DNA of 33,697 nucleotides from a virus (Duplodnaviria; Caudoviricetes), in IMG/VR virus record IMGVR_UViG_3300030109_001481, positions 1-33,697 of that record. One strand, 5' to 3'. Both the position numbers and the translations under genes were made by a program. This document shows positions 1 to 33,697 of the stretch, piece by piece (the stretch's first letter is position 1; each line of letters opens with the position of its first letter). Below the pieces are notes generated by a model. That model worked only from the letters and a program-made list of their open reading frames with translations. It ran no database searches and had not been told where the DNA came from.

Positions 1-3000
1 TTTAGTCATGTAGATTTAAATGCAACAGGAACTTTCTGTTTAGCTCAGAATAATTCTGGTAAAACAATTATGAATGCCGCAAGTGGTCAGCCTATTGCTT
101 TTAAAATAGCTAATACTGATAAAGCCATAATTTCTTCATCTGGATATTTTGGAGTCGGAACTGAAATCCCAGATACAGAAATTCATATAAAACAAGGGAA
201 TGCTGGTTCTGTAGACACTCACGCTAACTATATAATGACTCTAGAAGGAGGTGGTGATACATTACTACAATTTCAGACCCCCAATGATGCTACAGATGTA
301 GGAATTATTTGGGGTGACCCAGATGATAAAGATGTTGGAGCATTTAAATATGACCATGATACAGATTCTTTAAAGTTTACAGTTGGTGCAAGGCAGTCTC
401 TGGTTCTTGAATCTGGTTTAACTACAACAGGCTCAGTACTAACATTATCCACAGCAGAAACAACCATTGTTGCAAATGATGTTTTAGGTAAGATTAATTT
501 TAAAGCACCTCTGGAGGCAAGTGGAACAGATGCAATATTAGTAGGGGCATCAATTCATGCTTTAGCTACTGGTACATTTGCGGCAGATAATAATGCAACT
601 GATTTAATATTCAGCACAGGAGCAAGTGAAACAGCTACCGAAAAAGCCAGAATTTCATCTGATGGAAAATTAGGAATTGGAACTGGTGGAAATGTAGATG
701 AACTTCTCCATGTCCAAAATGATTCTAATAATGCTGTAATAAAAATAGAAGCTGGAAGTTCTGGAAATGGTGCAAGATTACAACTGACTTCAGCGACTAA
801 TGACACTGGCGATATAAACTTTGGTGATTCTGGAGATACAAATATAGGTCGCATCAAATATGACCATACTGACAATTATTTAGCAATCCATACTAATGAT
901 ACTGAAAAATTAAGAATTACATCCGGTGGTGTTTTAATGGTTGGTCATACGAGTCCCACCACCACAGGAAATTTAACTGCTCAAGCACAGATTGAAACAA
1001 CTGGTGCAAGTGCAGCATTGGCAATAACCAGAAACACGAATGGTGCTTATGGAAGTTATTTGGTTTTAGCTAAGTCAAGGTCTGGTGCAGTTGGTGGCAA
1101 TACAATACTACAGGATGGTGATGAGATAGGCACAGTTAGATTTTCTGGAGCAGATGGCACTGATAGAGCAAGTCATGCCGCAGAAATTAGTGGTCAAGTT
1201 GATGGTACACCAGGAAGCAATGATATGCCCGGAAGATTGGTCTTTAAAACAACTGCTGATGGTGCAAGTTCAGCTACAGAAAGAATGAGAATTGATTCTA
1301 CTGGTAATGTCGGAATTGGAGTTACTCCAAATTCTACTACATCTTTGCATATTGCTCAAAATGCATCTGCTAAAACTGAATATATTAGGCTAGATAATAC
1401 TGGAGGAGTAGACTATTCTTTTCATCTAGGTTATTCTACAACAGATAATTTCTTAATGGCTGATAGTGCTGGAAGAGTTTTATTCACAGCTCATAGCGGA
1501 AATGCTGGGGTGGGAACAACCTCACCTAGACAAATGTTTCATGCTTATGATGCAACTGCCGATATTGTAGGTCTATTTCAAAGTGGTGATGCGGGTGCTT
1601 ATGTATCTTTCAGGGATAATTCTACAGGGGCTGATGACAATGTATTTATTGGAGCTAGTGGTGCAAACTTAGCTTTCTATCAAGCTAATGGTTTAAAAAT
1701 GCTTATTGATGCCAATTCCAAAATTTCACTAAGTAATAATGATGCTAATACTTCTAATACAGTTTTTGGTAAAAGTGCTTTTAATGATGGAGGTTCAGAT
1801 GTAGGTGCTGATTATAATGTAGCTATTGGCGAACTGGCTATGGGAACTGGTACTATTGCAGCAGCTCAAAGTAATACTGCTATCGGTTACAGGGCATTGA
1901 CAGATATTACTGGTAACGGTGGAGGTGGTGATGATAATGTTGCAATAGGATATGATGCGGCTACAAACTTGACAACTGGTAGAAGTAGTGTGGCGATTGG
2001 TAAGGATAGTTTGGCTACAGCAACAACTACTAATTATTGTGTTGCAATCGGAGAAAGTGCTGGAACAGCAATAAATCACGCTGATGGTGCTGGTCAGGTT
2101 TTGATAGGATACCAAGCTGGTCATGACCTTACTTCAGGCGCTGGTAATACAATGATTGGAAAATTTGCGGGAGATAAAACTGTTTCAAACAGTTATAATA
2201 CTTATGTGGGTTTTGAGAACGGAAGAGGCGATGGATTTTCAAATGTTGCTATAGGCGCACAATCTTTTGACCATACAGGTGGACAAGCTGATAAATGTGT
2301 AATTATTGGAACACAAGCTATGAGAGGTGACCACCAGTTAGGAGCAGATGAAACTGTTGCAGTTGGGGCGGCATCAATGGTGGCTCTTGTATCAGGGGAG
2401 CATAATGTAGCTGTTGGATATAGAGCACAAAATGCGAATACCGATTATGATAATAACACAGCAGTTGGTCACGATTCTTTGCTTTATGCAAATGGAACTA
2501 ATAATACTGCAATAGGACGAGAATCTGGTTGGAGTATAAACACTGGTTCGCAAAATACTTTTCTTGGGGCATCTTCTGGTGGAGGGGCTTCGGGTTCATC
2601 TAATAGAATAACAAGTAATAATAATACTGGTATTGGTTATAAATCACTATATGATGCTAAAACAGATGCTGAACAAAACACAGCAGTTGGTTCAGTAAGT
2701 GGTGAAAATATTACGACTGGAGATAATAACACTCTTGTGGGATTCCAATGTGGTGATGCTCTTACCACTACAACTCATAATACAGCTATAGGTGTTGATG
2801 CTCTTGGTGGTTCAAGCCTTGTAAGTAATGCAACTGTAATAGGTTCTCAGGCTTGTGATGCGGCTGTAACTGCTGATGCAGATGGTGTTGTTGCTGTGGG
2901 GTATGCTGCTCTTGGTGCTTTAACAAGTGGAGGAGGGAATACGGCTGTAGGATACCAAACGGGATTAGCGATTGATACTCAAACTAATTGCACATTAGTT

Positions 3001-3789
3001 GGTTATCAAGCGGGTATGGATATTACTCATGACAATGCTGGTAGCTCAACTTTAATTGGATATAAAGCGGGAACAGATATTACAGAGGGTAAACAGAATA
3101 CTGCTATAGGTGCAAATGCTCTTTTAGATTGTACAACAGCAGATTATAATGTTGCTATAGGCAATAATGCTTTAGAAAATGTTAGCACTGGTTCAAATAA
3201 TATGAATACAGGCATAGGATATGCATCTGCGGCAACACTTACTACCGGTACAAACAATACACTTTTAGGAACACAAGCAGATGTTAGTGCTAGTGGGGCG
3301 ACTGGTCAGATAGCAATAGGAAAAGGTGTTGCTTGTACTGGTGATAATATAGCGACATTAGGTATTGGTTCTAATACTGCATCTTTAGGGCTAGATGGTA
3401 GCGACACATCTTGGGCGGCGGCATCATCTGATGAAAGATTAAAAGAAAATATAGAAACATCATCCGCTGGTCTTGGATTTATTAATGACTTACGACCAGT
3501 GACATATAATTGGAAAAAAGCAAAAGATGTTGATAAAAGTTTGCCACAATATGAAGATTCTGATAACCCAGTATTAGGCAAAGAATATGGTGAAACTTTA
3601 CATGGATTTATTGCTCAAGAAGTAAAACAAGCAATAGACAGTCACGAAGAACTGGCTGATGGTTTTAAAATGTGGAAGTTGAAAGATGATGGAACTCAGA
3701 CTGTCGCTGATGGAAACCTTCTTCCAATACTTGTAAAGGCAGTTCAAGAATTAAGTGCAAAAGTAGAAGAATTAGAAAGTAAAGGATAA
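1..3789 (+). CDS. Long tail/virion fibre protein, C-terminal part, with intramolecular chaperone (peptidase S74) domain; 5' truncated by the window edge
   Basis: Frame is open from base 1. Contains repeated 'ERMRIDSTGNVGIG/EKLRITSGG' fibre modules, many 'NTAVG/NVAIG' repeats (YadA-head-like), and a C-terminal 'SSDERLKENI...LRPVTYNWK...HGFIAQEV...LVKAVQEL' S74 signature. Confidence 0.9.
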   Translation, partial: FSHVDLNATGTFCLAQNNSGKTIMNAASGQPIAFKIANTDKAIISSSGYFGVGTEIPDTEIHIKQGNAGSVDTHANYIMTLEGGGDTLLQFQTPNDATDVGIIWGDPDDKDVGAFKYDHDTDSLKFTVGARQSLVLESGLTTTGSVLTLSTAETTIVANDVLGKINFKAPLEASGTDAILVGASIHALATGTFAADNNATDLIFSTGASETATEKARISSDGKLGIGTGGNVDELLHVQNDSNNAVIKIEAGSSGNGARLQLTSATNDTGDINFGDSGDTNIGRIKYDHTDNYLAIHTNDTEKLRITSGGVLMVGHTSPTTTGNLTAQAQIETTGASAALAITRNTNGAYGSYLVLAKSRSGAVGGNTILQDGDEIGTVRFSGADGTDRASHAAEISGQVDGTPGSNDMPGRLVFKTTADGASSATERMRIDSTGNVGIGVTPNSTTSLHIAQNASAKTEYIRLDNTGGVDYSFHLGYSTTDNFLMADSAGRVLFTAHSGNAGVGTTSPRQMFHAYDATADIVGLFQSGDAGAYVSFRDNSTGADDNVFIGASGANLAFYQANGLKMLIDANSKISLSNNDANTSNTVFGKSAFNDGGSDVGADYNVAIGELAMGTGTIAAAQSNTAIGYRALTDITGNGGGGDDNVAIGYDAATNLTTGRSSVAIGKDSLATATTTNYCVAIGESAGTAINHADGAGQVLIGYQAGHDLTSGAGNTMIGKFAGDKTVSNSYNTYVGFENGRGDGFSNVAIGAQSFDHTGGQADKCVIIGTQAMRGDHQLGADETVAVGAASMVALVSGEHNVAVGYRAQNANTDYDNNTAVGHDSLLYANGTNNTAIGRESGWSINTGSQNTFLGASSGGGASGSSNRITSNNNTGIGYKSLYDAKTDAEQNTAVGSVSGENITTGDNNTLVGFQCGDALTTTTHNTAIGVDALGGSSLVSNATVIGSQACDAAVTADADGVVAVGYAALGALTSGGGNTAVGYQTGLAIDTQTNCTLVGYQAGMDITHDNAGSSTLIGYKAGTDITEGKQNTAIGANALLDCTTADYNVAIGNNALENVSTGSNNMNTGIGYASAATLTTGTNNTLLGTQADVSASGATGQIAIGKGVACTGDNIATLGIGSNTASLGLDGSDTSWAAASSDERLKENIETSSAGLGFINDLRPVTYNWKKAKDVDKSLPQYEDSDNPVLGKEYGETLHGFIAQEVKQAIDSHEELADGFKMWKLKDDGTQTVADGNLLPILVKAVQELSAKVEELESKG

Positions 3790-3793
3790 ATAA

Positions 3794-4075
3794 ATGAAAT
3801 GGTCAAATTATAGCACATTAAAATCTGCAAGTAAAGTTGGATTTGAAAAGGTTGCTGAAGAAAGTAAAGATGGCGTGGTCTTAAAACCAGCTCATATTGT
3901 TTTATCTAAAAAGCAATTTGATGTTGAAACTGGTGAAGCATTATCTGATTCAAAACGAGAAATAGGTTTAAAAGAGTTAAAATATGAAAAAGCTCGTTAC
4001 GATGATATAATGGCAAAGGCTAAAGCAGAAAGTGATGAACTTGCAAAAGCAATAGAAGATTTTAAAAAACTTTAA
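3794..4075 (+). CDS. Hypothetical protein (possibly fibre-associated)
   Basis: 93-aa ORF directly after the fibre gene; AAGGA upstream; C-terminal coiled coil. Confidence 0.7.
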   Translation: MKWSNYSTLKSASKVGFEKVAEESKDGVVLKPAHIVLSKKQFDVETGEALSDSKREIGLKELKYEKARYDDIMAKAKAESDELAKAIEDFKKL

Positions 4076-4094
4076 CTAACATAAGGAGTCAATA

Positions 4095-4349
4095 ATGGCT
4101 AAAAAAGAAAATCAATCGCCAATTCTTTCTCTTAATGGTAAAGAGTATGATGTAAACAGCGATTTAAATGATGAACAAAAACAGATGTATTTACATTTAA
4201 AAAACATAGATGAAAAAATAAACTCTAATAACTTCATTCAACAGCAGTTAGCAGTTTCAAGGGATGGGTTTATTAGGTTGATAGAAGAATCTATTGCAAA
4301 GTCAGAAGAAGATCATTCACCACATGACCCAGGGGATGAAAACGACTAA
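4095..4349 (+). CDS. Hypothetical protein, coiled coil (possible fibre assembly helper)
   Basis: Strong SD (TAAGGAG); 84 aa. Confidence 0.7.
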   Translation: MAKKENQSPILSLNGKEYDVNSDLNDEQKQMYLHLKNIDEKINSNNFIQQQLAVSRDGFIRLIEESIAKSEEDHSPHDPGDEND

Positions 4350-4639
4350 TGATTATACGATACGCCTATGATAATGATGTGGTTATCCATTTAAATAATA
4401 AAAAAGGGATGACAAAAAAAGTGAAGTTGGCTGATGGAACTTTAATCACATTAACATATCCAAGCAGTAAGAAATACTTTCTTAGAAATGGTGAGTCTAT
4501 AATTAAAAAAAGTGATTCATTTAAAACCATTGAAGAAGAATATGTAAAAGAGTGTGAAAAATTAAAAGACTCTGATGGTCATGGGCGTATCGATATTGTA
4601 AAACATAAACTAATAAATAATAAGGTTTTTGATAGATGA
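4349..4639 (+). CDS. Hypothetical protein
   Basis: TAATG stop/start overlap with the previous ORF. Confidence 0.65.
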   Translation: MIIRYAYDNDVVIHLNNKKGMTKKVKLADGTLITLTYPSSKKYFLRNGESIIKKSDSFKTIEEEYVKECEKLKDSDGHGRIDIVKHKLINNKVFDR

Positions 4640-4785
4640 AAAAGACAATTAAGAAAAGTAAATTTATAACAAACCCTATGATTATTATAGATTATTTACC
4701 TTTAGGTTATACTACTATTATTAACAATTTAAAGTCAAACAACTCTTCTACTACAGAATACATTGAGGAAAAGGTTAGTGAGTGA
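4636..4785 (+). CDS. Small hypothetical protein (49 aa, not in ORF track)
   Basis: ATGA overlap with the previous ORF; fills the gap to the next gene: MKKTIKKSKF...EEKVSE. Confidence 0.45.
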   Translation: MKKTIKKSKFITNPMIIIDYLPLGYTTIINNLKSNNSSTTEYIEEKVSE

Positions 4786-5098
4786 AAAGCCTAAAACTGC
4801 TAGGAGTTATAGAGGGGCAATTGTTGATGACAATGCCATTATATCACTTAATATTAAATTTCTTGCTAATGTTATTCTTGCGATTGGTGCATTAGTCTAT
4901 GGATACTGGAAAGTTGAAACACGAATTGCAACTCTTGAAGGCAAAATGCTTGAGGCTAATGAACAGATTGGGAGTTTACTTGATAAACATATCGTGGAAG
5001 AAAGGGTTGAAAGAGCCGAGTTGGCGAAAAAAGTAGCATTCTATGAAAAAGAGTTTAATATTAATCCACTTAGTTGGGGGAAACGTAAAAAGAAATGA
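4778..5098 (+). CDS. Single-TM coiled-coil protein (possible lysis accessory)
   Basis: Likely GTG start at 4778; hydrophobic segment FLANVILAIGALVYGYW followed by coiled coil. Confidence 0.6.
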   Translation: MSEKPKTARSYRGAIVDDNAIISLNIKFLANVILAIGALVYGYWKVETRIATLEGKMLEANEQIGSLLDKHIVEERVERAELAKKVAFYEKEFNINPLSWGKRKKK

Positions 5099-5220
5099 GT
5101 GAACAGAAAGAATCTGAAATTAGAAGTCAAGTATATCTTATGGTAATGAGGAATCTAGGTAAAAACAAAGAAACAAAAAGAATTTTAAATAAGTTTTTAA
5201 AATGTATTAAGGGTATATAA
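5095..5220 (+). CDS. Small hypothetical protein (41 aa, not in ORF track)
   Basis: ATGA overlap upstream and TAATG overlap downstream: MSEQKESEIR...KCIKGI. Confidence 0.55.
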   Translation: MSEQKESEIRSQVYLMVMRNLGKNKETKRILNKFLKCIKGI

Positions 5221-5546
5221 TGGATACAGCCGCACTATTAGAAGCATATGGTACTCTAGGAGCAACTGGTATGATTTCACTCTTATTCGGGTTCATGATT
5301 ACCAATCTAATAAAATCTCAAGCCTCACAACAAGATACTTTAGAAAACTTAAAAGTTGAAAACAAAGGTCAGTCTGAGACTTTAGAAAACACTGAAGGAA
5401 TGATTATAAAATTAATTCAACGCTGGAATCAATCAGATGATAAGTTGGATAGAAAGTTTGATGCAATTACAAAAGAAATAAATGATTTAGATAACCAGGT
5501 TTCAAGAATTGAAGGCTCTTTAAGTAGGATAAACGGAAAACATTGA
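5220..5546 (+). CDS. Putative holin-like membrane protein
   Basis: N-terminal TM (YGTLGATGMISLLFGFMI) plus long coiled coil; lies near the putative endolysin. Confidence 0.5.
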   Translation: MDTAALLEAYGTLGATGMISLLFGFMITNLIKSQASQQDTLENLKVENKGQSETLENTEGMIIKLIQRWNQSDDKLDRKFDAITKEINDLDNQVSRIEGSLSRINGKH

Positions 5547-5833
5547 TGAAAGACCCTAGATTGAAAAGATTTGGATTAGGTGGCTATAATAAACCGAAGC
5601 GAACACCTAAACATCCAAGCAAGTCTCATGTTGTGTTAGCTAGATATCGTAAAGGTGGTGGGTATGAAACAAAACTAATAAGATTTGGTCAGCAAGGTGT
5701 AAGAGGTGCAGGAAAAAACCCAAGAACAAAAGCGTCAAGGGCAAGAAGAGCTGCATTTAAAGCTCGCCATGCTAAAAACATTGCTAAAGGTCGCAGCAGT
5801 GCTGCCTATTGGGCAAACAAGGTGAAATGGTAA
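5543..5833 (+). CDS. Highly basic conserved phage protein (DUF6321-like)
   Basis: 'KSHVVLA...KLIRFGQQG...RRAAFKARH...SAAYWANKVKW' pattern, which I recall from marine phages; very K/R-rich. Confidence 0.65.
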   Translation: MMKDPRLKRFGLGGYNKPKRTPKHPSKSHVVLARYRKGGGYETKLIRFGQQGVRGAGKNPRTKASRARRAAFKARHAKNIAKGRSSAAYWANKVKW

Positions 5834-6036
5834 TGGATTACGAAAGTGTAGATGACTACAGAAGTGATATTAGAGAAAGACTTGCTAGTATTGAAACAAT
5901 ATTAAATAGAGAATTGCCTGATATTAAAGAACAATTAAAGATTGCTAATGGTAGAACAAGAGCTTTAGAAAACTGGAGAAACTTTACACTTGGTGGAATG
6001 GCAATAATAATTTTTTTATTAAGTAACCTAAAATAA
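5833..6036 (+). CDS. XhlA/holin-like membrane protein
   Basis: Probable start at 5833 (TAATG overlap); coiled coil 'NGRTRALENWR' followed by a C-terminal TM. Confidence 0.55.
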   Translation: MDYESVDDYRSDIRERLASIETILNRELPDIKEQLKIANGRTRALENWRNFTLGGMAIIIFLLSNLK

Positions 6037-6046
6037 GGAAAAACAA

Positions 6047-6331
6047 ATGATGAACTTAGATGAATTAAAAAAGATGGTAATTGAAACAAGTGAAGAAACC
6101 ATTGAAGATAATCTGCCGCTAGTTATGGCTAGTGTTGAAGAAATGATGTTAGAAAAAATGGATTCAGATGATGTTAAAAAAGACTTGGCAACCTGGTTAA
6201 ATAAAAAACTTAATTTGCCAGTAATGAATGAAAAACAGGAGCAAAAATTATTTGAAAGTGTAATTGATAAAGTTCAAAGTTTCTTTGTTGTATTAATACC
6301 TAAATTGTTCAAAGCTGTGTTGAAGAAATAA
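6047..6331 (+). CDS. Hypothetical protein
   Basis: SD AAGGA; 94 aa; TAATG overlap with the next gene. Confidence 0.65.
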   Translation: MMNLDELKKMVIETSEETIEDNLPLVMASVEEMMLEKMDSDDVKKDLATWLNKKLNLPVMNEKQEQKLFESVIDKVQSFFVVLIPKLFKAVLKK

Positions 6332-6819
6332 TGATTGACTCAATGCAAATGCTAAGTGTAATAAAAGAAACCCTTGAGGAAATGGGTTCTAAATATGCTA
6401 GTCATGATGCTATGATGTTGATTTACAGAACTGGTATTGTTGAATCTAAATACAAGTATGTAATGCAACAAGGCGGAAACAATATAGCCAGAGGCTTTTG
6501 GCAATGTGAACCCTGGGTAGCTGTTAGTCTTTGTAAAGATTATCTTCAGTATAGAAAAGAACTTTTAAAAAAGGTGGCTGGAATATGTCATCTTGATTGG
6601 AGTTATTTCACAAACCCTGATGAAGAAAAATGGGAAGATGTACTAACTACTAATTTAAAAGCTGGAATTGTTTGTTGTAGGTTGCATTATTGGAGAGTTC
6701 CAAAACCTATGCCAAAATCTTTAGATGACCAAGCAGTCTACTGGAAGGCTTTTTATAATTCACATAAGGGTGCTGGAACAACAAAGCATTTCAAAGAATT
6801 GGTTGTTAAGTATGGGTGA
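6331..6819 (+). CDS. Putative endolysin (lysozyme-like fold)
   Basis: Catalytic-like 'VES', 'ARGFWQCEP' and 'YWK.FYNS..GAGT' motifs; lies among membrane-protein genes. Confidence 0.6.
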   Translation: MIDSMQMLSVIKETLEEMGSKYASHDAMMLIYRTGIVESKYKYVMQQGGNNIARGFWQCEPWVAVSLCKDYLQYRKELLKKVAGICHLDWSYFTNPDEEKWEDVLTTNLKAGIVCCRLHYWRVPKPMPKSLDDQAVYWKAFYNSHKGAGTTKHFKELVVKYG

Positions 6820-7858
6820 AGAACTAATTAAAGATATTGATGGAAACATTATTGGGTGTCCAGGTTGTGGGGCAAGGTCAATCTATAAAAGTGGGTTTTT
6901 ATATCGGGCAAATACTAAGAAGCAGCAGTGGAAATGCAGAGCCTGTGGAAGAAGGACGGTAGCCCCAACAATATTAGAAAAAACTAATTTTATTGCAGAA
7001 GAAATAGAACCAGATTTTATGCCAATTGAAGAATTAATTGAGCATAGAAAAAAGAAATATGCAATACAGGTAAAAGCTAAAGAATCTAGGAAATTAATTA
7101 ATATAGATATTAAAACAGATGGAGTCATAGGGATATGCCACTTTGGTGACCCTCACATTGATGATGATGGAACTAATATTGCAGAAATATATTCTTTATG
7201 CAATCTAATTAATAAAACGGATGGAATGTTTGCTGGAAATCTAGGTGATGTTCAAAATAACTGGGTTGGAAGATTGTCTTTTTTATATGGGCAACAATCA
7301 ACATCAGCTAAAGAGTCATGGAGGCTCACAGAACATTTTGTTAATAGTGTTAATTGGCTTTATTTAGTAGCAGGGAATCATGATGTTTGGTCAGGCGATG
7401 GAGACCCTTTAGACTTTATAATGCGTGACCATAAAGGAGTATATGAAAAGTGGGGGGCAAGACTAAATCTTAGGTTTCCAAATAAAAAAAATATCAGAAT
7501 CAATGCTAGGCATTATTTTAAAGGAAATTCAATGTGGAATACTGCGCATGGTGTAGCAAAAGCTGCCCAAATGGGTTGGAAAGACCATGTATTAACCTGT
7601 GGGCATACTCATGTTTCAGGCTATCAAGTTTTAAAAGATAGTGCATCAGGCTTAATTTCTCACGCAATACAAGTAGCAAGTTTTAAGATTATGGACAAAT
7701 ATGCAGAAAAGTTAGGGCTAGATGATAAAAACATTTTTAATGCACCAGTTACAATTATTGACCCAAGATATGAAGATGATGATAACAGGCTTATAACAAC
7801 AATTTTTAATCCTTATGAAGCGGCAGAATATTTAACATGGAAAAGATTACAGAAATAA
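6812..7858 (+). CDS. Calcineurin-like metallophosphoesterase with N-terminal Zn ribbon
   Basis: Likely start ATG 6812. CPGC...CRAC ribbon; motifs GDPH, GD, GNHD, H and GHTH in canonical order. Confidence 0.85.
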   Translation: MGEELIKDIDGNIIGCPGCGARSIYKSGFLYRANTKKQQWKCRACGRRTVAPTILEKTNFIAEEIEPDFMPIEELIEHRKKKYAIQVKAKESRKLINIDIKTDGVIGICHFGDPHIDDDGTNIAEIYSLCNLINKTDGMFAGNLGDVQNNWVGRLSFLYGQQSTSAKESWRLTEHFVNSVNWLYLVAGNHDVWSGDGDPLDFIMRDHKGVYEKWGARLNLRFPNKKNIRINARHYFKGNSMWNTAHGVAKAAQMGWKDHVLTCGHTHVSGYQVLKDSASGLISHAIQVASFKIMDKYAEKLGLDDKNIFNAPVTIIDPRYEDDDNRLITTIFNPYEAAEYLTWKRLQK

Positions 7859-8064
7859 ATACAGATAGTTGTGACAATAATGCTTTTGAAGTTATTATGA
7901 GGTGTAAAGAATTAGCAAAACACATAGACCTTTCTAACATAATTCTTGACAACACAAGCATTGATGAAAAAGAAATGTTAATTAATTTGATTGAAGGGAT
8001 TAGAAGTTTAGAATTAGAAATAATTGAATATGAACCGAATTTTATACCAGAGGCAAAAGCATGA
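7837..8064 (+). CDS. Hypothetical acidic protein
   Basis: Overlaps both neighbours; 75 aa. Confidence 0.55.
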   Translation: MEKITEINTDSCDNNAFEVIMRCKELAKHIDLSNIILDNTSIDEKEMLINLIEGIRSLELEIIEYEPNFIPEAKA

Positions 8065-9047
8065 GCACTTATTATGAATCATACTGCAACACAACTACAG
8101 ACTTACTATTTATTGAGCCAAATTTAGCCGAATATGACGGGAAAAGAGTTTTAGCAAGTAATTTCACTACTACTGATACAACGAACCTTTATCAGCTTAA
8201 CAACAGTGGATATATTTCCCAGTTATACAGAGATGGAATTGAAATGACTGCTGTAACAGATAGCCCAAATGCTGACAATGAATATAATTATAGCAGTAGC
8301 ACAGATTCTTTTCAGTTCTTTTTAGCTTCAAGTTCTGTATCTGGATTAAATAGTGCAGTGTTTGAAGCATCTAGAGATTGGGCAGATTTAAAAACAGAAG
8401 CAGCAAAAAGAGCTAGTGATTTTGTAAGAAATTATTTGCCTTTTCCAATTCATAAAAACAAAGGCATTGGAACAGCAGATGCAGTGGGTAATGATTATCC
8501 AGAAATAATTGTTAGAAGCACAGCAGTTATGACAGTTGAATCCTTAATAAGACCTTATGATTTTGAAAAAGCTGATTTAATTAAAAGCCAGGCTATTAAT
8601 GAAGAAGGGACTGGCTGGTTAGATATGTTAAGAACTGGGAAAATATCTCTTTATAGTAGTGAATCAGAACAAAAGTACAAGGGTATTTTAAAAGACGTTT
8701 CAATAAATGCTAATACAACAGGTGGTGTTGTTGATGTAAAAGGAAAAGCCAGTGTAAGTTGGGATGCAATCAAGATTATTATAGCAAATGGGGGAACAAT
8801 AACAGCAGCAAGTGAGAACACTTCAGTCACTTATTCTACATTTACTAAAAATGAAAAAGGGTTAAAGTTGAATCAAAATGCAAATGCAGAGGTTATTGAT
8901 TGCGGTTGGCAAAGTGTGGGGCATAATATGTGGATACGATTTACCCCAGGGCTTTACACTACTAACGACGAGTGGGAGCTTGAAGTTAGTGGGGTTTTAG
9001 ACCAAAGATTTACACCAATTAAAATGATTTCAACAAGTAGGTATTAA
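8061..9047 (+). CDS. Putative head-tail adaptor with extra domains
   Basis: First gene of the neck/tail module; N-terminal 'YCNTTTDL' and 'ASDFVRNYL...WLDMLRTG' resemble gp6/Mu gp36-type adaptors. Confidence 0.5.
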   Translation: MSTYYESYCNTTTDLLFIEPNLAEYDGKRVLASNFTTTDTTNLYQLNNSGYISQLYRDGIEMTAVTDSPNADNEYNYSSSTDSFQFFLASSSVSGLNSAVFEASRDWADLKTEAAKRASDFVRNYLPFPIHKNKGIGTADAVGNDYPEIIVRSTAVMTVESLIRPYDFEKADLIKSQAINEEGTGWLDMLRTGKISLYSSESEQKYKGILKDVSINANTTGGVVDVKGKASVSWDAIKIIIANGGTITAASENTSVTYSTFTKNEKGLKLNQNANAEVIDCGWQSVGHNMWIRFTPGLYTTNDEWELEVSGVLDQRFTPIKMISTSRY

Positions 9048-9469
9048 TGCCAATTACATATTCAAATACAATTTATGATGATATAATGGAAACACTTGCA
9101 ACATTAATTAATGATGAATTGGGGGTAGCTGTTTATTATGATGAACATAAGCCACCACAGTCTATTCTTTTAACTCCATTGTCAGATGATTTAGTTACTA
9201 ATCTATCATCAGGGGTTCAAAGGGAATATGGCATTGAAATTAATTATCAATTAAAAGTTGGTGGTACATATACAAAAAACAATATGAAGCAAGTAAGCAA
9301 TATTATGGAAAGGCTAAAAAGGTTAATTCACAACAATACTTCTTATTCTAGTGGTTCAGTTTGGTTTGATGCAAATATAACAAGTATTGAATATGAAAGA
9401 GACGAAGATGATTTAAGTCTTTTAAGGGGAATTGGAACATTTAATTGTAATAACATAGAGGTTATGTAA
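9047..9469 (+). CDS. Putative tail terminator/completion protein
   Basis: 140 aa, positioned before the major tail protein, size and alpha/beta pattern fit. Confidence 0.55.
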   Translation: MPITYSNTIYDDIMETLATLINDELGVAVYYDEHKPPQSILLTPLSDDLVTNLSSGVQREYGIEINYQLKVGGTYTKNNMKQVSNIMERLKRLIHNNTSYSSGSVWFDANITSIEYERDEDDLSLLRGIGTFNCNNIEVM

Positions 9470-9657
9470 TGAAAGTAAAAGCAAAGTTAAATAAATTTCA
9501 TAGAGTTAATCCAAATGGGGTTCTTTGTGACAAGGTTTCACTTAATAAACTCAGGGAAGGTGAAACAGTAGATATACCTGAAGATGCCGCAGACGAATTA
9601 CTAGGAATGGGGTTTGTTGAAAAGGCAAAAACAAAAAAAACTAAGGAGGCTAAATAA
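9469..9657 (+). CDS. Small virion-module protein
   Basis: 'GETVDIPEDAADELLGMGFVE' pattern; coupled to both neighbours. Confidence 0.55.
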   Translation: MKVKAKLNKFHRVNPNGVLCDKVSLNKLREGETVDIPEDAADELLGMGFVEKAKTKKTKEAK

Positions 9658-10736
9658 TGGCTGATACTAGAGTAGTTCCCGTTAGTAGTGTCAAATACGG
9701 TTTAAAAGCCGAGACATCTTTCGGGGTAGGATTAGATTCAAGTGGTGACGATGGCACTGCATATTTAACACAACCAGTAGTACAAGCGCAAAAACCGACA
9801 TTTAATATATTGAGGGAATCGAGATTATTAAGTGGAAGAGGTAGTGTAAAGAATGCAGCTGATACAATTACTAATTTAAGAGGTGGCACAGTTACAATGC
9901 CTTTTGAGATGTTAGCAACACCAAGAACTTTAGCACAACACGCTTTATTAGTTGGGCAAGAAAGTGGAACATCTGGAAGTACAGTACACGAAATGGAAAT
10001 TGATGGCTCAAGTAATGCAAATTCTATTGGTGGGGCTATTTCAAGCGGTATTCCTCATTCATGCAATTTGGCTTATTACCCAGCCGCAGGAGAAGGTATT
10101 AAGGTTTCTGGAGTAGTTTGTTCTGATTTAACTATCGCAGGAGATGTTGCTGCGAATAATGGGTTAGTTTCTTTGAGCGGTAATTACTTTAGTGGATTTT
10201 CTAACCCTGTTGCTGCTGGTAGTTGCTTGGAACAAACATTCAATGGAACTTGGGTAGCCGCTGAAACAACATACTACAATGTTATGGATGCTGATGCTAG
10301 AACCTTAGATATTGATGATGCAACTGACCAAACATTTATTATGAAGGCATTCTCTTTTAACATAGCGAATGGTATAAATAGAGGTGGCTTTGATACAAAC
10401 GGAAATGCTGAATTCTATGCCTTTCCAGAATATGTAGTAACTGGAAGCCTTACCATTAAATGGGATGATGAATTTGATTATGGTGCAGCAAATAATGTAA
10501 TTCAAGATTTCTTAGACGGTGACACAATGAGCCTTGCAATTAAGATTGGTGATGGTACTGTAAGCTCAGAAGGTGAAATGAATATCTTGGCAGAAATACA
10601 ATACACTGGAGACCCAGGGCAAGACCTAAGTGAAAATGGAATATTTCATACATTAGAATTTGAATGTGTACAAAACAGTACAACAGAAGCATTTAAATTG
10701 TCATCATTTAAAAATGAGGCAGTTACAGCCTGGTAA
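9657..10736 (+). CDS. Major tail (tube) protein
   Basis: N-terminal 'KAETSFG', S/G/T-rich beta protein; upstream of chaperones and tape measure; strong SD AAGGAGG. Confidence 0.75.
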   Translation: MADTRVVPVSSVKYGLKAETSFGVGLDSSGDDGTAYLTQPVVQAQKPTFNILRESRLLSGRGSVKNAADTITNLRGGTVTMPFEMLATPRTLAQHALLVGQESGTSGSTVHEMEIDGSSNANSIGGAISSGIPHSCNLAYYPAAGEGIKVSGVVCSDLTIAGDVAANNGLVSLSGNYFSGFSNPVAAGSCLEQTFNGTWVAAETTYYNVMDADARTLDIDDATDQTFIMKAFSFNIANGINRGGFDTNGNAEFYAFPEYVVTGSLTIKWDDEFDYGAANNVIQDFLDGDTMSLAIKIGDGTVSSEGEMNILAEIQYTGDPGQDLSENGIFHTLEFECVQNSTTEAFKLSSFKNEAVTAW

Positions 10737-10754
10737 TTAACATAGGGAGATAAA

Positions 10755-11033
10755 ATGGTAATAGAAACAAAGCATGGAGACTTTGAAGTAAATGAAATAA
10801 CAAGAAAACAAAGGCGTGAACATTACAAGGAAGTTAAAAAGGTTTTTAACCTTGATAATAACCTTGAAGAAATGCATGAACTTGCTGATAAATTTACTCT
10901 ACTGGCTTTTGGTACTGAAAAAAAAGCAGATGAGGCATTAAAGGGCTTGTCTGCTTTAGAAGAAGATGAGGTTCTTTCCTCAATTATAGTTTCATATATG
11001 GGGCTAGATTTGGGAAACCTCACTGGCGATTGA
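10755..11033 (+). CDS. Tail assembly chaperone (lambda gpG-like)
   Basis: Lies between major tail protein and tape measure; ends with slippery G-GGA-AAC. Confidence 0.75.
   Translation: MVIETKHGDFEVNEITRKQRREHYKEVKKVFNLDNNLEEMHELADKFTLLAFGTEKKADEALKGLSALEEDEVLSSIIVSYMGLDLGNLTGD
11012..11018 (+). other. -1 programmed ribosomal frameshift slippery site GGGAAAC
   Basis: X XXY YYZ heptamer in the correct frame (TTG GGA AAC); the -1 frame is open into ORF 11030-11422. Confidence 0.8.
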
Positions 11034-11422
11034 GGTGTGCAGTTTGGTTTACTCAGTTAGGTTTTCCAAACAATGATTTTGTAATTCCATATTCGGCTCG
11101 GTCGCCTGTTGATAATAAAAGGATTTTTTTTGAAAATGAAAATCAAGTTGAGGCAGAAATTAACAGGGTTTTAAAACAAAAAGGGGTTGAAAAATTTGGT
11201 GTTGGACAAACACTTTATTATGAACTTCCTTTTTTTACAAACCCTAAAAACCATATTAAGAAATGGGTTTGGGATATTTTAGAAGATTATAAGCTGGTTA
11301 CAAAATTTAATATCCCAATAGGTAAAGATTTAGATAATACATCTGCTATTAGACTTGACCTTTTTAATGCCATAGAACAAGAAATTTTTAACATAAATAA
11401 CCACAGGGCAAAAAATGGCTAA
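11030..11422 (+). CDS. Tail assembly chaperone frameshift extension (gpT-like)
   Basis: In the -1 frame relative to the upstream ORF; weak TTG start with no clear SD. Confidence 0.7.
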   Translation: MRCAVWFTQLGFPNNDFVIPYSARSPVDNKRIFFENENQVEAEINRVLKQKGVEKFGVGQTLYYELPFFTNPKNHIKKWVWDILEDYKLVTKFNIPIGKDLDNTSAIRLDLFNAIEQEIFNINNHRAKNG

Positions 11423-13400
11423 AAATGTTGTAATAAAAATTACTCAAAAAGGAGCAAAGAAAACTACTAAGGCATTGAAATCAGTTGGTGGTGCTGTTGC
11501 TAGTGTGGGTACAAAAGCTACCCTCGTTACTGGTGGAATTGCTGCTCTTTCTACAAAACTTGCTGGGGATTTTCAAAAAAATCTATTAGAAGTTTCTACT
11601 CTAATGGGCAAAACAACAAATAAAGAACTAGCAAATATGAGCAGAGAGCTTCGCCTTGTTAGTCAAACATCAGGGTTAGCTTTAAGTTCTTTAAGTAAAG
11701 CAAAATATGACATTGTTTCAGCTGGGTTCAGTAGTGCTGCAGAATCCTCAAAAGTATTAGCTGTTTCTGCGAAATTAGCTGTTGGCGGTGTAACAAGTGC
11801 TGCTGAAGCTGCAGACCTCTTAACTACTGCATTAAATGCAATGGGTAAAGACGCTGATGATGTAAACAAGGTAGCTGATTCATTGTTTACAACTGTCAGG
11901 CTTGGTAAAACTACAATGAGCGAACTAGCTGCTAGTATGGGGCAAGTCTTACCATTTGCGAGGTCTGCTGGTTTAAGTTTGGATAATGTAAATGCTGCAA
12001 TGGCTACAATTACAGCTAGTGGTATTTCTACTGCACAAGCAACGACATCACTGAGGGCAGCTCTTGTATCTTTAACTTCACCAGCTGAAAGTTCTAAAAA
12101 GGCTATGGAAGAAGCTGGAATTGAAATAAAAAGGTTTGACGATGGTTCATTAAACCTAACAGAAACAGTAAAACAATTTCAAGGTCTTGACCCAGATACT
12201 TTTAAGAAAATTATTCCTAGAGTTGAGGCTATTCTTGGAATACAAACAATGGCAAATAATTTTGGAACATTAACTGACAATGTAGAAACCTTTGCTACTG
12301 ATTCTGCAAATGCAACAGAAAAAGCATTTGACAAGATGGCATCTGGATTTAATCAACAAATGGCAATGTTGAAAAATAGTGTCCAGTCTGTAATGATAGA
12401 AATTGGAAATGTATTAATTGAAATAATTCAACCAAAAATTGAAGATGTAAATAAAGAATTTGAAAAACTTGGTGAAATAGGTTTTGATTCGCTTGGTATA
12501 GCAGTTAAAGACAACTTGCCAGTCATTATGGAAGCCTTTGAAATGACAATGCTTGTAGCTTTTAACCATATTGGAAAACAAGCAGAAGTATTAGGGCTTA
12601 CAATAAAAGAACACATTGCAGATGCTATACCTTTTATTGAAGGTGATTTTGAAAAAATAGCAGAATTTCAAAAAATATTAGGGGTTAAGGCTGAACAAGA
12701 TACTGAATATTTAGCCCAACTATATAAAGACATGTATCAAGGAATTGTAAGTGATGCTGAAAGTGCTGCAAATGACGATTTTGAATTAAGTCAAGCAGTT
12801 GTTGACTTTAAGGCTGATGGGGCAATGAAAGAAGCAAAACTTAGAAAAACAGTTATAAACCCAGCAATTATAGAAACTGGTGCTATTATAAAAAAAGTTA
12901 ATACAAATGAAAAGGTGATGCAAATAGAACTGCAAAGAGTAAAGGCTCAAGCAATACAAGAAGATATAAGGGGTGCAATTTTACAGGGGCAAACTGCTGA
13001 AGGTGCTATGATGTCTGTGGTGAGGGCTGAACTTATGGAAGCAATATCAGGCTTAATGTCGTCTATCTTTAGAAATATGCCTTTTCCTTTAAATGTTGTA
13101 CTTGCTGCTGGTGCTGGGGCAACTGCAACAGGTTTACTTGAAAAAGGTCTTTCAGCAGCAAAGGGAATTAAATTTGCTGATGGTGGTATTGTACCAGGTA
13201 TTAATTCAGGGGCTGGTGATACAGTTCCAGCTATGCTAACACCTGGGGAATTAATTTTAAATAGAGCACAACAAGAAAATTTAGTTGGGGGTACTGGTGG
13301 GCTGACAATTAATTTTAATGCACCTGTGACAAGTGAAGATTTTGTAAAAGATTTTATCGTACCAGAAATAGAAAAAACAGTAAGTGGAAGTCTTGCATAA
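11415..13400 (+). CDS. Tail tape measure protein
   Basis: Ala-rich helical TP901-type core ('YDIVSAG...LGKTTMSELAASMGQV'); C-terminal 'FADGGIVPG...DTVPAMLTPGE'. Confidence 0.92.
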   Translation: MAKNVVIKITQKGAKKTTKALKSVGGAVASVGTKATLVTGGIAALSTKLAGDFQKNLLEVSTLMGKTTNKELANMSRELRLVSQTSGLALSSLSKAKYDIVSAGFSSAAESSKVLAVSAKLAVGGVTSAAEAADLLTTALNAMGKDADDVNKVADSLFTTVRLGKTTMSELAASMGQVLPFARSAGLSLDNVNAAMATITASGISTAQATTSLRAALVSLTSPAESSKKAMEEAGIEIKRFDDGSLNLTETVKQFQGLDPDTFKKIIPRVEAILGIQTMANNFGTLTDNVETFATDSANATEKAFDKMASGFNQQMAMLKNSVQSVMIEIGNVLIEIIQPKIEDVNKEFEKLGEIGFDSLGIAVKDNLPVIMEAFEMTMLVAFNHIGKQAEVLGLTIKEHIADAIPFIEGDFEKIAEFQKILGVKAEQDTEYLAQLYKDMYQGIVSDAESAANDDFELSQAVVDFKADGAMKEAKLRKTVINPAIIETGAIIKKVNTNEKVMQIELQRVKAQAIQEDIRGAILQGQTAEGAMMSVVRAELMEAISGLMSSIFRNMPFPLNVVLAAGAGATATGLLEKGLSAAKGIKFADGGIVPGINSGAGDTVPAMLTPGELILNRAQQENLVGGTGGLTINFNAPVTSEDFVKDFIVPEIEKTVSGSLA

Positions 13401-15805
13401 TGGCACTAACATTACCTGATGCCTTTAAGAATAAAAACATTGTACAGAATTGGTTGTTTCAGTTACACTATGACGATGAATCTGCTTTTATAGGTACATC
13501 ATTTTATGACACAACTGTAACTAATGTATTTTATAGAGGAGTTGTATTAAACAAACCGAGTATAAGAGAGTCAATAAATTTAGAACAAAGCAAATCAAGG
13601 ACAGGCAATGTAACTTTAACACTAGCTAATTTTAGCTATTTAGGGGATGATTTTAGTGCAGAGCTATATGGTACTAGAAAATATTTAAATCGGCTCTTAA
13701 AGATATATATACAGCCAAATAGAGTCACTGCATTAAGTGATTGTCTTTTGATATATACTGGAAAAGTTAAAAGCATATCACATACAGTAGATACAATTAA
13801 ATTAAACATTGAAGCCAAGCGACCCTGGGATGGTATTGAAATACCTAGTACAAAGACAAGTAAGAACAATTATTATCCAGTATCCTACGGAGATTATAGA
13901 CCGAATGCAAGTTTAAGTAGTACAACATCTGTTAGTATAACCACATCAGCTTCAAGCTCTACAGACGATTTTAGATTAAGAAAAACCCTGTACCCTATAC
14001 CAGTTGAAGAAATAAGAGGTGAAACTGTTTTTGCCCTTACTGGTGAATGGACACAAACTTCTAAAGCCTGGGCGCATTATTACGAAAAATCATTAGATAA
14101 ATTTATACCCCTTGCTAACCATGCTTCAACATATACAACTGTTGATGCTGCCAATGAATCTTATGGTGATGGCTATGCAACGAGATTTCATAAAAATTTA
14201 TTAAGGTCTACATTATTTAAACCGACCTCAAGGGTTTCTAGTGGTACAGGTTGGGCATCAAATGACAATGCTTTTAATTCAGATGTAATAGACACATCTA
14301 CATATACAGAATTTAGCGTAGAAACAAATGCTTTTACAGATGAAGATGCTGCAGATATAAAATTTTCAATACCACAATTAACTGGAGTACCTAATGCACT
14401 ATCTGTTTATTTCATTGTTAAGGGTTTGTGTAGTTTTTCAAAAACTTCTGGAAGTGGTGAAATAAGAATTGAATTAATTAACAATACATACACTAATGAA
14501 GATATTGCTGGTCATTTTACATTTACAGATACAGGAAGTAATAATGAAACAATGGTGGCTGGTACAGGTGGAAACACTGATGTATCAAGTGCCGCCTTTA
14601 TTTCTAGTGGAGATTCAATACATACTAACTGGGCATCAAGTGGTGATGGTTGGGGTGAGGATTTAATTGTAAGGATTAAAGAGGAATTGCAATCTGGAAC
14701 ACTAGATGGGACATATAGCTTAGATTTTAGATTGTATGATGTATTCCTACAGGCAACTACAAAACTAGATTATGCACCAGTCATTGAATATAAAGGATTC
14801 TGGGCAGGAAGTACAAGCTATGCTAAGAATGATGGTGTTACTTATGAAGATATTAATTACATGGCTTTAACTGCTCACACTTCTACTGATGATACAGACA
14901 CAGGCACAGGCAGACCCAATACTGCTGACACTACTGCCTGGTCACCAATACCACAAACATCTGGAAAATCTGAAGCAGCAAAACAATTAGATGATATTAA
15001 ATATGTTTATTCAGGGGCAGATGGGCTACCTGATAATGGATGGAATAGTAGTGCAGCAATTACAGAGATTCATGAAGCACATAGGGATATATTGCACAGG
15101 TTCACATCATACACAAATTCAAATACGCCTACAAACTGGGGAAGTGGTACTAATATTAATTCTATAAAAGACTGGCAAATAAGATACTGGATAAATGAAC
15201 CAACCTTATTAATTAATGTGCTTGAAAAATTACAATATGAAGGGGGTTTTATTTTTCGTTTTAATGGTCAAAATGCTGGGGAATATGTATTTATACCTGA
15301 CTCAATTAGTACAGACCATACACTAGGTACAGAAGATTTAAGCAGTTTAGATATATCATTAACAGATGTAAGTAAAGTTGTTGCTAGAATGGATATTGAT
15401 TATAGAAAACATCCAGCTACAGGTGGATATCAAACATCTGTATCTGCTTCTAATTCAACTGCAATAAGTGACTTATTAATTGGTACTAATGAAAACAAAA
15501 AGACTATAAGGCTTGATGCTTATGTAGGGGATGCTAGTGGTGAGAATGATATACCTACAGCAGCCACGTCTAATCCTAATGATGATTGGTATTCTTATTA
15601 TGACCAAATATTAGGCAGTCAAAAAATTATAGTAAAAGCAGAAGTTGTTAATCCAGCATTCTATGGAATTGATGTTGGTGACTTTGTAGCTTTTAGTGAT
15701 ATGCCAGTTGATCCTTTTGGTTTAAGTTGGTCAGGTAAAGATTTTATTGTTACAGGTGTAACAAGACAAATTGGAAAATTGAAATGCGAGTTTAGAGAGG
15801 TTTAG
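13400..15805 (+). CDS. Large tail tip/baseplate hub protein
   Basis: 801 aa directly after the tape measure; C-terminal 'IDVGDFV...FIVTGVTR' hub-like motif; internal CBM-like insert. Confidence 0.65.
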   Translation: MALTLPDAFKNKNIVQNWLFQLHYDDESAFIGTSFYDTTVTNVFYRGVVLNKPSIRESINLEQSKSRTGNVTLTLANFSYLGDDFSAELYGTRKYLNRLLKIYIQPNRVTALSDCLLIYTGKVKSISHTVDTIKLNIEAKRPWDGIEIPSTKTSKNNYYPVSYGDYRPNASLSSTTSVSITTSASSSTDDFRLRKTLYPIPVEEIRGETVFALTGEWTQTSKAWAHYYEKSLDKFIPLANHASTYTTVDAANESYGDGYATRFHKNLLRSTLFKPTSRVSSGTGWASNDNAFNSDVIDTSTYTEFSVETNAFTDEDAADIKFSIPQLTGVPNALSVYFIVKGLCSFSKTSGSGEIRIELINNTYTNEDIAGHFTFTDTGSNNETMVAGTGGNTDVSSAAFISSGDSIHTNWASSGDGWGEDLIVRIKEELQSGTLDGTYSLDFRLYDVFLQATTKLDYAPVIEYKGFWAGSTSYAKNDGVTYEDINYMALTAHTSTDDTDTGTGRPNTADTTAWSPIPQTSGKSEAAKQLDDIKYVYSGADGLPDNGWNSSAAITEIHEAHRDILHRFTSYTNSNTPTNWGSGTNINSIKDWQIRYWINEPTLLINVLEKLQYEGGFIFRFNGQNAGEYVFIPDSISTDHTLGTEDLSSLDISLTDVSKVVARMDIDYRKHPATGGYQTSVSASNSTAISDLLIGTNENKKTIRLDAYVGDASGENDIPTAATSNPNDDWYSYYDQILGSQKIIVKAEVVNPAFYGIDVGDFVAFSDMPVDPFGLSWSGKDFIVTGVTRQIGKLKCEFREV

Positions 15806-15807
15806 TT

Positions 15808-16881
15808 ATGGCAAATTATATGAATATTGCAAACCCTAGATTCTACTGTGACTATATTAATTACAGATTATCAAGGGGCATTGCACAGAATGGGAATTAT
15901 GATGTACAAGCAACACACACTGGAAACCACTTGGTTGGAATAAAAAGTGGTGGAGGTAGTGAGATAGAATTGTTTGATATGAAACCTTATAACCAAGTGA
16001 CATTTGACACTTCAGCAAACACTACAAAACGACAAGACCATGTGGTTATTACATTAGATGTTATGGGTGAGAATGCTTCTAAAAAATCATTTGTGGCTAT
16101 TTTAAATCATAACCTTAAAAGTGCTGGTGGTAAGATACATATAGCAAGTTCAGATACAAAAGGTCATGTTGAAGCTGCAGATTTTGGAAGTGCTACAACA
16201 GCAGCACCAACAGAAGTATTAAATGCTGATACAATTTCAAGTAATATAATAAGCCCAAATGAAGATGGAAGTACAATAGTCACATTTTCAGAAGAAGATA
16301 ATAGATACTGGGGAATACAATTTGAGGGAGCTGGAAGTGAGGATGCAACTACTTCAGGAAGTTATTTTACAGATGATGCAGATTTGAAAATTGGTTGTAT
16401 CTTAATTGGTGAATTTTATGATTTGCCTCAAAGCCCTGATTTAGATGTTAAAAGAACAGTAGCATTTGATGGAGTAAACATTCAAGAATCACTAGGTGGG
16501 CATAAATACTCCACAATGATTTCACATGGTAGACAAGCTGCAGCTCAAAATAAATCGCCATTTGTAACCACTACATCTCAACAACAAGTGTTCGGTGGAA
16601 GGTTGTCATGGGATATGAATTTTAGCTACCTAGATTCATCTGAAGTTATGCCTGTTCAATGGAACACTTATAACCCTAGTGGAGATAGTGTTATTAATGA
16701 TGCTTACAATCTTACAAATGGTGGGCATATTCCATTTATATTTTCTTGTGATAATTCACAAACAGGAACAAATGCTGAAACAGCACATATCTTTGCTAGG
16801 TTTGCACAAGATTCTTTAGTTCAAACCCAGGTAGCAAGTAATATGTGGAACGTGTCATTTAAAATAGATGAGGAGTTTTGA
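15808..16881 (+). CDS. Tail tip protein (distal-tail-like)
   Basis: Last gene of the tail module; C-terminal 'WNVSFKIDEEF' and 'RLSWDMNFSYL' strands. Confidence 0.5.
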   Translation: MANYMNIANPRFYCDYINYRLSRGIAQNGNYDVQATHTGNHLVGIKSGGGSEIELFDMKPYNQVTFDTSANTTKRQDHVVITLDVMGENASKKSFVAILNHNLKSAGGKIHIASSDTKGHVEAADFGSATTAAPTEVLNADTISSNIISPNEDGSTIVTFSEEDNRYWGIQFEGAGSEDATTSGSYFTDDADLKIGCILIGEFYDLPQSPDLDVKRTVAFDGVNIQESLGGHKYSTMISHGRQAAAQNKSPFVTTTSQQQVFGGRLSWDMNFSYLDSSEVMPVQWNTYNPSGDSVINDAYNLTNGGHIPFIFSCDNSQTGTNAETAHIFARFAQDSLVQTQVASNMWNVSFKIDEEF

Positions 16882-16914
16882 TTATTAAATTTATGTATTA
16901 TATTTCTCCCTAAA

Positions 16915-16991
16915 AGCTGGGGTGATCAGGGCGTTTTGCTCCAAACCTTTCGTCCTTATTCATAATATAAAGCACCCCAGCTACCCCTTTT
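16915..16991 (+). other. Structured intergenic element (terminator-like or small RNA)
   Basis: Perfect 10-bp inverted repeat AGCTGGGGTG (16915-24) / CACCCCAGCT (16973-82) enclosing an inner stem AGGGCG/CGTCCT; followed by ACCCCTTTT. Confidence 0.5.
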
Positions 16992-17020
16992 ACCCTTTAC
17001 TAACCCTTAAAATAATTATT

Positions 17021-17075
17021 TAAAGTGTTTGCAACTTTAAAAAATTGGTTATATTATTAACTATGAATAAAATAA
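17021..17075 (+). promoter_or_regulatory. Early sigma70-type promoter P1
   Basis: TTGCAA (17029-34), 17 bp, TATTAT (17052-57); shares TAAAGTGTTTGCA and TATGAATAAAATAA with P2. Confidence 0.7.
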
Positions 17076-17092
17076 ATAATATGGAGTTTAAC

Positions 17093-17347
17093 ATGAAAAA
17101 ACTATTTGGTGAGTTTACTAAAACATTAAACACAGTAGAGTCAGGTGAAACTGTTGAAATGGGTTTTTCTAGGTACAATCTAGGAGTTTGTACTTACCTT
17201 GATTGCAATGAAGATGGTGTAAGAGACTTTGTAATATTTACGAATGTTAAAAAAGATGGAAGTCTAGGAAAACTTAATCATTGTTTTGTAAAAACAACTA
17301 TGATTTGGGAAGATTGTCATCCTTACATTGAATGGAAAAGGGGGTAA
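17093..17347 (+). CDS. Hypothetical early protein
   Basis: GGAG SD before ATG 17093; first gene after P1. Confidence 0.7.
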   Translation: MKKLFGEFTKTLNTVESGETVEMGFSRYNLGVCTYLDCNEDGVRDFVIFTNVKKDGSLGKLNHCFVKTTMIWEDCHPYIEWKRG

Positions 17348-17360
17348 GTAATGGATAAAA
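17338..17360 (+). repeat. Gene-junction direct repeat, copy 1 (AAGGGGGTAAGTAATGGATAAAA)
   Basis: Identical 23-mer at 18037-18059; first 14 nt also at 17565-17578. Confidence 0.9.
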
Positions 17361-17578
17361 TAGATACAATGTATAATTTCTTACTTGATTATGAAATAGC
17401 AACAGAGGGGGAAATTCAATTAGTAACTAAAATTAATGGCTGGAATGAAAATTCCTTTAATGATATTATCTATATAAAAACAGGGTATAGGGGTTTAGAG
17501 GGTATATATAATTCTGAATTATGTGGGCAATATTTACGGGGCAAAGCGTTGAATAAAACTAATGAAGGGGGTAAGTAA
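17351..17578 (+). CDS. Hypothetical early protein, paralog of 24483-24668
   Basis: Shared 'DY.IAT..EIQL.T.ING......N.I.Y...GYR'. Confidence 0.75.
   Translation: MDKIDTMYNFLLDYEIATEGEIQLVTKINGWNENSFNDIIYIKTGYRGLEGIYNSELCGQYLRGKALNKTNEGGK
17565..17578 (+). repeat. Gene-junction repeat, partial copy (AAGGGGGTAAGTAA)
   Basis: 14-nt identity with the other two copies. Confidence 0.8.
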
Positions 17579-17579
17579 G

Positions 17580-18050
17580 ATGAAACTTTCAGTAGAACGG
17601 ACTTGTGCAATTTGTGACCACCCGATATCCGATTACAACCCTGATGGTATCGGTTCTAGTTGTCGTAAGGTTTGGACAAAAGCCATAACGAAAACTTACT
17701 TTCATTTTCATGGTCTTTCACATTGGAAGAGAAAAGTTGATTTTTTTCTCACTCGTTTTATTAAAGAATTTAAAGATACAAAATTCAGGTCAGAGTTTAG
17801 AAAATCTTTTTATAATTCAGTAAAAAAGCAATATGAAACAAGTGGCAGAATATCAAAAAAACAACTAGAAACAATACATTATTCTTTTTTAGCTAATACT
17901 CAGCATGGTGAGGATGTAGAGAAATTTCAAGAAAAAGAAAGATATTTATTGAAAAATCTTTTATTTGATTATAAACCCACAAATAAAGAAAGAGAATATT
18001 GTATAGACCTTAGTAAAAAATATTGGGCAGAATTACAAGGGGGTAAGTAA
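17580..18050 (+). CDS. Hypothetical protein with N-terminal Cys motif (DUF6011-like)
   Basis: 'CAICDHPISD...GIGSSCRK'; likely start 17580 after GGGGG SD. Confidence 0.6.
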   Translation: MKLSVERTCAICDHPISDYNPDGIGSSCRKVWTKAITKTYFHFHGLSHWKRKVDFFLTRFIKEFKDTKFRSEFRKSFYNSVKKQYETSGRISKKQLETIHYSFLANTQHGEDVEKFQEKERYLLKNLLFDYKPTNKEREYCIDLSKKYWAELQGGK

Positions 18051-18059
18051 TGGATAAAA
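18037..18059 (+). repeat. Gene-junction direct repeat, copy 2
   Basis: Identical to 17338-17360. Confidence 0.9.
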
Positions 18060-18298
18060 GAGTACCACATAATTTTAAATATCATGCAGAAATTCAATAC
18101 GAAGGTGAAACTGCTATGATGTTTACTTGTGCAGTTGGCAATACTATTTCAGAATTATTTAAAGATATAGATATTGAAATGAAACATTATCAACACAGGT
18201 TTCCAGAAATTGTTGAAGTTATTAAAAACCCAAATACTTGGAATACTGATTGTACAGGTTTCATACTTCTTAAATATTATCAAAAGGGAAATAAATAA
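18050..18298 (+). CDS. Hypothetical early protein
   Basis: TAATG coupling on both sides. Confidence 0.65.
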   Translation: MDKRVPHNFKYHAEIQYEGETAMMFTCAVGNTISELFKDIDIEMKHYQHRFPEIVEVIKNPNTWNTDCTGFILLKYYQKGNK

Positions 18299-18732
18299 TG
18301 CCAACACCATTTTTAAAAAAACATAGTGAAGAACAGTATTTGAACTTAGAAAAGAATTATTTAAATCTGTTTAATTTTCTTCAATCATTGTTAAGCATTA
18401 CAGAGGGTGAAGATTTAAGTTCTGACTCGCAGAAATTAAGCCACTTTGATGCCCTATGTATGAGGGTAAACCAAACTGTTGAAGAATATTCTAATTTTGC
18501 CAACCAGGTTCGGGATGTCATGTTTAAAGGGGACTCCGCAACTACAACCTCCTTTCCTGAACCTGTTGGCAATGTTTTAATTACAGTAAACACAAAAGAA
18601 TATAAATTGTTAATTGAGGCTTGTGAACACATGGGTTTCAGTTTTCCTAATTTAAAAGTTTCAGATGAATTTCATGCCCTGGCAGAAGATTTAAAAAACA
18701 TAACAAAGGAGAGCGAACATGAGCCAAGCTAA
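18298..18732 (+). CDS. Hypothetical protein
   Basis: 144-aa ORF coupled to the previous gene. Confidence 0.65.
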   Translation: MPTPFLKKHSEEQYLNLEKNYLNLFNFLQSLLSITEGEDLSSDSQKLSHFDALCMRVNQTVEEYSNFANQVRDVMFKGDSATTTSFPEPVGNVLITVNTKEYKLLIEACEHMGFSFPNLKVSDEFHALAEDLKNITKESEHEPS

Positions 18733-18952
18733 AAATATAAAACACTATCTAGAGTCAGGGGGTAAACTGACACCACTTGATGCACTAACTAAATTTAATT
18801 GTTTTCGGTTAGCTGCTGTAATATTTAACCTAAGGGACGAAGGTCTTGATGTTAAAACAAAAATGGTTAAAAATGGTCAAAAGACTTATGCTGAATATTA
18901 TTTAGAAAACCCAACTGGTGACAAAGACCAGTACAAATTGTTCGGAGGTTAG
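18719..18952 (+). CDS. Winged helix-turn-helix protein (HTH_39-like)
   Basis: 'LTPLDAL..FNCFRLAAVIFNLRDEG..V.T......AEYYL'; SD AAGGAG. Confidence 0.8.
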   Translation: MSQAKNIKHYLESGGKLTPLDALTKFNCFRLAAVIFNLRDEGLDVKTKMVKNGQKTYAEYYLENPTGDKDQYKLFGG

Positions 18953-18953
18953 A

Positions 18954-19106
18954 ATGAAACACTGGTTGCAGTCATTATCAGAAAATGGTTTTGATGTGTT
19001 TATAGTTGTATATCTTGCTGTTTTATTTATTGCATATCATTATCTATTAAGGTGGTTTCTTACAGCAAAATTTAATAGGTTAGAAAAAAAACTGGGGGAT
19101 AAATGA
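18954..19106 (+). CDS. Small single-TM protein
   Basis: GGAGG SD before ATG 18954; hydrophobic VFIVVYLAVLFIAYHYLL. Confidence 0.65.
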   Translation: MKHWLQSLSENGFDVFIVVYLAVLFIAYHYLLRWFLTAKFNRLEKKLGDK

Positions 19107-19246
19107 TTGTCATGAACATAGCTGAGTGGATAGCCAACCTTTTTATATTAGGCATAGCTGCTCTAATTTGGGTGCTGGTTGCATTTGGTATAATGATGAT
19201 TGTATCTTTGTTTATTAGGGCAATTAAGGAGTATCAAAATGATTAG
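19103..19246 (+). CDS. Small membrane protein (47 aa, not in ORF track)
   Basis: ATGA overlap, GGGGG SD; MIVMNIAEWIANLFILGIAALIWVLVAFGIMMIVSLFIRAIKEYQND. Confidence 0.65.
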   Translation: MIVMNIAEWIANLFILGIAALIWVLVAFGIMMIVSLFIRAIKEYQND

Positions 19247-19355
19247 TTTTATAGAAAAAATATTAGAGTTCCTGGAAAATACTTTGCCTGTAATACTTGC
19301 ACCATTAATTATCATAATGATGATTAGAATAATTTATCAAATAATAACATACTAA
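19239..19355 (+). CDS. Small membrane protein (38 aa, not in ORF track)
   Basis: AAGGAG SD; MISFIEKILEFLENTLPVILAPLIIIMMIRIIYQIITY. Confidence 0.65.
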   Translation: MISFIEKILEFLENTLPVILAPLIIIMMIRIIYQIITY

Positions 19356-19365
19356 GGAGAATAGA

Positions 19366-19899
19366 ATGGCAAATAAACCAACTTTAGAAATTCCATTAAA
19401 AAGAGCGGTTAATATTAAACTTCTTTTTGATGAGCCAAAGATAGGGCATACATCAAATGGGGAATGGAGGTTGTATGGTGTCTTACATGGTGGGGTTGAA
19501 AAATCTTATTTTGCATCAGACAAAGCTCATGAAATGCTGCAACATTATTCAAAAGGTGATTGGGTAAATATAGAGCATAAACTACAAGCTGATGGAAAGA
19601 GAACTGTATATGAAGTAACACCTGGCAAGGAAGAAAGAAAAAGTGTTGAAAATAGCGATAAAGACCTTGCTATAAAATGGGGTATGGCTTTTAATAATGC
19701 GACAAAGCTAGTTAGTTCAATGCACAATGAAAACATTGATTTAAAAGGTTGGGTCAAAGCAATAGATAGCATTATGCCTGAAATGTATAGAATCGCTTGT
19801 AGTATGCCACAACAAGAAAAAGTTGTAGAAGAAAAAGTTATAGAAGAAAAAGTTGTTGTGCAAGAAGAACAAGTTTTGAAAGATGATATACCTTTCTAA
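19366..19899 (+). CDS. Putative ssDNA-binding/recombination protein
   Basis: OB-like N-terminal strands and acidic C-terminal tail ending DDIPF; strong SD. Confidence 0.6.
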   Translation: MANKPTLEIPLKRAVNIKLLFDEPKIGHTSNGEWRLYGVLHGGVEKSYFASDKAHEMLQHYSKGDWVNIEHKLQADGKRTVYEVTPGKEERKSVENSDKDLAIKWGMAFNNATKLVSSMHNENIDLKGWVKAIDSIMPEMYRIACSMPQQEKVVEEKVIEEKVVVQEEQVLKDDIPF

Positions 19900-20051
19900 T
19901 GTCTATATTCGTTAAAAGGGGTTCAATGTATATGATTAATTTCTATAAAGAATTATTAAATGATGGAATTATTCAAATAGATGGGGCAGCACATCAAAGG
20001 TTGAAGTATTTAGAAACCAAATTTATTAATGACAAAATCCGAAAAAACTAA
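19899..20051 (+). CDS. Small hypothetical protein (50 aa, not in ORF track)
   Basis: TAATG coupling; MSIFVKRGSMYMINFYKELL...KIRKN. Confidence 0.45.
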   Translation: MSIFVKRGSMYMINFYKELLNDGIIQIDGAAHQRLKYLETKFINDKIRKN

Positions 20052-20385
20052 ACTGAATAAATTGGTTCGTGAGTATGTGGTTCTCAGGGATAAAATGTGT
20101 TTGAGGTGTGGAAAGACAGAAAGACTTCATGCCTCACACATTTACCCAAAAGGCAAATATAGAAAAATGCAATTTGATGTTGATAATGTTAAGGCTTTGT
20201 GTTTAGGTTGTCATCTTTATTGGTGGCATAAACACCCGATAGAAGCTAAAGAATGGGCAGTAAAGGCATTAGGTAGGGCAAGGCTTAACAAATTAAAAAA
20301 ACAGGCTAATACAATCAATAAAAATAAATTAAATTTTAAAGAGTTAGAAATTGAATTAAAAAACAAAATAGGAGAAATAACATGA
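20029..20385 (+). CDS. NinG/Rap-like HNH nuclease
   Basis: 'REYVVLRD..CLRCG....LHASHIYP......FDVDNVKALCLGCH'. Confidence 0.8.
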   Translation: MTKSEKTKLNKLVREYVVLRDKMCLRCGKTERLHASHIYPKGKYRKMQFDVDNVKALCLGCHLYWWHKHPIEAKEWAVKALGRARLNKLKKQANTINKNKLNFKELEIELKNKIGEIT

Positions 20386-20540
20386 GAAGTAATTTATCAG
20401 GCACAGAAAAAGTCTTTTTTGATTCAATAATGAAAGACAAGGATCACATTACTAGCATTATGGAATCAATAATTGAAATCACTAAGATAATAAATTCAAT
20501 TCAAGATAGATTAACAAAGTTGGAGAAAAAAAATGGCTAA
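20382..20540 (+). CDS. Small coiled-coil protein (52 aa, not in ORF track)
   Basis: AGGAG SD, ATGA overlap; MRSNLSG...LEKKNG. Confidence 0.55.
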   Translation: MRSNLSGTEKVFFDSIMKDKDHITSIMESIIEITKIINSIQDRLTKLEKKNG

Positions 20541-21351
20541 AAGATTTATAGACACAAAGATATGGGATAAAGCATGGTTCAGGAAACTATCAACCAAGAA
20601 TAAATTAGTATGGATTTACTTACTTGGTAAATGTGACCATGCTGGAATATGGGATGCTGACTGGGAACTTGCAGAATTTATAATTGGTGATACAGTTACT
20701 TATGATGAGCTGCCAGATGTTATCAAGGATAAAATGGAATATATAAAGGGTGAGGAGCAATATTTTATCCCCTCATTTATTGATTTTCAATATGGTGAAC
20801 TTAAAGCAAATTCTAAACCTCACATGAGTGTTCTTAAAAGATTAAATGAAAAACATTTAAAAATAAGGGGTTTAGAAAGGGTTGTCATAACCCCTAAAGA
20901 TAAAGATAAATCTAAAGATAAAAAAAAAGTTAAAATAAAAGAAATAAAAGAACGAGAAAAAGAATTTATGGAAGAATGTAAAAGGGTTAATGAAAAAGTT
21001 GGATTAGATGGGGTTGAATTATTAAAATTTGTAGACTATTTTACTGAACCAACAACTTCTGGGAAGAAAATGTTATTTGAAACTAAACCTACTTGGAGTT
21101 TATCCAGAAGGCTGCACAGGTGGAAAAACAGTGATTTTTCAGTAAAAAGTAAAGATGATAAAACAAAAAAGAAACAGGATAGAATCAGGGAGTGGAAAAA
21201 ACAGTTTCGCCATGTTGAAGAAACTGGAGTATATATTGCATATTGTGTTAAGTGTGGGGGCAAACAGATGCCGAATACTGCATACCAATTAAGCCAGGGT
21301 TCAACTTGTTGCAGCTCAGAGTATGTTGGAACAAAGCCTAGCAATGTCTAA
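20533..21351 (+). CDS. Replication initiator protein (lambdoid-type)
   Basis: N-terminal 'KRFIDTKIWDKAWFRKL..KLVWIYLL..CDHAG', KDKDK linker, C-terminal 'FVDYFTE....KMLFE...TW.L.RRL..W', then a Cys motif. Confidence 0.75.
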   Translation: MAKRFIDTKIWDKAWFRKLSTKNKLVWIYLLGKCDHAGIWDADWELAEFIIGDTVTYDELPDVIKDKMEYIKGEEQYFIPSFIDFQYGELKANSKPHMSVLKRLNEKHLKIRGLERVVITPKDKDKSKDKKKVKIKEIKEREKEFMEECKRVNEKVGLDGVELLKFVDYFTEPTTSGKKMLFETKPTWSLSRRLHRWKNSDFSVKSKDDKTKKKQDRIREWKKQFRHVEETGVYIAYCVKCGGKQMPNTAYQLSQGSTCCSSEYVGTKPSNV

Positions 21352-21625
21352 GGAAGGTGAGCATATTATTGAATATATACTTAGGGTAACTCAACCAGAA
21401 AACCTTAGAGTTTCTATTAAAAATAAAAAAAGATACAATTCTTATGAAAATAGAAAACATAAAATTGATGATAATATTTTTTATTGTATTAAATGCAAAC
21501 ACACATGGAGTATTGTGCCAGGCTGGGTAGATAGGGCAAAGTGGAGAAAATACCCTGAAGGTAATATGCCAACATACAAGAAAAAAAGAAAAATTTGCAT
21601 ACCTTGCAGGAGTTTAAATGAATAA
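21344..21625 (+). CDS. Hypothetical Zn-finger protein
   Basis: CIKC...CIPC; likely start 21344. Confidence 0.6.
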   Translation: MSKEGEHIIEYILRVTQPENLRVSIKNKKRYNSYENRKHKIDDNIFYCIKCKHTWSIVPGWVDRAKWRKYPEGNMPTYKKKRKICIPCRSLNE

Positions 21626-21833
21626 CCTTGAATTATTTGATATGCCACCTAAAGAAAAAAATGGCGAAATTGAAAATACAAACATTGAACATTTAGTCAT
21701 AGCATTTGACCAGGGCAAAAAAAAAGAAATGATAAGGATGTTAGAAAAATTATGTGATGAAAACAATATAAAGGTTTATGCAGATTTTCTGTATAAAATA
21801 GTTAAGGAGGAGTATGAAAAAATTAATAGTTGA
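21618..21833 (+). CDS. Small accessory protein of the TET/JBP cassette
   Basis: AGGAG SD; overlaps the start of the dioxygenase gene; 71 aa. Confidence 0.55.
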   Translation: MNNLELFDMPPKEKNGEIENTNIEHLVIAFDQGKKKEMIRMLEKLCDENNIKVYADFLYKIVKEEYEKINS

Positions 21834-22722
21834 TTTTAAAAAACAACCAGAGCAGATAAAACATATAAAAGATACTTTCGCAAAAAAAACAGACTACGAC
21901 CATATAATAGATTACGACTGTTCAGTTCATAATAAACTTGGAAAACCTGTTTTGTTTTTTGTTAAAAACTATATTGAACCAAGTATATTGAAAAATGCCT
22001 ATGAATCAATGAAAAACGCAGCATCACCAACAGATAACAGGGGTTCGGCTAGTGGTGGGGAAAGAAAATTCTCAAAAGATAAAAATGGGAAATTGACAAA
22101 AATAACAAGGACTTATATTCCTGGTACTGATACCCTATTAAAAGTGAATAGCGGTGTAGCTGGTTATTTTGATAGGGCAGCTCATTTAGATTTCTGCAGA
22201 ACAACTGCTTACAACCAAAAACATTTAGATAGGTTTCAAAATGCTTTACCTTTAATAAAAACAGTTGATAAGGGTTTTAAAGAATTAGTTCCTGAAAGGT
22301 ATAAAAAACAAAAAGAAATGATAAAAGCGACCGATCCAAATTACAGAATTGAAAATACTGCATTTACAACGATTACAATCAATAAAGACTATAGAACAGC
22401 CTATCATTATGATGACGGTGACTATCCATTAGGGTTTGGTAATTTGGTTGCGTATTGTAGGGATATTGAACCGATGTACCTGGTGCTGCCGAGGTATGGG
22501 GTAGCAGTACATCTAGATACGAATGATTTATTATTGGTAGATGTACACGAATTACATGGGAACACAGAATTCATACCTAATGGGGCAAACCCTGTTCGCC
22601 TTTCTTTTGTAATGTATTACAGGGAAAATATGTGGAAATGCTTACCCCCTAAAGAAGAATTGAAAAGAATACAAATGAACCAAAGAACAACAGCCCAAAA
22701 ATATTTGAGGGGGGAAAAATGA
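21814..22722 (+). CDS. TET/JBP-family 2-oxoglutarate/Fe(II) dioxygenase (5-methylpyrimidine oxygenase)
   Basis: 'SGVAGYFDR...CRTTAY', 'FTTITIN..YRTAYHYDDGD' (HxD), distal 'HGNT', 2OG-binding 'RLSFVMYYRENM'; SD AAGGAGG. Confidence 0.9.
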   Translation: MKKLIVDFKKQPEQIKHIKDTFAKKTDYDHIIDYDCSVHNKLGKPVLFFVKNYIEPSILKNAYESMKNAASPTDNRGSASGGERKFSKDKNGKLTKITRTYIPGTDTLLKVNSGVAGYFDRAAHLDFCRTTAYNQKHLDRFQNALPLIKTVDKGFKELVPERYKKQKEMIKATDPNYRIENTAFTTITINKDYRTAYHYDDGDYPLGFGNLVAYCRDIEPMYLVLPRYGVAVHLDTNDLLLVDVHELHGNTEFIPNGANPVRLSFVMYYRENMWKCLPPKEELKRIQMNQRTTAQKYLRGEK

Positions 22723-23450
22723 AATATCAAGAATATTGGATTGGTGTTATATCTAGCAATAGACCTGGAAATATAAATAAAATGCACCAAATTCTTAAAT
22801 TTGAACCGACTTGGTATGTAGGCAAAAATGAAAACCAAACGTATAAAGAATCTAAAAACATTGTTGAATCTGGGGGGTTATGTGAGAGTAGAAATGCTTT
22901 ACTTAAAGAAGCATTCAATAGGGATTTAATATGCGTTCAATTAAGTGATGACCTGTATAATTTAAAAATAGCTAAAAATAAAAAAGAAAAAGCAGACATT
23001 GAATTTTTTGATGCTTTAGAGGTTATAAAAAATTCTATGCTTAATAATGGTTCTTATTATGGGGGCTGTGCTCCTACCGACAACGCTTTTTATTTTAACG
23101 AAGAAAAACCAATCTCTTTTGATAAGTTTATTGTCGGGGATTTTATAATGGTAAGACCTTGCAATGTTTTTTTTGATGAAAGTTTAAAATTAAAAGAAGA
23201 TTACGATTATACTTTGCAGCATTTAAAAAGGTATAATAAGGTTTCTAGGTGTAATAATATCCTAGCTTCTTTCAAACATAGAACGAATAAAGGTGGTGCA
23301 GTTGATGTAAGAACAAGTGAATTAGAACAAAAAACAATAAAACAACTCCATGATAAATGGGGGGAACAAATAGTTTTAAACCCGAGGCGTGAAAATGAAA
23401 TATTAATGAAATATAAAAAAGGTTTTAATAATCAAGAAGGATTATTTTAA
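22719..23450 (+). CDS. TET-associated glycosyltransferase (GT-A, GREB1/JGT-like)
   Basis: N-terminal 'ISSNRP', 'SRNALL', 'QLSDDL', 'FDESLKLKEDYDYTLQHL', 'NKGG'; ATGA-coupled to the dioxygenase. Confidence 0.85.
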   Translation: MKYQEYWIGVISSNRPGNINKMHQILKFEPTWYVGKNENQTYKESKNIVESGGLCESRNALLKEAFNRDLICVQLSDDLYNLKIAKNKKEKADIEFFDALEVIKNSMLNNGSYYGGCAPTDNAFYFNEEKPISFDKFIVGDFIMVRPCNVFFDESLKLKEDYDYTLQHLKRYNKVSRCNNILASFKHRTNKGGAVDVRTSELEQKTIKQLHDKWGEQIVLNPRRENEILMKYKKGFNNQEGLF

Positions 23451-24160
23451 TGCAAGGTTCATTATTCTTTAATAGAAATAATTGCAATTATGTTCATCAA
23501 ATATATGGCTTGTATGGTGATAATAAAAAAATGAGTGAATTATTTAAAAAAAGCTGTTTAGAATTTAAAAAATGGTCTAAAAAAAATAATTATAAATACA
23601 AACTATGGGGGAAAAAAGAATGCGATTCTTTAATTAAAGAATTCCCTAAATATATAGAAATGTATGAAAAATCAAGATATCCAATAATGAAATGTGATAT
23701 TGCTAGGCTGTGTATTCTCTATAAGTATGGAGGACTGTATAGCGACTTAGATTGTTTCCCTAAAATTAAAGAAATGAAAAAAAGCGATTTAGTTCTCACA
23801 ATTGATAAAACAAGTTCAGGAACAAAAAGGAAAAATGGAAATGAGGTTGTTACGAATGAAATAATACAGGCATCAAAAAACAATGTTTTTTTATTAGGCT
23901 TTTTAGATTACATAAAAACACAAATAAAAGAAAAAGAAAAAATTGAAATTTATAATGTAAGAAAAGCCAGGTTTGTTCTCCATACGACTGGTCCTTATGC
24001 TTTGCAACGCTTTTTAAAAAAAAATGATTGTGAATATGATTTGTACAGAACTAATCAATTAGAATTTGAAAAAAATTGGAAATATGTAGGGCTAGGCAAG
24101 ACTGATGATGTGGACTTTATAGCTCATGATTCATTGTCTTGGTATGGTTGCTTAAAATAA
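23450..24160 (+). CDS. GT32/OCH1-like DxD glycosyltransferase
   Basis: 'VHQIY', 'YKLW', 'KCDIARLCILYKYGGLYSDLD', 'TTGPYAL', 'H...SW'; TAATG-coupled. Confidence 0.88.
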   Translation: MQGSLFFNRNNCNYVHQIYGLYGDNKKMSELFKKSCLEFKKWSKKNNYKYKLWGKKECDSLIKEFPKYIEMYEKSRYPIMKCDIARLCILYKYGGLYSDLDCFPKIKEMKKSDLVLTIDKTSSGTKRKNGNEVVTNEIIQASKNNVFLLGFLDYIKTQIKEKEKIEIYNVRKARFVLHTTGPYALQRFLKKNDCEYDLYRTNQLEFEKNWKYVGLGKTDDVDFIAHDSLSWYGCLK

Positions 24161-24189
24161 AAAACATTATACCCTTAAGAAGCAGTTAA

Positions 24190-24244
24190 TAAAGTGTTTG
24201 CATATATAATAATTATGTATTAATATTGGTTATGAATAAAATAA
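24190..24244 (+). promoter_or_regulatory. Early promoter P2
   Basis: TTGCAT (24198-203), 17 bp, TAATAT (24221-26); two blocks identical to P1 at identical spacing. Confidence 0.7.
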
Positions 24245-24258
24245 CAAAAGGGTTAAAA

Positions 24259-24483
24259 ATGAATATAATTACTATAGTAAATAAAATGTGCCTTCATAAT
24301 AATTTTATGCCTTCAGAATTATATACTTTTAATGGTGGTGATGTGTATGTTCGCTATGAAGTAAAAGAAAAAGTAGAGTTTGATAAATTATTAAAAAAGT
24401 TATCGGATTTATGGCTGCTAGGTGTTGTCAATTACAGTGTTATTTCTTGGAGTAATTGTGAAGTAAGAATCAAGGGGGCTTAA
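24259..24483 (+). CDS. Hypothetical early protein
   Basis: First gene after P2; start 24259 or 24232. Confidence 0.6.
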   Translation: MNIITIVNKMCLHNNFMPSELYTFNGGDVYVRYEVKEKVEFDKLLKKLSDLWLLGVVNYSVISWSNCEVRIKGA

Positions 24484-24668
24484 TGATGATAACATTTGGT
24501 GAAATGTGTGATAATTTAATTGATTATGCAATAGCAACTCAAAAAGAAATACAGTTAATAACTAGCATTAATGGTTCTTCAGTTGATACCCTTAATCAAA
24601 TATTGTATTCTAGAGTAGGATATAGGGATTGGAAGCAGTACATGGAATGTGAAGGTGGGCTAGAATGA
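24483..24668 (+). CDS. Hypothetical early protein, paralog of 17351-17578
   Basis: Shared DY.IAT..EIQL.T.ING...GYR motif. Confidence 0.75.
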   Translation: MMITFGEMCDNLIDYAIATQKEIQLITSINGSSVDTLNQILYSRVGYRDWKQYMECEGGLE

Positions 24669-25135
24669 ATATTTTTGTATTAAGCGAAAACCCAATAAGG
24701 GCAGCGCAAATGCAACATAATAAACATGTCGTAAAAATGGTGTTAGAATCAACCCAGATGTTGTGCAGTGCTTTTGAACCTAAACATGAAGCACCTTACA
24801 AAAGGGCATATTTTAATCACCCCTGTACAGTATGGGTAAGAACAAGTGCAGATAATTATAAATGGATGTTATTACACGCTATCGCATTAGCAACAGAATA
24901 TACTTTTAGGTATAAAAAAACTCATGCTTCTGAAAAAGTTATCGCCTGGTGTTGGAATAATTATGAAAAGTTTATAGACTTCCCTGAAAAAGGTTTTACT
25001 AAAAGACCACTAGCTATGCCTAAAGAATATAAAACTGATGATGCAGTAGAATCTTATATTAATTACTACTTAGGGGAAAAACTTACAAGTGCTAAATGGT
25101 CAATTAGAAAAAAACCTAATATATTTAACCTTTAA
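24665..25135 (+). CDS. Pyrimidine-dimer DNA glycosylase/endonuclease V-like protein
   Basis: 'MNIFVL...KHVVKMVLESTQML...YK.AYFNHPCTVWVR.S..NY.W......LATEYTFRY.KTH...PLAMP.EYK..DAVESY..YY'. Confidence 0.8.
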   Translation: MNIFVLSENPIRAAQMQHNKHVVKMVLESTQMLCSAFEPKHEAPYKRAYFNHPCTVWVRTSADNYKWMLLHAIALATEYTFRYKKTHASEKVIAWCWNNYEKFIDFPEKGFTKRPLAMPKEYKTDDAVESYINYYLGEKLTSAKWSIRKKPNIFNL

Positions 25136-25153
25136 ATAACCCTATAATAACCC

Positions 25154-25197
25154 TTGCACTATTAAAAAACCCTTATTATATTTGTTTGTGAATAAAA
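25154..25197 (+). promoter_or_regulatory. Early promoter P3
   Basis: TTGCAC (25154-59), 17 bp, TATATT (25177-82), then TGAATAAAA at the same offset as in P1 and P2. Confidence 0.7.
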
Positions 25198-25219
25198 CAA
25201 TAAATAAGGAGTTAAAAAC

Positions 25220-25435
25220 ATGAAAAAAGAAAATAAACAACTAGAAAAAAAGACTGCCACTGTTTCTGTATGGAAAAACGGAGCATTTATTGAAGGTAGG
25301 GAATTAACAGAAGCACAATACAACCATGAAAAACAATGCCAAGCAGATGACGAAGATAGACATATTGGTATTATGAATGCTGAAAAAATAAATATTGATT
25401 TAGTTAATGACTTTATGGAATCATTTGATATTTAA
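25220..25435 (+). CDS. Hypothetical protein in a stand-alone transcription unit
   Basis: TAAGGAG SD; lies between P3 and a terminator. Confidence 0.7.
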   Translation: MKKENKQLEKKTATVSVWKNGAFIEGRELTEAQYNHEKQCQADDEDRHIGIMNAEKINIDLVNDFMESFDI

Positions 25436-25457
25436 TACTAACCACTAAACCACTAAA

Positions 25458-25495
25458 AAAAGCCTCTATTGATTTAGGGGCTTTTGTGTATTTTA
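25458..25495 (+). terminator. Rho-independent terminator (possibly bidirectional)
   Basis: AAAAGCCTCTA-TTGATT-TAGGGGCTTTT hairpin flanked by A and T tracts. Confidence 0.75.
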
Positions 25496-25547
25496 TAAAA
25501 CACCTCTTTTAATATAAATTACAAACTATATTTTAAAGGAGTTAATT

Positions 25548-25634
25548 ATGCCTAGAGGCAAAGGAACATATGGAAAAAAGGTTGGCAGACCTAAAAAGAA
25601 AAAATCAAAAATGAAAAAGCGTGGAAAAAAATAA
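25548..25634 (+). CDS. Very basic 28-aa peptide (not in ORF track)
   Basis: AAGGAG SD; MPRGKGTYGKKVGRPKKKKSKMKKRGKK. Confidence 0.7.
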   Translation: MPRGKGTYGKKVGRPKKKKSKMKKRGKK

Positions 25635-25800
25635 AGAAGGTGTTGTATTAACAACTGAATTAGTTGGCATTAAAAATTTAAAGACAACAGGCAACTATCG
25701 CTTAGAATTTGATGTGTATGAAATAGACACAAGTAAAGTAAAAGAATTAATTGATAAGCTCAATAAGGCTTATGTTATGGCATTAGTAGAATATGATTAA
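25621..25800 (+). CDS. Small hypothetical protein (59 aa, GTG start)
   Basis: Open frame overlapping both neighbours: ...IKNLKTTGNYRLEFDVYEID...VEYD. Confidence 0.55.
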   Translation: MEKNKEGVVLTTELVGIKNLKTTGNYRLEFDVYEIDTSKVKELIDKLNKAYVMALVEYD

Positions 25801-26038
25801 TAATAGTGGCTATAATGGTTTCTTTAATAAAATGAGGAAACAAGCAGATAAGATGGAAAAAGAAAGGGCAGCATTTATTAAAGGTCTAAGCACTAAAGCA
25901 ATTAATGAAAGATTATTAGGTATAAAGAAATTAGAAAAAAACAAACAATCAGAATTTGAAAAAAAAGTTCTAAGGCTAACCAGGGAAGAACTGAATGAAG
26001 AAATAGCTAGAAGGTATGATAAAAAAACAAACAGCTAA
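25793..26038 (+). CDS. Hypothetical helical protein
   Basis: 81-aa ORF overlapping its neighbours. Confidence 0.55.
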   Translation: MINNSGYNGFFNKMRKQADKMEKERAAFIKGLSTKAINERLLGIKKLEKNKQSEFEKKVLRLTREELNEEIARRYDKKTNS

Positions 26039-26354
26039 CAAACGGAGTAATGGACAGTTTGCAAAAGGAAACACCCTGGGCAATAGGTGGCAGAAAGGCG
26101 AATCAGGAAACCCTAATGGTAGAAAAAATGCTTATACTGATTTAATAAAAGATTTTAGTTTTACTAAGCATGGTGAAAAAGAAAGAAGAGAAATTGTTGT
26201 AAGTAAATTATTTCAATTAGCAGAAAGGGGTGATTTAAGGGCAATTCAATTTATAGTAGAAAGATTAGAAGGTAAGGCACTAGACAGGCAAGAAAGAACA
26301 ACCAAGTCAGAGCCTATACAGGTAATGGTCATAGATGATTCAGTGGACAGTTAA
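26016..26354 (+). CDS. terS: Terminase small subunit (DUF5681-like)
   Basis: 'WQKGESGNPNGR...A..GDLRAIQFIVERLEGK'; immediately upstream of TerL. Confidence 0.8.
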   Translation: MIKKQTANKRSNGQFAKGNTLGNRWQKGESGNPNGRKNAYTDLIKDFSFTKHGEKERREIVVSKLFQLAERGDLRAIQFIVERLEGKALDRQERTTKSEPIQVMVIDDSVDS

Positions 26355-27537
26355 TACTACTAGAAGAGCAATACTAAATGACTCTGCTCGATTTAAAGTT
26401 ATTGTTGCTGGTCGTAGATGGGGGAAAACTATATTGAGTCTTATGTATTTATTAAAAGACGAATTTAAACCTAATGAAAGAAGGTGGTTCATTACACCTA
26501 CTTATCGCCAGGGGAAGATGATTGTGTTTCCTGTATTGCGGCAAATGTTTTCAGGGTTTAATAATGCTAAATTAAATGAATCTGAAATGAGTGTAATCTT
26601 TGATAATGGTGCTGAATTAGCTGTTAAGGGTGCAGATAATGAAAACAACCTTAGAGGTGTGGAACTTACAAAATGTGTTATGGATGAAATGGCATATATT
26701 AAGCCTCATGTATGGGAAGAAATCGTAATGCCTATGTTAGCAACTACTCAAGGAGAATGTTTATTTATAGGCACACCAAGTGGATACGACATGATGTATG
26801 AACTATACAGCAAAGGACAGTCAGAAAAAAGCTGGAAGTCATGGCAGTTTACCACTTTAGAAGGTGGTTTTGTTCCTAAAGAAGAAATAGAACTGGCTAA
26901 AAGAACAATGGATGAGGTTGTATTCAAACAAGAATTTGAAGGTTCATTTGAAACGACAGGTAATAGAGCTGCATACAATTTTGATAGAGAAACACATTGT
27001 GTTCAGACTAATGAGTTATCTAATAAACTTTGGTGGGGAGTAGATTTTAACGTAGACTTTATGACGGCGACTCTTGCTTGTGAATATACTAATGGTACTA
27101 TTCATTTCTTTGATGAATTAAGATTAAAGAACAGCAATACAGAAGAATTAGCAATAGCAATGAAAAAGATTGCACCAGGTATAGAGGTGTATCCTGACCC
27201 AGCAGGAAAAGCTAGAAGCACAACCAGCAGAAGAAGCGACCACCAGATATTGAGAGACCACGGATTTTTAATTAGGGCAAAGAAGTCACATCCAAGCCAC
27301 ATAGATAGACTAAATGCACTTAATAGGAAGCTAAAAGATGCAGAGGGTAACATAGGTATGACTATTGACCCCAGTTGTATTTATTTAATAAAGGACTTGG
27401 AACAATGCCAAAGAGATAGAAGAGGTGGTTTAGATAAAAGCCAGATAGAACTTACTCATGCTCTTGATGCTTGTTCTTATGCAATAAGCCATAAATTTCC
27501 AATCCGTAAAATGATTGGTTCAACTGTGAGCTGGTAA
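26335..27537 (+). CDS. terL: Terminase large subunit
   Basis: Walker A 'AGRRWGKT', Walker B 'CVMDE', 'IGTP', nuclease 'GVDFN' and 'HALDA'. Confidence 0.96.
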   Translation: MIQWTVNTTRRAILNDSARFKVIVAGRRWGKTILSLMYLLKDEFKPNERRWFITPTYRQGKMIVFPVLRQMFSGFNNAKLNESEMSVIFDNGAELAVKGADNENNLRGVELTKCVMDEMAYIKPHVWEEIVMPMLATTQGECLFIGTPSGYDMMYELYSKGQSEKSWKSWQFTTLEGGFVPKEEIELAKRTMDEVVFKQEFEGSFETTGNRAAYNFDRETHCVQTNELSNKLWWGVDFNVDFMTATLACEYTNGTIHFFDELRLKNSNTEELAIAMKKIAPGIEVYPDPAGKARSTTSRRSDHQILRDHGFLIRAKKSHPSHIDRLNALNRKLKDAEGNIGMTIDPSCIYLIKDLEQCQRDRRGGLDKSQIELTHALDACSYAISHKFPIRKMIGSTVSW

Positions 27538-27659
27538 TGCCTAACAAGTCAGCAAAAGATAATAAAAGAAAAAGATTAAGGAAGAACATGGAGCTAAAGC
27601 GTTCAGGGAGAACAGCAAAACAAGTTAAGAAAAACAAGAGGAAGGCAAGAAATGTATAA
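27537..27659 (+). CDS. Very basic 40-aa peptide between terL and portal (not in ORF track)
   Basis: TAATG coupling; MPNKSAKDNKRKRLRKNMELKRSGRTAKQVKKNKRKARNV. Confidence 0.6.
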   Translation: MPNKSAKDNKRKRLRKNMELKRSGRTAKQVKKNKRKARNV

Positions 27660-29004
27660 CTTTGGTAAGTCTGTTAATAGAGTAATAATCCCTGAAATGT
27701 CTGAAGCTATTGTGTTGAATAGTGTTAAAGATGCTTACAAGGGGTATTTAGAAAAAGAAGATGCAAGTGTTATGGAGTCATTAGATTTTTATTACAATCA
27801 AAACTTGGACAATCATTTGCAACAATGGTTTGCATCAGATAGCCTAAGTCAAGTTCCTCCATTCATTCAATCATGTGTTCCTAGATTTGCAAAGGCTAGA
27901 ATGATGCTATATAAAGAACCACCACAAAGATTTGTAGGTGGTGAAATAAATGAAGATTATGATGTATTAGCTTATAAATTAAATTCAAAGACCAGGGAGT
28001 TTGCTGAATTAACCTGGTTGCTTGGTTGCTGTTGGTTTAAATCCCGTTATAATGAGCGTAAAAACAGATTAGAGTATGAAGTGTTGCCTAATGTAAAAGA
28101 GTACTATTTTTACGGTGAATCTGAGCCTTATGGGTATAGCTATGAAATAGAAGGTAGTGCAACAGATAAGAGGTATGTGTTTTGGTCTGAAGATAGAGAT
28201 GGAATACAAGGAATGCACTTTGAGTTTGATGAAAAAGGTAAAAGGTATTCTATTGAATCAAACCCTGACATGATAAACCCTTATGGAATTAACCCTGTAT
28301 CTAGAGCAATGTTTAGCAAAAACTCTTATGATGTAACTAGGGCAGCACTTCACATAGGAATTGCAATGACTGAAATAGCATTAAGCACAAGGTTTAGATT
28401 AGGTCAGCCAGTATTTACAGGAGTAGAAGAAGGGCAAAGCCAATTAAAATCAGGGGTTGATAAGGCTCTTATATTGCCAGAAGGTGCATCCTTTAGCTAT
28501 GCTTCCCCAGGTGGCAGCCTTACTGAAATGATTGATGCAGTAAAAGCAATGGCAAACCAAACAGCAGAAAATAATCAATTAAGAATAAGGTGGGGTGAAT
28601 CGGGTGGAAATGCACCAAGTGGTGAGGCATTAAGAATACTAGAAATTGAAAACCTTGAAGCAAGAAAAAGTGATGAATCATTGTTTAGAGAGTGGGAACA
28701 CAGTAGATATATAATAGACCAAAGGATATTAGAAGTTCATAATGTTATTAATTTATCTGAGGATTATGCAGTTGATTTTGGTGAAGTGTCTTACCCTATG
28801 TCACCACAAGAAGAAAGAGCCTGGCTTGATTGGAAAATGTCAAATGGGATAATGTCTAGAAAAGATTTATTATTATACTTTAACCCTGATATGACAGAAG
28901 AAGAACTACAAAGCAAATTGACAGAGGTCAGGGAAGAGGTAAGAACTGAGGCAGAAGAAACCCAACCAACCTCTACATTCCAAAGAATAATAAATGCCTC
29001 CTAG
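27652..29004 (+). CDS. Portal protein (SPP1 gp6-like)
   Basis: 450 aa after TerL; 'SGEAL' motif. Confidence 0.85.
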   Translation: MYNFGKSVNRVIIPEMSEAIVLNSVKDAYKGYLEKEDASVMESLDFYYNQNLDNHLQQWFASDSLSQVPPFIQSCVPRFAKARMMLYKEPPQRFVGGEINEDYDVLAYKLNSKTREFAELTWLLGCCWFKSRYNERKNRLEYEVLPNVKEYYFYGESEPYGYSYEIEGSATDKRYVFWSEDRDGIQGMHFEFDEKGKRYSIESNPDMINPYGINPVSRAMFSKNSYDVTRAALHIGIAMTEIALSTRFRLGQPVFTGVEEGQSQLKSGVDKALILPEGASFSYASPGGSLTEMIDAVKAMANQTAENNQLRIRWGESGGNAPSGEALRILEIENLEARKSDESLFREWEHSRYIIDQRILEVHNVINLSEDYAVDFGEVSYPMSPQEERAWLDWKMSNGIMSRKDLLLYFNPDMTEEELQSKLTEVREEVRTEAEETQPTSTFQRIINAS

Positions 29005-29689
29005 TATTAAACCAGCCATTGAAACTTTTATGGCTGACATTGCTTTAATGGATAAAAGGTTTAATTCTAATTTGTCAAAGCTAACTAAGCGATTACAAGG
29101 AATGCCAGATACAGAATTAATTAGAACTATGCAAGAGGCTAATTTTTTTCAAGAAATGGTTGATGCTGGTTATGATAATGCACTTGATAAGTTAGATGGG
29201 GAATATGCAAAGGTGCTACAAGAGGCTATTAAAGAAGCAAAAAAAAGGGGTGTTGATGTTTTATCTGGAGCAAGTTTAGAGGGGTTGCAAACCTTACAAG
29301 AAATAGATTATCAAAGGTTAATTGGAATGGGTGAAATACACGCCAACAATTTAAGGAGCCAGTTGTTTTCTGCTATCTATACAGGTGGTACTTATGCTGA
29401 TATTGTTGCTGGGCTAGGTGAAGCTAATTTAGCAACACATCAAATGAATGTAATGGCTTATGACAGTTTAAAAATATTTGATGATACTGCTAGGTATAAA
29501 GTTTTTGAGGGGCAAGATGTAAGATGGACTTATGTTGGTCCAATTGATGATAGAACTAGGGATGCCTGTTTAAATACTGCTGGTAATGAACCCCAGAAAG
29601 GATACACAGAAAAAGAAGTTTTTAATACAGATACCCCTTTTGGAATAAGGGGTGGTTTTAATTGTCGTCACAGTTGGATGGTAAGATGA
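28994..29689 (+). CDS. Head morphogenesis protein (MuF/SPP1 gp7-like)
   Basis: 'YVGPIDDRTRDAC...GGFNCRHSW'. Confidence 0.8.
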   Translation: MPPSIKPAIETFMADIALMDKRFNSNLSKLTKRLQGMPDTELIRTMQEANFFQEMVDAGYDNALDKLDGEYAKVLQEAIKEAKKRGVDVLSGASLEGLQTLQEIDYQRLIGMGEIHANNLRSQLFSAIYTGGTYADIVAGLGEANLATHQMNVMAYDSLKIFDDTARYKVFEGQDVRWTYVGPIDDRTRDACLNTAGNEPQKGYTEKEVFNTDTPFGIRGGFNCRHSWMVR

Positions 29690-30156
29690 AGGCAAAAGAT
29701 ATTGCCAAAATTAAAAAAAAGAAATGGGCTGAACTTGGTGGCAAATTAGTTACAAGGATTGTAGAAGATGCAGATAAAGGTATTAGTCAAGACCCAGGTG
29801 GTAATAAGTTTCCACCCTACTCAAAAAACTATGCTAATTTAAAAAAAGAAGGGAAAGTTGGTGGAAAAGGTGTAAGTAAGAATAGAAAAACAAACCCCCC
29901 TAATCTTAGACTAACTGGTGAAATGTTAAATTCAATTAAGGCACAAAAGCCAACAAACAATAGTGTGGAAATAAATTACAGGTCAGGGCTAAAAGTTTTA
30001 GGTCATTCACAAAAAAGGGGCAAAAAACCTAAAAGGAATATTATTGGATTAAATAACAAGAATTGGGAATTTGCTAAAGATTTTATTGCTGATGAAATAG
30101 ACGATAGGATTATAAAATTCTCTAAAAAGAAAATAATTATAAATGTTAAAGTTTGA
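29686..30156 (+). CDS. Virion morphogenesis/neck protein (basic)
   Basis: 'FPPYS..YA..K...NLRLTGEMLNSI...PKRNIIGL'; likely start 29686 (ATGA overlap). Confidence 0.65.
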   Translation: MKAKDIAKIKKKKWAELGGKLVTRIVEDADKGISQDPGGNKFPPYSKNYANLKKEGKVGGKGVSKNRKTNPPNLRLTGEMLNSIKAQKPTNNSVEINYRSGLKVLGHSQKRGKKPKRNIIGLNNKNWEFAKDFIADEIDDRIIKFSKKKIIINVKV

Positions 30157-30213
30157 TGATTTTAAAAAAGTTTGTTTTATTAGTAAATTTTAATAACAAA
30201 AGAGGTAGACAGA

Positions 30214-30798
30214 ATGTCTGAAGAACAAAATACACAGGAAGTGAAACCCGAACCAAAGGCTTACGTTGAGCAGCCAGTGGTCGAAAAATCTACATCAACA
30301 GAGATGGCTACTAAAAGCCAGGAGGCTGACATAGAACTCCCTGATTATGGGCAGCTAGTACAGGAAAGTAAAAAGTATAGAAAAAGGGCGCAAGATATAG
30401 AAGCTAAATATGAAAAGTTGAATAAAAAACTAGAAGTAGATAGACAAAAACAAATGGAAGAGCAAAATCAGTGGCAACAACTGGCTGAAGAAAGACAGGT
30501 TAAGTTGGCTGAGATAGAACCTATTGTAGATGCTTTTAGAAAAGATGAAGCTGAAAGGCGTGAGAAGATTCTTGCTGATTTTACAGAGAGTGATAGAGAG
30601 GAATTTGGTAGTTTATCACTGCCACAATTACAAACTCTGCATTCTAAATTAATTAATAATAAACAAAGCGTACCAGGTACAAGTGGAACACCAGCAAGAG
30701 CAGTTAATCCAAGTAACAAAGACTGGACAAAGATGAAGAAAGAGGAAAGACAAGCTAATTGGGGTGACATTGTAAGGGGCTATGCTTTGAATAAATAA
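30214..30798 (+). CDS. Capsid scaffolding protein
   Basis: Acidic coiled coil 'ESKKYRKRAQ', immediately before the major capsid gene. Confidence 0.75.
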   Translation: MSEEQNTQEVKPEPKAYVEQPVVEKSTSTEMATKSQEADIELPDYGQLVQESKKYRKRAQDIEAKYEKLNKKLEVDRQKQMEEQNQWQQLAEERQVKLAEIEPIVDAFRKDEAERREKILADFTESDREEFGSLSLPQLQTLHSKLINNKQSVPGTSGTPARAVNPSNKDWTKMKKEERQANWGDIVRGYALNK

Positions 30799-30809
30799 GG
30801 AGTCTTAAA

Positions 30810-31694
30810 ATGGCTGATTATCATGGTTTTTCGGGTGATGTAACCCAAAAATCTGACATAGACGTCTTTGTGCCTGAACTCTGGGCTGATGGTGTCTATA
30901 GATATTTTGAAAAACAATTAGTGCTTAAACCTTTCTTTGATGATTACTCAAGTTTGGTTCAGGGGCGAGGTGATGTATTACACATCCCTACAGTGCAAGA
31001 AGTAGCAAGTGCTACAAAGGCTGCGAATGATTCAGTAGATTATACTGCTAATGTTGAAACAGATATAGACCTTGCAATAGATCAACACAAATATGCCGCA
31101 AAATTATTCGAAGATATTGCGATGGTTCAATCAAATGAACAGCTCTTTGATAAGTATGCTCAAAGTATGGCGTATGCTCTTGCAAAGGCTGTAGACACAA
31201 AAATAGAAGCATTGTTGCAGACATTAGGAACAACTCAAACATTAGCAGCCGATAATAGTATGTCAAATGCTGATGTAGAAACAGCTCTTGGAACTTTAAT
31301 GGCGAATGATATTCCAGCTGATGAATGTGCATTCTTTGTGAATCCACTTATCTATGCTGACTTAATGAACTCTAAAGCATTTGTCACAAATAATTCAGGT
31401 GCTGGAGTTGGTTTTGGTAATGACCACCCTGTTATGCAAACTGGTCAAGTTGGAAATCTTTTTGGTATTCCAGTTATGACAAGCTCTTTGATCCCTACTA
31501 CTACAAGTACAGGAATTGAAGCTGCTTACCTGGTGCATAAATCCGCAATAGCGGTAGCAGTTCAACAAGATATTCGTGTCCAGTCAGATTATGACGTGTC
31601 ATATCTTGGCACGAAGGTTGTTGCTGACATTATCTACGGAGCAGTGATTACCACTTCAAACCATGTTAAAGGAATTGAGTTTCTTAATCCTTAA
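30810..31694 (+). CDS. Major capsid protein (HK97 fold)
   Basis: 'FVPELWA...GDVLHIP...IDQHKY...AYALAKAVD...G.VGNLFGIPV..S...ADIIYG'; strong SD; followed by a terminator. Confidence 0.92.
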   Translation: MADYHGFSGDVTQKSDIDVFVPELWADGVYRYFEKQLVLKPFFDDYSSLVQGRGDVLHIPTVQEVASATKAANDSVDYTANVETDIDLAIDQHKYAAKLFEDIAMVQSNEQLFDKYAQSMAYALAKAVDTKIEALLQTLGTTQTLAADNSMSNADVETALGTLMANDIPADECAFFVNPLIYADLMNSKAFVTNNSGAGVGFGNDHPVMQTGQVGNLFGIPVMTSSLIPTTTSTGIEAAYLVHKSAIAVAVQQDIRVQSDYDVSYLGTKVVADIIYGAVITTSNHVKGIEFLNP

Positions 31695-31714
31695 ACCTTG
31701 AAGATACAAATTTT

Positions 31715-31742
31715 GGGGGTGGTTAATTCTGCCCCCTTAATT
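31715..31742 (+). terminator. Terminator-like hairpin after the capsid gene
   Basis: GGGGGTGG-TTAATT-CTGCCCCC followed by TTAATT. Confidence 0.6.
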
Positions 31743-31755
31743 AAAAAGGAAAATT

Positions 31756-31926
31756 ATGATAATATTAAAGAAAGATAATCATTATGAACACACTATGGAT
31801 GGCGATAAAGCCTCAAAAATGGTGCAAGATGGCTATGAAGTAGTTAAAGGCAAGGGTTTACTAACCCAACCAAAAAAAGAATCAAAACCAAAGAAAAAGA
31901 GTTCAATGAAATCTAAGAAAAAATAG
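31756..31926 (+). CDS. Small protein with Lys-rich tail (56 aa, not in ORF track)
   Basis: AAGGA SD; MIILKKDNHYEH...PKKKSSMKSKKK. Confidence 0.65.
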   Translation: MIILKKDNHYEHTMDGDKASKMVQDGYEVVKGKGLLTQPKKESKPKKKSSMKSKKK

Positions 31927-31981
31927 ATTTATATAGGCTCGTTCATGGTTTACCATTAACCTTAGAGAGATAGGAGAATCA

Positions 31982-32551
31982 ATGGCAACTAAATTTCACA
32001 CTTATTCAACTCAAGAAGCTACAAACATTATTGCAAGAAGGGCAGCAGTCAGGGTTACTCCCACAATTACTGGGGTACAATATGCAAATAATGATGTATT
32101 ATTCACCACAACTGAAATTCCAAATGCAGTTGCATATAATGGTGGGGCTTCAGAATTAAAAAACATTACAATCAATTCTAAATCTGCTAGTTTATTTGAC
32201 TGCATATTATGGTTTTTTCAGGCTAACCAAAGTGCAGGAACAGTGAATGGTGCTTGGAATATGAGTGATAGTGACTTTGCAAGTGCTAAGAACCTGGGAT
32301 GTATATACATAGACGGAGACAACTTACAGCAAAACCCAGGTGGCGGAAGAGTCTATACAATTATGCAGGGATATAAAGCATTCCCAAGTGCTACAAAAAC
32401 AAACCCTCAACTTCCATTAATACTTCAAGCTGAAGATGATTCAACTTCTGTTTATATGGCAGCAAAAATACAGAGTGAAGATGACCCAGGAAATACAACT
32501 CCCTCATTTAGTGTTGGGGATATAGAGATTGTTCTTGGGATTAATTACTAG
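31982..32551 (+). CDS. Putative virion structural protein (beta-rich)
   Basis: AGGAG SD; lies between the capsid and fibre genes. Confidence 0.55.
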   Translation: MATKFHTYSTQEATNIIARRAAVRVTPTITGVQYANNDVLFTTTEIPNAVAYNGGASELKNITINSKSASLFDCILWFFQANQSAGTVNGAWNMSDSDFASAKNLGCIYIDGDNLQQNPGGGRVYTIMQGYKAFPSATKTNPQLPLILQAEDDSTSVYMAAKIQSEDDPGNTTPSFSVGDIEIVLGINY

Positions 32552-32559
32552 GAGATATT

Positions 32560-32904
32560 ATGGCAAAATTACATAAGAGGTCAGTACAAGAATCTTTAAA
32601 TGCAACAGTCGGTGGTGAATGGACAGTTAATTCAGCAGGAACAGCAGGATCAAGTGCTGATGTAACAAATACAACTCATTTAGCTTTAGCAACTATGACA
32701 TCCACATTAGGGGTTTATAGTGCAGTAGAAATCTATTTTAATTTCACTATAACAACAACAGATGTCACAGCAGCAAATGATTTAGTGATACCAAAAAACA
32801 CATTAACATTCTTAACTGTTCCAAGAGGGTTAGGCAATACTGTTTATTTCAATTATAACTCTACCAGTACAACAACTGGTGCAGTTAAAACTGTGGAGAT
32901 ATAA
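32560..32904 (+). CDS. Putative virion structural protein (Thr-rich)
   Basis: AGGAG SD; N-terminus 'MAKLHKRSVQES.N' resembles 'MATKFHTYSTQEA.N' of the upstream gene. Confidence 0.55.
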   Translation: MAKLHKRSVQESLNATVGGEWTVNSAGTAGSSADVTNTTHLALATMTSTLGVYSAVEIYFNFTITTTDVTAANDLVIPKNTLTFLTVPRGLGNTVYFNYNSTSTTTGAVKTVEI

Positions 32905-33697
32905 TGCAAAGTTCAATGTTAAAAGCAATAATTGAGGACTTTGGTAATGGTGGCACAATAGACGGCGACCTGGTAATTACTGGAGACCTTCAGGTCGATG
33001 GTGGTGGTTCTTTATCGTTTGATGAAATCATAGAGGGTACACAAGTAATAGATGTTACTAGCACAGAAGCCTTATTAGTCCGTAAAAACGGTGACGGTGG
33101 AGATGTTCTGACTATAGACACTACTAATGCAAGGATGCTATTCGGTGGTGAAATTAGGCTTTATGATAAAGATAGTGATGGAACATTTGGTGGTCGGATT
33201 AGGTACGATAATTCAGATAACGAATTACGAATAGAGGCAAATGAAGTATCTGGCGATGATATAATTATTAAGGCTAATGATGCAATATCGTTGGAAGATT
33301 CTTCTAATTACCTTTTATATCTTGATGGTGGCAATGCTGGAATAAACACTTCTGCCTTTTCAATATACGACAATATTGGAACTGGTAATACTGGTAATCA
33401 ATTACTCATTTCGTCTGCCGCTGGTGGTGACCCAGCAACAATTCAAATTGCAAAACACTCTGGAAGTGATAACATGGGTAATGAAACGATTGGAAAACTT
33501 AGTTTCCTTGCTTATCCGGCAACAACTGCTGTTGCAACTGCTGAAATTGTAGCATCTACTCCATCTGGTGATACTGATGCCTCAGAAGGTGTTTTAGATT
33601 TTTATACAAATACTGGTAGCACCTCTACCAAACGAATGACGATTGATAATTCTGGAAATGTCGCAATTGCTCCAGATACAGATGTTAGCGCAGAGAT
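32904..33697 (+). CDS. Fibre protein, N-terminal part (runs off the right edge; not in ORF track)
   Basis: TAATG-coupled ATG at 32904; open to the end: MQSSMLKAIIEDFGNGGTIDGDLVITGDL...KRMTIDNSGNVAIAPDTDVSAE; same module type as 1-3789. Confidence 0.85.
   Translation, partial: MQSSMLKAIIEDFGNGGTIDGDLVITGDLQVDGGGSLSFDEIIEGTQVIDVTSTEALLVRKNGDGGDVLTIDTTNARMLFGGEIRLYDKDSDGTFGGRIRYDNSDNELRIEANEVSGDDIIIKANDAISLEDSSNYLLYLDGGNAGINTSAFSIYDNIGTGNTGNQLLISSAAGGDPATIQIAKHSGSDNMGNETIGKLSFLAYPATTAVATAEIVASTPSGDTDASEGVLDFYTNTGSTSTKRMTIDNSGNVAIAPDTDVSAE

Follow-up and report, generated by a model that had tools for sequence, protein, structure and literature searches.

A small ParB-CTD homologue without CTPase domain as candidate partner of a predicted thymine dioxygenase in a marine phage

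We analysed the 33.7-kb marine phage record IMGVR_UViG_3300030109_001481 over its full length of 33,697 nucleotides, referred to as the window below. Every called gene is located on the plus strand, and the gene content includes tail, lysis, replication-initiation, terminase and capsid genes. The topology of the record is linear and its CheckV completeness is 100%. The analysis centred on four overlapping genes and on the tail-fibre gene interrupted by the contig break:

21618..21833, plus strand: 71-aa acidic protein, ParB-CTD homologue without CTPase domain, predicted ribbon-helix-helix (RHH) protein and candidate minimal activator (HHalign, AF2)
21814..22722, plus strand: TET/JBP (5mYOX) Fe(II)/2OG dioxygenase of clade C1 type, 302 aa, predicted thymine dioxygenase (PF12851, trees, fold)
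22719..23450, plus strand: TET-associated GT-A glycosyltransferase (TAGT) with an R..SDD..EDY motif, 4-nt overlap with the dioxygenase gene
23450..24160, plus strand: second glycosyltransferase (GT), PF04488 (E 2.3e-11), DLD motif, 1-nt overlap
32904..33697, plus strand: 5' part of the tail-fibre gene, continuing as 1-3789; the contig breaks inside it, which locates the assembly gap

The assembly gap is unlikely to hide a gene, because both open ends of the contig are parts of one tail-fibre gene. The two parts (from 32904 onwards and up to 3789) correspond to a single gene of 722-1327 aa in five relatives, counting solely loci matched by at least three of five probes. As 1526 tail-fibre codons are already within the window, and a second contig with the same small protein measures 33,870 bp, little is likely to be missing. 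Closing the gap, as proposed in the original prediction, was tried with public contigs aligned on both ends, but none spans it and the gap stayed unbridged. Elsewhere, contigs of two runs carry 279 other letters in place of 31989-32557 (567 bp), which encodes a 189-aa protein after the capsid gene, and this is a variable gene. A pyrimidine-dimer glycosylase-like gene (PF03013) lies downstream of the four genes at 24665-25135; relatives without the cassette carry a PF03013 gene too.

The ORF at 21814-22722, originally predicted to encode a TET/JBP enzyme, is intact and was confirmed as such by its match to Tet_JBP (PF12851, E 1.2e-20), its catalytic residues and its fold. It retains the iron ligands H198-x-D200 and H248 as well as R262 and R76, and the iron and 2OG residues are invariant in 42/42 aligned homologues. 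The AF2 model (pLDDT 90.8) had CcTet, TET2 and NgTET1 as best structural matches. Two subclasses of phage T-dioxygenases, C1 and C2, were described by O'Toole 2026 (PMC13229309): enzymes of C2 are active alone, whereas those of C1 need a ParB-like partner composed of NBD and CTD, and a long insert confers ParB independence. The variable insert of the window enzyme comprises 34 aa, compared to 32 in the 5mYOX176 type and 58-60 in C2, and a C-terminal tail extends 26 aa beyond the last conserved Cys, compared to 0-3 aa in C2 enzymes. Judged from the alignment, the combination of short insert and C-terminal extension is the architecture of ParB-dependent enzymes.

Clade placement was consistent with this architecture. 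Our reference sets were C1 enzymes with a full ParB, C2 enzymes, and MTase-linked relatives of the Melnitz phage gene; by eye, the ParB of L114-116 matches ParB176 and that of L111-112 matches ParB185, and L278 of the C2 set bears the accession of 5mYOX98. In a quick IQ-TREE phylogeny of 69 selected rows (SH-aLRT support, clade A left out), the window enzyme nested in a 44-row ParB-linked C1 group together with 176- and 185-type enzymes (support 94), apart from the C2 and the MTase-linked groups (support 100 each). The comparison with MTase-linked homologues suggested by the original prediction thus placed the enzyme on the ParB-linked side. Identities were 37% to the 5mYOX176 type and 39% to the 185 type, as against 28% to 5mYOX98 (28-29% to C2) and 22% to the MTase-linked Melnitz enzyme. 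One 85%-identical dioxygenase sits on a phage-like contig in a Saprospiraceae MAG bin, which may be mis-binning. A further two enzymes (L293, L294) of 385 aa with a 90-aa insert and C2-like motifs branch near the lineage with small partners and have no partner themselves; their contigs are probably giant-virus contigs in bacterial bins.

Genes of the 5hmU-kinase and amino-acid-transferase (AADT) families, which act on 5hmU-DNA (PMC8989533), follow the dioxygenase in many related loci. All five nearest enzymes are followed by a P-loop kinase gene, in three cases also by an AADT-cluster gene. Among the 33 window-clade loci, 23 carry kinase/AADT genes, 8 a GT (one with FkbM) and 2 FkbM only. The 371-aa members of the AADT cluster have no Pfam match of their own and owe their label to BLAST clustering with an ADDT-positive protein. 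An FkbM-type methyltransferase was seen as tailoring gene after the dioxygenase in L024, L025, L016 and L141, with either the small partner or a full ParB.

The original prediction had found no C5-MTase ORF in the window, which was borne out by every search made. A six-frame motif scan gave neither FxGxG nor PC motifs and only chance ENV-type matches, Pfam found no C5-MTase among 51 plus-strand ORFs of at least 60 aa, the six-frame PF00145 search was negative for the window (0/1) with positive controls in 9/14 genomes, and BLAST with two phage C5-MTs and one N6/N4-MT matched nothing in the window. The likewise reported lack of a thymidylate-synthase-like gene and of a DNA polymerase also held: six-frame profile searches of the window returned no PF00303, PF01555, PF00476 or PF00136, and C5-MTase, N6/N4-MTase, thymidylate synthase and family A/B polymerase were all without a match in its six frames. 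The possibility of an MTase hidden in the gap or among unnamed ORFs was rejected on the basis of motif, six-frame and BLAST searches together with tail-fibre continuity. Across related records searched whole, C5-MTase was found in 0/16 of the window clade, nine of them at least 90% complete, and in 2/10 of the second clade with small partners; a C5-MT-like gene was detected in the cassette-bearing loci L010 (a further window-clade locus, by BLAST) and L034, L036, L041, L045, L057 and L068 (second clade, several by BLAST). C5-MTase was present in 55/55 Melnitz-type loci with at least 1.5 kb upstream.

The assumption behind the original prediction, namely that phage TETs typically have a neighbouring MTase, did not hold, as it reflects the selection of contigs in Burke 2021 (PMC8256090), which were chosen for having a C5-MT. 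An absent methyltransferase is the norm for such pathways and not an oddity, because C5-MT was reported in only 6% of pathways (PMC13229309), and it would be dispensable since thymine itself carries the 5-methyl group. Thymine oxidation by phage enzymes is already known from Burke 2021, where TET89 oxidises about 10% of T, and from O'Toole 2026, and Lee 2021 (PMC8989533) inferred it for TET/JBP contigs that lack an MTase and carry kinase and AADT genes. Considering clade placement, the kinase/AADT neighbours and the absence of C5-MTase in the window clade, thymine is very probably the main substrate of the window enzyme. 5mC is a possible side substrate because 5mYOX176, likewise of clade C1, was reported to oxidise 5mC and T comparably in vitro (PMC13229309), but 5mC made by a host enzyme is likely a side substrate at most. 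Of the two options raised originally, the thymine target thus gained support from phylogeny, domain architecture and neighbours, while the host-methylation option was left without positive support. No base-recognition residue separating T from 5mC enzymes was established in the alignment comparison.

A footprint of the substrate in sequence composition was considered and rejected. CpG o/e of the window is 0.32, GATC occurs 6 times versus 64 expected, and GGCC, TCGA, AAGCTT, GAAGAC and ACCTGC are also strongly avoided. Avoidance of CpG, GATC and GGCC is common to cassette-free relatives and points to host restriction systems. The CpG depletion is not tied to the cassette, as it is equally strong in cassette-free relatives (median o/e 0.31 in 25 cassette-free relatives versus 0.48 in 8 with cassette, p=0.16). 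Small differences in TT, TC and CTG between the 8 cassette-bearing and the 25 cassette-free relatives (p<=0.002, 34 words) were set aside as confounded by region and kinship. The continued avoidance of GATC and other restriction-like sites is consistent with a partial, context-limited modification.

The new element at this locus is the 71-aa ORF directly upstream of the dioxygenase gene, which was absent from the original prediction. It overlaps the dioxygenase start by 20 nt and is preceded by a GGAG ribosome site. In the profile-profile comparison (HHalign) the small protein matched a ParB-CTD profile, built from the last 62 residues of 39 distinct ParBs, with a probability of 96.5%, E 9.9e-10 and a score of 47; the maximum score was 18 in 100 column shuffles and 14 in reversed controls. 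The ParB-CTD HMM also ranks small proteins above unrelated ORFs (among 6485). Full ParBs were not recovered at E 1e-4 with an HMM built solely from the small proteins, and the link to ParB required the CTD profile and the profile-profile test. The small partner corresponds to the ParB-CTD plus about 20 acidic residues and lacks the ParB CTPase domain, with neither ParB_N (PF02195) nor the cognate-NBD profile found anywhere in the window. Its gene is under purifying selection, with pN far below pS in 11/11 pairs. The protein has no consistent Pfam family match, and its family comprises 592 protein clusters at 90% identity in the protein database.

AF2 modelled the small protein as a monomer with an extended segment and two helices (pLDDT 86.6), compatible as a monomer with the beta-alpha-alpha arrangement of RHH proteins. 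The top Foldseek matches were Arc, NikR, CopG and ParG, and all but one of the 37 matches listed appear by name to be of RHH type, none of them at E<=0.001; RHH_1 and MetJ clusters are among the ESM neighbours scoring below 0.9. In Arc-type proteins three strand positions face the DNA, and RHH repressors have basic or polar DNA-reading residues there. These positions are occupied by H, V and A in the window protein and mostly by Y/T, I/Q/L and Y/A across the family, with neither K nor R among the common residues. The net charge is -4, which equals the family median (range -13 to 0, n=42).

The small partner strictly accompanies this dioxygenase lineage. For non-redundant enzymes of at least 250 aa with at least 300 bp upstream, it was found in front of 24/24 window-clade and 42/42 second-clade enzymes (66/66 of the lineage), and the domain together with an NBD preceded 41/43 ParB-linked enzymes, one more being masked by Ns and one without match. 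It was not found next to C2 (0/5), MTase-linked (0/48), T4-like (0/31) or giant-virus-like (0/2) enzymes (0/86), all of which have longer inserts. Only these negative groups are an independent test, because the domain profile was built from the same families that gave the positive counts. None of the 153 domain matches was located away from a dioxygenase gene. Of five soil C1 enzymes, one gave a domain match and four gave none. Our first two scans comprised 82 loci, the window among them; 4 were truncated on the 5' side, and the remaining 78 showed a small ORF in 74 cases, including L080 whose longer overlap missed the distance rule, and a full ParB in 4. In 32 phages whose terminase is 78-92% identical and whose slot is completely covered, the two genes are either both present (7) or both absent (25), and in none does one occur without the other. 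Downstream tailoring genes were swapped repeatedly and the small gene stayed. The cultured Nonlabens phage P12024L shows the order small gene, dioxygenase, TAGT (gp25-gp27).

Enzymes with a small partner form one branch (support 86), which suggests a single loss of the CTPase, although not firmly at this support. A ParB split into two genes with the NBD encoded elsewhere was rejected: the cognate-NBD profile had no match in the window and 10 records fetched whole (best E 0.14), and ParB_N was absent from 26 small-partner records as opposed to its presence in 7/10 full-ParB records. The one ParB_N gene found together with a small-partner cassette (L073:11120-11425) lies roughly 7 kb downstream of it, at the end of the contig. 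No longer protein holding the small domain was found among 7999 scored candidates, which is weak evidence.

Two further arrangements were observed among the loci collected. In two soil Acidobacteriota bins the CTD precedes a C1 enzyme as a fusion with an N-terminal part distinct from the ParB NBD (L291:5438-6001, E 1e-10; L290:5384-5965, E 0.002); L289, L292 and L295 resemble these fusions by eye only. A large group of 415-480-aa T4-like TET/JBP enzymes (L245-L284, L296-L299) has no ParB-type partner, combines inserts of some 110-130 aa with tails of roughly 70 aa, and occurs in the cultured phages Cr30, DLP6 and S-CBWM1, where its members are annotated as SNF2 proteins. These long-insert enzymes, with no small partner in 31 cases, may be among the inactive 'no ParB' C1 members included in O'Toole 2026 (PMC13229309).

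Downstream of the dioxygenase, the first GT (22719-23450) matched PF20691 below the curated cut-off (E 6.6e-4) and phrog_842 with E 4e-6; its motif was compared with Pyle et al. (bioRxiv 2023.12.21.572611). Its predicted role is to transfer a sugar onto 5hmU or onto a sugar already attached, and the second GT (23450-24160) is predicted to perform a second sugar-transfer step. With 20 GTs of the second clade with small partners the window TAGT shares 37-46% identity, and two of these 20 (L053, L060) score above the TAGT cut-off; it resembles none in its own clade, so that the sugar step was probably swapped in. A TAGT occupies the tailoring slot of 39/46 second-clade loci. Of the other loci fetched, only L053 has a homologue of the second GT, and there too it neighbours a TAGT within a dioxygenase cassette. 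The region between ORF 21323 and the small terminase gene (21323-26016) is a cargo hot spot which in relatives holds a dioxygenase cassette, a lone C5-MTase (L168, L198), an N6/N4-MTase-like gene (L199, where the left landmark of the slot had no match) or none of these.

Published experiments bear on the question whether a CTD alone might activate the enzyme. According to Dataset S7 of PMC13229309, the enzyme alone gave 0% 5hmU in the deletion set (4 replicates) and 0.9-1.0% in another set, full-length ParB176 gave 32-33%, ParB176 without NBD gave 2.0-2.1% (3 replicates) and ParB without CTD 0.2-0.6% (2 replicates). ParB176 without NBD accordingly keeps about 6% of the full activation (2% versus 32-33%), an approximately 16-fold cut. 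The main text of that study reverses the deletion values, with 0% for loss of the NBD and 2% for loss of the CTD. The Dataset S7 deletions lend modest support to activation by the CTD alone. The same study reports that ParB176 NTP-site mutants retain activity, that ParB activation is fairly cognate-specific and that no stable 5mYOX176-ParB176 complex was detected in vitro; it leaves open how ParB activates, whether the CTPase is functional or vestigial, and why some C1 enzymes are without ParB. For two enzymes located at contig starts, its SI notes a preceding CDS that is very short and unannotated, and interprets it as a truncated ParB. By eye, no member of the small-partner lineage was among the constructs in parts 1-3 of the 4 parts of Dataset S11. 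A stand-alone CTD partner, or the CTD as a ribbon-helix-helix, was not described in the literature searched, which covered O'Toole 2026 and its preprint as well as Kaljevic 2025 by search terms, with Iyer 2013 and O'Toole Fig. S4 as sources that may bear on it.

We propose, with a probability of roughly 55%, that 21618-24160, with its four overlapping genes, is a cassette for post-replicative modification of thymine with a small activator and a base-J-like product. The dioxygenase would oxidise thymine in DNA to 5-hydroxymethyluracil (5hmU), the 71-aa protein would bind the dioxygenase as a dimer and switch the enzyme on, and transfer of one or two sugars by the TAGT and the PF04488 GT would yield a residue resembling base J. 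Glycosylation of 5hmU by the two GTs appears likely from gene content, and activation of the dioxygenase by the small protein somewhat probable from homology and co-occurrence. Counting against such activation are the loss of most ParB176 activation without NBD, the failure to detect a stable 5mYOX176-ParB176 complex in vitro and the DNA-binding repressors among the top fold matches. Counting against the sugar step are the match of the window TAGT below the Pfam cut-off and the literature searched, in which no paper on a phage GT glycosylating 5hmU was found. As a generalisation we would put forward more tentatively that the working part of ParB activators is the small acidic RHH domain and not the CTPase, that a widespread CTPase-less phage lineage of 592 clusters without a Pfam family uses a protein of 70 residues alone, and that the product here might be a mono- or disaccharide analogue of base J.

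The small protein might instead act as a repressor by which the cassette regulates itself, or as a factor for DNA targeting, with thymine being oxidised unaided. Its fold matches (Arc, CopG, NikR, ParG), the RHH_1 and MetJ clusters among its ESM neighbours and its position as first gene of the cassette would fit this role, which we nevertheless regard as unlikely: the protein is acidic, common K/R residues are missing at the DNA-facing strand positions, the upstream ORF overlaps the small gene and leaves no intergenic operator space, and the dioxygenase lacks the long insert that confers ParB independence. It appears still less plausible, with only a slight chance, that the small protein is half an activator whose CTPase domain is supplied in trans by the host or by another gene. 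The 16-fold effect of NBD loss and the ParB_N gene of L073 would agree with a partner in trans, but the searches for ParB_N (window and 26 records, against 7/10 full-ParB records) and for the cognate NBD (window and 10 whole records) were negative, and the reported cognate specificity of activation (PMC13229309) argues against a borrowed domain.

With regard to substrate and product, a main substrate of 5mC provided by a host C5-methyltransferase, to be converted to glycosyl-5hmC, is improbable to a similar degree. TAGT-type GTs were characterised on 5hmC (PMC13390438 on TAGT; see also PMC12686479 on Carin-5), paired GTs add sugars to 5hmC (Pyle et al.), and both the 5mC oxidation by 5mYOX176 in vitro and the low CpG o/e of the window could be read in the same way. 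The CpG depletion is however matched in cassette-free relatives, the nearest enzymes feed 5hmU kinases, in L168 and L198 the same slot holds a C5-MT and no dioxygenase, and the enzyme is far from the MTase-linked enzymes in the tree. The GTs could also act on virion or cell-surface glycans, which would leave plain 5hmU as the final base; PF04488 is a broad family, there is a weak match to Caps_synth, and the second GT is rare with one other locus. We consider this rather unlikely, because the GTs hold the exact place of kinase/AADT genes in sister loci and overlap the dioxygenase gene, and a TAGT sits in that place in most second-clade loci (39/46).

Among known systems, the cassette is most similar to the C1 pairs 5mYOX176/ParB176 and 5mYOX185/ParB185 (PMC13229309), with which it shares clade, catalytic residues, short insert, C-terminal extension, an overlapping partner gene directly upstream, kinase/AADT genes in sister loci and the lack of C5-MT. 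It differs from these in a partner without CTPase domain, in tailoring by two GTs and in its identity of 37-39%. With C2 (5mYOX89, 97, 98, 105) it has in common the predicted conversion of T to 5hmU without a ParB CTPase, and C2 often has GT neighbours, but C2 enzymes have the 58-60-aa insert and lack both the C-terminal extension and a small partner (0/5), at 28-29% identity. Phage 5mC TETs (PMC8256090; bioRxiv 2023.12.21.572611) are similar in the succession of a dioxygenase and two GTs with a GT-A motif in the first; these belong to separate clades (A/B) and have a cognate MTase, which is missing here. For clade B, a PolB-MT-TET order as in the case of the Melnitz enzyme (22% identity) was described. 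Pyle et al. reported JGT as a structural match of phage GT-A enzymes.

The kinetoplastid base J pathway (JBP1/2 and JGT) resembles the predicted conversion of T to 5hmU and on to glycosyl-5hmU in DNA. JBP1 and JBP2 are characterised by J-binding and SWI2/SNF2 domains; neither was present in the window enzyme, which has a small partner protein instead. Base J itself is a beta-D-glucose on 5hmU, whereas the predicted window product may carry glucose or another sugar, and there might be two of them.

The cassette belongs to a class described between 2021 and 2026, and the CTPase-less partner is its new element. With the cultured phage P12024L (gp25-gp27), virion DNA can be examined directly for glycosylated 5hmU, of which no report was found in the literature searched. 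A required partner may be overlooked where Pfam-based screens classify cassettes as 'no ParB'. A natural lineage which retained the CTD alone is evolution's counterpart of the ParB deletion experiment; it points to the CTD as the functional core of these activators and provides a 71-aa object on which this can be tested.
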